Assembly (NCBI GenBank): GCA_021827925.1
Contig: JAKATZ010000001.1
Location: 1 to 51,123, forward strand
Direction of reading: 5' to 3'
Source: Candidatus Micrarchaeota archaeon
GTDB taxonomy: Archaea; Micrarchaeota; Micrarchaeia; Micrarchaeales; CABMGC01
Length of the DNA stretch: 51,123 nt
Translations under genes and position numbers: made by a program
Shown here: positions 1 through 51,123 of the stretch, piece after piece
Layout of the letters: the number at the start of each line of letters is the position of its first letter
Numbering within the stretch: position 1 is the stretch's first letter
Notes under the pieces: generated by a model
What the model saw: only the letters and a program-made list of their open reading frames with translations
The model's database searches: none
Told to the model about the DNA's origin: nothing

Positions 1-2716
1 ATCTAAAACAGTATAGACCACTTTCATCAAAGTAAAAAGAGCTTTTCTCTGATATGGCCGGAGTTATAATCTTCGGTATTTCAAACTTCTCTTTCGAGAC
101 GGGTTGTTCTATTTCAAACCATTTTAAGTCTTTGCGTTGTTTGAATTGTGCCCTATTTTCTAATACAGGTTTATATTTTAATAGGTGATTTATGGTCTTT
201 GGAATGAGTCTTTCCTCTTTTCCGTTAGGATAAATACAGTATTTTATTGATTTAACCGCAAACGGTTCAATATCTTTTCCCATAACTACCGGTTTCGCTA
301 AACCTTCCTCATAACTGTCCGTATTTTCCACTATAAAGGCTTCATTAAAACCAGTTCTCATACCTATAATGACATCCTTAGCAAATGTTGGGCATAGCGG
401 TTTTCCTGCATCTTTTATCTTTTTCAAGACCTTTGCTTTCTCTTCGGAAACTATCTGCCATTTTTCCTCAGATAACGCATTTTGATTCAAATCTGTAAAT
501 TCTATTCCAAATATCTCATTCCTTTGCTTCTTGATTAACAATAAAACCTCGCTTAGCTCATTTGATTTTATTATCGCCCTGTCAGTTACATTAACTGCAT
601 GAATTGGTTCTGAATATTCCTTGTCCGAATTAAGAACAAAAATTGATGGGTAATTCGTCGCATCCGCAAATAGCTTAGAATCACCAAAGTCTACTATTTG
701 TTCTATCTTAGAATTATCAATAATAAATTTCCTTGTCCCTTTTCCATACCCAGTTTTCATAAATTTGTTGGAAGTGATATATCCAAGCTTTCCTTTATCA
801 TTCAATAGTTTGATCCCTAGCTCTATAAAATAGACGTATAAATCTGCCCTGCCCGTATAGACTTCAGGAAACGCCTTTTCTAATTGCCACTTATTTGAAA
901 CTTCTTCTTGTCTTACATAAGGTGGATTGCCAACCACAAAATCGTATTTCTTCTTTTTTAGTTCTTCAATAGTAACCAAATCCTTGGCCATGTTCTTTCC
1001 AGACCCATCATAAAATTGTGTTATACTTGATTGTTCCTTTGGAAGTTCGAGAGAGTCAGTCCCATACACCTTAAAACGTGGTACTACAAAGGTTCTATTT
1101 GCCTTGTTTGCTTTGAAGTAAAGGTCTACTACTTGGAAAAGCAGATTCATTTCGCTAATGTTTACTGCAAATGGATTTATGTCAAATCCATGTACATGAA
1201 GAGCTACCGCATTCACTATTTCTTCGCATTCTTTTGGTGTAAGCCTATCAAGAACCTCTTGCCATTTTTTATTGTCTAGTGCCTCTTTAGGCGTTGCCTT
1301 CTCAAATTTTACTACACATCTAGCTATTAGTCTTCTAGCTGAGCGCACCAGAAAACCTCCAGACCCACATGCGGGGTCTATCAAATCTTTGTTTTCAATA
1401 GCTTTATTAGGCAGATATTCCACAGCGTCTAATATGTAGTCAATAACTTCATCTGGCGTATAAAACTCGCCAAGAGTTTTTCTTTCTTCTTTTGGTAAGT
1501 ACTTTTCATAAATTTTACCTAGTATATCCCTATCAACTTTAGAAAAATTAAATTGATTGAGAATCCAAAGCACTCGATTTAGAACTCTGTCTAGCTCTCC
1601 ATCTCCACTTTCATACCAATCCAAAGGATTGTTTTTTTCATAGAAATGATTGTATAGATGATTACCCCTATCGTATGAAAAATTAAAAACTATCTGCTTG
1701 AACACGCCGAGATCAGGGTCAGGAAAGGATTCGTCGTGTAGTAGATCACGCAGCTTTTCTATACCACCATTCGATATTATTCTTTTACCTATAAGTCCTT
1801 TATCCTCACATATTCTTATGAAAAGTAGTCTGTTAATAAGTACATAGATTGATTCCTTACAAAATACCTGTTTATTTTCTTCCTCTTTGTCATCTGGTCT
1901 ATTAGAAAGTGCCTTCCATATGTAATACCCAAGAAATGTAGAGTATTTTTTATACTTACCTTCTATTTTCATTTCATATGCAGCTATCCTAGATGCTTCT
2001 TTCTTATCGCCACCATTACTTTTCTTTATCACATCTATCTCATTTTTGGCCTGCTTGTACGCTGCATAATTAGCGTAATAATCATCAAATGAAGAATAAG
2101 TGTATTGTCGTAATATATCATTTGAAATATAGTTAAGTTGGTCTATAAGTTTTTCGAAGCCATTATCTTCAGCTACATCAATTTTAGCATAATACGGATC
2201 AAAAATAGCATATTTTGCTTCGCTCCATATTTGGATTTTTGTTATATTATTCAAGAAAAGGATTTGCTCTACTTCCTGTGTAGAAAGTTTAGCCTCAGCA
2301 AGTTTCTTTGAACTTATTAAACTCTTAAAGTCAATATCAGATTTTAGAATCTTTTCGTCATTTTTAATCTCCCATATTATAAATCTGTAGCCATTAGTAA
2401 GACCTATGAAATGAGTAGAAGAATCAGCATATTTGCCTGCTTGTTTGCGCCATGTTTCTTCATCTAGATTTTCTTTTGGTCTTTTTGTCTCTATTACAAC
2501 AACACGGTTTTTGTTTTCATCAAAAAGAGTTATATCTGTCCTGCTGCGTTCGAAAGTGTAATCCTGCCCGTCATAACCCAAAACCCCCTCTATTAGATAT
2601 TTGGCTAATCTCGGGCTAAAGTCGTGTTCAAGTGAGTCTATATTTATCTCACTATTTATCTTCTTAAAAGCGAGCAAGACTTTGTCTGTAAAACTTATCT
2701 CTGATTTAGAAACCAC
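1..2716 (-). CDS. Single-chain Type IIG (MmeI/Eco57I-like) restriction endonuclease fused to an N6-adenine DNA methyltransferase. The 3' end runs off the window, which explains its absence from the ORF track.
   Basis: My own translation of the minus strand (codon low coordinates equal 2 mod 3) found no in-frame stop from 2716 down to position 2. The N-terminus has a PD-(D/E)xK-like motif, DITLFDENKNRVVVIETKRP (about 2484-2540). Gamma-class MTase motifs follow: GEFYTPDEV, LIDPACGSGGFLV (1352-1378) and DFVVGNPPYV (NPPY at 917-928). After these come ADLYVYFIE and GYITSNKFM and a long C-terminal specificity-like region. The putative GTG start at 2716 follows an in-frame TAG, and a TATA-like AGTATATATT lies about 20 nt upstream. 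Confidence 0.8.
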   Translation of the reverse strand, partial: MVSKSEISFTDKVLLAFKKINSEINIDSLEHDFSPRLAKYLIEGVLGYDGQDYTFERSRTDITLFDENKNRVVVIETKRPKENLDEETWRKQAGKYADSSTHFIGLTNGYRFIIWEIKNDEKILKSDIDFKSLISSKKLAEAKLSTQEVEQILFLNNITKIQIWSEAKYAIFDPYYAKIDVAEDNGFEKLIDQLNYISNDILRQYTYSSFDDYYANYAAYKQAKNEIDVIKKSNGGDKKEASRIAAYEMKIEGKYKKYSTFLGYYIWKALSNRPDDKEEENKQVFCKESIYVLINRLLFIRICEDKGLIGKRIISNGGIEKLRDLLHDESFPDPDLGVFKQIVFNFSYDRGNHLYNHFYEKNNPLDWYESGDGELDRVLNRVLWILNQFNFSKVDRDILGKIYEKYLPKEERKTLGEFYTPDEVIDYILDAVEYLPNKAIENKDLIDPACGSGGFLVRSARRLIARCVVKFEKATPKEALDNKKWQEVLDRLTPKECEEIVNAVALHVHGFDINPFAVNISEMNLLFQVVDLYFKANKANRTFVVPRFKVYGTDSLELPKEQSSITQFYDGSGKNMAKDLVTIEELKKKKYDFVVGNPPYVRQEEVSNKWQLEKAFPEVYTGRADLYVYFIELGIKLLNDKGKLGYITSNKFMKTGYGKGTRKFIIDNSKIEQIVDFGDSKLFADATNYPSIFVLNSDKEYSEPIHAVNVTDRAIIKSNELSEVLLLIKKQRNEIFGIEFTDLNQNALSEEKWQIVSEEKAKVLKKIKDAGKPLCPTFAKDVIIGMRTGFNEAFIVENTDSYEEGLAKPVVMGKDIEPFAVKSIKYCIYPNGKEERLIPKTINHLLKYKPVLENRAQFKQRKDLKWFEIEQPVSKEKFEIPKIITPAISEKSSFYFDESGLYCFR

Positions 2717-2766
2717 TCTAACTACCTACCAATATATACTGCCTTTCAAACTTAAATCGCTTCCTA

Positions 2767-3732
2767 TTAGTCCCTGCCTTTCCCAGATAATAGTGCTAGT
2801 AGCACTAATCCAACCACACCGATACCTACCGCGGTTGCTAGGCCATCGTCATTATTACGTTTTTGAATATTCACTACCGCGCTTTTAATCAATTCCGCAG
2901 TTACATTTGGCGACTCTGCCTTCGAAAATTCAATCCATTCGTAATCGGTTTTCAGTTTTATTGATTTATCTTTGAGCAAAATAGTGGGCTTCTTAATCTG
3001 GATCGCATAATCTACTTCTTTTTTTACCCATTCGGAGTTTACTCCGTCCTCAGTTAATAACGCTATCAGCATTCTAGATTGGCGTATCATTTGTTGAAAT
3101 TTCTCATCAAGTCTTGCTCCTGGTTCAAATTTGTCCTCCCCTATCATAATCCCAAATCCTTCCTTGTCTAACATGGCCTCCAGTTGCCTTACTAATATCA
3201 TATCTTTGGTACTGTGCGAAAAGAAAATATTGATACCAGTAAGACTACGCTTAACTTCTAATATTACGGGGTTTGCCCATTCAGTTAGCACATTTTGAAA
3301 TTGTGCTGCGGGCAGATACTGTCCTTCAATCCCAAATCTAAACTCGTATTCATTTAACGCCAAATCATTTGGTATCGGTACTGAGATAGAAAACCGTCTC
3401 TGCATCCCACTCTTAATAAGGTCTTTTACTTCTTGCGCATGCCATTTGTCTGGCAACCATTCTGGTTGAATCCCTATACGCGTTAGGTAAATGTCCAAAG
3501 GAGAGGTATTTCTAAACACGAAATCTACCGGGACAACCTCACCAGGCAAATAACGTCTATTATTAAACGTCATATTTTCTACCGACCAATTGGGCTTTAC
3601 TGTGTTGGTAGTATGTGTTCTGATCTCATTGTGTATTTTGTATACCGTGCTTTTTTTATAGCCTTGTTGTATCAATTGCTGTGGCATAATACCTTTAAGC
3701 AGGTTGCTCCTTATGTCTTCTTCAAGTGCCAT
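2767..3732 (-). CDS. TIR-domain protein with a short N-terminal HTH-like segment, a central beta-rich domain and a C-terminal transmembrane anchor
   Basis: The TIR hallmarks are INIFFSHSTKD (beta-A), FEPGARLDEKFQQMIRQSRMLIALLTEDGVNSEWVKKEVDYA (the SxW..E motif with a candidate catalytic Glu). The C-terminus GLATAVGIGVVGLVLLALLSGKGRD is a predicted TM helix. Confidence 0.65.
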   Translation of the reverse strand: MALEEDIRSNLLKGIMPQQLIQQGYKKSTVYKIHNEIRTHTTNTVKPNWSVENMTFNNRRYLPGEVVPVDFVFRNTSPLDIYLTRIGIQPEWLPDKWHAQEVKDLIKSGMQRRFSISVPIPNDLALNEYEFRFGIEGQYLPAAQFQNVLTEWANPVILEVKRSLTGINIFFSHSTKDMILVRQLEAMLDKEGFGIMIGEDKFEPGARLDEKFQQMIRQSRMLIALLTEDGVNSEWVKKEVDYAIQIKKPTILLKDKSIKLKTDYEWIEFSKAESPNVTAELIKSAVVNIQKRNNDDGLATAVGIGVVGLVLLALLSGKGRD

Positions 3733-3826
3733 GAAATCACTGGTTTAATTAGGCTAATATAGATATTTAAGCTTTATGGATTTAATAGTAGACTTTAGTA
3801 GACTATAACCTGTCCAATGGTAGGTT

Positions 3827-4333
3827 TTACCAATTGTATCCGCTTGAATTTTGCTTTTCTTTGAAATACGCTCCTAATACGATGCCAAGCCCAGCCGCTA
3901 TTATATAAGCTACTATTTCGGCTACTGCATCTGGCGCAATAGCTCCTATGGCTTGTCCAAAAAGCCATAAGCTAGCAATCATCCCTAACACTGTTATGAA
4001 GGCCTCAAAAGATGCGACCAAGCCTTTAACAAAATTGATTAGTAGCGAGGCTATGAATACGACAACAACGTATTCGATAATAAGGCTTGCTGATTGCGTT
4101 CCTTCTGGCAAGCCATTGAAAGCATTTATGAATGCGAAAGCCATTAAAGATATGATCGCAGCTAGAAGTATCTCCACCATACCTTCTACGAATATGCCGA
4201 TGTATTTGGCTAGGGCTTTTTCTTCTGCGGACTGTGTCATAGTAACCGTTTGTCCTTTTAGATATTTATCTTTTATCTCAAACACGCCAAAAATTGTTTT
4301 CTCAAGGAAACCTGTAATCCTTAAAACCACCAC
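3827..4333 (-). CDS. Small integral membrane protein (about 4 TM helices) with an N-terminal cytosolic segment of about 45 aa
   Basis: Four hydrophobic stretches are visible: ILLAAIISLMAFAFINAF, LIIEYVVVVFIASLLINFV, FITVLGMIASLWLFGQAIG and IVAYIIAAGLGIVLGAYF. The gene is co-oriented with, and 94 nt upstream of, the TIR gene. I recognise no family. Confidence 0.5.
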   Translation of the reverse strand: MVVLRITGFLEKTIFGVFEIKDKYLKGQTVTMTQSAEEKALAKYIGIFVEGMVEILLAAIISLMAFAFINAFNGLPEGTQSASLIIEYVVVVFIASLLINFVKGLVASFEAFITVLGMIASLWLFGQAIGAIAPDAVAEIVAYIIAAGLGIVLGAYFKEKQNSSGYNW

Positions 4334-4573
4334 TCTATCGCTAATCCTTTTTGAGGATTAGCTCACGAGGGGGTCGTCCCAACGGACTTTAATCTGCCAC
4401 CAGAACCGAAACTAGAGCCGATTTTGTGGGGGGTCAAAATCGGCCGCCTTTTGTAGACAAAAGACGTAGTTTCTACGCCATCCATGTCCTACAAAGTAGC
4501 CGCAGCAGCCGTAGCCCGCCTAACACCACCGAAGGTGGTTCAGGAGGCGGGCGGAGGCTGCAAGGCGGGAGAG

Positions 4574-4719
4574 TCTCTACACGACTCTCTACATGGGCGG
4601 TCGTAATAGTGATGTGCAGTCATGTAGAGAGAAAATAATCCTATTTTGAAGGCTTACGAGGGAGATTTTCTCTACATGGAATGGCTTGGGCATGTAGAGA
4701 AACCCAAGTCATGTAGAGA
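4574..4719. repeat. Cluster of 10-bp iterons CATGTAGAGA (5 perfect copies and 1 imperfect copy, in both orientations)
   Basis: Forward copies lie at 4621-4630, 4691-4700 and 4710-4719. Reverse copies (TCTCTACATG) lie at 4586-4595 and 4669-4678. An imperfect copy, TCTCTACACG, lies at 4574-4583. The cluster sits immediately 3' of the integrase stop at 4726. Confidence 0.85.
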
Positions 4720-4725
4720 AAGCTG

Positions 4726-5625
4726 CTAGAAGGGCTTGGAAAGCCTTGCTTTCAGGCCAGAAGCCCGCTCAACCGAAAAGGCTTCGTCTACGGCCTTGTA
4801 AAGCTCGTCCTTTCTCGTGTTTATGTAAGTCATTGTGGTGCTTGGATCGCTGTGTCGTGCGAACCTGCTGGAAAGCACCACATTCCCGTTGCTCTGGCGT
4901 GCGAAGCTGGTTATTGCGTAGTGCCTCAGGCTGTGCGTAGTCAACCTATGGAGCCTCCTAGGCGTCCTTCCGTATGACTCCTCGCTCTGGTCGTAGACTT
5001 CGTCCAGCCTTGCCGCTTGGACATACTCCCTGAACACCTTACGCACATAGTTCTTCTCTAGGAACGGTTCGCCTCTTAGGCTATGCCCAAGTTCCGCGAA
5101 GAACATGAACCCGCCAGCTTGCGTGATCGCTTTTTCGTTCCTGTTTATGAACTCGACAGTTTGCCGAAAAAGTGGCACTGGAATAAGCATTGTGTCTATA
5201 ACGTGAGCTTTTTCAGTTTTCACGGTTAGCTCACGTGTCTCGAACTTGATGTCTTTGACATTGACTTTGACAGCTTCGCCTATCCTGAGTCCAAGCTGCG
5301 CTTGATACCCAAACAATAGGCGAAACTTGTCGTTTTCTATAACTTTGAAAAAGGCCTGCACCTCCTGTTCTGTGAAGCCCTTATTCAGGCTTCCATACTT
5401 TGGAGGCGCATTGCCTCTGAACCTTTTCTTCTTGATGTGGTAGATTACGGACAGGACATCCTTAATCTCATGGAAAGTTAGACTAGGAAGCACTTCTTTG
5501 ATGTGCTTCTTAAGTTTTTCGGGTTCGGTCTCCGTGATGGAATCGAACCGTGTGGGGCTTAATTCCTTTTCCTTGGCCAGTGAACTGAACCCGAGTTTGT
5601 CGTCGAAAATTTGATTTGCTCCCAT
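4726..5625 (-). CDS. Tyrosine recombinase / phage-type integrase
   Basis: Catalytic-type motifs are present: LGLRIGEA (Arg), THSLRHYAIT (HxxR), ARHSD (His) and TMTYIN (Tyr). The start codon overlaps the tRNA-like fragment. Confidence 0.85.
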   Translation of the reverse strand: MGANQIFDDKLGFSSLAKEKELSPTRFDSITETEPEKLKKHIKEVLPSLTFHEIKDVLSVIYHIKKKRFRGNAPPKYGSLNKGFTEQEVQAFFKVIENDKFRLLFGYQAQLGLRIGEAVKVNVKDIKFETRELTVKTEKAHVIDTMLIPVPLFRQTVEFINRNEKAITQAGGFMFFAELGHSLRGEPFLEKNYVRKVFREYVQAARLDEVYDQSEESYGRTPRRLHRLTTHSLRHYAITSFARQSNGNVVLSSRFARHSDPSTTMTYINTRKDELYKAVDEAFSVERASGLKARLSKPF

Positions 5626-5651
5626 CGGGATTTGAACCCGAGTTGCGGGGT
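5617..5651 (-). other. tRNA 3'-half-like fragment with no 5' half, taken as a putative att site
   Basis: The minus strand reads ACCCC GCAAC TCGGG TTCAAAT CCCGA TGGGAGC A. That is a 3' anticodon stem, variable loop, a perfect T-arm with a TTCAAAT loop, a 3' acceptor strand and a discriminator. No GCTCCCA acceptor partner or D-arm is found upstream. Confidence 0.6.
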
Positions 5652-5679
5652 TGAAAGAGAAAAAGATGCAGGATTTCGA

Positions 5680-5826
5680 TCAGACAGGCTTGAACTTCTC
5701 GCCTATCGCCGCTAATAGCTTGCCCGCCTCGAACGCATTGCTCTTTCCGAACTTTCCCTGAAAGAACAGTTTGTCTGACGCGTTAACATGATCCTTCTTT
5801 TTCGCAATTTTCTTACTTTTTGCCAT
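5680..5826 (-). CDS. Hypothetical small Lys-rich protein (48 aa), below the ORF-track cutoff
   Basis: My own translation gives MAKSKKIAKKKDHVNASDKLFFQGKFGKSNAFEAGKLLAAIGEKFKPV. It is divergent from the mat gene. No family is recognised. Confidence 0.3.
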   Translation of the reverse strand: MAKSKKIAKKKDHVNASDKLFFQGKFGKSNAFEAGKLLAAIGEKFKPV

Positions 5827-5858
5827 GGAGTCACCAATCCATCCCAAGGAAGTGCAAG

Positions 5859-5866
5859 TATTTAAA
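5859..5866 (+). promoter_or_regulatory. TATA-box-like element (TATTTAAA) upstream of the SAM synthetase gene
   Basis: An AT-rich octamer lies about 37 nt upstream of the preferred ATG at 5903. Confidence 0.4.
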
Positions 5867-5902
5867 GTTGACTTCTGGTATCAATACATCTGGTATCAAT
5901 AC

Positions 5903-7072
5903 ATGCCGTTGATAACGGTAAGGAGCAGTGCGGTACCTTCAGGAGACAGGCTGGAAACAGAGTTTGCTGAACGTAAGGGGATCTGGCACCCAGACTCCAT
6001 TGCAGACGGGATTGCGGAGGAAGTGAGCAGGAGCTTGTGCAGAGAATATCTTGAGATTTCAGGGACTGTACTTCACCACAATGTAGACAAAGGGCTCATA
6101 ATCGGAGGCGACTCGGAAGTGAGGTTTGGCGGAGGGAGGATAACGCGCAGGATAGAAGCCATAATAGCAGGAAGGGCATCTTCGGCGTACGGGAAGGCAG
6201 AAATAGATATTAAGGGGACAGCTTCTGATGCGGCAAGGAGGCATCTCAATCGCGTATCGCGCTTCCTTGACAGTGAAAGGGAGGCAAAGATAACGACAAA
6301 AATTGGCAGGGGGAGCGCAGAGCTGAAGAGCCTGTTCGCCGAGAGGGGGGTCCCTCTTGCAAACGATACCGCGTTTGGATTGGGATTCGCGCCGATGAGT
6401 ACATTGGAAGGACTTGTACTTTCTTCTGAAAAATATCTTAATTCGCGCAGACATAAGAGAAGATTTCCAGCGGTGGGGGAGGATGTGAAGGTGATGGGAT
6501 GGCGCGATGGAGGGAAACTCTCCCTTATGGTTTCCATGGCTTTTGTATCGGAATTCATAGAAAGCAGCAACGCGTACGTCGAATACAAGGAGAGGGTCGG
6601 CCGAGATCTGGAGAGGTTTGCCTGGGACAAATCAGGAAAAGAGGTTAGGATAGGGATAAACGGCGGAGACGACGTTGGGAAGGGGCGGATTTACATGACG
6701 AAGACGGGTTTGAGCTGCGAATCAGGGGATGACGGACAGGTGGGAAGGGGGAACAGAGTGAACGGCCTCATAACGCCGCTCAGGTGGATGAGCCTTGAAG
6801 CGGCAGCGGGAAAAAATCCGGTCAGCCACATCGGAAAATTGTACAATGTGCTTGCCATGAAGGTATCGGAAGACGCTGTGAAGGAGTATCCGGAGATAGG
6901 TGATTGCAGGACAGAGATACTTGCCCAGATAGGGGACAGGATTGATAGACCAAGGAGCTTTACAATGGAGACAGGATGCAGCAGGAAGGAAGGGCGGCGG
7001 TTGGAGGCGAAGCTGCAGGTATCGGAGAGTGGCATCTTGAAAGAATGCGAATGCTTTCTGAAGATATTGTGA
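5903..7072 (+). CDS. mat: Archaeal-type S-adenosylmethionine synthetase (methionine adenosyltransferase)
   Basis: Motifs remembered from archaeal MAT are present: [72 protein letters not shown] and [14 protein letters not shown]. The track ORF starts at 5825, but family N-termini favour the Met at 5903. Confidence 0.9.
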
Positions 7073-7095
7073 AGGGCAGATATGCCCTTTTTTAG

Positions 7096-7780
7096 TTGGC
7101 ATGCATGGACAGGAGGATAATGAACAGGGCACTGCAGGTGTACGGCGCCTTGCTTCTGGAGATGGTGCTGTTTTTCATAGGCGCAGGTACACTAGAAGTA
7201 CTGAGGGGATGGTTGTACTTCGGAATGTACTTCGCGTATGTAGTAGTGAATTCGGCGATACTCCTGAAGCGTGCTCCGGACTTGATAAGGGCGAGGAGTG
7301 AACTGAAAAAAGAAGAGGCGTGGGACAGGTACATAATCGTCGCGTACACGGCGCTGTCCATGTTTCTGCTCCCGTACTTGGCAGGCTTGATGCAGGAAGG
7401 CTTCTTCCGGAATTTTCAGCGGAGATGATAATCATTGGGTGATGGTATTCGTTTCAGGCGGAGCGCTCGTGACTTGGTCAATGCTCGTGAATAGGTATTT
7501 TGAGGGTTCTGCCAGGATACAGAAGGAAAAAGGGCAGACAGTCATCTCAGCAGGGCCTTATGCGCTGATAAGGCACCCGGGATACCTTGGCATGCTGCTG
7601 TTTCTGACAAGCATGGTTTTGATATTGGGTTCCGCTTATGCGGTAATCCCGGCATTCGCGCTGATTGCAGTCATGGTTGTGCGCACGGACCTTGAAGACA
7701 TAATGCTAAGGAAAAAACTGAGAGGCTACCTGCGCTACTCCAGAAGGGTGAGGTACAGGCTCATACCGCACGTGTGGTAG
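7096..7780 (+). pseudogene. ICMT/PEMT-family membrane methyltransferase, apparently disrupted by frameshifts (track ORFs 7096-7428 and 7439-7780)
   Basis: The C-terminal ORF carries GPYALIRHPGYLGMLLF (the RHPxY motif), and the N-terminal ORF supplies the upstream TM helices. Between them, the third frame reads LDAGRLLPEFSAEMIIIG, which looks like the missing family segment. Confidence 0.5.
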
Positions 7781-7785
7781 GAGCT

Positions 7786-8565
7786 TCAATACTTTATGCA
7801 CACGTACAAGCCGTATCCAGTATACTTTGGCATCATCGACCATTTCCTTAAGACGTCAGGAGAAAGATACTCTTTCCTGAATTGGGAATTGCCAAGAAGC
7901 GCGAGACTGTTCCTTATGAGCCCCGCCAGTCCGTACACCTTGATATGGCTTGAGAAATCGGCAAACATGTTGAGCCCGAGAGCCTTTGAGGTAACCTTTC
8001 GGAATCCCGCCCTGAAGAAGAGGGATTTCCAGCCCATGCTCGTGAGTAGCGTAATGTCAATTCCGAGGGACCTCCGGAAATAATTACGAAGGCTTGGCGG
8101 CGGAAGGCGCAGGTACGTGACCTCGTTGTCTAGGAATGCGCCTCCGTGCTTTAAAACGCGGAATGCTTCTGCCGAGGCTGCGCTTGCATCGCACAAAGAC
8201 AGGACGGATTCGGCTATGACAATATCGAAGCTTTCTGATCCCAGGGGAAGCCGCTCTGCATTTGCAGTCATGAACCGTATTTTTCCGCGTAGGCCTGCAC
8301 GAGCCGCGCGTTCCCGCGCCTTCTTTAGGAAAACTTCGCTCTTGTCGATTGCAGTCACATCGGCCCCGTACTTCTTTGCTAGCAGGCATGCAGTGTATCC
8401 GGTGCCGCAGCCTATTTCCAGAATGACAGAACCGTGCTTTATCGGGTAAAGACCAAGGAGCTTTGAAGTAGCATCAACCCCGCCGAAGTGTCTTGTTGCT
8501 CCAAAGACTTCGTAAACCCGTATGGGATTCATTCTTACGGGAGTAGATTTGCCGCTTGGCATCAT
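7786..8565 (-). CDS. Class I SAM-dependent methyltransferase
   Basis: Motif I is VILEIGCGTGY. The post-I acidic motif is VTAIDKS, and SFDIVIAESVL follows. Confidence 0.75.
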   Translation of the reverse strand: MMPSGKSTPVRMNPIRVYEVFGATRHFGGVDATSKLLGLYPIKHGSVILEIGCGTGYTACLLAKKYGADVTAIDKSEVFLKKARERAARAGLRGKIRFMTANAERLPLGSESFDIVIAESVLSLCDASAASAEAFRVLKHGGAFLDNEVTYLRLPPPSLRNYFRRSLGIDITLLTSMGWKSLFFRAGFRKVTSKALGLNMFADFSSHIKVYGLAGLIRNSLALLGNSQFRKEYLSPDVLRKWSMMPKYTGYGLYVCIKY

Positions 8566-9509
8566 CTCTTCCCAGGCAGGAGGCCCATGCGCTTCAGCTC
8601 CTCGCTTACACCGTTGGCGATCTCGACACCGGAATCGTGAATCGCCTTGTCTGTTGAAGCGCCTATGTGCGGAGTGAGCAGCAGATTCCGGTTCTTCTTC
8701 GCATACACGAGAAGTGGATCTTCTCTTGAAGCCGGCTCTTTTGCAAAAACATCGAATGCGGCTCCGGCTATCGCGCCTTCGGAGAGGGCTTTCAGCAAGG
8801 CATCTTCGTCCACTATGCGCTCCCTGGCAGTGTTTATCAGGAGCGCAGTTCTCTTCATGCTTTGCAGCTGTTCGTAGCCGATCATGTTCTCGGTCTCCTT
8901 TGTGAGCATTGCATGTATTGTCACTATATCGGATCTCTCAAGGAGTTCCGGAAGCTGCAGCATCTCTGCAACGCTCTCCTTCACATAAGGGTCGAATGCA
9001 ACCACGTTCATACCGAATGCTTTTCCATAGCCTGCGACCCTGTTGCCTATCTTGCCCATGCCTATGACCCCAAGGGTCTTCCCCTCAAGCTGCATGCCAA
9101 AGAACTTGTAACGCTCCCACTTTCCGCGCCGCATGTTCTCATATGCCCAGGGTATCTTGCGGCATAGGCTCAGCATGAGGGCGAATGCGTGTTCGGCCGT
9201 CGGGACAGTATGCATTCCGTGCAGATTTACTATCCTTATGTCCATTGTTTCCGCCTGTTTTGTATCTATGTGGTTTAGCCCGGTTGTAGCGGAGCCTATG
9301 ACTTTTAGCCTCTTTGCCTTTCTAAGAAGCGAGGAGTCAACTGCGGTTTCTATTCTCACTACAAGCACATCCGTATTCTCTATCTCTTTCTCAAGCTCGG
9401 GGCGCCCCATCCGCTTTGCCTTTACCCTTCCGATGCTCTTCAGTATCCTGAGAGCATCTCCCTCGAAATATTCTGGTTCAGTGACCAGTATGTTTACCAT
9501 TTCATGCAC
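8562..9509 (-). CDS. D-isomer-specific 2-hydroxyacid dehydrogenase (SerA/GyaR-like)
   Basis: The NAD-binding motif is GVIGMGKIGNRVA. The C-terminal motif LLTPHIGAST is present. There is a 4-nt overlap with the downstream methyltransferase gene. Confidence 0.8.
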   Translation of the reverse strand: MHEMVNILVTEPEYFEGDALRILKSIGRVKAKRMGRPELEKEIENTDVLVVRIETAVDSSLLRKAKRLKVIGSATTGLNHIDTKQAETMDIRIVNLHGMHTVPTAEHAFALMLSLCRKIPWAYENMRRGKWERYKFFGMQLEGKTLGVIGMGKIGNRVAGYGKAFGMNVVAFDPYVKESVAEMLQLPELLERSDIVTIHAMLTKETENMIGYEQLQSMKRTALLINTARERIVDEDALLKALSEGAIAGAAFDVFAKEPASREDPLLVYAKKNRNLLLTPHIGASTDKAIHDSGVEIANGVSEELKRMGLLPGKR

Positions 9510-10871
9510 CTACGCTCCGGTGAATCTCTGCTTTCTCGGATCCGTCTCGCGTATTATCTTCGTAACCGAGCTTCTGTTGAAGCCCTTGAATCCCTGGTCT
9601 CTCTCCAGATTTTCCATATGACTGCCTATCGCACCTTCCGCGGAGAATTTGGAGTGCTGCTCCTTTGTTATCAGCGATGCCGAAAGCAGAGCGTCGAGCC
9701 TTTTGCCATCCACCTTCCATCGTTCGCCCTGCGTGAATGCCTGCTTCAGGAAGTCGAAGTATGAGAACGGAGGCATTACCTTCAGGCCGTATGCCTGAAG
9801 ATCCGCGCTGAGCTTATCGTGGTCGAACCTCGCCTCTAGGTGGTGCATGCCAGCCTGGAGTATACTCTCGCCGTGCAGTCCTACCCAGAGACCTACTGTT
9901 CCAAGCTCTCCCCTTGGCCGGAGTCCCTTGTGAGAAAAATCCATTCTGGTCTCTTCAGGCCAGAGATCGACATCGGTGAAGACGACTATGCCGCATTCTC
10001 TGTGCTCGAGTATCTGCGCGCCCCAGCCTGCCTTCTCTCCGGCATAATATTTCTCCCTGCAAGCGTACCCAAGCTTCTCGAATATGCCTATCATCCTTGA
10101 GAAGTTCTTCCGTGAGGAGCGATAGGTGTGATGGTCATGATTTCCCCAGCCCAGGCCGAGCCTGTCCTGCCTTGCTTTCTGGGTCTGTCCTGCCCTGTTC
10201 CTCCGTTGCCAGTAGGCGCGTTCGGCTCGGAAGAATGCATCCGATGCACGCGCGCCGCCGATCCTGCGTGCCGATTCGGAGACAAGGACCCCTGTTTCTT
10301 CCATGCCCTCTTCATCGCTTTCGAAAAGACGCCGCCTTCCGAAGAATGCGCCCATTATTGAAAGGTATTCATCGCGATCGTCAGACTCTTTTATCAGATA
10401 GCCGCCGTAGCCTCGCCTCTCCACTGCGGATAGAATGGTGCTGCCTTCCTTGCTTATTATCGCCTTCCTCAGACGCGAGAACGGTTCGCCGATGATCTCT
10501 GGGCCTGTGCCTATAGCCTGCGCAAAATCCTCTATGCTCTCGGGCTTTAGGGCTATCTCTGTGGAACCGCCTCTGCGCAGCAGGAAAGGAAAGAGGTAGG
10601 ATTGGCTGTGCCTGAAGACGCGTACGCCTTTCACCGCATCGTTCTGACTTTCTTCCGCAAGGCCAATTGAGGAGAGCTTTGCAGCTGAGGCGGCAGTGGC
10701 AGGGATCGCGATATGATCTATCCAGTCGGTGAAACGCGTAGAGGTTTCTTCGAGCATGCGTGTGGAAAGGTCCCTTGCGAATTCGTTCTTAGTTAGGAAA
10801 GATGATACCTGCTCCTTGACAAACTCTTCCAGCCGCGGATACAGGCCCCATTCGAATTTGCCTTCGGCCAT
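9510..10871 (-). CDS. Conserved-looking hypothetical protein (453 aa) with His-rich, metalloenzyme-like motifs
   Basis: This is a long clean ORF abutting the dehydrogenase gene. Its motifs are WIDHIAIP, GWGNHDHHTYR, GAQILEH, GMHHLEARFD and GSHMENLE. I cannot assign a family confidently. Confidence 0.5.
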   Translation of the reverse strand: MAEGKFEWGLYPRLEEFVKEQVSSFLTKNEFARDLSTRMLEETSTRFTDWIDHIAIPATAASAAKLSSIGLAEESQNDAVKGVRVFRHSQSYLFPFLLRRGGSTEIALKPESIEDFAQAIGTGPEIIGEPFSRLRKAIISKEGSTILSAVERRGYGGYLIKESDDRDEYLSIMGAFFGRRRLFESDEEGMEETGVLVSESARRIGGARASDAFFRAERAYWQRRNRAGQTQKARQDRLGLGWGNHDHHTYRSSRKNFSRMIGIFEKLGYACREKYYAGEKAGWGAQILEHRECGIVVFTDVDLWPEETRMDFSHKGLRPRGELGTVGLWVGLHGESILQAGMHHLEARFDHDKLSADLQAYGLKVMPPFSYFDFLKQAFTQGERWKVDGKRLDALLSASLITKEQHSKFSAEGAIGSHMENLERDQGFKGFNRSSVTKIIRETDPRKQRFTGA

Positions 10872-11319
10872 TGGATCAGCGATTAGAAGGTCGCACTATG
10901 AATTTATAATGCTTTTTGGGTGCTTTTAGCCAAAGCGCATATTCGCCATTATCCCTGAATGATACTGTCCCTGCAAGATATCCTATAATAATATTCAATA
11001 ATTTCGGAATAGCGCCATCGTACGTTTGGAGTACAAACCAATCCAGGGTGGTATACAAGAATTCCGACTTTTCTATCTTTTTGCCAAAGGGCGCCGCATG
11101 CGTTGAAGGTTTAGGAAATGTTCCCTTCTCCTTGTTGCTGCTTAGGCCTTCAGAAAAGGCTGAACATTGGGAGGTGTAGAAGTTCTGCAAATTCCTTAGA
11201 GTATCTGCGGCTTTTGTTGGCTTGTGGGATTTCTATCACCATTGCAAAAGCTGAAAAGAACTTGAGAGGGCAATGGTGCCGATATGAAACCCTTCGTAGC
11301 AAATTTGCCTTAAAGTACT

Positions 11320-11940
11320 TCAAGTTTTATTTATATTGGATATTTGGTATGCTATAAGTTGCTTGACCTGGCTTGGTTTGAGCGTGAAGTTTGATGAACC
11401 TAAAGTAGCATTACCAGAGGTATCTATAGAAAAAATGTAGTAGCCGTCAATTGCAGTTATAACAGTTTGATTCTCAACATAATAGGGTTGGTCACCAGAG
11501 AAGCTAGCATTGAAAACAAGATATCTTACATTCCCCAAGGTTCCGTTGTATTCGTTCTGTACCTTTACATAATTAGGCAATGAATTTGCAGTAATGTCAT
11601 TATACGAGTTATTTTCTTGAGTTATGTTTCTATAATGGGTTAGAAAAACAAATAACTGTTCATCATGAGATGCCATGCCGGTACTTGTTAATCCTTCATT
11701 AATCATACTTATTATTGAAGCGTTTGATAATAGTAGAGTAGGTTGAGTAAGAAGAGTCCAATTGCCACCTAGAACACTTTCTGCTTGACTAACAGTTAGC
11801 AGATTATAACTAGTACTTAGAGTATTAGAGATAGAGTTTGCATAAGTTCGATTTGGGATTACCGTTTGTACAAATACTGACACAATAATGGCAACTAAAA
11901 TTATCGCCATTATAATGATAGCTAAGTGCTTCCCATTCAT
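11320..11940 (-). CDS. N-terminally anchored or secreted protein rich in N-x-S/T sequons
   Basis: The N-terminal TM helix is LAIIIMAIILVAIIVSVFV. There are about 10 N-x-S/T sequons. The gene lies in a local AT-rich stretch. Confidence 0.5.
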   Translation of the reverse strand: MNGKHLAIIIMAIILVAIIVSVFVQTVIPNRTYANSISNTLSTSYNLLTVSQAESVLGGNWTLLTQPTLLLSNASIISMINEGLTSTGMASHDEQLFVFLTHYRNITQENNSYNDITANSLPNYVKVQNEYNGTLGNVRYLVFNASFSGDQPYYVENQTVITAIDGYYIFSIDTSGNATLGSSNFTLKPSQVKQLIAYQISNINKT

Positions 11941-12059
11941 AGAGGTAAATCTAAGTCAAAGATTAATAAACAGTGCGTTCTTGATTAGTAGTCGGTGTGC
12001 TTTGAGATGAAGGCCACGATCTCGTTGCCTGGGCCTTCTCTGTCTTCAAGGCCAATTCC

Positions 12060-12290
12060 TTAGTTTCTAGGCCTAGGGAGTTGATGTTGGCTCTCAGCTT
12101 CTCCTATTCTAAGCCCAAGCTGCGCTTGGTAGCTGAATAACATGCGAAACTTGCCAGAGGCTATTGCATGAAAGAACCTTTGAAGCTGTGAGTAGGAAAA
12201 CGCCTTGAGATTGAGCTCGCCATGTACTACAAAGTAGCCGTAGCCCGCCGTCCGAACGTAGCGCAGCACGCCAGAACCTGCCCAGAGCAT
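12060..12290 (-). pseudogene. Remnant of a tyrosine integrase related to the 4726-5625 gene; the catalytic C-terminal domain is missing
   Basis: GELNLKAFSYSQLQRFFHAIASGKFRMLFSYQAQLGLRIGEA aligns with GSLNKGFTEQEVQAFFKVIENDKFRLLFGYQAQLGLRIGEA of the intact integrase. Similarity is also visible at the nucleotide level. The ORF ends shortly after the first catalytic Arg. Confidence 0.7.
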
Positions 12291-12385
12291 GTGAAGGGCA
12301 TGGGGCGGCGAAGGCTTACTAAAGACCTCAACTTAAGAGGTTTCGCTATTCTTTAATGGTAAGACGCCCTCTTAAGTATTGATTG

Positions 12386-15300
12386 TCACTTCCAGTATTC
12401 GCCCATCTCCTCGAAGGTGAATCTTGAGTTCAGCTGCGATGCGAGCATCGCGCCGAGCCTCCCGTTCAGCACGAGTGGCACATTCATCTCTGCTGCTCTC
12501 CGTCGCAGGTTGTAGTCGATATCAATCATTGCGCCGTCAGTGACAACAAGGTCTATCTTCTTTGACCTGAGCATCGAATCGGCCTTGCTTTGGCTTATCT
12601 GCGGCAGATTGCCTATTGACGCGCCTTCGAGCGTATTGACAGCTAGCGTCTTGGAAAAGTCAGATGCCGCTTCCCCGAGGTATGCGGCATTCGAAATCCC
12701 GTATACTAGCACGCTCTTCGCGGGCAGCTTGTTCGGTTGAACGCCGAGCCAACTCTTGACAAGAGCATCTCCAAAGCTCCTTCCGAATGCGGCGCTCTCG
12801 CCGGTGCTCCTCATCTCGGGCCCCAGATGCGGGTACACTCCCTTCACCTGATTCCAAGCAAACTGCGGGGATTTTACAGCGAATGACGCATGATCTGGCT
12901 CCCTGAAGCCGTTCCATTCGTATTTGCCGGTTATTCCTCGAACAGCGTGCTCTATCAGGTTTATCCCCACCGATTTTGAGCTGAAAGGCATGGATCTGCT
13001 CGCCCTTATGTTCGCCTCTATTACGGAAGGCGTTCCGTTTTCTATGACGAACTGTATGTTGAAGGGACCCCTCAGGGAGAGCTCGCTTGCGATGATTAGC
13101 GATATTTCCTTCATCCTATCGGCAGATGCTTTGGAATGGCCGAAGGGAGTCACCAGGGTAGAGTCTCCGCTATGAACCCCTGCTTCTTCCACATGATGCA
13201 TGAGTATCCCGAGAACGTTCTCGGAGTCGCTTGCACAGTCCATCTCGGCCTCCACGCCTTCCCGAACATACCGCGAAACCGTGACAGGGAAATCAGGGGA
13301 AAGAGACACCGACCTGTTTATGTAAGCATCGAGTTCTTCCCAGTCGTTCGCTATCTTCATCGAGGATCCGCTGAGGACATGGCTCGGTCGTATAAGCACG
13401 GGGAAACCTACCCCCTTGACGAACTCCTTGATCCCGTCGCGCGACGATGCGCTGCTCCATTCGGGCTGCCGGATGCCAAGACGCTCGAGGAGATGCGAGA
13501 AGCTCTCCCTGTTTTCTGCGATCTCCACACTTGACGACGAAGGTCCGAATATCCTTACGCCTTTCTTCTCCAGCAGGTGCGCAAGGTTGTTCCCGATCTG
13601 CCCTGCCGCAAAGGCAGCGACGCTGCCGAAGTTGCCCTTCGAGCATATCCCCAGTATCGTCTCTTCGGTGAGCTCATCGAAGTAAAGCCCGCTCACCGTG
13701 TCCCAATCGGTAGATACGGTTTCGGGGTTGCAATTCAGAAGTGATACCGAGTCGAAGCTTTTTGACGCGCTATCCAGCAGCGAGATGGCACTCCAGTCGA
13801 ACTCGACCGATACACCGATGCGGAATACGCCGGCGCCGAGAACGAGGAGATTGTTTCCTTTGCGCCTGGCAACATCATCCTCCTGTGCATCGTGGGTGGT
13901 ATAAAGATAGTTTGTGCTCGCTGGCCATTCGCCTGCAAGTGTGTCCATCTGCTTCACGAATTTCGCTGCGGAGGTTCTTACGCCAAGCTGCGCGTCAGAG
14001 AATCCGAGCCTTTTCATACTTTCTGCGAAGGCCAGATCGCCAGAATTTGCATTGTGTAGTTCATACAGCCGGACTATGCGCTCCAGCTTGCCTATGAAGA
14101 ATGGATCTATAAGCGTTGTTTTGCAAACCTCGCCTATTGAAGCGCCCTCCCTGAGAGCTTTTGCTGCGTAAAGGAACCAGTAGGGTTTCCTCTCTTCGAG
14201 CATGCGTAGCGCTTCTCTCTTTGATAACTCGGCATTGTAAACCTTGCCGCCGACTATCCCGGGCTCGCCAATGTCAAGCATCCTCACCGCCTTCTGCATT
14301 GCTTCTTCGAGATTCCTGCCTATGCCCATGACCTCGCCTATGCTCTTCATCTCGGTGCCGAGCCGCTCTGTTGCATTCTCGAACTTCTCCATGTTCCATC
14401 TGGGCATCTTTACAGTGATGTAATCGAGGCTGGGCTCGAAGCAGGCAGTCGTGGCTTTTGAAACACTGTTTGCTATCTCGTATAGCCTGTGCCCTAGGGC
14501 GAGCTTTGCACTCACGTATGCGAGGGGATAGCCGGTGGCTTTGCTGGCCAGGGCGCTTGAACGTGACATCCGGGGGTTTGTCTCTATCACGTAGAAACGG
14601 TAGCTCTTCGGATCTAGAGCAAACTGTACATTACACTCCCCGACAAGGCCTATCTCCTCTGCAACGCGTATGGCGATGCTCCTCATTGCCTGGTAGGAGG
14701 TGTTGTCAAGAGTCTGCGCGGGAGTTACCGCAACAGACTCTCCGGTGTGTATCCCCATCGGGTCAAGGTTTTCGATGCATGCGGTGACTGCACAATTACC
14801 GCCGGAATCCCTTACGACCTCATACTCTATCTCTTTCCATCCTTCCAGGTATTCCTCCACTGAGACCTCGCCTATTGCACTCTGTGCGAACGTCTTGTCA
14901 AGGACCGAATCCAGCTCTTCTTCAGAATAAACCACTTCGGAGCCGCGGCCGCCCAGGTTGAAGCTGGCCCTCACTATCAATGGGTATTCCATTTGTCTAG
15001 AGCTGATAACAGCATCGTCCCTGCTCTTTGAGGTGATGCTTCTCGGCGTTTCTATTCCGACCGAGTGCATTGCGTCCTTGAACTCCTTCCTGCTGAGGGC
15101 TTTCTTTATGCCGATGATTCCGGTGCCAAGCACCGATACCCCATGGGTTTCCAGTATCCCCTTGTCATGAAGCTCCGTGCCTACAGTGAGCGCCGTCTGC
15201 CCCCCGAAGCCCATCAGTATGCCATCGGGCTTCTCTGCCTCGATTATCCTCTCCAGCACTTCGCACGTTATTGGAAGCAGATACACTCTGTCAGCCATCC

Positions 15301-15463
15301 TGTAGCTTGTCTGCACTGTTGCTATATTTGGATTCACAAGCACGCTCGTTATCCCTTCTTCGCGGAGAGCCTTGAGTGCCTGGCTGCCGCTGTAGTCGAA
15401 CTCCGCCGCCTCGGCTATCTTTATCGGACCTGAACCTATTACGATTACCTTATTTGGCTTCAA
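12386..15463 (-). CDS. carB: Carbamoyl-phosphate synthase large subunit
   Basis: The protein is 1025 aa with two ATP-grasp halves. The N-terminus KVIVIGSGPIKIAEAAEFDYSGSQA is typical, and IETNPRMSRSSALASKATGYPLA is present. It overlaps carA by 14 nt. Confidence 0.95.
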   Translation of the reverse strand: MKPNKVIVIGSGPIKIAEAAEFDYSGSQALKALREEGITSVLVNPNIATVQTSYRMADRVYLLPITCEVLERIIEAEKPDGILMGFGGQTALTVGTELHDKGILETHGVSVLGTGIIGIKKALSRKEFKDAMHSVGIETPRSITSKSRDDAVISSRQMEYPLIVRASFNLGGRGSEVVYSEEELDSVLDKTFAQSAIGEVSVEEYLEGWKEIEYEVVRDSGGNCAVTACIENLDPMGIHTGESVAVTPAQTLDNTSYQAMRSIAIRVAEEIGLVGECNVQFALDPKSYRFYVIETNPRMSRSSALASKATGYPLAYVSAKLALGHRLYEIANSVSKATTACFEPSLDYITVKMPRWNMEKFENATERLGTEMKSIGEVMGIGRNLEEAMQKAVRMLDIGEPGIVGGKVYNAELSKREALRMLEERKPYWFLYAAKALREGASIGEVCKTTLIDPFFIGKLERIVRLYELHNANSGDLAFAESMKRLGFSDAQLGVRTSAAKFVKQMDTLAGEWPASTNYLYTTHDAQEDDVARRKGNNLLVLGAGVFRIGVSVEFDWSAISLLDSASKSFDSVSLLNCNPETVSTDWDTVSGLYFDELTEETILGICSKGNFGSVAAFAAGQIGNNLAHLLEKKGVRIFGPSSSSVEIAENRESFSHLLERLGIRQPEWSSASSRDGIKEFVKGVGFPVLIRPSHVLSGSSMKIANDWEELDAYINRSVSLSPDFPVTVSRYVREGVEAEMDCASDSENVLGILMHHVEEAGVHSGDSTLVTPFGHSKASADRMKEISLIIASELSLRGPFNIQFVIENGTPSVIEANIRASRSMPFSSKSVGINLIEHAVRGITGKYEWNGFREPDHASFAVKSPQFAWNQVKGVYPHLGPEMRSTGESAAFGRSFGDALVKSWLGVQPNKLPAKSVLVYGISNAAYLGEAASDFSKTLAVNTLEGASIGNLPQISQSKADSMLRSKKIDLVVTDGAMIDIDYNLRRRAAEMNVPLVLNGRLGAMLASQLNSRFTFEEMGEYWK

Positions 15464-16586
15464 GGCGCATCATCCGCTCAAAATGCTTGAATATGAATTC
15501 CGCATCGGCCGTGCCAGGGCCTGATTCAGGATGGAACTGTACCGAGAGAAGGTTCTTGCCCCGGATGCCCTCCACCACATTGTCATCCGGACTAATGAAC
15601 CATCTTTCAATGTCTTCAGGGACATCTTCGGCGTAGGCAGCATAGCCGTGATTATGCGTTGTGATGTATGATCTTCCGCTTGATGTGTCGACAACTGCTT
15701 TGTTTATCGCCCTGTGGCCAGAGCGCATCTTCCTTATCCTTCCCCCCATTGAGAGCACTGTTAGCTGATGGCCCAGGCATATGCTTAGAGTAGGTATGCC
15801 GTTCTCCAATACTTTCCCCAATGTTTTCGCGCTTTCGGAAAGAAGATTAGGGTTTCCGGGACCGTTGCTGTACACTATGCCGGCGGGAGAGAATGAGAGT
15901 ATCTGCTTTTCTGTGTAATTGTACGGCACTCGGATAATGTTGTACCCAAGCCTGGAAACTGAGCGCAGTATCCCATGCTTGACGCCAAAATCCACTATCA
16001 CTATATTGTTCCTGCTGCCGAAATCGTGAACCACATGCTCGCGTGGAGAGACTGATTCCGCGAAGTTTATAGAATCGTATCTGTAAGCGCTTGTTGACTT
16101 GGAGCCTTTGCCAGGAATGATGGCACAGCTTGAAGCCCCGAGATTGCGTATCCGCTTGATTAAACTGCGTGTGTCGACGCCGGAGATGCCAGGTATGCCG
16201 TTCTCCTTCAGCCAGCTGTCCAGCGTCTTTGCGCTGTTCCACCCGGATCCAGAAGTAAGCTCGCTCACGACAAGGCCGGACACTTTAATGCCTTCCGATT
16301 CCATGTTCTGCACAATCCCGTTGCGCGAGGTTATCTCAGGCACGCCGTAGTTGCCTACAAGTGGATGGGATATCACGAGCACCTGCCCCTTGTAGGAAGG
16401 ATCGGTGAGGCTCTCGGGATAGCCGTTCATTGCTGTGGTGAATACAAGCTCGCCTTCTGCATGCACGTCTGCGCCGAAGCCTATGCCGCCCATTAGGGTG
16501 CCATCATCCAGCACCAAAGAGGATTTGTACCCGATTGGTTCATGCAGTCCGGAGAGAAGGCTTTCCTTTGAAGCGAGAACACGCAT
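15450..16586 (-). CDS. carA: Carbamoyl-phosphate synthase small (glutamine amidotransferase) subunit
   Basis: The TDPSYKGQ motif is present. The GATase catalytic Cys context is LSICLGHQL. The HNHGY and QFHPE motifs are also present. Confidence 0.93.
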   Translation of the reverse strand: MRVLASKESLLSGLHEPIGYKSSLVLDDGTLMGGIGFGADVHAEGELVFTTAMNGYPESLTDPSYKGQVLVISHPLVGNYGVPEITSRNGIVQNMESEGIKVSGLVVSELTSGSGWNSAKTLDSWLKENGIPGISGVDTRSLIKRIRNLGASSCAIIPGKGSKSTSAYRYDSINFAESVSPREHVVHDFGSRNNIVIVDFGVKHGILRSVSRLGYNIIRVPYNYTEKQILSFSPAGIVYSNGPGNPNLLSESAKTLGKVLENGIPTLSICLGHQLTVLSMGGRIRKMRSGHRAINKAVVDTSSGRSYITTHNHGYAAYAEDVPEDIERWFISPDDNVVEGIRGKNLLSVQFHPESGPGTADAEFIFKHFERMMRLEAK

Positions 16587-16759
16587 CCAATCAAAATTAG
16601 TATCTGCTATTCAATGATTAAAAAGGTTCGTGCGGGATTGCTCCGGAACATGCACGTAATGGTGGGCGTAGCTATTGTTTAATATCCTTTGGATTTCAAT
16701 TCTTATCACCCTTTTGTTCCGATCTGCTTTGTGCTGAAGGAGTTTGTTCCGGTGATGCG

Positions 16760-18091
16760 ATGCCTAAGCTTGGGTTTTTAGGAAGGCTTTTGGGCAATGA
16801 CTCGAAGTGGATGTACTTCGCACTCCCCGCAAACATAGCGTACGGGCCGGTGTCCGTTCTTATCTCACTATACATACTTGAGCTTGGGGGGAACGTAATA
16901 GACGTTGCATATGCGATAACGCTGGGGAGCGCCATCGCGATACCTTCAGCATTGTTCTGGGGAGAACTCACTGACTCGCTTGACAGGAGAAAGGCGTTCA
17001 TGATAATATCATACCTCGGACTTTTCCTCTCACTGTTCGGAATATTCATGATACGGAGCGTGATAGGAGTAACGCTCATTTACGGGGCCATATCGTTCAT
17101 AATAACGGCAAGCGCTGCGCCAGTAAGTCTGCTTGTCATGGAGAAAGTTGAGAAGAGCAAATGGTCGGACAGCTTCGTTAAACTCCAGATTCTTTCCAGC
17201 GGAGGGGCTGCTGTCGGATTCGTGATATCGTATTTCACAACATACTTCCTACCGCTGAGATATCTCACACTGGTGCTCATGGCTTTCTCGCTATCCGCAG
17301 TGCTGCTGGTGGTTGCTTTCGTATTTGAGGCCAAGAAGACAGTAGATAGGCACTCGATATTCGAAAATGTATACGCTTTCATATTCCGTACTGTTGCACT
17401 CCGCCTGGTCTTTGTCAAGATACCAAGCAGGGAATCAATGATGAAAGCCGTGAAATTCATGTTCGGCGAAGGAGGCAAACCGAACCCCGTGGCGCTTTTC
17501 TACTTCCTTGCGTTCTTCTTTTATATGGGCACCGGACTGTTCAATACGGTGTACCCGGTGGGGCTTGCGCATTACTTCAATTCATCCAGCATATTCTTAC
17601 TTCTCTTCATAGGACTTCTGGTGCAGGCGCTCTCTTTCTACTATTACAATAAGATCAAGGACGCCAGTCCGGAAATAGGCGTGGTCAGATACTCGCTGAT
17701 GGCCAGGGGTCTCGGATACGCAGGCATCAGCGCGGCGTTCCTGTTCGCCGCAGGAGGAATGCTTTACGGGGTTAATGTTGTATTTTATTTAATTTCTGCA
17801 GGATTTGCATATTCCCTGTATTTTGTTTCTTCTAATGTCATATTCTTCAAGATACTCGGAAGCAAGAACAGGGGAGGCAAACTCGGGATATACAGCGGGC
17901 TTTCGGGACTTGGAACAGTGGCAGGGGCAATACTCTCAGGATACGCCTCGCGGCTCATTGGATACTGGTTTACCTTCGCTGCGGCAGGCGCAATAATGGT
18001 GGTCTGCTACGTGGCATTCTCATTAGTCTGGTACGACGATGGTGCGGATGCGCTCAGGCTGGGAAGAGGGGGTGCAGTCAAGACGGCGTGA
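16760..18091 (+). CDS. MFS-type transporter
   Basis: There are about 12 predicted TM helices and an MFS-like loop, GELTDSLDRRK. Confidence 0.7.
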   Translation: MPKLGFLGRLLGNDSKWMYFALPANIAYGPVSVLISLYILELGGNVIDVAYAITLGSAIAIPSALFWGELTDSLDRRKAFMIISYLGLFLSLFGIFMIRSVIGVTLIYGAISFIITASAAPVSLLVMEKVEKSKWSDSFVKLQILSSGGAAVGFVISYFTTYFLPLRYLTLVLMAFSLSAVLLVVAFVFEAKKTVDRHSIFENVYAFIFRTVALRLVFVKIPSRESMMKAVKFMFGEGGKPNPVALFYFLAFFFYMGTGLFNTVYPVGLAHYFNSSSIFLLLFIGLLVQALSFYYYNKIKDASPEIGVVRYSLMARGLGYAGISAAFLFAAGGMLYGVNVVFYLISAGFAYSLYFVSSNVIFFKILGSKNRGGKLGIYSGLSGLGTVAGAILSGYASRLIGYWFTFAAAGAIMVVCYVAFSLVWYDDGADALRLGRGGAVKTA

Positions 18092-18497
18092 CTTCCCCTA
18101 TTGTGAACTTTCCGCCTTTCCTGATGCCAAGCTTCATGCAGACGCCGGCGGTGGTTTCAACTACATATCTCGCAGGAGAAGCAGGATAATAGCTGCGGCA
18201 TTTTAGGAAAGACTCGCAGGGAAGCGCTTCCTCCTTCTTGTCTATGACAATGCCATCCCCATCAAGCCAGATTATGTCTATGCTGAATTTCATGTTCAGC
18301 ATCCATATCCCTATCCGCGAATCCCTGACGAGTGCGAATAGCATAGCTTCGTTTTTTCCGAGGCCTTTGCGATGCATGAGACCTACGGAGCGCTTCAGCG
18401 GAGAGTCTGCAAGGTAAGCACTGAATTTGTGCCTGCCGTAGCTAATCCCGGTCTTCTCGAAATTGAGAGCACGATAGAGGAGATAGGTTATACACAT
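18078..18497 (-). CDS. DUF192 family protein
   Basis: RSVGLMHRKGL..AMLF, WMLNMKFSIDIIWLD and ARYVVETTAG match my recollection of the DUF192 pattern. Confidence 0.65.
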   Translation of the reverse strand: MCITYLLYRALNFEKTGISYGRHKFSAYLADSPLKRSVGLMHRKGLGKNEAMLFALVRDSRIGIWMLNMKFSIDIIWLDGDGIVIDKKEEALPCESFLKCRSYYPASPARYVVETTAGVCMKLGIRKGGKFTIGEVTPS

Positions 18498-18519
18498 ACA
18501 AGCACGCTGCGCTTCTTCG

Positions 18520-20181
18520 TTATTTTACAATGGCCTCACTCTGCTCGCGCATGAACTGCTGCAGGTAGAACCTGCTACCCGTGCCCTTGCCTGTTAGGCC
18601 GCTGCCTTTCCACCCGGAGAAGGTGTGGAATCCGACTATCGCACCGGTTGTCGCGCTAATGGAGCGATTGACGTATAGTACCCCTGCCTGCATGTAACGC
18701 AGGAATGCGTTTATTTCGGACCTCTTTGTACTGTAAAGCCCGGCAGTCAGCCCATACTCGGAGTCGTTCGACTTCTCCAGGGCTTCTGTGAACTTGGAGT
18801 ACGAATCTACGGCAAGGAACGGCACGAAAAATTCCTCTTTGAATACAGGATTGCCGTGAGGTGCTTCTGCGACAGTAGGCTCAACGTATATGCCGTTTAG
18901 GCCTGTTTCGGCTACGCCTCCTCCGCACACTATCCTTCCCGCGCTTTTGGCAGCTGCGACAGCAGACCTGAACTTTTCAAGCGCGTTTGTGCTTATTAGC
19001 GGGCCTATGTAATTAGCTTTCAGAAGTGGATCCCCAATCCTAAGGCTTCGGGCCTTCTCAGCCAGCTTGCTCAGGAATTCGTGCTTGACTGATTCGTGGA
19101 CGTAGACCCGCGAGCATGCGCTGCACTTCTGCCCGCTGTATCCGAATGCCGCGCTTGCCACGCCGGATACAGCGTCGTCTATGTCGGCATGCTCGGAGAC
19201 TATGACAGGATTCTTGCCGCCCATCTCAACCACGAAAGATTTCTGCCTGCCGGACGAATACGCCTTTGATATCATCCCCATGCCCGTCTTCCGTGAACCG
19301 GTGAAGGCTATGCCTTTCACAAGTTCATTGGATACGAATTCCTCGCCAAGCTCAGAACCTGGCCCTGTTATGTAGTTGAATGCCCCGGAAGGCACGCCTG
19401 CCTCGCTGAAGATCTCGTATATCCTGAGGCCGGTGAGCATTGCCATGCTGTCAGTAGACGACGGCTTGAAAACCACAGTATTGCCAGTTATGAGTGCCCC
19501 CGCACTCATTCCCGTAGATATCGATATCGGGAAATTGAAAGGTGCGACTATGGCGAATACCCCGTAAGGCTTCATCGCTATGCTGACACTCTCCGTTCTG
19601 CCAGGGGCTCCCTGGAACCCCGCAGCGACCTTCGACCTTGTGCCTTCTATCACGCTTTTGCTTAAATAGCCTTTGTTGTGCTCCATGTCCAATGCATAGT
19701 ACCTGAGAAAATCTATGGCCTCGTCGACCTCACCAACGGATTCGTACCGAGTCTTTCCGTTCTCTATGCTCATTATTGCCGCTACGCCGAACTTCTCCCT
19801 TGCAAAGATATCTGCGGCGGCGCGCATTATGGCTATCCTGTCCCTGTAGCCCGCAGAGCTCCATTCGCTGAACGCTGAATGAGCGGCGTTTATAGCTGCT
19901 GTTGCATGCTCGCGGGTTCCTTTCTGGAATCTGCCTATTGGCGTGCCGTCTATTGGAGAGTTCTCCGTTATCTCCGCTGGGGCATTCACTTCCTTGCCGT
20001 TAATCATCATTGGGTGCTTCTTTCCAAGGACAGTGGCTTTGGCCTTCTTCACTGCATCTTCAAAGAGCCTATCAAATTCCCCCTCCTTGCCCTCCTCGAG
20101 AAATTTCCTGTATGTGAACTCGTTGCTGAATCCCTTCATGGTATCACATTTCAGTACGTGCATAGTCAAGTATAAAAGCAT
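18520..20181 (-). CDS. Aldehyde dehydrogenase family, probably 1-pyrroline-5-carboxylate dehydrogenase
   Basis: The ALDH motifs VVEMGGKNP and GQKCSACSR are present. The N-terminus resembles the P5CDH type. The true start is probably the Met at about 20139 (MKGFSNEF). Confidence 0.75.
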   Translation of the reverse strand: MLLYLTMHVLKCDTMKGFSNEFTYRKFLEEGKEGEFDRLFEDAVKKAKATVLGKKHPMMINGKEVNAPAEITENSPIDGTPIGRFQKGTREHATAAINAAHSAFSEWSSAGYRDRIAIMRAAADIFAREKFGVAAIMSIENGKTRYESVGEVDEAIDFLRYYALDMEHNKGYLSKSVIEGTRSKVAAGFQGAPGRTESVSIAMKPYGVFAIVAPFNFPISISTGMSAGALITGNTVVFKPSSTDSMAMLTGLRIYEIFSEAGVPSGAFNYITGPGSELGEEFVSNELVKGIAFTGSRKTGMGMISKAYSSGRQKSFVVEMGGKNPVIVSEHADIDDAVSGVASAAFGYSGQKCSACSRVYVHESVKHEFLSKLAEKARSLRIGDPLLKANYIGPLISTNALEKFRSAVAAAKSAGRIVCGGGVAETGLNGIYVEPTVAEAPHGNPVFKEEFFVPFLAVDSYSKFTEALEKSNDSEYGLTAGLYSTKRSEINAFLRYMQAGVLYVNRSISATTGAIVGFHTFSGWKGSGLTGKGTGSRFYLQQFMREQSEAIVK

Positions 20182-20258
20182 TGGTTACATCCCGAATGCA
20201 GAGGTAGGAGAACCTGAAGCCCAGTAAGATATTTATTTCTTTAATGTCCAGGTAGATT

Positions 20259-20975
20259 ATGGCGATGGTGCAGGTGGAGAGCCTTAGGAAGGGAATCGAG
20301 GCTAGCAGTTTTGACATCGTAAACTTTGTGAGCGATGCGACATGGAAAGACCTTCTTATAGACCTCGTCAGAAGGAACAAGTTTGATCCGTGGGACGTTG
20401 ACATAGCGGTCATTGTAGAAAAATACGTTGAAGCGGTGAAATCGCTCAGGATAATGGACCTCAGGGTCCCAGCAAACATCATACTTGCAGCATCCGTCCT
20501 GCTCAGACTTAAGAGCGAGATGCTCAAGGTAGGAGATGTAGAAACTCAGATGGAAGTTGAAGATGGGCAGCAGATACTCAGACCGGAAATACAGGTGGAC
20601 AGCCTAAGCTTCAGGCTCAGGCCAGCCCTCAGACGAAGGGTAACGCTTGATGAGCTGATATCCGCGCTTGACGATGCCATGAAAATAAAGGATACCAGAA
20701 GCTCTTCCCACGCGGCGAAGACTCAGGTGCAACTGCCAGTGATGGCGAGAGGGATAGATATAGAGGAGGAAATGGAGAGGGTGTACGGACATGTCAGCAG
20801 TCATGCGGACAGGGAGGGCATGACGACTTTCTCGTATCTTCTCGGCGTGGTTGAACTCGATGACGTGCTGCTGCAGCTCTTCATACCTCTTCTCTTCCTG
20901 GCGAACAAGGGAAGGATTGCGCTTGTACAGGAGCGCTTCTTTGACGAGGTAATAGTAAGCCTGGCGAAAGGTTAG
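20259..20975 (+). CDS. scpA: Segregation and condensation protein A (kleisin)
   Basis: The N-terminal pattern NKFDPWDVDIAVIVEKYVEAV is ScpA-like, and the gene lies immediately upstream of scpB. Confidence 0.75.
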   Translation: MAMVQVESLRKGIEASSFDIVNFVSDATWKDLLIDLVRRNKFDPWDVDIAVIVEKYVEAVKSLRIMDLRVPANIILAASVLLRLKSEMLKVGDVETQMEVEDGQQILRPEIQVDSLSFRLRPALRRRVTLDELISALDDAMKIKDTRSSSHAAKTQVQLPVMARGIDIEEEMERVYGHVSSHADREGMTTFSYLLGVVELDDVLLQLFIPLLFLANKGRIALVQERFFDEVIVSLAKG

Positions 20976-20980
20976 TTTGC

Positions 20981-21439
20981 ATGGATGAACGGGAATACAT
21001 GAGGCTCATAGAGGCTGCGCTCTTCATGTCGCCGAAAGCGATGAGCATAAGCGAGATAGCAGGAGCCACAGGAATAATGTCAATGGGGACCATACAGTCT
21101 GCACTTAAGGAACTGGTCGGAAGGTACGGGAGCGCAGAAACCGCGCTTGCACTGATAGAGATAGACAAAAGGTACATGTTCAGTCTGAAGGAGCCTTATG
21201 CTTCGAAAGTGAGTTCTCTGTCCGCAGGTCCGGACATAAGCAAGGGAGCGCTCCGGGTGCTTGCGTACGTGAGCAAGAACGAAGGCGTGCTGCAGAGCGG
21301 CCTCGTGAAGCTTTTCGGTGGCTCGACTTATGACCACGTAAAAGAGCTTGCGGAGAAGGAATTCATAGAGACGAAGAGATTCGGGAGAAGCAAGAAGGTA
21401 AGCACCACGAGCAAGTTCAAGGAGTACTTTAACGTGTGA
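20981..21439 (+). CDS. scpB: Segregation and condensation protein B
   Basis: LIEAALFMSPKAMSISEIA is a typical ScpB winged-helix start. The gene is paired with scpA. Confidence 0.75.
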   Translation: MDEREYMRLIEAALFMSPKAMSISEIAGATGIMSMGTIQSALKELVGRYGSAETALALIEIDKRYMFSLKEPYASKVSSLSAGPDISKGALRVLAYVSKNEGVLQSGLVKLFGGSTYDHVKELAEKEFIETKRFGRSKKVSTTSKFKEYFNV

Positions 21440-21498
21440 TGCTGCGGTATGGATTTTGGGCCTTTGTCTTTTGCCATTGAAGCGGCGGTGATGGTTTT

Positions 21499-22818
21499 AT
21501 GAGCGAGAACAAGATAGGAATGATTGCGGCCGTGGCGGTTGCTCTGGGAGCCATAGTTGGAGCAGGGATATTCGTTCTCAGCGGTACGGTAATAGCCATA
21601 GCGGGAGCATATGCGATACCTGCATTTTTGATTGTGGGGCTTGTAGCACTTTCGGTGGCGTTGAACTTCGGAGTACTTGGCAGGATCATGCCGAATGCCA
21701 AGGGCGCAGCTTACTCGTACGTTTACAGTGCGTTCGGCAGCGAACTTGGCTTCATAACAGGCATACTGCTGTACTTCAGCTTCGCCACTGCGATATCAGT
21801 GGTAGCGCTCGGCTTCGGAGCCACGCTGGCAAGCATGCTCGGCGGCGCGATGGCGCACTTCGCTGTTGCCTTCTCCATCCTGCTGATAATCGCACTTGGG
21901 ATAATAAACCTAAGGGGGATAAGGAATGCCGCGAGGACAGACACTGCACTGGTGATGATAAAAGTAGCCATACTGACGGTGTTCATAGCGTTTGCTTTTC
22001 TTTTCGCTATAGGCCCCGGACACCATAGCGCGCACAATTTCTCAAGGCCTTCCGAAGGTTCCCTTGTGGGAGATGTCCTCGAAGCAAGCATAGCGATATT
22101 CTTCGCGTACACCGGATTCCAGACGGTAAGCACATTCACTTCGAGAGTTGAGGGAGGAGCAGGGAACGCGGCAGAGGCGATAATGATAGCCGTTATAAGC
22201 AGTATTGTGCTGTACGTACTGGTCATAGTAAGCCTCATATTTCTGATGCCTGCCTCATCTTACTCTATAACCGCGAATCCTTTGACATCGGCGCTTTCCG
22301 CAGCTCATGCGCCAGGATGGCTCTTCGTGCTTGTGGGAATAGGGGCGCTCATAGCAACGGCCTCGGCAACGCTGGCAATGATGCTCGCGGCTTCTAGGGT
22401 AATGTACCAGATAAGTACAGACGGCCTTCTACCTGGAATCTTCAGGAAGTATGATAGGGAGAAGGATGTAGCCTTCAATGGCATAATAGCTTCGATGCTT
22501 ATAGGCATACTGATGCTCTTTGCTGGGAATGTGTACACCATAGCAGCAATATCAAACTTCGGGCTCCTCTTCTCCTATATTATATCAATACTTGCGCTGA
22601 TGCACTTCCACAAACACGGGAAGACAACGGAAGCCAAACCCAGATACTACCCTTATCTGCAGGTGATTACGATAATAGCCCTCATGGCTTTCATTTACGG
22701 CCTTCCGCACGAGGCTTTCGTGATAAACGTAATAATAGTGATATCGCTCATAGTGATATACTACGCGCTCAGAGAAGTCGAGGACAAGAAGGTAATAAGA
22801 GTAAGACTCTTCAGGTGA
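21499..22818 (+). CDS. APC-family amino acid permease
   Basis: There are about 12 TM helices. The N-terminal GAIVGAGIFVLSG motif is typical of APC transporters. Confidence 0.8.
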   Translation: MSENKIGMIAAVAVALGAIVGAGIFVLSGTVIAIAGAYAIPAFLIVGLVALSVALNFGVLGRIMPNAKGAAYSYVYSAFGSELGFITGILLYFSFATAISVVALGFGATLASMLGGAMAHFAVAFSILLIIALGIINLRGIRNAARTDTALVMIKVAILTVFIAFAFLFAIGPGHHSAHNFSRPSEGSLVGDVLEASIAIFFAYTGFQTVSTFTSRVEGGAGNAAEAIMIAVISSIVLYVLVIVSLIFLMPASSYSITANPLTSALSAAHAPGWLFVLVGIGALIATASATLAMMLAASRVMYQISTDGLLPGIFRKYDREKDVAFNGIIASMLIGILMLFAGNVYTIAAISNFGLLFSYIISILALMHFHKHGKTTEAKPRYYPYLQVITIIALMAFIYGLPHEAFVINVIIVISLIVIYYALREVEDKKVIRVRLFR

Positions 22819-23371
22819 GATTCAGAGGGTAGATCGCGTCTCCTGCAGAGACTTGCTTCCCGGTCGCGATCTCCAGAACATACTCGCCAGTGTAGCACAC
22901 CGTACCCATCGAATACGGTTGCGCGTTGTAAACGTATGCTACGGTTCCATTGTCTATCCACGATTGTTCAAGCGGAATTGAAGTGTTTTCCATCCAAAAA
23001 CACCGCACGCTCGCATTTGGGAATGCAAAAAGCATGCCGGATGCTCCGTAATAGCCCAGGACCTGCTTGGACGTATTCATAAGGCCTCGCCGCCATTCGC
23101 TCTCGTTTTTTGCAATGAAGACCTTCATTATGAATGGTGCACCGCGGTTACGCGGGTAGACGGTTAGGTTCTCGGTATTGAGAGATCCGAAGTATGACGC
23201 CTCGTGACCAACGCCGATATATCCCGCCGATCTCGGCAAACGAGTATTAAGTATTATGAATAGCGCAAGAATCATCGCGATTGAGAAAGCCGCAATAAAT
23301 CCAAACAGGTGTCGCAGGACATCCCTCGATGCGAAATATCGCTTTGTACGTATTAGTGGATACACTTGCAT
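22811..23371 (-). CDS. Membrane-anchored DUF192 paralogue
   Basis: An N-terminal TM helix is followed by WRRGLMN, GMLFAFPN, FWMENTSIPLEQSWID and EYVLEIATG. Confidence 0.6.
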   Translation of the reverse strand: MQVYPLIRTKRYFASRDVLRHLFGFIAAFSIAMILALFIILNTRLPRSAGYIGVGHEASYFGSLNTENLTVYPRNRGAPFIMKVFIAKNESEWRRGLMNTSKQVLGYYGASGMLFAFPNASVRCFWMENTSIPLEQSWIDNGTVAYVYNAQPYSMGTVCYTGEYVLEIATGKQVSAGDAIYPLNLT

Positions 23372-23406
23372 ATTATATAAAGATTATCGGACAATATATG
23401 CTGCAT

Positions 23407-23478
23407 GGGCTCGTAGTCGAATGGTAAGACGCCTCCTTCACACGGAGGAGACCCGGAGTCCGATTCTCCGCGGGCCCA
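23407..23478 (+). tRNA. tRNA-Val (anticodon CAC)
   Basis: I folded the cloverleaf by hand. The acceptor is GGGCTCG/CGGGCCC, the anticodon arm is CCTCC-TTCACAC-GGAGG and the T-arm is CGGAG-TCCGATT-CTCCG. The discriminator is A and no CCA is encoded. The T-loop reads UCC rather than the usual UUC. Confidence 0.8.
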
Positions 23479-23545
23479 TCCTATTGCTTACGGGCAGAAA
23501 CACTGTTTAGATGATGTACCAGAGCGCATCATGCAAAAGCATGTG

Positions 23546-23749
23546 TTAAGATCTGCGTGAGATTCGCTGCTCGGATTGACTCCTTCTATGCGCCTGCTCC
23601 TCGTACAGTTTATATTCGTCGCTGTACACTACGCGCCAGACATTCTCGGACTCCTTCAGCACGCGCACAGGCCTATGATCATTACCTGACACGACCTTAC
23701 CCTTTCCCCTGTATAGCAATCCAATCAAAGACATTTCAACCCCCATCAT
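23546..23749 (-). CDS. Hypothetical small protein
   Basis: This rests on the ORF alone and I recognise no motif. Confidence 0.25.
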   Translation of the reverse strand: MMGVEMSLIGLLYRGKGKVVSGNDHRPVRVLKESENVWRVVYSDEYKLYEEQAHRRSQSEQRISRRS

Positions 23750-23813
23750 ATATGTTTAGGTTCGCATATTTAAACCCGATTAAAATTCACATAATTATGT
23801 GGATTATTTGTTA

Positions 23814-25070
23814 TTATGGCAAGTCGTAAGATGCCTTTAACTCAACAGTTGCATCGTAGACATCGTGGAAAAACCTCTCTCCTTCTTCCGTCCGGCCGAC
23901 TTTTATCAGAAGCATCTCCCCACTACCAAGGTCTACGCTGCCGCGCACAAATTTCAGTTCTGCGGATATTCCTTCGGAAGAATCAGTGTACACACCCGCA
24001 TAAGAGTCACGTGATGCGATGTTCCATGCGACAGCCATGTATTTTGCATTCATCTTCACGGCAAGTACCTTGCCTCCTTTCTCAAGCTCCCTGCTTATCG
24101 TCATGTTTGCGGTGTTTGAAAAGGCGCCGGTTATGTCGAATATCCAGAGCTCCCTGTGATTGTCGCTTGTGTGCCGCAGATATGTACTGCCCTTCTTGTC
24201 GAATCGCTGTATTATCATGCCTACGGCGACAAGGAGGGCGATTACAAGGTAGTAGAAGTTTATGGCTTCGCCAAGCAGAAGATAGGCGAATAGTATTGTT
24301 ATGAATGGCGAGAGGAAGTAGACGTTTGTAACGAATGTTGTTTTAAGCATGCGCAGTGCGCCGTAATACATGAAACCGACGAAGACGTTGTACACGATGC
24401 CAACGTATGCCAGTGCGGCAATGTCTTTCCAGCTCATGGCAGACGTCGGCGCTCCGGATGCCACATAGGCTGCCGCGATGAATGTGAATGTGGCGATGTT
24501 GAATATCAGCATTGAGCTCTGCATGTCGAATACGTATCTCTTTATCAGCACGCCTGCCAAGGCGCTTGTCAAGGCTATCACGACAACGAAAAGGACTATG
24601 AGAGTGTCTCCCGCTGAAAATAGGCCGAGGCCGTTTCCTCCGACCGCAATGAGAATGCCTAGGAATCCAAGGGACAGGGCGGCGATCTGGTGCTTGCTTA
24701 TCCTCTCCCTGAGAACGAGCGGCAGAAAAAGAAGCATGAGAAGGGGAAATGATCGGTATACCACCGTTGCAAGAGAGGCACTTATGTAGCGCTCGGCGTA
24801 TGATAGCCCCAGTTCCAGCAGCGCGTAATTGAGCAGGCCTATAACCGATAGCGTGGCGATACTTCTGGGGTTGTGCAGATATTCAAGGAGCTTCTTCTCC
24901 TTGTGCGATAGCAATATGAAGAGGAGTGAGGTGGGTATGGCAAGAAGGTATGCGTAGAATAGGAACTCGAGCAGGTTCATCCCGATTGCGAGGTCCAGCA
25001 CCACCGGGAGAAGTGCACCGAGAAGAAGGGCCGATAACAAGTAGATGTTCGCGCGCTCCCTTAGATCCAT
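23814..25070 (-). CDS. EamA/DMT-family transporter with a C-terminal soluble extension of about 130 aa
   Basis: There are ten hydrophobic helices in two EamA-like halves, then a hydrophilic tail starting DKKGSTYLRH. Confidence 0.65.
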   Translation of the reverse strand: MDLRERANIYLLSALLLGALLPVVLDLAIGMNLLEFLFYAYLLAIPTSLLFILLSHKEKKLLEYLHNPRSIATLSVIGLLNYALLELGLSYAERYISASLATVVYRSFPLLMLLFLPLVLRERISKHQIAALSLGFLGILIAVGGNGLGLFSAGDTLIVLFVVVIALTSALAGVLIKRYVFDMQSSMLIFNIATFTFIAAAYVASGAPTSAMSWKDIAALAYVGIVYNVFVGFMYYGALRMLKTTFVTNVYFLSPFITILFAYLLLGEAINFYYLVIALLVAVGMIIQRFDKKGSTYLRHTSDNHRELWIFDITGAFSNTANMTISRELEKGGKVLAVKMNAKYMAVAWNIASRDSYAGVYTDSSEGISAELKFVRGSVDLGSGEMLLIKVGRTEEGERFFHDVYDATVELKASYDLP

Positions 25071-25144
25071 GGGAAAGTATGGAATGCAAGCCTTTAATAT
25101 GCTCTCAAAAATAACAGATTTATTAATGTTGTCTGTTATTTTGA

Positions 25145-26194
25145 ATGGTTAGAGGGGATTGCCTGCGGGAGGCCGTAGATTTTCACAGCAGATTCAATGA
25201 TAGGTACGGAGTTCTCACAAGGAGGATACTGAGAGAGGTGTCTGAAAACGCAAGGATATCGATATCCGATATGTCGAGGAAAGTGGGCACTTCGCGTTGG
25301 TATTCCAGAGGTAGGATAAAAAAGCTCGATGCGGAACTCGGAATAAGGTACACGATAGAGCCTAATGAATCCAAGCTTGGGCTCTCTGCAGGGCATCTCA
25401 TACTTGTAAAGTTCAAGTCAAAGCCCGATTATGAACACATAGCTGGATTGTTAGGCAGGTCGTACATACCACAGCTCGCCGCTTCTGTTAAGGGCAATTA
25501 TGATATGCTCGTGTACGCCATCGCGACTTCGAGCCAGGAGTATGCACGATGGGACAAGGGCATGCAGGTGGCCTTCTCGCAGTACAAGGCGAGCTGGCAA
25601 TCATCCGAGGTTGTGCACAGGCAATTGGGCTTCTTCCCACTGAGGAACGAACTCATAGAGCATACCAGCGTGCCGTCTAAGTATAAAGATCTCCTTAAGG
25701 CGCTTAACAGCGATTCGAGGGCTTCATTCCAGAGCCTCGCTAAAAAGCTCGGGATGCATTTCAATACCGTCGCGTACGGCATGAACAGGCTCCTCATTGA
25801 GGGATATGTTAAGCGCTTCACCATTACCATGGACAAGCCCGAGATGGTATCGCTGATGTCGTTCTTTGCAAAGTATTCACCTACCGAAGGCTATGAGGAC
25901 AGCTCTGCAGAAGCAAGGAAATCGTTTATGAGCGACGATGAAAATTCGGTGATGAGCAGATACCTTATAACCGCGCCGCTCATAGGGGGCTACGACTTTT
26001 TCACCCTCGGTGCTTTCGATGACAAGAAGACAGCATACAGGAAAGACGTACTCTACCACAAGAAGCTGTTTGAGAAGCATGGCATAAGAATGAGGTACGG
26101 GGAGATAGAAAAGGTGATTCTGGGATCCCTCCCAATAAGAAGCATTAATACGAAAAAGGAATATGCAACCATGAAGTGGACGGAAGAGTTATGA
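25145..26194 (+). CDS. Tandem (duplicated) Lrp/AsnC-type transcriptional regulator
   Basis: Two HTH units are present: ARISISDMSRKVGTSRWYSRGRIKKLDAELGI and SRASFQSLAKKLGMHFNTVAYGMNRLLIEGYV. Each is followed by a RAM-like segment. Confidence 0.6.
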   Translation: MVRGDCLREAVDFHSRFNDRYGVLTRRILREVSENARISISDMSRKVGTSRWYSRGRIKKLDAELGIRYTIEPNESKLGLSAGHLILVKFKSKPDYEHIAGLLGRSYIPQLAASVKGNYDMLVYAIATSSQEYARWDKGMQVAFSQYKASWQSSEVVHRQLGFFPLRNELIEHTSVPSKYKDLLKALNSDSRASFQSLAKKLGMHFNTVAYGMNRLLIEGYVKRFTITMDKPEMVSLMSFFAKYSPTEGYEDSSAEARKSFMSDDENSVMSRYLITAPLIGGYDFFTLGAFDDKKTAYRKDVLYHKKLFEKHGIRMRYGEIEKVILGSLPIRSINTKKEYATMKWTEEL

Positions 26195-26235
26195 ACGGAG
26201 ATACACACAAATGAGAAGCGGTTTCGGAAGAGCAT

Positions 26236-26676
26236 ATGAATTTGCATGCGGGTATTTTTATGGAGAATCGACCTAAGCGTAACAAGCTCACAATGGAAGA
26301 GGAGGATGTTATAGTCAGAAAGGGTACGGAGGCTCCGTTCAGCGGAAAGTACGAAAAAAACTTCAGGAAAGGAGTATACTTATGCAAAAGATGCGATGCT
26401 CCGCTGTACAGATCTGAAGATAAGTTCGATGCAAGGTGTGGATGGCCAAGCTTTGACAAGGAGATAAAAGGAGCAGTGAAGAGAGTTCCTGACAGGGATG
26501 GGATGAGAACGGAGATACAGTGCGCAAACTGTGGTGCCCATCTGGGCCACGTTTTCTTCGGTGAGGGCTTTACCGAGAAGAACACGAGACATTGTGTGAA
26601 TTCGATAGCGCTGAGGTTCGTAGAAGAGAACAGCGGTACAGGCATAAAGGCAGAACACAAGAGACCCGAAGGATAG
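26236..26676 (+). CDS. msrB: Peptide-methionine (R)-S-oxide reductase
   Basis: The zinc CxxC pairs are CKRC and CANC. The motifs GWPSF, GHVF and the catalytic RHCVNS are present. The start may lie downstream, at 26260 or 26293. Confidence 0.9.
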
Positions 26677-26873
26677 AAGGTAAGATTATGGCGCTGTGCC
26701 GGTCGACACTGCCTATCACGATATCCAGGTGTTTTCAATGTACATACACAAGAAGGAGATAATCTCGCAGGTGGAGAGCATACATAAAGACGAAATGCCG
26801 CTTATCTCATTTATCAGCATAGAAGGCAACAAAAATTCCTGGACTGAATTTAAGAATCAGTAAGGCGAGTATA

Positions 26874-27401
26874 ATGAAAGTGGAGAGAATAGTTCTGGGG
26901 GGCGGCTGTTTCTGGTGCACCGAAGCGGTATTCTCGATGCTCATTGGGGTAGAAAGCGCAGAGCCGGGATATGCAGGAGGTACGGCAAAGGATCCAACCT
27001 ACGAAGAGGTATGCTCGGGAGACACAGGACACGCGGAGGTGCTCAGGGTGGGATACAATCCAAACGTGATAAGTCTGGAAACATTGCTGGACGTGTTCTT
27101 CGAGATGCATGATCCTACCTCTTTAAACAGACAGGGAGAGGATGAAGGCACCCAGTACAGATCGATAATACTGTGCACGGGAAAGACGCAAAAAGAGGCT
27201 GTTGAGAGATATATAGAAAGTAGGAAGAATGACTACGGAGGAAGAATCGTGACAGAGGTCGGAATTCTTGGAGAGTTCTATGCAGCAGAAGAGTATCACA
27301 GGAGATATTACGAGAGGAACAGAGGACAGGCGTACTGTGAACTGGTGATAAGCCCGAAGATAGCCAGGATAAGGAAGGAGTTCGGAAAGGAGATAAGGTA
27401 G
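26874..27401 (+). CDS. msrA: Peptide-methionine (S)-S-oxide reductase
   Basis: The catalytic motif GGGCFWC is present, together with GYAGG, GHAEV and QYRS. Confidence 0.9.
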   Translation: MKVERIVLGGGCFWCTEAVFSMLIGVESAEPGYAGGTAKDPTYEEVCSGDTGHAEVLRVGYNPNVISLETLLDVFFEMHDPTSLNRQGEDEGTQYRSIILCTGKTQKEAVERYIESRKNDYGGRIVTEVGILGEFYAAEEYHRRYYERNRGQAYCELVISPKIARIRKEFGKEIR

Positions 27402-27444
27402 GTTCTTATAGGCGTTAGTACAGGTATGATGGTGGCAGGAGTTT

Positions 27445-28425
27445 ATGGGGAAAACAGGTAGTCCCAGATCTGCGGGAAGACAAGGGCGGCCTTCGGAAGG
27501 CGGCGTTGAGCCTTTTGAATACGGGCCCCTTAGGAAAGCGCAGAGTGCGATGGAGTACCTTATGACCTACGGGTGGGCGATACTGATAATCGCAGTGGTC
27601 CTCATTGCTCTTTTTCCTTTGGGAGTGTTTGATCCTTTCGCGTTTTCACCGCGTGCACAGCCCGGCAGCTGCCAGGCAATAAGACCACTGGGCGCCGGGA
27701 TATCCACAGATATAAATCTGGTAGGTACATGCAATGATGAGATACCCAAGTTTGTCGCAGTGTTCAATGGGAAGGACACGATGGTCAATGTACCAGAAAC
27801 CGTTCTCACAGGAAGCGATGGATTTACCCTTTCTTTCTGGTTCTATTATCAATCCACCACGTATAGCTGCAGTACAACAGGCATAATTGAGTTCGCTAAT
27901 ACTATAAGGAACTCCATCGTTGGGCTGCTGGGGTGCGCACCTCCTTCAAGCTTCGGGTATGCATGCAGCGGCAAGTGCTACAACAATGGCCTTCTATTTT
28001 CATCGACCCAGCCTGTTATCGACAGGTGGGAATCCGTCATATACACTTATGACAGCACAACCGGAGGGATGAACATATTTGTAGATGGAAGTTCGATAGC
28101 AAATTCACTGGCAGACGGATTTCCTGGCGCAACCGAAGGAATTGTGATTCCGGCAGGTTCGCACATGACCATGGCGCCAAAGTGGGAGCTCCAGTACAAC
28201 GGCATGCTCTCGAATGTCCAGCTCTACAACACCTCGTTTGGGCAGGCAGAGATCGATGCCCTTTATAAAGGAGGGATAGGGGGAACCCCAATAGCCCTTC
28301 AGAATTTAGTTGGATGGTGGCCTCTCAACGGCGATGTGCAGGATTATTCTGGAAATCAAAATCCCGGGAGCCCATCAAACATGATTTTCACCGACTCGTG
28401 GACCACAGGGTATTCTCCGCCTTGA
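27445..28425 (+). CDS. Class III signal peptide (type IV pilin-like) protein with a LamG/concanavalin-like jelly-roll domain, paralogue 1
   Basis: RKAQSAMEYLMTYGWAILIIAVVL is a pilin-like N-terminus. The later motifs FTLSFWFY, LSNVQLYNTSFGQAEIDALY and WWPLNGDVQDYSGN are LamG-type. Confidence 0.7.
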   Translation: MGKTGSPRSAGRQGRPSEGGVEPFEYGPLRKAQSAMEYLMTYGWAILIIAVVLIALFPLGVFDPFAFSPRAQPGSCQAIRPLGAGISTDINLVGTCNDEIPKFVAVFNGKDTMVNVPETVLTGSDGFTLSFWFYYQSTTYSCSTTGIIEFANTIRNSIVGLLGCAPPSSFGYACSGKCYNNGLLFSSTQPVIDRWESVIYTYDSTTGGMNIFVDGSSIANSLADGFPGATEGIVIPAGSHMTMAPKWELQYNGMLSNVQLYNTSFGQAEIDALYKGGIGGTPIALQNLVGWWPLNGDVQDYSGNQNPGSPSNMIFTDSWTTGYSPP

Positions 28426-28472
28426 GGTGCCGCGGGTATATAATAAGAGGAGTACATAATTGAGGGAATGCT

Positions 28473-29000
28473 ATGGATTTGATATACATATACGGTCCAC
28501 CAGGGGTTGGCAAGTTCACCGTAGCAACGGAGTTGGCGAAGATTACTGGATATAGGTTATTTCACAATCAGCTGAGCATAGAGTTCGTTAAATCGGTATT
28601 CGATTTCGGCACAGAACCATTCAACAGGCTCGTGCTTAGATACCGCGCGGAGATTATAGAAGAAGCAGCGAAACAAGATGTCTCGGTGATATTCACATCG
28701 GCTTATGTCAAGGGGCTAAGCGATCCCATAATAAAGGACATAGTCAAACGCGTGGAACGGCACGGTGGGAGGGTATGCTTCGTACAGCTCTTTTGCAAAC
28801 GAGAGGAGCTGCTCCGGAGGGTTAGCAGCAGGTCGCGCATGAGGTTCTACAAGATAAGATCCGTGAAGTTCATGAAGGAGCTTCTCGGAAAGTATAACCA
28901 TTTCTCCAGGATCACTTTCAGGCGAAGCCTTTCAATAGACAATACGCGTCTAGGGCCGGCTGATGCTGCGGAGAAGATAGCAAGACATTATAGACTATGA
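28473..29000 (+). CDS. Small P-loop kinase/NTPase (AAA_33 or shikimate-kinase-like)
   Basis: The Walker A-like motif is GPPGVGKFT, which has Phe where Ser or Thr is usual. Confidence 0.5.
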   Translation: MDLIYIYGPPGVGKFTVATELAKITGYRLFHNQLSIEFVKSVFDFGTEPFNRLVLRYRAEIIEEAAKQDVSVIFTSAYVKGLSDPIIKDIVKRVERHGGRVCFVQLFCKREELLRRVSSRSRMRFYKIRSVKFMKELLGKYNHFSRITFRRSLSIDNTRLGPADAAEKIARHYRL

Positions 29001-29444
29001 TATATTGTGGACTTTCCCGAAACCAAAATAGTAGAGCAAGGCAGCGACGCTGACGCAGTCGCTCATCTCGCCGCTGCGTATAAGAGAAAGAACTTTTTCC
29101 CCAGTTAGGTTTATCACGTCTATGTCCTCTTCTGGTTCGAGTGCTCTTTCTCCGGGGCTGAGATCCTCTGCAAGAACCACATGAAAGACGAGTTTCGGAT
29201 GCAGGAGCGTGAATGATGCAAGATGAGTCGCCTTTCCAGCGGAGTATCCGGATTCTTCCTTAAGTTCCCTGAGACCTGCTGCGACGGGATCTTCGCCTTT
29301 CTCTACGGCTCCTCCGAACAGACCGTACATCCTGCGTTTGTGATTCGACCTGTATTCATGCGCTATGAGAAATGTCGAATCTGCAAGTACAGGTATAACA
29401 AGGGCTACGTTTCGCATAATATCACACGGTATTGGCATTCTCAT
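28995..29444 (-). CDS. NUDIX hydrolase
   Basis: The Nudix box is GGAVEKGEDPVAAGLRELKEESGY. Confidence 0.85.
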   Translation of the reverse strand: MRMPIPCDIMRNVALVIPVLADSTFLIAHEYRSNHKRRMYGLFGGAVEKGEDPVAAGLRELKEESGYSAGKATHLASFTLLHPKLVFHVVLAEDLSPGERALEPEEDIDVINLTGEKVLSLIRSGEMSDCVSVAALLYYFGFGKVHNIS

Positions 29445-29488
29445 TACAGATATAAAACAGTGCCTGCAGAATCTGTTAGGGTCTTTCT

Positions 29489-30007
29489 GTGAAGGTATTG
29501 CTGTTTATGGCATCATCGGTGAACGGTGCGATAGCTGAAAGGAACGGCGGCACGACATTCGTCACGCCTGCTGACAAGAAGAGATTTGTCAATATGGCGC
29601 TGAAGGAAGGGAACGCGGTAATGGGCATGAAGACTTTCGAGACAGTAAAGTACGATTCGTGGGTGGAAAAGATTTCAGTAGTCGTGCTTACAAAAAGACA
29701 ACGGAAGCCTTTTGGAAGTGTATCTTTTGCAAGGAGTCCTAATGAGGCACTGCGCATGCTCGATACACGTGGCTTCGATGTTGCGCTTCTGGCAGGGGGA
29801 GGGAAGGTGAACGCCTCTTTTCTTAAGGAAGGGCTGATCGACGAAATATACCTGGATGTTGAGCCAAGCATCATCGGAGATGGCATACCCATATTCGCAT
29901 CCACTGCCGGAAATGCCGAACTCCGGCTGAAGGATATCCATAAGCTATCGAAAAATGAGGTCCGGCTCCATTACGCGGTGACAAGCCGCAAGAGGCATGG
30001 AAAATGA
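29489..30007 (+). CDS. RibD C-terminal / dihydrofolate reductase-like reductase
   Basis: The family features are MASSVNGAIA, MGMKTFE, LLAGGGKVNASFLKEGLIDEIYLDVEP and GDGIPIF. Confidence 0.7.
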   Translation: MKVLLFMASSVNGAIAERNGGTTFVTPADKKRFVNMALKEGNAVMGMKTFETVKYDSWVEKISVVVLTKRQRKPFGSVSFARSPNEALRMLDTRGFDVALLAGGGKVNASFLKEGLIDEIYLDVEPSIIGDGIPIFASTAGNAELRLKDIHKLSKNEVRLHYAVTSRKRHGK

Positions 30008-30046
30008 TAAAAGATTGCTTCTGCAATCTGAAATGAGGAGAATTTT

Positions 30047-31036
30047 ATGAAAGCAATGGTGCTACACAGTACCGGAAATATAGATTCAAGACCGCTGAAG
30101 TACGAGGACATACCCATACCTGAGATAAGCGACGGCGAGGTCCTGATAAAAGTGCACGCGTGTGGCGTATGCAGATCGCAGTTGCATACGATAGAGGGAG
30201 AATGGGGCGCCCCTATGAGACTGCCGCTGGTCGTAGGGCACGAAATCGCAGGCGAGGTGGTGAAGACAGGTCGCAGGGTAAGCAACCTTAAGATAGGCGA
30301 TAGGGTGGGACTGCAGCCAACGTACAACACATGCAACAGTTGCGAATACTGCCTTACCGGAAGGGAGAACCTCTGCGACAGAATTGAAAGGACGGGAGGA
30401 CATGTAGATGGGGGCTACGCAGAATACGTCAAAGGTGTCGAGCAGCATACATACCTGATACCTGGCAACCTCAGCTACCAGAAAGCAGCGCCTCTATTCT
30501 GCCCTGGCGCTACGGCATACAGAGCCGTATGCATGGCAGAGCCTGCGCCTTATAAGACTATGGCTGTGTTCGGGGTGGGCGGTGTCGGACATATGGCAGT
30601 CCAGTTCGCGAGGCTCCATGGTGCCAGAACCGTCGCAGTAGACAGGAGCAAGAAGAAGCTTGAACTCGCTGAGAGATTCGGCGCCGTACCTGTAGAATAC
30701 GGAGATACCGAGAAGCTGGCGCGACTGGGAATAGACGATAGCATTGTTTTTGCACCTTCTGATGAAGTGATTGCAATGGCCAGAAATGCCACTAAGAAAG
30801 GGGGGCGCATTGTCATAGGAGTGGAAGGCAATGTCTTGGACTTCGATTTCAGGAAGGAACAACGAATAATGGGATGCCTGGTAGGCACGAGGAACGATGT
30901 TAACAACGTGCTGAAGCTGGCATCCGAAGGAAGGATAGGCGCGGAGGTTGCAGAGTACAGACTTGAGGAAGCCAATGAAGTGCTTGCAAAGATGAAGAAG
31001 GGGGAGCTCGTCGGAAGAGCGGTTCTCGTTCCATGA
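30047..31036 (+). CDS. Zinc-dependent alcohol dehydrogenase (MDR family)
   Basis: The motifs are GVCRSQLH, GHEIAGEVV, the structural-zinc segment CNSCEYCLTGRENLC, and the NAD-binding segment FGVGGVGHMAVQ. Confidence 0.85.
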   Translation: MKAMVLHSTGNIDSRPLKYEDIPIPEISDGEVLIKVHACGVCRSQLHTIEGEWGAPMRLPLVVGHEIAGEVVKTGRRVSNLKIGDRVGLQPTYNTCNSCEYCLTGRENLCDRIERTGGHVDGGYAEYVKGVEQHTYLIPGNLSYQKAAPLFCPGATAYRAVCMAEPAPYKTMAVFGVGGVGHMAVQFARLHGARTVAVDRSKKKLELAERFGAVPVEYGDTEKLARLGIDDSIVFAPSDEVIAMARNATKKGGRIVIGVEGNVLDFDFRKEQRIMGCLVGTRNDVNNVLKLASEGRIGAEVAEYRLEEANEVLAKMKKGELVGRAVLVP

Positions 31037-31086
31037 CGGCATGCGGGTCTGAACGGGCTTTTATATGTTTCAGTATATTTTAAACC

Positions 31087-33486
31087 ATGGATGCGAGGGA
31101 CTTCAAAAACCTTGGCGTTGATGAGACTCTTAAGAGGATAGGCACCGGGATTGGCGGACTTTCCGAAAAGGAAGCAGAGAAACGGCTTAAGAAGTACGGA
31201 TACAACGAAGTCGTGGAGAAGAAGGAAAGCGCGGCACTTAAGTTCCTAAGCAAGTTCTATGGCCCGGTTCCTCTAATCCTCTGGGCAGTCATAGCCATAT
31301 CCTACCTGTTGGGAAGGACGGAAGACTTCTACATACTCCTTGCATTGCTGCTTTTCAACGCAACCATGAGCTTCCTTGAGGAAAGCAAGGCAGACCGTAC
31401 TTTGGAATCGCTGAGAAAGAGACTTAGCGTAAGCGCGAGGGCTCTACGGTCTGGGAACTGGGAGAAACTGCCCGCACGGCTGCTCACAATAGGAGACATA
31501 GTAAGGGTTAGGCAAGGCGACATAATACCCGCTGATCTTAAGATCGTCAGATGCGACGCGGATGTAGAGACAGACGAGTCGGTGATAACCGGAGAATCTC
31601 TGCCCATCAGCAAAGGCACTGCAGGAGTATTGTATGAGGGCGCAATATTGAAAAGAGGCGAGGCTACCTGCGCAGTGATAGGTACGGGATACAATACCTT
31701 TTACGGGAAGACGGCCTCGCTCGTTGAGGTTGCGAAACCTAAGTCACATATCCAGCAGGCAATACTCAGGCTGGCAAAGTACCTGGTTGCCATAGATCTT
31801 GCAGTGGTTGCCGCGATGTTTCTGTACGGATCCCTTGCGCTTCACATAAATATAATAGATGTGCTGCCATTTTTCCTAGTGGTGTTCCTCGCCTCCGTTC
31901 CTGTGGCTTTGCCCGCCACATTCACGGTGGCGATGGCGCTGGGCACCGAGAAGCTTGCGAAGGAGAACATCCTCGTAAGACGCCTGGATTCCATAGAGGG
32001 AGCTGCGACGATGACGGTGCTATGCGCGGATAAGACGGGCACGCTGACAGAAAACATAATCACCGTAGATGAACTGATGCCATTCGGTGTTGGCGAGGAC
32101 AGGTTGATAAGGTATGCCGCAGAAGCGTCGCGTGCCGAGGACAACGATCCTATAGACAATGCTGTGTTGAACTACGCGAAGGCGAACAGGGTAAAAGCCA
32201 ATGCCCAGCTTAGGTTCACGCCATTTGATCTGTCCACCAAAATGACCGAGGCAGTAGTTGAGGGCAAGGATGGAAGGTACCGAGTCGTTAAGGGAGCAAT
32301 AATCGCAGTAAAGCGGCTCTGTCACATCGGCACACTGGAGGGGAAGGCGATGGATAAAGCCGTGGACGCTTTCTCCAAGAGGGGTTTTAGATGTATAGCC
32401 GTTGCTTTCTTGATGGAAGGCGGAAAACACTTCAGATGCGCAGGGATCATCGCACTTCACGACAGTCCCAGGAAAGATGCCGGAGCCCTCATAAGTGAAC
32501 TCGAAGAACTTGGCGTAAAGACAAAGATGCTTACGGGTGACAACATAGCCGTTGCTGAGGAGATATCAAAGGAGCTTAGGATAGGAAACAGGATCATAGA
32601 CGCTGAGAAGCTTGGTGGCAGCAAGAAAGAGCTTTACGCCTCGATAAACGGCGCAGACGGATTCGCGAACATCTATCCTGAGGACAAGTACACAATTGTG
32701 AAGGCGCTCCAGAACAGCAGGATGATTGTCGGGATGACCGGCGACGGAGTCAACGACGCTCCGGCGCTGAAGCAAGCAGAGGTGGGCATAGCCGTCTCGA
32801 GCGCTACCGATGTTGCGAAGGAGGCGGCAGCCCTTGTGCTAACAAGGAACGGAATAGAGGTTATAGTGCACGCAGTAAAGGAGAGCAGGAGAATATTCGA
32901 AAGAATGTCTACTTATACTATGCTTAAGATATCAAGGGCGATCCAGATAATCGCGTTCATAGGCATAGTGTACATGTTCATGCATGGCATGATAGCCATA
33001 ACGCCATCGCTCCTGGTACTCCTTATATTCACCAATGACATAGTCAATATAACAATCTCTGCTGACAATGCGGTTTACGCGAAGAGGCCTGATTCATGGA
33101 ACATACGCTCGTTCTTTTATCCCGCCGGAGCAGTGGGCGCCGTCCTTGTGTTGCAGGCTCTGATACTTATACCGCTGGCCTTCAGCGCGTTCGGCATGTC
33201 TGTTGCGGAGTTCCAGACGCTGGTCTTCCTTCTGCTCGTAGTGTCTGACAAGTTCACCATACTGAATTTCAGGGAGAAAGGATGGTTCTGGAAGTCCAGG
33301 CCCAGTTCGAAGGTAGTTCTAAGTTCCGCGGTGGGAATTACTGCAGGAACATTGATGGCATATTTCGGCATATTGGTACCGAAGATCGGAATCGTTGCGA
33401 TAGTTTCGGCCTTTGTGCTTTCCATAGTTTTCCTGCCGATAAATGATGTTGTGAAGAAGGGCGCAATTAAGGCACTTGGAAGATGA
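31087..33486 (+). CDS. P-type cation-transporting ATPase (plasma-membrane H+-ATPase-like)
   Basis: The P-type motifs are TGES, CADKTGTLTEN, MLTGDN and GMTGDGVNDAPALKQAEVGIAV. Confidence 0.9.
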   Translation: MDARDFKNLGVDETLKRIGTGIGGLSEKEAEKRLKKYGYNEVVEKKESAALKFLSKFYGPVPLILWAVIAISYLLGRTEDFYILLALLLFNATMSFLEESKADRTLESLRKRLSVSARALRSGNWEKLPARLLTIGDIVRVRQGDIIPADLKIVRCDADVETDESVITGESLPISKGTAGVLYEGAILKRGEATCAVIGTGYNTFYGKTASLVEVAKPKSHIQQAILRLAKYLVAIDLAVVAAMFLYGSLALHINIIDVLPFFLVVFLASVPVALPATFTVAMALGTEKLAKENILVRRLDSIEGAATMTVLCADKTGTLTENIITVDELMPFGVGEDRLIRYAAEASRAEDNDPIDNAVLNYAKANRVKANAQLRFTPFDLSTKMTEAVVEGKDGRYRVVKGAIIAVKRLCHIGTLEGKAMDKAVDAFSKRGFRCIAVAFLMEGGKHFRCAGIIALHDSPRKDAGALISELEELGVKTKMLTGDNIAVAEEISKELRIGNRIIDAEKLGGSKKELYASINGADGFANIYPEDKYTIVKALQNSRMIVGMTGDGVNDAPALKQAEVGIAVSSATDVAKEAAALVLTRNGIEVIVHAVKESRRIFERMSTYTMLKISRAIQIIAFIGIVYMFMHGMIAITPSLLVLLIFTNDIVNITISADNAVYAKRPDSWNIRSFFYPAGAVGAVLVLQALILIPLAFSAFGMSVAEFQTLVFLLLVVSDKFTILNFREKGWFWKSRPSSKVVLSSAVGITAGTLMAYFGILVPKIGIVAIVSAFVLSIVFLPINDVVKKGAIKALGR

Positions 33487-33551
33487 TGCTTTGGGATTTA
33501 CAAGGGTTCCATACTTCATCGTAGAGATATATCAACCTAAGCGTGTAATAT

Positions 33552-34226
33552 GTGAATAGGTCAGTTATCATGGGAATAGAATCGTTGAGATGGATAGGGC
33601 ATGCCTCTTTTGTCTTGAATGCGGAGGAAATGAATATATACATAGATCCGTTTGGGCTAGAGAAAAGCTACGGCAATGCGGATATCATATTTGTCACCCA
33701 CCCGCACTTCGACCATTTCAGCATTGAGGACATACGGAAGGTTGCTACAGGAAAGACGGTTATATTTGCTCCGCATGAGGTAGCAGAAAAGCTGCACGGA
33801 TTCAGAGTCGCAATGGTGGAACCGGGGAAAGAATATGCGCACGGAGCCCTTCATGTATCGACCGTGCCAGCATACAACGTCGTGCACGAGAGACTAAAGA
33901 ACCATCCGAAAGAGAAAGGCTGGGTTGGCTATAGGATAAGCACTGAAGATGGAAGCATATACCATGCAGGAGATACGGATTTCATACCTGAGATGAATGC
34001 CATTAAGGCAGACATCGCACTGATACCGATGGGCGGAACCTATGTTATGGATCCCGATGAAGCCATAACCGCGGCAGAAAGCATCGATGCAGGGGAGATA
34101 GTTCCGATGCATTACAAGGCACTTCTGGGGCGTGAAGGGTCAACATCTGCGGAGGAAAAATTCAGAAAGAGGGTAAGTAACTGCAGGATAATGGAAGAGA
34201 TTCAGACGGCTCGCTATTCGTTCTGA
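33552..34226 (+). CDS. MBL-fold metallo-hydrolase
   Basis: The HPHFDHF (HxHxDH) motif is present. The likely start is the ATG a few codons downstream (MGIESLRW). Confidence 0.8.
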   Translation: MNRSVIMGIESLRWIGHASFVLNAEEMNIYIDPFGLEKSYGNADIIFVTHPHFDHFSIEDIRKVATGKTVIFAPHEVAEKLHGFRVAMVEPGKEYAHGALHVSTVPAYNVVHERLKNHPKEKGWVGYRISTEDGSIYHAGDTDFIPEMNAIKADIALIPMGGTYVMDPDEAITAAESIDAGEIVPMHYKALLGREGSTSAEEKFRKRVSNCRIMEEIQTARYSF

Positions 34227-34280
34227 GTGCGTTAGTATGCCCTGTTCCAAAACGCTCAGCAGAGGATTGCAACTTTGCAG

Positions 34281-35324
34281 CTAAGGGGAACTGTAGCCGC
34301 TCGCCCAGCTGCCGGTAAAGATCGTGTTGATTGGCGTGCCGTCGTTGTTGTTGCCAGAATAATCCATCGTATCGCCGTTGAGGGGATACCACGCTACGAG
34401 GTGTTGCAGGTCTATCGGCGCGCCGCCTACGCCCTCGCCATAGAGCGCAGAGATGGCATTTGCCCCCAGGGAGCTATTGTAGATCTGCACATTAGAAATA
34501 AGGCCGTCAAGGTACTCCGAAAATGGGTTTACCTGCTTGCCTATGTAAGCTTCAGACTGAGTAGTGTCCCACGATCTTGCCGCCGGGCCTGCCGCGAGAG
34601 TACCGTTCACGTAAATCCTCACGTAAGTGCCGTCGTAAGTTCCGCAGATGAAATTCCAGCGCCCTACAAACTTTGCCATGTCGGTATAATAGTAAAGATC
34701 ATAGCTGGGCCCGTATCCTCCCACATCGACGAAGCCGAGGCCGAACCCTATGAACCTTGATGCTCCGCCTGATCCAGTGCCATAAGCGGCTATCCAGCTC
34801 CATCCATCATTGCTGCCATAGGTACCTGGCAGCGCGGCGAGGTTTGTCCAGCCGCACATCGTGTCGGGATTGTTCCCGTATGCCAATCCGGAGGTAGGTA
34901 GCGTTACATAGCTGCTCTGGCCGTTGAGCTGAGCTACAAACTTCGGCAATTCATTAAGGCATGTGCCGCCCAGGTTGAGATCAATGCTCGTCCCTGCACC
35001 ATAAGGTCTCAGGACCTGGCAGCTGCCGGGCTGTGCTTTCGGGGCAAATGAATTAGGATTGAATACCCCCAGGGAGAACAACGCCCCCAGAACCACTGCG
35101 ATTATCAGTATAGCCCAGCCGTAGGTCATCAGGTACTCCATCGCACTCTGCGCTTTCCTAAGGGGCCGTTTTCTTACGAGTTCCCTGTTCTTTATCGCAG
35201 ATTCTTCCTTGGAGTACAATTCCTTTTGGAAGGATGGCCCGTGCATGAGATTATAGGAGCATAATAAATGATAAATATCTTCCTTGTAGCGGCTTTGCAT
35301 AAGGCAGGGAAGGAAGCATGACAT
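34281..35324 (-). CDS. Class III signal peptide / LamG-like protein, paralogue 2
   Basis: The family motifs are RKAQSAMEYLMTYGWAILIIAVVL, ISNVQIYNSSLGANAISALY and WYPLNGDTMDYSGNNNDG. The real start is probably the internal Met at about 35246. Confidence 0.7.
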   Translation of the reverse strand: MSCFLPCLMQSRYKEDIYHLLCSYNLMHGPSFQKELYSKEESAIKNRELVRKRPLRKAQSAMEYLMTYGWAILIIAVVLGALFSLGVFNPNSFAPKAQPGSCQVLRPYGAGTSIDLNLGGTCLNELPKFVAQLNGQSSYVTLPTSGLAYGNNPDTMCGWTNLAALPGTYGSNDGWSWIAAYGTGSGGASRFIGFGLGFVDVGGYGPSYDLYYYTDMAKFVGRWNFICGTYDGTYVRIYVNGTLAAGPAARSWDTTQSEAYIGKQVNPFSEYLDGLISNVQIYNSSLGANAISALYGEGVGGAPIDLQHLVAWYPLNGDTMDYSGNNNDGTPINTIFTGSWASGYSSP

Positions 35325-35400
35325 CGCAGTAATATTAGTATGGTGTGTAGTAAATGTTACAAGGATTTATTATAAAGCGCGGACCGTGATTATGCCAGAT

Positions 35401-36198
35401 TCAACGCTGCCTCTTGCTTCCCATTTTGCCCGATTTTATTATTTCTCTTGCCAAGTCTAATATCTCCAGTGGGGAGAGCATGAACAAGGAAGAATTTGCA
35501 TTAGCAATAGAGGACGCATTCTTACGGGCTTCCTTCCTATCGATACCCAGTCCGTAACTGGAATCATGTATAGCATTCCTTACCTTCTTCCTTCTGTGCT
35601 GCATAAGCACACCAATAACCTGAGCCTCTTCGGGGGTTGGTCCGTCTTGTCTAGGCTTCAGAAATATCACTTCCGAGTCAACCTTTGGCACGGGCTTGAA
35701 ATCTCGCCTGGGCACATCCATTATCTCAGTTATGCTGAATGTGAGGGAGGCCATCACGCTTAGGCGCGAGTAGTTTCGCGTGCCTTGCTTCGCAAGAAGG
35801 CGCCCGACATATTCTTTTTGAAGGCATACAACAGCCTCCATTCGGTTCTCATGAAGCCATTGTATGATGCGGCTTGAGAGCACATATGGAACGTTGGAAA
35901 TGAATATGTCGGCTTCGGATGGCTTTAGGATCTCCTTGCCCAGATCGAAAAAATCAGCGTTTATTATCTTTAGGTTCCTGAAGTGCATGGTGCTTTCGAG
36001 AATTGCGCAGAGGTCGCTATCCTTCTCTACCGCAATAACTTTCTTGGCATTTGCGCAAAGCTCGCGTGTGAGTATCCCGCGCCCAGGGCCCATCTCTATC
36101 ACAATCTTGCCGTGAGCGTGCGCAGCCTCTGCCTTAGCAACACCGTCGTTGATCAGAAAAACCTGGCCTAGCCTCTTTGTGCGCCATGCCCTTGACAA
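35401..36198 (-). CDS. ksgA: 16S rRNA dimethyladenosine transferase
   Basis: The motifs are GQVFL, IEMGPGRGILT and NVPYVLSS. Confidence 0.85.
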   Translation of the reverse strand: MSRAWRTKRLGQVFLINDGVAKAEAAHAHGKIVIEMGPGRGILTRELCANAKKVIAVEKDSDLCAILESTMHFRNLKIINADFFDLGKEILKPSEADIFISNVPYVLSSRIIQWLHENRMEAVVCLQKEYVGRLLAKQGTRNYSRLSVMASLTFSITEIMDVPRRDFKPVPKVDSEVIFLKPRQDGPTPEEAQVIGVLMQHRRKKVRNAIHDSSYGLGIDRKEARKNASSIANANSSLFMLSPLEILDLAREIIKSGKMGSKRQR

Positions 36199-36240
36199 AA
36201 AACCACTAGGATCGATAATGGTAAGAGAGGCATATATAGG

Positions 36241-37329
36241 TTGCGAAATCGTTTCACAATCTCTCTGGTTTTTATTAGTTCCCTTTCATTATACTGTGAT
36301 GGCATGAAGGCGCAGTCCGCGATCGAATTCCTCGCTACCTACGGCTTCCTATTCATAATACTTGCTACGGCAATAATTCTCATAACGCTGCTAGCCACAT
36401 CCACAGGCGTAGCTGTCCAGTCACAGTGTGCATCTTTCGGCACGGTGTCGTGCAACTACGTGGATTATTACATAGGCAATGGTTATTCGCTTCTCCTCTT
36501 CTCGATAACCAACTCGCAGGCTGCTCCGGTAAACGTAATATCGGTTAACGCAACCATAAACAGCAAGACATGGAATGGGCTGTGTGAACCTGGCTTCCTT
36601 ATGCCAGGTGCAGAAGCAACGTGCGTAGTCAACCTGCCGCGCCAAGGCAACATCGGCGGGAGCGAGTCAGGATTTTATACTGTGAATGCTGAGTACTGCA
36701 ATGCAGGAGTGGGATCGCTGAACAGCGTGGAATGCAGCTATGAGCCAGCATTGTACAGCGGCTCGTTTTACACCTATGTATCGGACACTAAGGCTGCAGT
36801 TTTCAGTGTTTCGGTTGCAAGGGCGCCGTCTAGCCTGCAGATAGTACCTTACAACGGCGTTCCGCAGATACCTTCCGGCTATCAAGTGATGCAGAACGGC
36901 GATCTTGTTGCTGCGAGCAATGCTCTCGGCTTCGGATACGCGTACGGCAGCGGGGGCTTTGTAGGCTTGGACCACTTGGGAATCAGAACCATCCCGTTTC
37001 CGGCGAGCCTGTCAGTTCTTTCAGACAGTGCCGCGTGCAGCCAGCCTTACAATTCGCTATACTCCGTTGCATATTCTGTGTTTTATGTCAATTCCCCCAC
37101 GAGAGTAGGAATCTCGGCGTACAGCAACAATGCCATAGACGTGTATTACCAATACGGCGGATCGGGAGTATGGGATAGCATGTTCCAGTCCTCGCTATGG
37201 AACTCTAACGGGAATAATGAAGGAGGGGCTTACGTTTCTCTTGCTTCAGGTCTCTACGGAATAGCCGTCGCATCTGCGGAGGAGTGCGGACCTGGTGTCC
37301 AGGCCCTTGCAGTAAACGGGTTGTCATAG
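36241..37329 (+). CDS. Class III signal peptide (pilin-like) protein, a different family from the LamG paralogues
   Basis: MKAQSAIEFLATYGFLFIILATAIILITLLA begins at the likely true start, 36304. The rest is Ser/Gly/Tyr-rich and extracellular-looking. Confidence 0.6.
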   Translation: MRNRFTISLVFISSLSLYCDGMKAQSAIEFLATYGFLFIILATAIILITLLATSTGVAVQSQCASFGTVSCNYVDYYIGNGYSLLLFSITNSQAAPVNVISVNATINSKTWNGLCEPGFLMPGAEATCVVNLPRQGNIGGSESGFYTVNAEYCNAGVGSLNSVECSYEPALYSGSFYTYVSDTKAAVFSVSVARAPSSLQIVPYNGVPQIPSGYQVMQNGDLVAASNALGFGYAYGSGGFVGLDHLGIRTIPFPASLSVLSDSAACSQPYNSLYSVAYSVFYVNSPTRVGISAYSNNAIDVYYQYGGSGVWDSMFQSSLWNSNGNNEGGAYVSLASGLYGIAVASAEECGPGVQALAVNGLS

Positions 37330-38367
37330 CCCCTTGAGTAGTGATTTTTCTATCCCGACTATATTCCTGAAAGCACTGAGCTGCTTGCCGGCCTCATCGT
37401 CTGAATTGAATATCTCTATGCGTACCCCCTGTTTGTCTGCCTTATCAAGAAGAGCTTTTATCTCTTCGGTGTTTATTACGGAATCATTGACTATTATTAC
37501 GCCCAGCGAATAATCGCTTAGGGCATCAGAAACCTTTTCTATGCCAGATATCGACTTGTTCAGCCTGAGCCCATTGAAGAATGTGTTAAGGTACTCGAAT
37601 TCCTTCCTGACGTGCTCGCCGGCGAGTAGCTTCATTGTCTCGGAACTCTGCATGACCTCCCTGACGCCGGACCTCTCAGCGTCGCTTGCAGAGGCGTATA
37701 CAACACGCTTGGAGAGCTTTATTCCCTGGGATTCGACATATTTTTTGATATCATCCTTTGTGAATCCGGGACCTGCGACTATAACTATGTCGACCCCCAT
37801 GCGTTCTATTGCTTCGATCACATCATTGAAATAGTCAGTCCTGCGCTTTTCATAATCCTTTTCCTTCATCTTCTTGCTCAGCCTGCTGTACATCTCGCTT
37901 ACTAGCTCTATGCCGTAGCCGCGTATGTATGCCACGGTAGCCTTCTCGTCATCGATGGCTATCACTCCCAGCCTGGGCCTCTTTGACTCTGTGACAGCCT
38001 GCTTTATCCTTTTCAGTAGGTAATCCTTCCATTCGCGCTTCGATATCTCCAGCTGGTCCGATGGGCCTATGCTCAGGGTGTGATAGCTATTTATGCGTAT
38101 GAACTCTTCTGGGTTTCCGCCGACTATTTTTCCTGTCACTCTCAGCCTGCCTGCGCTCTTGTCTATTTCCACCTTCTCCACAGTCAGGTTTATGAAAACT
38201 TCCTTCTGTTCTCCCTCGTCACCCTCGCTTGGCTTGAAACGACGGTATCCTTTCGCGCCAAGCGTGTCACCTGCGGAGATGACCATCGCAAGCACGTAAA
38301 GATCCTCGAACGACTCGGGTTCGACCTTGAGTGAATTGCCCGGTTCATAGAATCGTATTATCCTCAT
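37324..38367 (-). CDS. pelA: Pelota (Dom34-type mRNA surveillance / ribosome rescue factor)
   Basis: The protein is 347 aa. The N-terminus MRIIRFYEPGNSLKVEPESFEDLYVL and the overall eRF1-like pattern match my recollection of archaeal Pelota. Confidence 0.85.
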   Translation of the reverse strand: MRIIRFYEPGNSLKVEPESFEDLYVLAMVISAGDTLGAKGYRRFKPSEGDEGEQKEVFINLTVEKVEIDKSAGRLRVTGKIVGGNPEEFIRINSYHTLSIGPSDQLEISKREWKDYLLKRIKQAVTESKRPRLGVIAIDDEKATVAYIRGYGIELVSEMYSRLSKKMKEKDYEKRRTDYFNDVIEAIERMGVDIVIVAGPGFTKDDIKKYVESQGIKLSKRVVYASASDAERSGVREVMQSSETMKLLAGEHVRKEFEYLNTFFNGLRLNKSISGIEKVSDALSDYSLGVIIVNDSVINTEEIKALLDKADKQGVRIEIFNSDDEAGKQLSAFRNIVGIEKSLLKGL

Positions 38368-38504
38368 TCAAGCTCACTGTCCTTTCTCCTTTCCGCGCAG
38401 CTGCATCCGCACTCGCAGTTCTCTGCACACCTGCATCCTTGCCTGCAGCCGCAGAGGCATGCACCGCCGCATTCGCATCCTGCGCCGGCGCCTTGGTTTG
38501 CCAT
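38364..38504 (-). CDS. Cys-rich micro-protein (46 aa, 11 Cys, metallothionein-like), below the ORF-track cutoff
   Basis: My own translation gives MANQGAGAGCECGGACLCGCRQGCRCAENCECGCSCAERRKDSELE. Its stop codon overlaps the pelota ATG in an ATGA arrangement. Confidence 0.45.
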   Translation of the reverse strand: MANQGAGAGCECGGACLCGCRQGCRCAENCECGCSCAERRKDSELE

Positions 38505-38615
38505 TTGATTCACGATGCTGATTATGACTCATCTTTCTCTTAATACCATATGCTTTGGAGACTGCATCGCAGAAAATACGAAATTCGTATAGCTAAAACG
38601 AAATTCGTAGAAAGG

Positions 38616-38623
38616 TTTAAATA
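38616..38623 (+). promoter_or_regulatory. Strong archaeal TATA box (TTTAAATA) with a purine-rich BRE-like upstream flank
   Basis: AGAAAGG-TTTAAATA lies immediately downstream of two copies of the palindrome ACGAA-A-TTCGT. The nearest + strand CDS starts about 235 nt downstream. Confidence 0.45.
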
Positions 38624-38856
38624 TCTTGCATGGCACACTTAACTACGGGCATTACTATGTGAGAAGGGTGGGGATGAGGCATGGGGACCAGTCAATCGGC
38701 CCCCATGCACTCTAATTATCATGACCACACAGCCAACCGAAAGCCTTTTTACCTTAATCGTTGTAATGTTAGTATAATTGTCGGAGGGAAGTGCTGGAAG
38801 CCCTCATGAGACTTGGTTCTAAAGCTTTGCAATTCAGAAAACGAAATGGTTAGAGT

Positions 38857-39621
38857 ATGACCGAAAAAGCCAAATCAATCATTGCGGTTCCAGCAGGCAG
38901 ACTTACTGATATGGCTTTTCAGAGGCTGCTCAGGGGAGGCGTGCTTTTGGCCGATGCGGTTGATGCGTTCAGGAGAAATGGCGATGACACAAAGCCATTA
39001 TCCACAACGGTAACAGGAGTTTACGCGCAGGTATTCAGTCCAAGAGACACCGTAACCAATCTGTTAATTCCAGAACGCAGGGTCATTGTTGCGATATCCG
39101 GAGATGATTATGTTGTTGATCAGGGACTATTAGGATTCAATCCTGCGACAGGTGAGCTTGTGATCCCGGATGATCCGAAGATTGAAAGAGTAGGAATCAT
39201 AAGGGCTTTTGGAAGCAATGGGGCAGAGATCAGACCGGAAGTCGTGCTTGCTGTCAAAAGAGCAGAGTGGGAGGGAGCAACGCCAGAGGAGATAGTGGCA
39301 AGCGGTAAGATAAGGAAGGCAGTGGTGAAGAGGGGTACGTACGAGAACATAGCAAAAATGTACATAGATCACCACAGCATGCATACAGAGTTAGAGGTGC
39401 GTGGAGGCAAGCTTGAGCCTTACGTGAGGGAGGGATGGGTTGACGGCGCCTTCGATGCAAAGGAGAGTGGCAGGCACCTACAGGAGAACGGGCTTTACGG
39501 GATAAGGGTGATGCAGACCCACTGTGCCGTCTTTGCTGTGCAAGGATGGCAGATGTCCAGCCTTGCCGATCAGACAGGCACTATTTTGGAGCGCGTAGGT
39601 AAGGTTTCTGTGCCGCTGTAG
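38857..39621 (+). CDS. Divergent HisG-like (ATP phosphoribosyltransferase fold) protein; assignment is tentative
   Basis: The N-terminus IIAVPAGRLTDMAFQRLL resembles the HisG start. The C-terminal segment EPYVREGWVDGAFDAKESGRHLQENGL resembles, but departs from, the HisG signature. Confidence 0.35.
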   Translation: MTEKAKSIIAVPAGRLTDMAFQRLLRGGVLLADAVDAFRRNGDDTKPLSTTVTGVYAQVFSPRDTVTNLLIPERRVIVAISGDDYVVDQGLLGFNPATGELVIPDDPKIERVGIIRAFGSNGAEIRPEVVLAVKRAEWEGATPEEIVASGKIRKAVVKRGTYENIAKMYIDHHSMHTELEVRGGKLEPYVREGWVDGAFDAKESGRHLQENGLYGIRVMQTHCAVFAVQGWQMSSLADQTGTILERVGKVSVPL

Positions 39622-39669
39622 TCCAGACGTTTTGAAACCATCACCAATTCGACATGACACCAATAACTG

Positions 39670-39813
39670 CTACTCTCTTTGCAGAGGGTGCGTGCATTTG
39701 TCGCAGTTCGCTTTTATGACTCTGAACGGATAGAATTCCTCCTGTATTGCTGCTATGTGCTCAGGGGAGCACTCGCAGGTACATGGCACTTCGGACTTGC
39801 ATTTTTTGCACAT
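39670..39813 (-). CDS. Possible small zinc-ribbon protein (47 aa), below the ORF-track cutoff
   Basis: My own translation gives MCKKCKSEVPCTCECSPEHIAAIQEEFYPFRVIKANCDKCTHPLQRE, with CxxC pairs at both ends. Confidence 0.3.
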   Translation of the reverse strand: MCKKCKSEVPCTCECSPEHIAAIQEEFYPFRVIKANCDKCTHPLQRE

Positions 39814-39913
39814 TTCAATACCGGATTGTTGACATTGCACTGGATATGCGTTATTGCTTTACGATGTCCCGTCATGTTTGAACATGATGGAAAACAAACC
39901 CTGGGCTCGTAGT

Positions 39914-40033
39914 TGGCGGGGGCGAGATTTGAACACGCGGCCTCTAGATTTCTTAGTCATAGCAAAGAATGCTCATCACTCATTATGCTCGGCATATGAG
40001 TCTAGCGCTCTAACCAGGCTGAGCTACCCCGCC
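39914..40033 (-). tRNA. tRNA with CAU anticodon (elongator Met or Ile2) carrying a 45-nt intron at the canonical 37/38 position
   Basis: Folded by hand, the minus strand reads GGCGGGG TA GCTC AGCCTGGTTA GAGC G CTAGA CTCATA [45-nt intron] A TCTAG AGGCC GCGTG TTCAAAT CTCGC CCCCGCC A. The T-stem has one U-U mismatch. It is not initiator-like: there is no A1-U72 and no GGG/CCC anticodon stem. Confidence 0.85.
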
Positions 40034-40148
40034 TTAACCCTCATATATCTCCGCTAGTCTTTAATAATGCTTCTCTGCAACAGATCCGATTTGAGCAGGT
40101 GGTATCGGGTATTTAGCTTGTTGCTGCTAAGTTAAAAAATAAGGTAAA

Positions 40149-41678
40149 ATGAAGGGAAAATCCATCTTGTCGGATAGGTATTTTCAGTTCTTGATCATCA
40201 TCGCAGTCATATTCATAGGTTACTGGTCATGGTTCGGCAATTATGAATATACGCATTATCTCGATGGGTATTATGACATCGGAATTGAAACATACAGTAC
40301 GTACTGGCATCTGCATCCGATGGCTGAATCGCTTTTGCAATATCTAGTATTTGGAAATCATATTGCACCGTTCAGGGTTTTGCTGCTCCCGATATTCGCA
40401 ATATACCAGCAGCCGGTCACCTTGTTTGCAATACAGGCATCGGCACTAGCGCTTGCCGCGCTGTTTACATACGTAATATGTATTGAGATAACAAAAAGCA
40501 AGAAGATAGGCGCAGCCATAGCCATTGCATTTATGCTGAATCCTGGCGTAGGGGGATTGCTCATATTTGACTTTCACAGTGAGGCGTTCCTGCCCTTGTT
40601 TTACATCATGGCATTCTACTTCTACATAAAAAACAAAAAGCCCTACTTCATCCTAAGTTATCTGCTTCTTATGGGCGTGATGGAAGAATCCCCATTTTTA
40701 GGCGCATCGCTCCTGCTAGGACTCTTCGTCTACGAAGTCTTTCATGGAAATGCGACAGAAGAAAGCAGAGCGAGAAAGGGGTTGCTGTATTACGGCGTTG
40801 TCTTTACTCTGCTGTTTGCTGCAGGATACTATGCAGCAGGGAATTACCTTGTCTCCTCGTATTCAAACGCAGCGCAATCGTCAGTGCCACCCATCCTCAG
40901 GTATGGAAATTTCTTAAACCACGAAGGAGGCATGCTCTCTGCAAGCGGTTCTGCATATTACAATACAACAGAAGTATATTACGCAGGGATAGCCGGGTTG
41001 TTTGTCTTGTTCTTAGGATTCGGGATAACATCATTAAGGAACCCGTTTCTCAGTGTTGTGCTGTACTCCCCATGGATACTGCAGGTATTCATGTTGCATG
41101 ATCTTGTTGCGGCCATATTCTACTTTCAATATTATGCCTATGCTGTTGGGGGAAGCTTCGTTTCGGCTATGCTTGGCTTTATGATACTATCGAAGCGCAG
41201 CGAATCTTTTTGCCACGGACATCACTCCGGTTTTGAAACAAACGAAACTTTTTATTCCGCTTTCATATTTTCAATGGCCATTATGCTATCCTTAATCTTA
41301 GTCTCCAACATATTCGGAAGCGCGCTTATCGTAATAAAGTCAGGTACGACGAATTACAACATCGCAGAGAGTGCACTATCACTAATACCTGCCAATTCGA
41401 GTGTTATGACCGAAACAGCCATTGCAGCGCACCTGTTTTACATTAAAGATCTTGAGCTGCTGCCTTCGTATTATGACCCAAGCCCTTTTGTGCCGAAAAA
41501 CAGAGTAATATATTGGTTTAAGCCTGAGTATATAGTGGTTGACAGTAATTTGCCAAATTATGAAGACGCTACGAATTCATCACTGTTTAATCTTAATTCA
41601 TACACTGTGGAGAATTACACAGTATATTACAACAGATCCGGAGTCACCATATTCAAAAGAAAATATGTGGCAAATTAG
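40149..41678 (+). CDS. Polytopic membrane protein, DUF2079-like (putative GT-C-type glycosyltransferase)
   Basis: YYDIGIETYSTYW, NHIAPF..LLLP and LIFDFHSEAFLP match my recollection of the DUF2079 pattern. Confidence 0.5.
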   Translation: MKGKSILSDRYFQFLIIIAVIFIGYWSWFGNYEYTHYLDGYYDIGIETYSTYWHLHPMAESLLQYLVFGNHIAPFRVLLLPIFAIYQQPVTLFAIQASALALAALFTYVICIEITKSKKIGAAIAIAFMLNPGVGGLLIFDFHSEAFLPLFYIMAFYFYIKNKKPYFILSYLLLMGVMEESPFLGASLLLGLFVYEVFHGNATEESRARKGLLYYGVVFTLLFAAGYYAAGNYLVSSYSNAAQSSVPPILRYGNFLNHEGGMLSASGSAYYNTTEVYYAGIAGLFVLFLGFGITSLRNPFLSVVLYSPWILQVFMLHDLVAAIFYFQYYAYAVGGSFVSAMLGFMILSKRSESFCHGHHSGFETNETFYSAFIFSMAIMLSLILVSNIFGSALIVIKSGTTNYNIAESALSLIPANSSVMTETAIAAHLFYIKDLELLPSYYDPSPFVPKNRVIYWFKPEYIVVDSNLPNYEDATNSSLFNLNSYTVENYTVYYNRSGVTIFKRKYVAN

Positions 41679-42409
41679 CCCAGTTCTCTGCCCAGTATGA
41701 ATCGGTAGATAAGTCTTGCAATTCCTGGTATGAACAGGAGTATATCTCTCAACAACCTGCTGTAATTAGTCTTATCCGACCTTTGTTCTACCCATTTGAT
41801 CGGGGTCTCTATGATCTTCAGATTGCTATGGCGTGCAATAAGTATAACTTCAGTGTCCCATACCCAGTGCCGCTCCGTTGACTTTTTGGATAGAACCCTG
41901 AACGCCTTTCTGTTGAATATCCTGAATCCGCATTGATGATCCGTTATTCCGTCAGAAAACATATTACGTATCAGGCCATTGTAGACTATTGAAAATAGCC
42001 TTCTAACTGCGGGCCTCCTTGTTATGCTAGCACGGAGATATCTCGAACCCAGCACTAGATCATATCCTTCCGCTGATTTCGTTATGGCACGCTTGAGGTA
42101 TGGAAGGCTTGGGGCAAGGTCTGCATCGATATAGCAGTAGAGCTTTGACTTGTGCATTGACATAGCATGCATGACATCATAGCCCCTTTCAGCAATATGG
42201 GAGGAGCGTGTGAGAACCACATTCCTGTGATTTTTCATAAACCTTTCAACCACACTTATTGTTGCGTCTTCAGATCCGGCATCTGCAACCACTATCAGGA
42301 ATCTGCCATCAGAGTATATTGATCGCAGTTCTTTCTCTGAATTTAAGAGCATGCTTCCGATATATTTATCTTCATTCAGAGTTGGTATGACAAGCAGGAA
42401 CTCGAACAT
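41675..42409 (-). CDS. Family 2 glycosyltransferase (dolichyl-phosphate sugar synthase-like)
   Basis: The motifs are VIPTLNE, VVADAGSEDAT and CYIDADL (DxD). Confidence 0.8.
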   Translation of the reverse strand: MFEFLLVIPTLNEDKYIGSMLLNSEKELRSIYSDGRFLIVVADAGSEDATISVVERFMKNHRNVVLTRSSHIAERGYDVMHAMSMHKSKLYCYIDADLAPSLPYLKRAITKSAEGYDLVLGSRYLRASITRRPAVRRLFSIVYNGLIRNMFSDGITDHQCGFRIFNRKAFRVLSKKSTERHWVWDTEVILIARHSNLKIIETPIKWVEQRSDKTNYSRLLRDILLFIPGIARLIYRFILGRELG

Positions 42410-42488
42410 TAGGCACCGCCTTGGCTTTGACTCTTTTTATAGAAATGGGCCGTATGGCTACAGCCAAGGAAAGGGATAGATATCAAAT

Positions 42489-43220
42489 TCAATGCCTCAG
42501 TATCGGGAACTTCCGCATGTATGCCTCTGCGGTGAATATGACAAAATAAGGGGCTATCAGCAGTGAGTTCACTATCAGCACAAGGTACATCGACCATGGA
42601 GTTCCTGCAACGAATATTATCGCAAGATCGACAGCGGATACTATGAGAAGGCTGAGAAGCAGCCACTGCACAAAATACTGGGGCTTCTCTGCCATCAACC
42701 TTATGCTGTCGGAAACCGCAGTGATAACGCGCTTTTCGCCCACCACTATTGCGCTTGGGGCATAGAATATCAGAAGCATGCCAAAGAAGCCGGTAATATC
42801 GGTAAGCAACGCCTGAAAACCGAGGTAGTAGCCGATCATGTTTGCCGCAAGAAGTACCAGAGTGTATGCAAGCAGGAGAATGAATACCCTGCTTATGTGC
42901 TTCTCTATCTCCTTGAGCGCTTTGCTTGGCACACGCATGTACGTTCTTCTTGCCTTCACAATCAGGCTTATGGCCACAAATGCAAAGCTCAGGAAGAGGA
43001 GGGAGAAGAAAAGGGATGCGATGATTACTGCGATTCCGGAAATGCTGAGATTGTAGAATATGCTTGCGCTCCTGAGGAATATGGCGCCTGCGCTGATGTA
43101 GGTCGGAAGAGGCGCGATGAGCGGTATTAGGAACGCTATAACGAACGGTATCGAAAACAGGAGGACAAGTTTAAGATTTGCGCCATATGTCTCAAGCGCA
43201 TCCTTTATCAAATTTCCCAT
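42489..43220 (-). CDS. Hypothetical polytopic membrane protein (about 6 TM helices)
   Basis: This rests on the hydrophobicity pattern alone. Confidence 0.5.
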   Translation of the reverse strand: MGNLIKDALETYGANLKLVLLFSIPFVIAFLIPLIAPLPTYISAGAIFLRSASIFYNLSISGIAVIIASLFFSLLFLSFAFVAISLIVKARRTYMRVPSKALKEIEKHISRVFILLLAYTLVLLAANMIGYYLGFQALLTDITGFFGMLLIFYAPSAIVVGEKRVITAVSDSIRLMAEKPQYFVQWLLLSLLIVSAVDLAIIFVAGTPWSMYLVLIVNSLLIAPYFVIFTAEAYMRKFPILRH

Positions 43221-43272
43221 AACCGCACACTGCGTATCCTATCTAATGCTTAAAGAAGTAATAAAAGGATAG

Positions 43273-45258
43273 CTATCCGGCGCTTTTATTGTAGGTTCCC
43301 CATGCAGCGTAATAGTTGATCCCGTTGTAAAGGATGAGTGATGCTGGATTTACAGGCACCGGACTTAAGGCAGGAGTTATGATTGCATGCAGATCGTAAA
43401 CGCCGCGCCCGCTGAGTACGATACGGTTAAGATTTACTCCGCATGGATACTGCACAGCGCAGTTTACGGGATTCGCAGTTATGCTCTGGTTTAGTAATCC
43501 GTATATTCCAGTGCTATAATTGCTCATGCCAACTATGGCGAGGTACACTGTGCTGTTTGACAGGTTCTGGTAGCTGATTCTGGCATCGTATAATGTTGTG
43601 CCATTTTGCGTTTTGAGGCTTTGGTTTGAAACCGAGACAGAGAAGCCCCGTAGGTACGAAGCATGCGAAGAAAATACGAGGTATAGCATCAGGGAAATAA
43701 GGGCAATGAACAGGGCATATGAAAGAGCATAGTTGCGCTTCAGGAAAATCTCGAATATCCCTTTGCCTTCCTTTCTTACCGTTTGCAGCGACGCGATAAA
43801 AAGGAATATGAACGAATAGTAGTAAACGGGATTTGAATGGGAGAGAAATAGGAATGGAATGAAGCTTGCAGCGAATATGAGTTCTTTTTTGTTGGTGTAT
43901 AGCAGTAGAAGCAGGAGTATGAGGGATGTGAGCATGAAAAGCTTGGAGAATGTGTTTAGTAGTATTGGATAGTTATGGACAAGGAAGTACCCTATCATCG
44001 CGGCGCCGTTGGGCATCAGGGGGGAGCTTAGCGGCAGGAACACCGCCCTAAAAAATGCAACAGGGTTCAGAAGTATGAAGTAGGAGTTGAGTGCAAGGAA
44101 AACAAGAGCTGCGCCTATAGCATTGTAGGTTCCCCGTTTAATCCCAAGGTTGTTTGCGGAATAAGCGATGAGGAACACAGCAGGCAGCCATAACTCTTCT
44201 TGGATGGAGCAGGCTACGCCCAAGAGAAGGAATGCATACTTGCTCTCTATTTTTGCATATGCAAAAAGTATCACCGCAAGCATTAAATATGTGGTAAGAG
44301 AGGCGACATTGACCAGCATTATGGTTATGAATAAAAGAAGTGCAACGCTGAATTTTGGAAAGCTTGCCGAACGATCCGCCTGGATGAAGTACGCCAAAAC
44401 CAGCAGCAGCAGGAAGGTAAGGGCTGCAGACTGGAGAGGCATGTATACGTTCCTGAGTTCCATGATGTTTTCAGCCCATAGGTAAAACGGAGCTGAAGAT
44501 AGGAAATAAAGGTCAGGATAATCCATTGTGCCGACGATCCTGTTGGTTGTGGTTATGGTTATGCTCGTGTTTGTGGTATTTACAGAGTCTGAAGCGTAAA
44601 GAAGGCCAGATATCGAGCTGTTGTAGGGGTTTATCCCGTGCTGGATTCCCTTTATTGCAGTGTAAGATAGTAGGACCTCGTCGTCCGGATTCGTATAGCC
44701 GCTGAAAGCCAGATGCGATACATAGAAGGTAAGCAATACGGCCAGCAGCGCAACAATTGCGATGCTGCCGTAAAGTGCATGGCCTTGTTTTATCAGATAT
44801 AGGCCCATGTACGAAAGGAACAGGATCAAAGCTGAAAGTAGCGCGTATACAAGGTAGTATGAGATTCCCTTGAGTGCGGTGAGCAGAAAGAATATGGTTA
44901 AGATGGAAGGGCTGTACGCAAACAGCGAAAAGTAGAGCAGTATTAATGCTGCAAAGTAGATATGGCACCCGAGGCCGAAGAGACGGTCCTTTCTGCTATC
45001 GCGATATATCAGGTAGAAAAGAATGAAGAACGTGAATACTACAGAGTACAGGAAGGATATTGCGACTATGCTTTTTGAAAAATAAGAGGAGATATCCCAC
45101 AATAACAGAGAAAGGAATAGGAAAGCAGCGCAAGCGAGCTCCGCGTATGCTATTGCACCCCTGCTTCTAATAAAGAGATTCTGGAGAAAATGGCGGACTG
45201 AATCTACCCGAAAACGCGCCTTCTTGCATTGTAGCAGAAAGATACGGATATTAAGCAA
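43273..45258 (-). CDS. Large polytopic membrane protein with a C-terminal extracellular beta-rich domain (possible GT-C-type glycosyltransferase)
   Basis: There are more than 12 hydrophobic helices, then a sequon-rich tail of about 110 aa. The start codon is uncertain. Confidence 0.5.
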   Translation of the reverse strand: MLNIRIFLLQCKKARFRVDSVRHFLQNLFIRSRGAIAYAELACAAFLFLSLLLWDISSYFSKSIVAISFLYSVVFTFFILFYLIYRDSRKDRLFGLGCHIYFAALILLYFSLFAYSPSILTIFFLLTALKGISYYLVYALLSALILFLSYMGLYLIKQGHALYGSIAIVALLAVLLTFYVSHLAFSGYTNPDDEVLLSYTAIKGIQHGINPYNSSISGLLYASDSVNTTNTSITITTTNRIVGTMDYPDLYFLSSAPFYLWAENIMELRNVYMPLQSAALTFLLLLVLAYFIQADRSASFPKFSVALLLFITIMLVNVASLTTYLMLAVILFAYAKIESKYAFLLLGVACSIQEELWLPAVFLIAYSANNLGIKRGTYNAIGAALVFLALNSYFILLNPVAFFRAVFLPLSSPLMPNGAAMIGYFLVHNYPILLNTFSKLFMLTSLILLLLLLYTNKKELIFAASFIPFLFLSHSNPVYYYSFIFLFIASLQTVRKEGKGIFEIFLKRNYALSYALFIALISLMLYLVFSSHASYLRGFSVSVSNQSLKTQNGTTLYDARISYQNLSNSTVYLAIVGMSNYSTGIYGLLNQSITANPVNCAVQYPCGVNLNRIVLSGRGVYDLHAIITPALSPVPVNPASLILYNGINYYAAWGTYNKSAG

Positions 45259-45318
45259 TGTAGGAGCTTAAGGCCCAAAATAAAAGAAAAGGGCCCAATC
45301 AAACACCATTAGAGACGA

Positions 45319-45708
45319 TTACGGGCAGAGTGACGCACTGAACGTCGTTACTCCAGGCTCTGTGCCAGACTGGAATCCGGCTATAACGTCTATTATATGC
45401 GGCGCGAGTATGTAGAGTATAAGCGCTACAACGCCTGCGACGAGCATTCCCATGCCCCATCCCTGCATTCCAGCCCTAAGGTTTCCTGCAGCAGGAAGGA
45501 AGTGCGCTACAGCGTAGAGTACTCCCCCTAGTATGAAGAGCATCAGAGCAAGTATGCCTATTATGAGGCCTATTGCTTTTATTATACCGCATATGGTGGA
45601 TGTCAGAGTTACTGTTGCAGCTGCGCTGGCGGCAGATACGAAGTAGCTGCTTACCATGCCCGAGATCGCTATCAAGTACATTACAAACCGTATTTTTTGC
45701 AGGTTCAT
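45319..45708 (-). CDS. Small two-TM secreted membrane protein with TrbC/VirB2-pilin-like architecture
   Basis: A signal peptide ends in AASA. It is followed by TSTICGIIKAIGLIIGILALMLFILGG, a short loop, and GMGMLVAGVVALILYILAPHIIDVIAG. Confidence 0.4.
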   Translation of the reverse strand: MNLQKIRFVMYLIAISGMVSSYFVSAASAAATVTLTSTICGIIKAIGLIIGILALMLFILGGVLYAVAHFLPAAGNLRAGMQGWGMGMLVAGVVALILYILAPHIIDVIAGFQSGTEPGVTTFSASLCP

Positions 45709-45812
45709 GTTATCTCCTTTAGAAGAGTGATCTCCATATGGTTTGAAATGCTTTAAATACCTTTTCAGATACCTATAAAAACCATTTTATTTGTGGAAAT
45801 TTAGGAAGAGGG

Positions 45813-46754
45813 TCACTTTACGGATGCTATTATGCCGTCTATGACTCCTTTTACGCCTATGCCGCCTGTTGAACGCACAGTAATCCTGTGACTTAATACC
45901 GGCCTCGCGAGGAATTTTATGTCTTCGCGGCTTACCTCCTTCCTCCCTTCGATCAGCGCCTTTGCCTTGGCGCACTGCATGAATGCTATGTCGGCCCTAG
46001 GACTTGCGCCCATGACAACGTGCATCTCTGTGCGTGTAGCAGCGACAACGCGCGTTATATAAGCCGCCACGTCATCAGGCAGGCTTACGCCTGCGGCTTC
46101 ACGCTGCATTGCAAGTATGTCATCGGTTGAGAGTACCCTGTTTATCCCAGAATATGTGTTGGATTCCTTAAGCCGGAGCATCTGCTGCTCCTCCTCAGGG
46201 CTCGGATAGTCGACATCGATCTTCATCAGGAATCTGTCGGCGAGAACCTTGGGCAATGGCTCAGTGCCCTCGATCTTGAGAGGATTTTGGGTTGCAAAGG
46301 CAGTGAACGGCCTTGGCAGCGCCATAGTCTCACCTCCGGCAGTGACCTGGCGCTCCTCAAGACTCTCGAGAAGGGCGCTCATCGTCTTCGGCTGCGTCCT
46401 GTTTAGCTCGTCTATTAGCAGTATGTTAGTAAAAACTGGGCCCTTGCTGAACTTCACTTCCTTTGATTCGTCAATGTACGTGTATCCAAGTATATCCTTT
46501 GGTTCCAGGTCAGGGGTTCCTTGTATCCTCTTGAAGTCTGCGTTTATCGCCTCTGCGAGTGACTTTGTCATTGTTGTCTTTGCAAGCCCCGGAGCTCCTT
46601 CTAGCAGTACATGGCCATCGGCAATGAGCCCTATAAAGAGCAGCTCAAGGGTTTCGGCCTTTCCTGCTATTCTCTTCCTGAGCTCACGCATCACGCCGCT
46701 ATAGGCCGCGTTGGCATCCATCAATACCACTGATTCCCTTATCTTATCCAGCAA
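45813..46754 (-). CDS. MoxR-type AAA+ ATPase
   Basis: Walker A is GAPGLAKT and Walker B is LLIDELNR. The protein is 313 aa. Confidence 0.85.
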   Translation of the reverse strand: MLDKIRESVVLMDANAAYSGVMRELRKRIAGKAETLELLFIGLIADGHVLLEGAPGLAKTTMTKSLAEAINADFKRIQGTPDLEPKDILGYTYIDESKEVKFSKGPVFTNILLIDELNRTQPKTMSALLESLEERQVTAGGETMALPRPFTAFATQNPLKIEGTEPLPKVLADRFLMKIDVDYPSPEEEQQMLRLKESNTYSGINRVLSTDDILAMQREAAGVSLPDDVAAYITRVVAATRTEMHVVMGASPRADIAFMQCAKAKALIEGRKEVSREDIKFLARPVLSHRITVRSTGGIGVKGVIDGIIASVK

Positions 46755-46799
46755 AAGGTTTATAATATGGCATATAGATATAATTAGAGGTGCTATTCG

Positions 46800-47138
46800 A
46801 TGATAGGCAAAGAGGCTAAGCTTGAGAGGCTTGCCAGCATACCAGAGGTGCTCGAGGTTCTCGAGGCCAGGAAAGAGGGCGGCGAGCTTGGCTACGAACA
46901 GCAGCTTGCCTATGAATACGCAAAGAAATTCTCTAAAGTGGAGGGCAAGGATGCACGCACTATGGGCAAGGAGCTTGAAGAGCTTGGGCTTAGCGCAAAG
47001 ACGGCAGTAGCTATAGTCAACGTAATGCCGCTGGAGATGATGCAGCTTAAGCAGATACTTGCAAATGAGAAGAAGGAAGTGGGAGAGGACGTAGCTGCCA
47101 AGGCAATGGCAGTTATAGAACAGCGCAGGGGAAAGTAA
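46800..47138 (+). CDS. rpoF: DNA-directed RNA polymerase subunit Rpo4 (F)
   Basis: The size, the pattern PEVLEVLEARKE..YEQQLAYEYAKKF, and the conserved adjacency to a DUF655 gene all support the call. Confidence 0.75.
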   Translation: MIGKEAKLERLASIPEVLEVLEARKEGGELGYEQQLAYEYAKKFSKVEGKDARTMGKELEELGLSAKTAVAIVNVMPLEMMQLKQILANEKKEVGEDVAAKAMAVIEQRRGK

Positions 47139-47162
47139 GGTGCAGCTTCTTGGGGGATATTC

Positions 47163-47747
47163 ATGCAGGAGGGAGAGTACAAGAGAGAGGATCTTGAAGA
47201 ATACGCGCTAGTCCTAGATTACCTTCCTACCGGGAAATCCTTCTCGATAAAATCTGAGCCTGTTGTGCAGATGCTTGGGGAAACAAGGTTTACGCTTCTT
47301 GAGGCAGTGCCAAAGGTACAGGAGATAAAGATTGGCGAGAGGATATACATAGGAAGGGGAGTCAGGGAGAAGATCTCGCTCATACGAGGAAGGCTTAGCT
47401 ATGAAAATCTTACGGAGGGATCCAGGAACGAGCTGCCGAATGCCATAAGCACAGTAATAAAAGGGAACGAGGCGCGCTTTGTCAGCTTCTTCAACAGTGC
47501 ATCGCCGCTAAACATAAGGATGCATTCCCTTGAGCTGCTGCCAGGAGTAGGAAAGAAGCATCTTGAAGCCATACTCGAGGCGAGGGACCAGAAGGACTTC
47601 GAGAGCTTTGCAGACATAGCAGCGAGGGTGCCTCTGCTCCAGGATCCGGTCAAACTTCTTACAGAAAGAGTGCTTATTGAACTGAAAGGGGATACAAGGT
47701 TCTATATACTGGCGAGGCCGCCGCATCTCAAGCATGACTTCGCGTGA
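47163..47747 (+). CDS. DUF655 (COG1491-type) putative RNA-binding protein
   Basis: The EEYALVLDYLPTGKS start and a C-terminal HhH-like segment are present. It is the typical neighbour of rpoF. Confidence 0.7.
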   Translation: MQEGEYKREDLEEYALVLDYLPTGKSFSIKSEPVVQMLGETRFTLLEAVPKVQEIKIGERIYIGRGVREKISLIRGRLSYENLTEGSRNELPNAISTVIKGNEARFVSFFNSASPLNIRMHSLELLPGVGKKHLEAILEARDQKDFESFADIAARVPLLQDPVKLLTERVLIELKGDTRFYILARPPHLKHDFA

Positions 47748-47772
47748 ATAAGAAAAGGCTTACCATACGAAT

Positions 47773-48234
47773 TTGCAAGATGTTTTTGTGCAGATAAGGA
47801 TAACAGCAGAGAAAAGAGAGGAGATTAGCAGGGGTATAGAAGCAATAAAGAGCCTTGGCAGCGATAGGCCGTCCTACCTCCCGCTCATCAGGTCCGGCAT
47901 CTCTGCCATCTGCATGGCACTGAGGGGTGGAATTGAAGAGGCACTTTCAAGAAGAATAGCAGGAGAGGGGGGCGGGGCTCTTGAAAAGCTGCGCAGAGGC
48001 GAGTACGGACCCGATGACGCCTTTGCAGACGTTGTGATGTGCTTCAGGAAGGCAGCGGCTGCGGAGCTTAGAAAAGTCGGAAGGAAGCATGGAATGACAA
48101 AGGAAGAAGTAGAAAGGCTTGGCTCGCATCTCAGCTCAATGCTCGATATGGAAGCGAGAGTCGCATGTGAAAATGTCCTAAGGAGGAAGGAAGACCTTGC
48201 ACGCCATGCATCTAAGGAACAGAATAGCCATTGA
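47773..48234 (+). CDS. Hypothetical protein
   Basis: This rests on the ORF alone. Its 3' end overlaps the convergent pilin-like gene. Confidence 0.35.
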   Translation: MQDVFVQIRITAEKREEISRGIEAIKSLGSDRPSYLPLIRSGISAICMALRGGIEEALSRRIAGEGGGALEKLRRGEYGPDDAFADVVMCFRKAAAAELRKVGRKHGMTKEEVERLGSHLSSMLDMEARVACENVLRRKEDLARHASKEQNSH

Positions 48235-49144
48235 GCCAAGATCCTGTGAACACCACATTGCTTGGATTCCCGGTTTCCCCATTTCCCGAATAGTCATAGG
48301 TATTTCCGTTCAGAGGCCACCAGCCGAGGAGGTTCTGCAGATTTACAGGCGAACCCCCTATGCCTTCGCTATATAGAGTGGCTATCGCAGTGCCGTCTAG
48401 CGAAGCGTTATAGAATTGCATATTTGAGACCATGCCGTCCATACGCTTGCATGCGCACCATGCCTCCCTTCCTATCTCAAAAGGCTGGCTGGCCCACGAC
48501 CATGCAGTTACGCCGTTTAGGGAGGCCATAGGCTTCCCGTTGATGTAATAAGTCATCGTAAAACCGTTGTAAGTGCCGGCTATGAATACCCACTTGTTCA
48601 GTGGAAAGTATGACGACGAAACATAAATCTGCGCGTTCTGCGCATTGCTGGAACCTTCGCCGATCTGAAAGCCGGCTGTCGAAGAGGTGCGAAAGAGGTG
48701 GAATCCCTGGTAATTGCCCAGGTAGGTGCCCAGTATCATTCCCTGGTCCGTTATCGGCTGGTTTAGATAAACCCACGCTGAGATCGAGAACATAGAGTTT
48801 GAGTTAAGAAGCGCTGATGAGGGTATCTGTATATAGGATCCGATATTTGGATTGAAGCCTGTCACTGTTTCAGGTATTTCACCGTTGCATACTCCCTGCA
48901 AGCTGATATCTTCTAGGCTTTGAGGGCCTTGTGGCCTGTGCACGGAGCACGCGCCAGGAGCCGACCTTGGAGCGAAAGTGAGCGGATTGAAAACCCCAAG
49001 ATAGGAAAGAGCTGCAAGCACTATGGTTATAATAAGCACAGCCCAGCCGTAGGTAAGCAAGTATTCCATCGCCGACTGGGCCTTTTTGCTGCGCAGAATG
49101 CTCATGTCATACCACACCGGGATAAGAACCAGGTAGAGATGCAC
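48212..49144 (-). CDS. Class III signal peptide / LamG-like protein, paralogue 3
   Basis: The family motifs are KKAQSAMEYLLTYGWAVLIITIVL, FSISAWVY, VSNMQFYNASLDGTAIATLY and WWPLNGNTYDYSGNGETG. The likely start is at about 49105 (MSILRSKKAQ). Confidence 0.7.
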   Translation of the reverse strand: MHLYLVLIPVWYDMSILRSKKAQSAMEYLLTYGWAVLIITIVLAALSYLGVFNPLTFAPRSAPGACSVHRPQGPQSLEDISLQGVCNGEIPETVTGFNPNIGSYIQIPSSALLNSNSMFSISAWVYLNQPITDQGMILGTYLGNYQGFHLFRTSSTAGFQIGEGSSNAQNAQIYVSSSYFPLNKWVFIAGTYNGFTMTYYINGKPMASLNGVTAWSWASQPFEIGREAWCACKRMDGMVSNMQFYNASLDGTAIATLYSEGIGGSPVNLQNLLGWWPLNGNTYDYSGNGETGNPSNVVFTGSWLNGYSVP

Positions 49145-49195
49145 TTAGGGGAATAAAAGCCTTTTGAAGGAATAGAACCGGGATGGCAGGAATTA

Positions 49196-49486
49196 TCATC
49201 GTGCGAGTTCAAGATGCCTCTGCGGCACTATGACCTGCCTTTTCATGGATTTTGAGACATCGAACTCGACAACATAAGCAGAGCCTCTCTTTTCTACTAT
49301 CTTTCCTATCCTGCCGCGGTATCTTGGATGGGGAATGTCACGGAAGTTACCCTTCGGAGTTATTACGACCATGCTTCCCAGATCCAGCCGCTTAACCAGA
49401 GAGGGTATGCCAAGGCTTGAAGGCTTGTTGTGCCTAGCCAAGTGTCTGCTTCTGCCAGAGAAAAGACCGTGTGAACGCTGCGACAT
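49196..49486 (-). CDS. rpl21e: Ribosomal protein L21e
   Basis: The protein is 96 aa with an SH3-like pattern, HPRYRGRIGKIVEKRGSAYVVEF. Confidence 0.85.
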   Translation of the reverse strand: MSQRSHGLFSGRSRHLARHNKPSSLGIPSLVKRLDLGSMVVITPKGNFRDIPHPRYRGRIGKIVEKRGSAYVVEFDVSKSMKRQVIVPQRHLELAR

Positions 49487-49585
49487 CTGCTCAACTCAAA
49501 ATCCAACATCAGATTGATGCATATCATTTATAGAAAAACATATAAATACCCTTTCATTGTATCATAACTGTTCCATAGTGGTTTG

Positions 49586-49903
49586 ATGAGCACTTCGGCT
49601 AAGCACAAAGGGATAACCCTCCATCCTGAATTCAAGATAGAGAACATTGTGGCGAGCGCAGACCTGGGAGTAGAACTTGACCTTTACGCGATAGCCAAAG
49701 CTTCTGCGGATGTGGACTACGAACCGGAACAGTTCCCTGGGGCTATATACAAGATCCATGACCCCAAGACGGCGCTCCTTCTTTTCAAGAATGGCAAGAT
49801 AATATGCACTGGTTCTAAGACTGAAGAAGACATAAAGAGAGCTATAGACCAGACCATCAAGACAGTGAAGAAGTTCGTGATAGTAAGGGATACTGCTTCC
49901 TGA
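49586..49903 (+). CDS. Single-repeat TATA-box-binding-protein-like protein (about 105 aa, half the size of a canonical TBP)
   Basis: KIENIVASADLGVELDL, YEPEQFPGAIYKI, PKTALLLFKNGKIICTGSKTEEDIKRAI are TBP repeat hallmarks. Only one repeat is present before the stop. TATA-like CATATAAATA lies about 40 nt upstream. Confidence 0.7.
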   Translation: MSTSAKHKGITLHPEFKIENIVASADLGVELDLYAIAKASADVDYEPEQFPGAIYKIHDPKTALLLFKNGKIICTGSKTEEDIKRAIDQTIKTVKKFVIVRDTAS

Positions 49904-49988
49904 AAGTTCAGACGCTTTCTGCTACTAGTTTTTCTGCTTGCTAGCTTTGCACAGCAGCTTCAGGCACAGAAGATTGTAGTGTAGTTGC

Positions 49989-51123
49989 TCATGTACAGAG
50001 AGCATAATACCACTGCCCGGTCGCTGTGTTCGGCACAGCCTCGCAGGTTCCCGTGCATGAAGGATACCCTGCACTGTAGCAGGTTGTACAGCTAACGGAG
50101 TCGCATTGGGGTATAGTAGTTGTGGATGTTGATACCGATGTCGTACTTGAGGCAGTTGTAGTTGAAGTCGACTGGCAGCTTACCTGTACTGTCGCCTGAC
50201 CATATACAGCACTGTAGTCAGTTCCAACGGTACAGGTTCCTGCGACATTGTTATTGCACACAGGCGATGTACCCCCCTGCGCAGTCGAACCGTAAGTGTA
50301 GCAGCCCCACACAGCATAGGTTCCGGTCGGGTTGCTGGAGCAGGAAGTGGACTCGGAGCTGCATCCTGTCGCACCAGTTGCAAGGACAGGACACTGTATT
50401 CCAGGATACGTGGATCCTCCCTCATAGCATACTCCAGCGGTCAGCGGGGGAGTAGGACACGTATTAGACTCTGCGACATTAGGCGTGCAGCCGCACCCTG
50501 GAACAGAGCATCCAGTGAAAGGAGAGTAATACTGATTTTCTACCCCTCCTATTCCGAAACTTGATGTCCATTCAGTGTAGAACGAACCGCCTCCGCCTCC
50601 AGACACGCTTGTGGTCGTACTGACAGTGGTGGAGGTGGTTGATAGTGTGGAGGTGAATTCAGCCACAACAGTCACAGGACTGTCCATAGTTACTGTGACT
50701 GTGCTTGTAGTGTAGGTATTCATGCCGGATCCCGTTGTCACGACCCAGTCGGAGAAGCCGTAGCCTGCACTTGCAGACTGCGTAACTGTCACCTGCGTTC
50801 CGTAGCTATAGGTGCCGCTGCCCGGCGAAACAGTACCGCCAGTGCTTGGACTCGCGGAAGTATCAAGGGATTCGGAGAGCAGCTGAAACGCCGCAGTCTC
50901 CACAGTAGGACCCGTTATGGTTATAGTAGGAGAAGCGCTTGTGCCGGAGTAGCAGCCCGGACCGGAGCATGTCCATCCGGTGAACTCGTATCCGGTCGCA
51001 GGGGTCTCTCCGAGCGTTATCGAGCTGCCGTAGCTGTACGTTCCGCTGCCCGGGGAGACCGTGCCTCCTGAAGCAGGCACGGCATTTTCTGTGAACGATT
51101 CGGGTATTAGCTGGAAGTTGGCG
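49989..51123 (-). CDS. Secreted repeat protein with InlB-B-repeat-like units, Thr/Ser linkers and Cys-rich modules; the 5' end runs off the window
   Basis: There are two units of about 80 aa: GGTVSPGSGTYSYGSSITLGETPATGYEFTGWT and GGTVSPGSGTYSYGTQVTVTQSASAGYGFSDWV. T/S-rich linkers separate two Cys-rich segments. The reading frame stays open to 51123. Confidence 0.65.
   Translation of the reverse strand, partial: ANFQLIPESFTENAVPASGGTVSPGSGTYSYGSSITLGETPATGYEFTGWTCSGPGCYSGTSASPTITITGPTVETAAFQLLSESLDTSASPSTGGTVSPGSGTYSYGTQVTVTQSASAGYGFSDWVVTTGSGMNTYTTSTVTVTMDSPVTVVAEFTSTLSTTSTTVSTTTSVSGGGGGSFYTEWTSSFGIGGVENQYYSPFTGCSVPGCGCTPNVAESNTCPTPPLTAGVCYEGGSTYPGIQCPVLATGATGCSSESTSCSSNPTGTYAVWGCYTYGSTAQGGTSPVCNNNVAGTCTVGTDYSAVYGQATVQVSCQSTSTTTASSTTSVSTSTTTIPQCDSVSCTTCYSAGYPSCTGTCEAVPNTATGQWYYALCT

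Follow-up and report, generated by a model that had tools for sequence, protein, structure and literature searches.

The window analysed here is a stretch of 51,123 nucleotides of the Candidatus Micrarchaeota archaeon contig JAKATZ010000001.1. It opens with an AT-rich patch, GC content being 0.30-0.42 over positions 2-4333 and 0.49 in the remaining window. On the minus strand, this patch carries a Type IIG-like restriction-modification (RM) gene whose Eco57I/N6_Mtase product bears an HSDR_N_2 head, the gene of a TIR-domain protein, and the gene of a small protein with about four hydrophobic segments; an integrase gene follows (Table 1). GC profile and Pfam thus agree with the initial annotation, which had placed the TIR gene in an AT-rich patch with an integrase on one side and a Type IIG RM gene on the other. 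No tRNA or Rfam element that could mark an attachment site was found beside the integrase. Both open reading frames of interest lie exactly where first reported (2767-3732 for 321 residues, 3827-4333 for 168 residues, both on the minus strand). They are co-oriented and 94 nt apart, and there is no oligo-T terminator in between.

Table 1. Features of the TIR locus and its surroundings, in window positions
Feature	Position	Strand	Basis or remark
Eco57I/PglX-like N6-adenine methyltransferase, nuclease-like N-terminus (Type IIG-like)	2..2716	(-)	continues past window start
HTH / beta-sandwich / TIR / TM-tail protein gene, 321 aa	2767..3732	(-)	ORF; stop codon 2767-2769
C-terminal hydrophobic Gly/Ala-rich helix, residues 297-316, then 5-residue tail	2785..2844	(-)	hydropathy
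TIR domain, residues 168-272	2917..3231	(-)	Pfam, PDB profile matches, Foldseek, invariant columns
Ig-like beta-sandwich, residues 48-162	3247..3591	(-)	Foldseek, profile search
N-terminal three-helix HTH-like module, residues 1-40	3613..3732	(-)	AF2 helices; near-invariant KKSTVYK helix
Variant half-site ATCCATAA (3774-3781) abutting TATA-like TTAAATAT (3763-3770)	3763..3781	(-)	31 nt upstream of ATG
Candidate operator: two perfect direct copies of AGTCTACTA, one base between	3786..3804	(-)	sequence, motif enrichment
Small 4-TM protein, probably 137 aa from ATG 4240	3827..4240	(-)	ORF; mechanical ORF reaches GTG 4333
Tyrosine recombinase/integrase	4726..5625	(-)	PF00589 E=9e-12; NCBIfam XerA-like below cut-off

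The AF2 model of the 321-residue protein (pLDDT 87.5, pTM 0.76) consists of three helices within residues 3-40, an all-beta part (49-160), the TIR domain (168-272) and a long helix (275-315). Together with Pfam, Foldseek and hydropathy, this layout shows that the domain order first read from the sequence (HTH-like segment, beta domain, TIR, transmembrane tail) was correct. Sixty-six full-length homologues (36-90% identity) were found, all of which carry PF13676. The four-part architecture is fixed throughout the family (about 66 clusters when grouped at 90% identity, about 45 representatives at 50%).

The head helices (3-12, 17-22 and 27-40) resemble those of HTH domains. Foldseek places mostly HTH domains on top (resolvase, TrpR, LuxR; TMq ~0.6, rmsd 1.4-2.3), none of them beating E=2.1. 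A weak match to gamma-delta resolvase 1res (E=0.26) and weak Pfam matches to HTH_7 (2 of 16 family members, best E=0.044) and HTH_23 (E=0.034) point the same way, no single method being significant for the head (best E-values 0.034-2.1). Matches of the HTH profile to TAL effectors were discarded as spurious, as they sum over a 10-residue repeat in which no single stretch is significant. A third homology search, with a 45-residue HTH profile, returned five short fragments only and added nothing.

The beta-sandwich of the window protein has no direct Pfam match. Its Foldseek matches are TRAP luminal, glycosidase Ig-like, Spo0M/arrestin and ASH/PapD domains, with E-values of 1e-7 to 1e-5 for the Ig-like ones. 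The family N-terminal profile matches repeats of giant proteins, and the smaller relatives found with it score as CARDB, NEW3, NPCBM_assoc or MG2.

The sole hydrophobic segment of the TIR protein spans residues 296-319 of 321, none being N-terminal. It is kept in all 66 homologues and in 58 of 59 relatives of a broader set, with a low pairwise identity (33%), as expected of an anchor. The single TM helix, the short tail behind it and the lack of a signal peptide make this C-terminal segment a predicted tail anchor, and, without such a peptide, the HTH-like, beta-sandwich and TIR parts would all lie on the cytoplasmic side.

Profile searches confirm the TIR fold of the C-terminal half and bear out the TIR core recognised earlier. 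Pfam TIR_2 (PF13676) reaches 55.3 bits over residues 169-272 (cut-off 28; E=1.2e-14), and Pfam TIR and ThsB_TIR also exceed their own cut-offs. The family profile matches the solved TIR domains of TLR1 (the best PDB match), Cat1, BtTir and AbTIR, while Foldseek finds SARM1 (9ugj_F, TMt 0.66, rmsd 4.1) and TIR-STING (9lmq_A, rmsd 3.3). The expected motifs are box 1 (IFFSHSTKD), the BB-loop (GEDKFEPG) and SEWVKKE with E239 (codon 3016-3018). Residues F170, S172, S174, E199, P204, S233 and E239 are invariant in the 66 sequences, and W235 nearly so. The glutamate of SEWVKKE, put forward as a candidate catalytic residue, is therefore conserved in 66 of 66 homologues, and the broader set keeps it in 55 of 59 sequences. 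In Cat1 (SDWCWDEL) and BtTir (KNWTEYEL), the residue aligned with E239 is the WxxxE glutamate. In the alignment, the TIR domain of TLR1, which is non-enzymatic, shares this conserved glutamate too.

Next, we examined the distribution of the family and its genomic neighbourhood. Members are largely archaeal (Nitrososphaerota), with some bacterial-type loci, and the gene occurs with archaeal-type as well as bacterial-type promoters. No relative was detected in IMG/VR or in the GenBank phage collection, and PLSDB gave only one match, to the TIR core, on a Natrinema megaplasmid. BFVD fold matches are domain-level only. An existing named family could be ruled out, as PADLOC and NCBIfam match the TIR core alone, far below family cut-offs. 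Literature searches did not turn up a description of the HTH / beta-sandwich / TIR / TM-tail architecture.

When the 270 ORFs that neighbour the TIR gene in 61 distinct contexts were clustered, no family was present in more than three of the contexts. Across these contexts, the TIR gene has no conserved partner and no recurrent small multi-TM neighbour. One exception was noted: three high-GC divergent loci encode, upstream, a protein of about 140-170 residues with a hydrophobic C-terminus. The TIR protein is an undescribed stand-alone family, not half of a pair.

Defence genes do adjoin many of its relatives, in agreement with the defence-island context proposed for the window copy. Within about 3 kb of family members we found Type I, II and IIG RM, Mrr, short pAgo with APAZ, ApeA/PDC-S58, bSEFIR, other TIR proteins, PD-Lambda-4, GajB, ShosA, LmuB, MADS and HEPN proteins. 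Systems that are often neighbours are RM, pAgo, ApeA, bSEFIR, Gabija, Lamassu and Shosha, the apparent association being read from the neighbours of each locus. Several members stand amid housekeeping genes (for example L015 and L018), and the Nitrosopumilus copy holds a nonsense mutation.

The small neighbouring gene had been annotated as a four-TM protein of 168 residues and joined with the TIR gene into a candidate two-gene module of TIR sensor and membrane effector. Its about four hydrophobic segments and its orientation stand as described; its length is probably 137 residues. The match to its sole relative starts at residue 34, and some 25 nt upstream of ATG 4240 there is a TATA-like box; both speak for this ATG as the probable true start. 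The protein has no Pfam, PADLOC or NCBIfam match and no Macro, SLOG or other domain. Among 5.8 billion proteins, it has one homologue, encoded in a locus without a TIR gene, and tblastn gave no match in any of the 60 other distinct TIR-family contexts. With its only homologue in a TIR-less locus and no other co-occurrence, the two-gene module falls. The two genes are not found together elsewhere, whereas the TIR gene on its own does recur in defence contexts.

A Thoeris-like mechanism, in which a signal nucleotide made by the TIR protein would activate its 4-TM neighbour as membrane effector, is favoured by the co-orientation of the genes and by the short terminator-free gap between them. Moreover, Thoeris types II, V and VII join TIRs to TM effectors, and several effectors of types I-XI are membrane proteins (bioRxiv 10.64898/2025.12.03.692087). 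ThsB proteins also fuse TIR to a sensor domain, and the TIR domain of the window protein weakly matches ThsB models (PF08937, 29.2 bits against 21.2; PADLOC ThsB, E=4e-10, TIR core only). However, the NCBIfam model of Thoeris type III ThcB4 gives the window protein just 22 bits (cut-off 220), none of the 61 contexts has a linked ThsA-type effector, and the family TIR protein itself bears the membrane anchor. The 4-TM protein, rare and missing from the other contexts, has neither a ligand-binding domain nor a family match. The TIR gene owns a TATA-like box and a candidate operator, and the conserved motif described below is absent upstream of the 4-TM gene. In L021, the closest relative with available context, the operator-promoter-TIR gene unit comes after an MvaI/BcnI restriction gene and not after a 4-TM gene. 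Comparative genomics thus largely refutes the Thoeris-like pair, which we regard as extremely improbable. For annotation, the lesson is that co-orientation and adjacency in one defence island are no evidence of a functional pair. CBASS and Pycsar TIR effectors fare no better as relatives: PF10137 scores 21.9 bits, under its cut-off of 24.7, and the recurrent neighbour families listed for the TIR gene include no cyclase.

New here is an upstream motif, A-GTC[CT]A[CT]-WAA, tied to the TIR gene, whose promoter region carries two to three copies. At least two sites lie within 100 nt upstream of the TIR gene in 42 of 61 loci and in 1.3% of 3,767 control windows (mean density 1.89 against 0.16 sites per 100 nt), in a comparison where the motif was first spotted by eye in sequences later tested, a bias which a 6-mer scan and loci with an HTH head alone lessen and do not remove. 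In the unbiased 6-mer ranking, AGTCTA comes first (P=9e-49) and 14 of the 15 top words overlap the motif. As to the other loci, the motif also stands upstream of unrelated small genes whose sole common part is the HTH head, namely L089, L092, L091 and L093, the last two having 5-8 sites. Spacings of 9-10, 12-13 and 17 nt recur, and the arrangement (G/T)TCCAYAA-N3-4-TATA is found in many archaeal-type loci. In archaeal-type promoters, the sites directly adjoin BRE/TATA; where the promoter is bacterial-type, they fall in the interval from the -10 box to the ribosome-binding site. Evidently, a conserved candidate cis-element accompanies the TIR gene. The distribution of the family is patchy and looks like horizontal transfer, the window copy being AT-rich and beside an integrase; the TIR gene moves between genomes alone, bringing its own promoter region.

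In the 51-kb window, the only other strict motif pair (28988-29013) falls inside the coding sequence of two convergent genes, at their 3' ends. Motif pairs number three, against a rough chance estimate of about two. Other motif clusters in the window were consequently rejected as promoter elements.

The HTH head is predicted to bind this motif and thereby, we infer, to autoregulate the TIR gene, so that the family seemingly governs its own promoter. A conserved DNA motif paired with an HTH head could also belong to a non-immune protein, namely a membrane-tethered transcription factor whose TIR and beta-sandwich would be interaction or small-molecule modules for a housekeeping response. ToxR and CadC, one-component regulators, likewise combine an N-terminal cytoplasmic DNA-binding domain with a single TM helix, and the housekeeping surroundings of L015 and L018 suit such a role. 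The DNA-binding domains of ToxR and CadC are of the winged-helix OmpR type and are accompanied by a periplasmic sensor domain, whereas in the TIR protein only 2-10 residues lie past the membrane, there is no extracytoplasmic sensor domain, and the cytoplasmic part holds an enzyme-type TIR. Furthermore, the motif clusters at the gene's own promoter and at no other promoter of the 51-kb window. The recurrence of RM and other defence neighbours, the patchy, transfer-like distribution, the AT-rich setting beside an integrase and the nonsense mutation of the Nitrosopumilus copy also fit a housekeeping regulator poorly. We consider this explanation distinctly unlikely.

The HTH head might also serve as the sensor in a membrane-bound TIR receptor that recognises DNA. 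Site arrays or foreign DNA would then align protomers and switch the TIR domain on, and the HTH-plus-operator would be a portable control unit attached by archaea and bacteria to different effectors. This is an improbable reading.

Single-gene TIR defence has a precedent in bacteria. The E. coli antiphage systems TIR-II, -V, -VI and -IX consist of a single protein (Nat Commun 2024, PMC11350192). TIR active-site residues are required for defence by these single-gene systems, and the infected cell dies earlier; of the nine new TIR systems, four have an additional TM, AAA, TPR or DUF4238 domain, one including a TM segment (PMC11350192). The window family shares their stand-alone status. The likeness seen here is in the TIR domain. 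Neither an HTH head, an Ig-like beta-sandwich, a C-terminal tail anchor nor an autoregulatory operator is described for the E. coli systems (PMC11350192), and the family here is largely from Nitrososphaerota. A second group of comparable proteins comprises SARM1, AbTir/BtTir, Cat1, TIR-STING and SPARTA. These share fold and WxxxE glutamate with the window protein and are sensor-TIR effector fusions acting alone by depleting NAD+. They differ from the window protein in their sensor modules (ARM/SAM, CARF, STING, APAZ-Ago), and neither a tail anchor nor an N-terminal HTH is known in any of them.

The reading we favour, and to which we give an even chance, is that of a self-contained single-gene immune module, an autoregulated, tail-anchored, single-protein defence by a putative TIR NADase. 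Of the ideas first attached to the locus, the fallback one, a membrane-tethered putative NADase, fits best. In such a module, the HTH head would bind the upstream motif and autoregulate the gene, most likely by repression, which would keep a potentially toxic enzyme low. An infection cue, perceived through either the beta-sandwich or the HTH, would drive TIR-TIR assembly at the membrane surface. The assembled active site with E239 would cleave NAD+ and so arrest the cell before the virus finishes its cycle. Tethering would confine the protein to two dimensions, favouring cooperative assembly, and may also put the sensor at the site of viral DNA entry.

Some observations sit uneasily with the single-gene immune module: the WxxxE glutamate occurs also in the non-enzymatic TIR of TLR1, the conservation of the beta-sandwich (mean pairwise identity 44%) exceeds expectation for a domain chasing variable viral proteins, and some members, as mentioned, live amid housekeeping genes.

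Archaeal TIR immunity is almost uncharted, and known TIR systems have mostly been defined via partner genes. The family described here packs a regulator, a putative sensor, a predicted enzyme and a membrane anchor into about 320 residues. If the single-gene immune module holds true, a further single-gene defence family would be established; its protein would exemplify an immune effector joined to the control of its own transcription, and would offer a compact model for the part that membrane tethering plays in TIR activation.

The membrane tail allows for another way of killing. The TIR domain could act mainly as a scaffold or signal generator, with death caused by clustered Gly/Ala-rich helices breaching the membrane or by an unlinked effector. 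Universal retention of the tail, its richness in small residues, which suits helix-helix packing, and the commonness of membrane-disrupting effectors in CBASS, Pycsar and Thoeris are in keeping with this, as is the fact that some TIRs are pure scaffolds, TLR1 being the best PDB match. On the other hand, one TM helix with a tail of 2-10 residues makes a minimal pore former, the low conservation of the segment is what an anchor would display, and no linked effector occurs in the 61 contexts. We therefore judge killing by the tail or by an unlinked effector unlikely; the invariant residues of box 1, the BB-loop and WxxxE favour retained catalysis.

The TIR protein was modelled in AlphaFold2 with 66 homologues, which gave a confident structure (pLDDT 87.5, pTM 0.76; domains in the table). 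The TIR domain recognised in the initial annotation is borne out: Pfam TIR_2 matches residues 169-272 with 55.3 bits (cut-off 28; E=1.2e-14), TIR and ThsB_TIR likewise score above their thresholds, and the family profile matches the solved TIR domains of TLR1, Cat1, BtTir and AbTIR. The single C-terminal TM helix also stands, as hydropathy finds one hydrophobic segment (residues 296-319) and none at the N-terminus, which predicts a tail-anchored protein with every folded domain cytoplasmic. For the beta domain an Ig-like sandwich fold is probable, with Foldseek matches to TRAP luminal, glycosidase N-terminal, Spo0M/arrestin and ASH/PapD domains; a profile of its sequence also picks up repeats within giant proteins, and the smaller relatives from this search score as CARDB, NEW3 or MG2. 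The N-terminal module is modelled as three helices (pLDDT 85.8), and most of the structures that match it best are DNA-binding HTHs of resolvase, TrpR or LuxR type, no match being significant singly (Foldseek none better than E=2.1; 1res E=0.26; HTH_7 E=0.044).

Features of the window (nucleotides) and of the TIR protein (residues)
Feature	Position	Strand	Remark
Eco57I/PglX-like methyltransferase, nuclease-like N-terminus	~2716, running off window start		
TIR protein gene	2767-3732	-	321-aa ORF
TATA-like TTAAATAT	3763-3770		upstream of TIR gene
Motif variant ATCCATAA	3774-3781		upstream of TIR gene
Perfect motif copies AGTCTACTA	3786-3794 and 3796-3804		upstream of TIR gene
4-TM ORF	3827-4333	-	168 aa
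GC-rich non-coding stretch	4440-4620		between integrase and 4-TM gene
CATGTAGAGA cluster	4574-4719		six copies within 146 nt, both orientations
Tyrosine recombinase	4726-5625		
Second AT-rich patch	11000-12290		GC 0.376
N-x-S/T-rich protein	11320-11940	-	206 aa
Integrase-like fragment	12060-12290	-	76 aa
Second strict motif pair, AGTCCACAA and AGTCTATAA	28988-29013	-	17 nt apart
tRNA	39914-40033	-	120 nt
Three short helices	residues 3-40		AlphaFold2
All-beta domain	residues 49-160		AlphaFold2
Alpha/beta TIR	residues 168-272		AlphaFold2
Long helix	residues 275-315		AlphaFold2
Box 1, invariant	F170, S172, S174		family alignment
BB-loop, invariant	E199, P204		family alignment
S-x-W-x-x-x-E, invariant	S233, V236, E239		family alignment

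The protein defines a family of fixed architecture. A word-indexed search gathered 66 clusters of ~310-358 aa (36-90% identity), all with TIR_2, and a profile of the first 163 residues, searched exhaustively, added ~45 full-length representatives (clustered at 50%). Mean pairwise identity is 0.53 in the HTH, 0.52 in the TIR, 0.44 in the beta-sandwich, 0.33 in the TM and 0.26 in the linker helix. The glutamates of Cat1 (SDWCWDEL) and BtTir (KNWTEYEL) align with E239, which is retained in 55 of the 59 complete contig-derived genes, some only 30% identical; the C-terminal hydrophobic helix is retained in 58. Killing through clustering of these TM helices, or through an unlinked effector, is a reading we consider unlikely. 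One copy, on a Nitrosopumilus sp. MAG chromosome (OZ245003.1, L012:8001-8990), carries an in-frame stop exactly on the Ser codon of S-x-W-x-x-x-E (…HSALM*DWVRWEIDY…), has no upstream operator sites and is probably a decaying pseudogene.

Next, we examined whether the TIR gene has a partner. Both ORFs are present as the initial annotation had described them; its reading of the TIR protein was correct, and its pairing of that protein with the 4-TM gene as a two-gene module was wrong. The 4-TM protein has one homologue among 5.8 billion proteins, on a 5.2-kb contig that shares no other feature with the window; no TIR gene starts in the 240 nt that follow this homologue. In the 61 distinct genomic contexts gathered for the TIR family, tblastn with the 4-TM protein found no match, and all-against-all clustering of the 270 ORFs within 3.5 kb revealed no neighbour family in more than three contexts. 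Nor does any small multi-TM protein consistently lie nearby. L021 (~60% identity) is the closest relative whose context is available, and there an MvaI/BcnI restriction gene precedes the gene together with its upstream region. The TIR gene is therefore a stand-alone unit, the 4-TM gene is rejected as its partner, and the two-gene model is highly improbable. The likeliest start of the 4-TM ORF is ATG 4240 (product 137 aa), since its only relative resembles it from residue 34 onwards and a TATA-like box lies ~25 nt upstream of this codon. The only recurrent neighbour seen is a ~140-170-aa protein whose C-terminal segment is hydrophobic and which immediately precedes the TIR gene in three contexts (L069:2480-2983, L070:118-546, L073:3350-3763) of the most divergent, high-GC clade (~30% identity), where it may be a clade-specific partner.

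Upstream of TIR-family genes, AGTCTAC, AGTCCAC or AGTCCAT is repeated in either orientation. At least two GTC[CT]A[CT] copies occur in the upstream 100 nt of 42/61 loci, as against 1.3% of 3,767 control windows drawn from the same contigs (binomial P ~6e-65), with means per 100 nt of 1.89 and 0.16. Because the motif was first noticed by eye, when the 110 nt preceding the gene were read across all loci, every 6-mer was also scanned without bias: AGTCTA ranks first (41/61 loci versus 2.8% of controls, P=9e-49) and 14 of the 15 top-ranked 6-mers overlap the motif, which with its flanks reads A-GTCYAY-WAA and recurs at spacings of 9-10, 12-13 and 17 nt. Loci of two kinds retain it: those with TATA-type promoters lacking a Shine-Dalgarno, whose BRE/TATA the proximal site abuts, and those with TTGACA, -10 box and GGAGG, which carry two sites downstream of the -10 box and ahead of the ribosome-binding site. 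A basal promoter element can thereby be ruled out. A GTCYAY-type motif is absent upstream of the 4-TM gene, and the window contains no other promoter-associated cluster. The window holds three strict pairs against a rough chance estimate of ~2; the pair at 28988-29013 falls where two convergent genes overlap at their 3' ends.

The motif also precedes unrelated small genes sharing only the N-terminal module with the TIR protein, several with AGTCYAY at up to 8 sites in 120 nt (5-8 for L091:2160 and L093:1612, two each for L089 and L092). Their products (P0140, P0163, P0186, P0188, P0201; ~100-210 aa) join the HTH-like module (…GYKKSTVYKV…) to C-termini that vary, apart from a …S.EQY..LG.P… domain common to one subgroup. 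Head and site thus look like a portable cassette; the window has no second HTH-module gene. The simplest reading is that the HTH-like head would bind the candidate operator and the TIR gene would regulate itself.

Defence genes lie within ~3 kb of family members, a qualitative association: restriction systems of Type IIG (window), Type II (Eco29kI in L008-10, MvaI/BcnI in L021) and Type I (L019, L024, L036, L077), Mrr with a Schlafen/AlbA_2 protein (L023), short pAgo with APAZ (L019), ApeA/PDC-S58 (L003), bSEFIR (L002), PD-Lambda-4_A (L014), and, in other loci, GajB, ShosA, LmuB, MADS, HEPN and further TIR proteins. This context favours a defence role. Some copies are placed among housekeeping genes. 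That the protein is a non-immune membrane-tethered regulator appears quite unlikely. Searches of IMG/VR, GenBank phages and PLSDB plasmids brought up no relative. In L018:6001-7071, on a high-GC, bacterial-looking contig with OmpR-type regulators, a divergent member (36% identity) with two upstream operator sites interrupts a 2-oxoacid dehydrogenase operon, with E1-beta on one side and E2 on the other. In L019:2327-6996 the TIR-family gene, with no strict operator sites upstream, follows the short pAgo (PADLOC E=7e-105) by 261 nt, with the Type I system adjoining and an APAZ-like protein and two unknown genes in the same locus.

To the observed architecture, catalytic-type residues, stand-alone inheritance, defence neighbours and conserved cis-element we would add a mechanism: the HTH-like head would autorepress the gene, infection would trigger TIR-TIR assembly on the membrane, and NAD+ would be cleaved through E239, leading to growth arrest. 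Such a protein would work most like the E. coli single-protein TIR systems (PMC11350192), and like the assembly-activated NADase TIRs SARM1, AbTir, Cat1 and TIR-STING. Thoeris can be excluded, since the linked effector that defines it is missing beside the gene, and a CBASS or Pycsar effector was rejected as well; PADLOC and NCBIfam match the TIR core only, far below family cut-offs. We found no literature description of an HTH/Ig-like/TIR/tail-anchor protein or its operator, and the conserved motif, apparently tied to the HTH-like head, is new. The family is a clean, testable, cross-domain, single-gene TIR system with putative built-in regulation; its proposed function is deduced from sequence and context.

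The AT-rich surroundings proposed for the gene were confirmed (GC 0.30-0.42 from base 2 to ~4333, 0.49 elsewhere in the window), as were the neighbouring integrase, a tyrosine recombinase, and RM gene, an Eco57I/PglX-like methyltransferase. The host is archaeal, marked as such by an archaeal-type AdoMet synthetase, TATA-type promoters and an intron-containing tRNA, found by Rfam and missed by ARAGORN, whose length suggests the intron and fits an archaeal host. Just after the integrase stop codon sit the CATGTAGAGA copies (five exact, the sixth off by one base; 10 matches across the window versus 3.7 expected), candidates for recombinase arm sites or for an attachment region. The GC-rich stretch (0.66 GC at 4500-4599) folds as a long hairpin structure (-82.9 kcal/mol, z=-5.6 versus shuffles) matching no Rfam family. 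In the second AT-rich patch, a protein that is hydrophobic at its N-terminus and rich in N-x-S/T motifs adjoins a fragment sharing 60% identity with integrase residues 77-118; the patch looks like the relic of a second, related integration.

Follow-up and report, generated by a model that had tools for sequence, protein, structure and literature searches.

The window analysed here is a stretch of 51,123 nucleotides from a Candidatus Micrarchaeota archaeon. A short open reading frame (ORF) on its minus strand runs directly into the gene for pelota, and the two genes and the sequence elements around them are arranged as follows.

38624-38616, minus strand: strong TATA box ATATTTAAA, read from the sequence
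38609-38598 and 38589-38578, minus strand: two identical palindromes TACGAATTTCGT, 20 nt apart, found by a motif search of the window
38537..38547, minus strand: TATA-like GGTATTAAGAG, a candidate proximal promoter 33-43 nt upstream of the ATG of the Cys-rich gene
38510..38513, minus strand: GTGA, a putative weak Shine-Dalgarno-like motif at -9..-6 of this ATG
38364..38504, minus strand: metallothionein-like gene of 46 amino acids with 11 Cys, delimited by translation, family alignments, a codon selection test and pairwise comparison with the homologue L026
38364..38367, minus strand: ATGA, in which the stop of the Cys-rich gene overlaps the start of pelota
37324..38367, minus strand: pelota (aPelota/Dom34-type), 347 amino acids, the downstream gene of the two-gene unit, recognized by the Pfam domains eRF1_1/2/3 (PF03463, PF03464, PF03465)
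38331..38543, plus strand: ORF of 70 amino acids, an antisense shadow and not a gene

The minus-strand ORF at 38364-38504 translates to MANQGAGAGCECGGACLCGCRQGCRCAENCECGCSCAERRKDSELE, a peptide of 46 amino acids with 11 Cys and neither His nor aromatic residues. Translation and composition thus bear out the metallothionein-like character ascribed to it in the initial annotation. Cys makes up 24% of the peptide, and every Cys lies within a C-x-C run, the complete spacing being C-x-C-x3-C-x-C-x-C-x3-C-x-C-x3-C-x-C-x-C-x-C. If all ATG-initiated ORFs of at least 40 amino acids in the six frames of the window are ranked by Cys-richness, this one comes first out of 240, the runner-up reaching 15%. 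The local stretch has a G+C content of 65% as compared to 48% across the window.

The Cys core can be described as two C-x-C-x3-C-x-C-G-C units (residues 10-20 and 24-34) linked by a joint of three residues and followed by x-C, and after it comes a charged C-terminal tail. The two units suggest that the core arose by internal duplication. Position 2 is always Ala, Pro or Thr in the family, and these residues permit removal of the initiator Met, so that the mature peptide is likely to consist of about 45 residues. An alternative GTG start at 38513, which would give 49 amino acids, was ruled out, as it is the ATG at 38504 that coincides with the family start M-[APT]-N-Q-G in the alignment.

The surroundings of the two genes hold three further features. 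A second small Cys-rich ORF is located at 39670-39840 on the minus strand (56 amino acids from a GTG, 47 from an ATG). It has C-x2-C pairs at both ends and a C-x-C-x-C motif, is second in the window with 15% Cys, and has no homology to the 11-Cys family. The divergent neighbour at 38857-39621 on the plus strand encodes 254 amino acids with a weak partial match to HisG (ATP phosphoribosyltransferase; E 1.2e-7, residues 133-245). A tRNA match of 55.7 bits at 39914-40033 on the minus strand spans 120 nt for a model of 71 positions, and this tRNA gene therefore probably contains an intron.

At least 14 homologues of the 46-residue ORF were found in metagenomes and metagenome-assembled genomes (MAGs). 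A word-indexed search of 5.8 billion protein clusters yielded one relative of 55 amino acids (P0001), and a full HMMER scan of 1.84 billion representatives yielded four family members. The fifth HMMER match was weak (E 1.3e-4) and belongs to an unrelated repetitive protein of 1,686 amino acids. Seven homologue loci came from a metagenome scan with back-translated motifs, and four further homologues from a profile search. Called proteins of the family number only 8 in the 5.8-billion-cluster database, where they are unnamed or termed "hypothetical".

When aligned, 14 sequences are gap-free across the core, and their size ranges from 46 to 60 amino acids. All 11 Cys are invariant, as are the non-Cys residues N3, Q4, G7, G9, E11, G13, G14, G19 and G33. 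Other members than the copy in the window have at most one Tyr, Phe or Trp in the core, and a few carry Tyr or His in the tail. In the mine-drainage and sediment runs X5, X9, X10 and X12 we further observed several more contigs each that match only approximately the first 40 nt of the ORF (38464-38504) and diverge exactly at the ATG. These contigs probably represent more family members, and the family is then commoner there than the called-protein databases indicate.

We compared the ORF with its homologues at the DNA level. In the alignment with L026, for which the flanks were included, the ATG is the exact point at which similarity sets in, with unrelated sequence on the flanks. The two ORFs differ by 17 synonymous and 10 replacement codons, with a saturated pS of 0.77 and a pN of 0.18. 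A frame test was then calculated from the 11 members whose DNA was to hand. In the sense frame the mean pN/pS is 0.26, the variable columns are distributed 15/16/36 over the three codon positions, and no stop occurs, while the remaining five frames give pN/pS values from 0.52 to 1.93 with 1-8 stops. The Cys frame is under purifying selection. The only strain variant within the ORF, 38427 A>G in three other runs, changes TGT to TGC and is synonymous.

The initial annotation had raised the caveat that the ORF might have arisen by chance in TGC/GCA-biased low-complexity DNA, and one may equally think of a true gene on the other strand or in another frame. The local G+C content is compatible with this, and the window shows an open antisense frame as well. 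Yet the homologues with their unrelated flanks, the invariant Cys and a low pN/pS solely in the sense frame, with stops in every other one, refute the caveat and leave hardly any room for a chance ORF. The 70-residue plus-strand ORF had correctly been taken for an antisense shadow, having a pN/pS of 1.93 and one stop among the 11 homologues. Two overlapping minus-strand ORFs of 52 (38374-38532) and 39 amino acids (38345-38464) were also ruled out by the frame test. Codon-level selection and conservation place the ORF far beyond chance, and we are highly confident that 38364-38504 on the minus strand is a real, selected gene. It is a clear case of a real gene below the length cut-offs of gene callers.

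The pelota of the window is 51-66% identical to the pelota of 25 MAGs, nearly all of them assigned to Candidatus Micrarchaeota, and the runs containing the window are mine-drainage metagenomes. Most other homologue loci are tied to Micrarchaeota as well, by way of their neighbouring genes. MsrB and MsrA of L029 are 78% and 61% identical to the copies in the window, the parvulin of L027/L028 is 88% identical to that of L035, amidohydrolase and PolX of L026/L031 share 59-65% identity with those of L029, and the E3-like genes of L040 and L026 are 67% identical to one another. For the homologue P0003 the annotation reads hypothetical protein, Candidatus Micrarchaeota archaeon. We regard the restriction of the family to Micrarchaeota as no more than probable because L030, L034 and L037-L039 are without such a neighbour link and the link of L032 is weak (40% over 67 residues to the window). 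No relative of the family was found in viral contigs, so that a virus-borne origin of the gene is unsupported.

The overlap of the TGA of the Cys-rich gene with the ATG of pelota stands as first described, and in an alignment with 22 relatives this ATG falls on residue 1 of their pelota. A GTGA similar to the one before the Cys-rich gene is located about 10-7 nt before the pelota ATG, within the tail codons of the Cys-rich gene. The ATGA overlap makes it likely that both genes are co-transcribed in this genome and that their translation is coupled. The arrangement is not conserved. A Cys-rich ORF upstream of pelota was found at 0 out of 25 Micrarchaeota pelota loci, and 0 out of 25 have a family member within 3 kb of pelota in the 7 kb fetched. 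Comparison with relatives, which had been proposed as a check, thus gave a divided result: the Cys pattern is kept in the 14 sequences, and synteny with pelota is not. The pelota loci and the varied contexts of the homologues lead us to reject a functional link to pelota and ribosome rescue, and the linkage in the window is an accident of this lineage that goes back to the dense packing of genes in a compact genome.

The homologues occupy at least six different contexts.

L034: upstream of ribosomal protein L1
L037-L039: between an HD-domain gene and MscL, followed by L1-L10-P1
L027, L028 and L035: squeezed between an upstream gene and parvulin, with a TGA-ATG junction
L040-L042, about 5001-5171: between E2 and the E3-like Pyr_redox_2 gene of a complete E1a-E1b-E2-E3 operon for a 2-oxoacid dehydrogenase
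L036: directly 3' of a methyltransferase gene (Trm5/TYW2-like)
L026, L029 and L031: stand-alone genes with a convergent downstream amidohydrolase

Stop and start codons at either end of the gene often overlap or abut, which indicates that it is habitually packed into the housekeeping operons of compact genomes. In L040-L042 an upstream ATG of the family member overlaps the stop of E2 (TGATG), and the gene ends 6 nt before E3. Such an extra upstream ATG was observed in two lineages (L037 5001-5006 and L040 5001-5009), where it adds MN- or MVF- and overlaps the stop codon at the end of the gene before it. In the L037 and L040 lineages, 5' translational coupling thus seems to have been added to the conserved M-A-N-Q start. 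No metal transporter, metal sensor or resistance gene occurs as a conserved neighbour among the homologue loci. As a side aspect of L036, positions 1-1328 hold a gene for an aminotransferase of the DegT/DnrJ/EryC1 type with matches to intein-splicing and HINT domains, that is an intein-containing sugar aminotransferase.

With regard to expression, the TATA-like element upstream of the ATG, already pointed out in the initial annotation, appears plausible. In L034, the closest homologue, TTTTATAA occupies -43..-36 and GTGA recurs at -9..-6, and own TATA-like boxes are present 22-40 nt upstream of L026, L029, L030 and L031. The elements shared with L034 are the grounds on which we infer a proximal promoter with a short leader. 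The region 38578..38624 with the strong TATA box and the palindromes is located 74-120 nt upstream of the ATG. A search of the window for TACGAATTTCGT gave 3 matches, all from these two sites and none elsewhere, as compared to 0.19 expected. The layout of ATATTTAAA and TACGAATTTCGT resembles an operator for a repressor that covers a transcription start. It may represent a repressor-controlled distal promoter of the unit formed by the Cys-rich gene and pelota, or it may belong to a separate unit. As an operator of the whole family TACGAATTTCGT was ruled out, being present upstream of 0 out of 42 homologue loci. Three small metatranscriptomes of the same study, kept as contigs, gave no match on 37300-38900, and their size is too small for this to be informative.

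Metallothioneins are small (under about 10 kDa), contain approximately 15-35% Cys in conserved C-x-C, C-C or C-x-x-C arrangements, and have few or no aromatic residues and His. The 46 residues of the peptide in the window, its Cys content and the invariance of all 11 Cys agree with this description, and so does the lack of aromatic residues and His in the copy of the window. By composition the family thus falls into the operational metallothionein class, with metal binding as the putative property that goes with it. A zinc-finger-like fold such as marks SmtA and BmtA is not predicted for the family, and its core has no His ligands.

The sequence databases did not connect it to any known member of the class. 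All 11 out of 11 members searched were without a Pfam-A family at E values up to 10, no NCBIfam model matched family members, and a search of PDB chains with the family profile returned no metallothionein, the sole match being a small conotoxin with a non-significant E value of 0.75. Human MT2A, which served as the positive control, matched PF00131 at 5.6e-23, so the search is able to see small Cys-rich proteins. In an hhalign comparison, residues 10-27 were matched to the C-x-C pattern in the beta-domain of human MT2A with a probability of only 18.6%. From these results the family is judged, on sequence similarity, to lie outside every known metallothionein sequence family. An AlphaFold2 model from the family alignment has a mean pLDDT of 59, shows no secondary structure for residues 1-35, and places a helix only in the charged tail. 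The prediction is consistent with an apo-thionein that has no stable fold, and it is not diagnostic.

Several functions other than metal storage have to be weighed against these observations. The peptide might act as a thiol/disulfide redox buffer, or interact with a pyridine-nucleotide disulfide oxidoreductase as its partner or substrate, and would then protect against redox or oxidative stress. Such a role is hinted at by the position of the gene between E2 and the E3-like Pyr_redox_2 gene in L040-L042, by the orthologous E3-like gene (67% identity) and an NAD kinase 2.5 kb away in L026/L031, and by MsrA and MsrB 1-2 kb upstream in L029. The E3-like gene, however, is part of a complete E1a-E1b-E2-E3 operon and is most simply a lipoamide dehydrogenase, and most members, including that of the window, are without such a neighbour. 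The dense C-x-C spacing is moreover typical of metal clusters and would be strained for intramolecular disulfides, for which reasons we regard the redox role as unlikely. A structural role as a zinc-binding micro-subunit or cofactor in translation or proteostasis is to be considered in view of the neighbours pelota (window), L1 (L034), MscL and then L1-L10-P1 (L037-L039), parvulin (L027, L028, L035) and the Trm5/TYW2-like methyltransferase (L036), together with the invariant non-Cys motif at the N-terminus. Since translation genes make up a large share of small DPANN genomes, such neighbours are to be expected by chance; none of them is conserved, the copies in L026, L029 and L031 adjoin amidohydrolase and PolX, and the C-x-C runs are unlike the C-x2-C knuckles in the zinc ribbons of ribosomal proteins and RNA polymerase. 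The AlphaFold prediction without a fold likewise argues against a structural subunit, which we consider quite improbable.

The ATGA overlap with pelota and the tight downstream junctions in L027, L028, L035 and L040 could also be expected of a Cys-rich regulatory leader peptide (uORF) that senses Cys-tRNA or the cysteine supply and sets downstream expression. The at least six different downstream contexts include no cysteine or sulfur gene, though, and the copies in L026, L029 and L031 have no co-directional downstream gene to regulate, which counts for a stand-alone function and largely refutes a leader. Conserved non-Cys residues combined with saturated synonymous change also fit a functional peptide and not a codon-counting leader, so that a role of this kind is very unlikely. 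A secreted or post-translationally modified peptide, either a RiPP precursor or a disulfide-rich toxin-like molecule, would be small and Cys-rich too, and a conotoxin Cys framework is what the family profile weakly matched in the PDB. But a signal peptide and a leader-core architecture are both missing, and genes for radical-SAM enzymes, cyclodehydratases, proteases or exporters are absent as conserved neighbours; we give this explanation just as little weight. The stand-alone copies and the frame test taken together essentially exclude the leader peptide, the secreted or modified peptide and the chance ORF.

The best reading of the gene product, at a probability of about 0.6, is a constitutively co-expressed metal-thiolate buffer for Zn, Cu or Cd, and we consider metal-thiolate binding by the peptide as such to be equally probable. 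The arguments for the metal buffer are the mine-drainage habitat, the Cys content of 24% entirely in C-x-C runs, and the first rank in Cys-richness within the window. Against it count the lack of a conserved metal-gene neighbour and of any match to known metallothioneins. The presence of one core aromatic residue (Tyr, Phe or Trp) in some members also counts against it, and the invariant N-terminal motif x-N-Q-G-x-G-x-G, which contains no Cys, may point to a specific partner or to a function that goes beyond plain chelation. We infer metal binding, its stoichiometry, the use of the promoter and the coupling of translation.

The peptide most likely works in the manner of a metallothionein. In this picture it would be disordered when metal-free, and its thiolates would wrap round a metal-thiolate cluster. 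Going by the 11-Cys alpha-domain of vertebrate metallothioneins, one peptide might hold about four Zn(II) or Cd(II); the Cu-thioneins of fungi and mycobacteria would instead suggest a load of about six to eight Cu(I). For an archaeon whose habitat is metal-laden mine drainage, the peptide could thereby serve to buffer soft metals in the cytoplasm or render them harmless, and constitutive co-expression with housekeeping genes would provide a standing metal buffer. The more specific proposal of an independently evolved archaeal metallothionein family, confined to Micrarchaeota, built as a single 11-Cys domain from two C-x-C-x3-C-x-C-G-C units and acting as a constitutive Zn/Cu/Cd buffer expressed from housekeeping operons, is in our opinion an even bet.

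If true, an archaeal metallothionein family would contradict the textbook view of archaea without metallothioneins. That such peptides are essentially undescribed in archaea, as had been stated at the outset, is in agreement with a review according to which "MTs are absent in archaea" (PMC3600143). Studies on metal tolerance in Thermococcus gammatolerans and Haloferax mediterranei found no metallothionein (PMC3407056, PMC9240420), the main paper on Micrarchaeota genomics does not mention such a protein, and we found no paper in the literature using the phrase "archaeal metallothionein". The family would also add a metal-binding scaffold that is new, compact and not homologous to any known family. 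It would further exemplify how a symbiont with a reduced genome withstands metal stress in metal-rich acidic waters.

A comparison with known systems may help to place the family. It resembles the metallothioneins represented by the PF00131 domains of vertebrates, the Cu-thionein of Neurospora crassa and the N-terminal domains of plant types 1 and 2 in being smaller than 5 kDa, with 24% Cys arranged exclusively as C-x-C, in having Gly, Ala, Ser, Lys or Glu between the Cys, and, for the copy in the window, in lacking His and aromatic residues. The alpha-domain of vertebrate metallothionein contains 11 Cys, the same number as this family, and binds 4 M(II). In contrast to all these proteins the family is archaeal and single-domain, with no detectable homology to them; its N-terminus, M-[APT]-N-Q-G-x-G-x-G, is strictly conserved, its charged tail is predicted to be helical, and its metal binding is putative.

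Among prokaryotic systems, SmtA and BmtA are likewise small cytosolic proteins, which sequester Zn or Cd in a four-metal cluster. SmtA differs by its zinc-finger fold, His ligands and control through the SmtB repressor, and compared to SmtA/BmtA this family has no core His, no predicted fold, no Pfam match and no SmtB/ArsR neighbour. Csp1 and Csp3 are Cys-lined prokaryotic Cu(I) stores of the cytosol or periplasm. They are pre-folded four-helix bundles of about 120-140 amino acids that form tetramers, whereas the present peptide has 46 amino acids and a Cys region without predicted helix.

The Cys spacing and sequence of the copper metallothionein MymT are presumably unrelated to this family. 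MymT is copper-induced and required for Cu resistance, and there is no sign of induction for the family described here. Both are prokaryotic, lineage-restricted, Cys-rich peptides of roughly 50 amino acids that were missed by gene callers: MymT of Mycobacterium tuberculosis, a 4.9 kDa protein believed to accommodate up to about six Cu(I) in a core shielded from solvent, was found by screening as an unannotated small ORF (PMC7558416).

Follow-up and report, generated by a model that had tools for sequence, protein, structure and literature searches.

In archaea and eukaryotes, every transcription start requires TBP, whose two-lobe chain is considered to have been fixed before these two lineages split. 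For the TBP ancestor, a non-covalent pair of single lobes has long been proposed. What, then, is to be made of an archaeal gene that encodes one TBP lobe and then stops? Such a gene lies in the stretch of DNA analysed here (the window), 51,123 nucleotides from a Candidatus Micrarchaeota archaeon. The locus raises three questions in turn: whether the gene is real; whether it stands in place of the usual two-lobe gene or beside it; and how a single lobe might do the work of two.

The one-lobe TBP gene occupies positions 49586..49903 on the forward strand and encodes 105 aa plus a stop, running from an ATG at 49586 to a TGA at 49901-49903. An alternative TTG start lies one codon upstream, at 49583. 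The ATG is preferred because of the orthologues and because of a putative Shine-Dalgarno element, GTGGT (49578..49582, forward strand), 4-8 nt before it; GTGGT or GTGAT is found at the equivalent place in most orthologous loci. The encoded protein has three parts: a basic N-tail (residues 1-15); one lobe with the order S1-H1-S2-S3-S4-S5-H2 (approximately residues 16-97); and a short C-tail. Its match to the Pfam profile PF00352 covers residues 15-97 of the protein and positions 1-85 of 85 in the profile (E 1.9e-30; 104.9 bits, the cut-off being 22.9 bits), and therefore represents exactly one full repeat. An earlier sequence-only reading had described a stand-alone ORF with one complete TBP repeat, and both the ORF call and the full-length profile match confirm this. 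The family motifs quoted there (IENIVASADL, YEPEQFPG, ALLLFKNGKIICTGSK, and EEDIKRA) were all found. That reading had also seen no second repeat near the gene; a six-frame tblastn search extends the observation to the whole 51-kb window, in which the next best match has an E of 0.99. The polypeptide does not hold two tandem lobes: there is one lobe, and then the stop.

The lobe is predicted to fold as its sequence implies. A moderately confident AF2 monomer model (pLDDT 67), in which the first strand is badly defined, reproduces the S1-H1-S2-S3-S4-S5-H2 order and, when compared with M. jannaschii TBP (2z8u), superposes on one of its lobes with an rmsd of 1.0 Å over 75 residues. All 44 Foldseek matches to this model at E <= 1e-3 are TBPs, with 2z8u at the top.

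Is the gene what it appears to be? It might instead be an artefact or a dying gene: a collapsed two-lobe gene, a frameshifted fragment, or a pseudogene. When the cores of a two-lobe gene are identical, short-read assemblers can collapse them and so produce a false one-lobe gene, and one relative resembles such a product. The one-lobe ORF of locus L135 combines the beginning of lobe 1 with the final part of lobe 2 from the two-lobe gene at L134; the two loci come from sister peat samples, and their flanks are 98.7% identical. L135 may reflect a true polymorphism in which the gene has collapsed, or the assembler may have merged the two lobes across an identical core of 135 nt; part of the one-lobe family count could therefore be inflated. 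A frameshifted variant also occurs: P0169 (111 aa; …GKIICILMFRGEALL…) is the 50% cluster representative in a large protein library, and the family is consequently under-represented in searches of that library.

The assemblies argue against an artefact at the window locus. An identical 105-aa protein, always with the same neighbours, is present on 23 independently assembled contigs that were produced by different assemblers (ENA, with megahit; four NCBI MAGs; JGI; and Logan). In each of three runs (X1, X2, and X3), one unbroken 5288-bp contig at k=31 spans the gene with 0 differences. Depth across the N-tail, and across the C-tail and stop, is that of this single contig, and no extra contig over either tail region was found among the k=31 contigs; hence, there is no "loop" contig that would connect the lobe's end with a second start. 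The strain variant seen in X4, X5, and X7 carries 2 substitutions in the coding sequence, both at third codon positions, along with 9 substitutions and 2 indels in the ~100 nt after the stop. Relatives assembled from Nanopore reads with Flye (L078, L082, L084, and L090, all MAGs of the Microflora Danica catalogue; PMC12313526) also bear the one-lobe gene, and collapse of identical cores is not expected in such assemblies. (Run X4 also contains a contig of 4.7 kb, at a depth of 26.5 versus 10.6, in which the YEPEQFPG-coding stretch occurs twice, 271 nt apart. This is the two-lobe TBP of another community member, not of the window organism.)

The gene belongs to a large family. When a single genome was scanned for each GTDB species, 194 relatives were matched; the best 80 of these 194 genome matches are all one-lobe ORFs of 96-134 aa, with 70-89% identity, in Micrarchaeota MAGs from mine drainage, peat, soil, and hot springs. 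No second repeat was found within 4 kb, in any frame, at these best 80 loci. A scan of JGI metagenomes gave one-lobe genes at 77 of its 80 best loci and two-lobe genes at the other 3. The one-lobe family is thus present in at least 80 Micrarchaeota species genomes and at 77 metagenome loci, and the conserved homologues in related lineages for which the sequence-only reading had proposed to search are widespread.

Moreover, the one-lobe tbp is under strong purifying selection: among 81 orthologues, the median pairwise dN/dS is 0.044, with a pS of 0.72. An 82-residue core is almost invariant across the family. F50, F67, and the segment Y45-E46-P47-E48-Q49 show no variation among 49 family members and are aligned with identical residues in 2z8u and 1pcz, both lobes of which fit the family profile about equally well. 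These residues presumably form the DNA-kinking phenylalanine pair and the acidic stirrup that binds TFB, with the roles that they have in TBP-DNA-TFB structures such as 1AIS. Constraint of this kind, a conserved promoter (below), and 23 assemblies with the same ORF establish that the gene is not a fragment. Nothing points to a frameshift or misassembly, and the pseudogene-like drift against which the sequence-only reading had warned is absent. The artefact explanation is therefore largely refuted, and we give it almost no weight.

The family has mostly gone unrecognised in annotation. Against the NCBIfam TBP models, the best score is 100.6 bits and the cut-offs are 181-347; the threshold is missed because of length, one lobe only being present. 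This sub-threshold score explains the "hypothetical protein" labels in the NCBI MAGs. If the one-lobe protein is what it seems, a core transcription factor of these genomes is labelled "hypothetical" for want of reaching a curated-model threshold.

The upstream region suggests that the gene is expressed. The TATA-like CATATAAATA noted in the sequence-only reading spans 49539-49548, 38-47 nt 5' of the ATG, and its presence is borne out as part of a larger putative promoter element conserved in orthologues: CATATAAATACCCTTTC (49539..49555, forward strand), a TATA box with a conserved CCTT flank. Allowing at most one mismatch, ATATAAATACC(TT) lies 5' of 66 of the 76 one-lobe loci, approximately 38-46 nt before the ATG. 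Thirteen positions of the ATATAAATACC element are nearly invariant, while synonymous sites in the coding sequence are near saturation. The element occurs once in the window, and it was not found in the promoters of two-lobe Micrarchaeota relatives. Conservation of this non-coding element argues for expression of the one-lobe tbp, perhaps with autoregulation. In the upstream regions of L012-L090, a palindromic box, TTTATAAA or ATTTAAAT, often stands ~20 nt after ATATAAATACC(TT), and it could be a candidate autoregulatory site for a symmetric TBP. Upstream of the 50 genes in the window, a survey for TATA boxes that are palindromic or unusual in some other way gave no clear pattern, and a scan for bacterial-type promoters and terminators detected nothing, as expected in an archaeon. 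Three metatranscriptomes of the same study contained no sequence from the organism, L21e included, and so are uninformative on expression.

Granted a real gene, does it stand beside a normal two-lobe TBP, as an accessory paralogue that acts as a regulator, as a competitor for TATA or TFB, or as a specialised factor? Proteins with a single TBP-domain lobe are on record alongside full TBPs (PMC3597702; PMC7221094), and the sequence-only reading had itself raised a truncated paralogue or an antagonist of a full-length TBP. The chromosomal position points elsewhere. Divergently upstream of the one-lobe tbp lies the gene for ribosomal protein L21e (49196..49486, reverse strand; PF01157, E 1.2e-11), which serves as the synteny anchor and has the same arrangement in 71 of the 80 species loci. 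RpoF, DUF655, and MoxR ATPase genes usually accompany L21e at the species loci. In the window, this block extends over 45813..47747 (MoxR-type AAA ATPase, reverse; RpoF/Rpb4, forward; DUF655, forward; Pfam matches on contigs identical to the window), and phmmer identified it in most of L011-L090 as well. A contig end interrupts six further loci of the 80.

The species loci that lack L21e (L015, L017, and L023) were considered as second copies and ruled out: they keep the canonical downstream neighbours VTT/pelota, and only their upstream sides are rearranged, one with a DDE transposase. (That transposase, at 2498-3925 of L015, lies directly 5' of tbp. At 7270-11597 of L106, an island encoding an AAA_14/DUF4143 ATPase and a DUF3670-SNF2 helicase lies between tbp and the usual VTT neighbour. 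Both insertions adjoining tbp are of a mobile or defence type.)

The same L21e slot holds two-lobe TBPs in other Micrarchaeota lineages (P0002, P0005, P0007, and P0015; 54-68% identical), and also a diverged one-lobe type, P0154. By position, the one-lobe gene is thus orthologous to the two-lobe tbp found in sister lineages, and in none of about 150 one-lobe loci does a two-lobe gene occupy the canonical tbp slot. A dN/dS of about 0.04, together with invariant DNA- and TFB-contact motifs, is the conservation of a core factor rather than of an accessory. Three protein searches lead to the same view: the nearest two-lobe TBPs belong to other lineages, in which they occupy the same slot; and, among the longest contigs compared, no two-lobe TBP listed in these searches lies on a large contig that bears the one-lobe gene. 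A truncated paralogue or antagonist is accordingly disfavoured, the gene having kept the canonical slot by L21e and every DNA- and TFB-contact motif, and an accessory role of any kind appears improbable.

Other neighbours complete the picture of the locus. A LamG-domain protein gene (48212-49144, reverse strand) has the translated start KKAQSAMEYLLTYGWAVLIITIVLAAL, which we take to resemble an archaeal type IV pilin-like (class III) signal peptide. Its product is probably a pilin-like surface protein, and the true start of the gene is likely an internal ATG (MSILRSKK...). Convergent with tbp is the gene for an InlB B-repeat (Flg_new_2) surface protein (49989-51122, reverse strand), which runs off the end of the window. 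This protein is rich in Thr/Ser and in Cys; on longer contigs of the same strain it measures 810-886 aa, and strains differ in its length (L001 versus L002). Those longer contigs also carry a normal TFB gene beyond the window end, ~5 kb downstream of the one-lobe tbp (9638-10660 of L001); it encodes 340 aa, with a Zn ribbon and two TFIIB cyclin repeats.

How did a two-lobe slot come to hold a one-lobe gene? The nearest two-lobe relatives offer a clue, for their two lobes are unusually alike. N-lobe versus C-lobe identity is 57-91% in these proteins; the median for 141 TBPs is 39%, with a range of 28-63%. At the DNA level, the likeness is patchy. In P0002 (3577-4125 of L095), ~195 nt are identical between the lobes, following a diverged first 40 nt; P0005 (8001-8549 of L093) contains an identical island of ~93 nt; and P0272 (5001-5591 of L113) likewise has an identical or nearly identical tract flanked by diverged sequence. 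Across these three genes, the identical or nearly identical tracts range from 93 to ~195 nt. The lobes of P0007 and P0015 are 68% and 58% identical overall. Such mosaic likeness is the signature of intragenic gene conversion, ongoing in Micrarchaeota tbp.

This suggests a route to the one-lobe gene. The ancestor would have been an ordinary two-lobe tbp at the same chromosomal position, whose lobes were kept nearly alike by intragenic gene conversion. With cores so alike, in-frame loss of one unit would be easy: recombination between them could delete one unit while retaining promoter, start, and stop. The order of these events at the tbp locus is reconstructed from present-day genes. The window lobe is itself equidistant from N and C lobes (57% versus 58%), and every segment is alike in this respect, so that a mosaic of N-lobe start and C-lobe end is not resolvable within it.

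The locus has moved in the opposite direction as well. P0271-P0274 (195-196 aa) are each two complete one-lobe units joined head to tail, with a linker made of C-tail plus N-tail in which the start Met is replaced (...YILTEKK|LAKRFKLHTEF...). Head-to-tail fusions are also listed at L134, L140, and L167, and another, interrupted by a contig end, is at 2-412 of L087. P0272 sits at the same L21e locus as the one-lobe genes. Both of its lobes fall deep inside the one-lobe clade, in a subclade of 23 rows with support 98/98, the one-lobe clade being separated from the lobes of other lineages with support 100/98. The two lobes share 94-98% identity with stand-alone lobes and 85% with the lobe of the window. 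The AF2 model of P0272 is a full saddle (pLDDT 91.6; TM 0.87-0.92 to solved TBPs), with first strands that are long and confident.

In a global repeat tree (116 rows by 82 columns), resolution is too weak for the clade to be assigned to the N or C lobes of archaea at large. The one-lobe clade is nested among the two-lobe TBPs of Micrarchaeota, therefore implying secondary collapse, and the re-fusions nested within it imply a one-lobe state that is derived, long-lived, and reversible. On the evidence of these sequence relationships, the state is not a relic of the pre-duplication ancestor; the nesting leaves that idea, implicit in the sequence-only reading, unsupported.

What remains is how the protein might work. 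A single 105-aa chain would be unable to form the DNA-binding saddle by itself. Two subunits could pair via the first β-strand and so complete the ten-stranded sheet; with two identical subunits, the most likely case, the saddle would be exactly symmetric, which is one of the possibilities that the sequence-only reading had raised. Each subunit would contribute one DNA-kinking pair (F50 and F67) and one acidic stirrup (Y45-E46-P47-E48) for TFB. Which way transcription runs would then depend on TFB and BRE, which already largely set promoter direction in archaea. We regard it as reasonably probable that the one-lobe protein is the main TBP of this Micrarchaeota lineage and works as a homodimer. 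Within this interpretation, which draws its dimerisation, TATA binding, and TFB recruitment from sequence comparison, a non-covalent dimer is most likely and is probably a homodimer.

The chief competitor to a homodimer is a TBP of two genes, in which a second, unlinked, and somewhat different one-lobe gene supplies the partner. An A-B heterodimer, possibly together with A2 and B2, would give back some asymmetry to the saddle. Split genes are common in DPANN archaea, and two divergent one-lobe types do occur at non-canonical metagenome loci: L190 (TPR-hyp-TBP-hyp-AbiEii) and L192/L194 (PyrB-TBP-Tyr/TrpRS-RFC). In a profile search with the odd-locus lobes L190-L192, two-lobe TBPs dominated the matches, and no second-copy family was defined. 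Several observations weigh against a second gene. Only one species genome among the 80 has two matches (L047 and L051); these encode identical proteins at different coverage and are apparently strain copies. The three loci with an odd context at >= 70% identity are the canonical one, rearranged on its upstream side. Among the 80 best metagenome loci, which reach down to 57% identity to the query, the 651-kb contig of L138 and the 489-kb contig of L190 contribute one lobe gene each. Finally, the equal distance of the window lobe from N and C lobes means that it shows no specialisation as either half. A two-gene TBP is thus unlikely, although less so than the accessory role considered above.

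The homodimer can be taken further. In its fullest form, the one-lobe symmetric homodimer would be the only TBP in this genome and in most Micrarchaeales, at a locus that has passed from two lobes to one by conversion-driven collapse and from one to two by fusion. We put this forward tentatively, as having slightly less than an even chance of holding in all its parts. If true, it would give the postulated architecture of the TBP ancestor its first natural example, and would open the duplication-fusion origin of TBP to study, and to biochemical test, in living sequences. A whole archaeal order using a one-lobe subunit would mean that TBP can do without the covalent link and without any lobe asymmetry. 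Such an order would also provide natural proteins for testing the homodimeric-ancestor hypothesis; a test of promoter polarity under a symmetric TBP, with TFB and BRE alone; and insight into how repeat proteins collapse and re-form.

How does this protein compare with known TBPs? In the searchable literature, we found no description of a one-lobe TBP at the tbp locus of Micrarchaeota (ARMAN and Mancarchaeum included). TBP has been counted in about 89% of tested DPANN genomes, with its size unmentioned (PMC8407392). Single-lobe TBP paralogues are already known, and a one-lobe gene in place of tbp appears, within that literature, to be new.

Canonical archaeal TBP consists of two PF00352 lobes in one chain of ~180 aa (2Z8U from M. 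jannaschii, 1PCZ/1AIS from P. woesei, and 1MP9 from S. acidocaldarius). The window lobe has the same fold, is 40-50% identical to either lobe, and retains both DNA-kinking phenylalanines and the YEPEQ stirrup. It differs in that each chain has only one lobe, so that the saddle must form between chains. One-lobe proteins also have a variable basic N-tail (median 18 aa, net charge +3) and lack a long acidic C-tail.

Two groups of single-lobe proteins invite comparison. TbpA of Halobacterium, with its haloarchaeal paralogues, consists of one free-standing lobe and groups with true TBP lobes, as here; however, it is one of several paralogues alongside the full-length TBPs of the same cell, and is non-essential (PMC3597702). 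The Micrarchaeota gene, in contrast, replaces tbp at the housekeeping locus in at least 80 species under strong constraint. The monopartite TBP-domain proteins of the Thermococcales are similar in size to the window protein (91-97 aa, e.g. P. furiosus NP_578195; PMC3597702, Table 3), and are likewise archaeal and single-domain. By their published description, they have diverged strongly from TBP, group in a separate cluster, and occur alongside a normal TBP (PMC3597702), which sets them apart. The window protein is close to bona fide TBP lobes: 49-50% identical to those of M. jannaschii TBP, and up to 68% identical to those of Micrarchaeota TBPs.

The nearest relatives are the homogenised two-lobe TBPs of other orders of Micrarchaeota (P0002, P0004, P0005, and the Anstonellales-type P0278 and P0309), among which a lobe of P0002 comes closest to the window protein, at up to 68% identity. 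These proteins share the L21e-adjacent locus, and their lobes are functionally symmetric enough to tolerate conversion. They differ in being covalent two-lobe chains, and the promoters of their genes lack ATATAAATACC.
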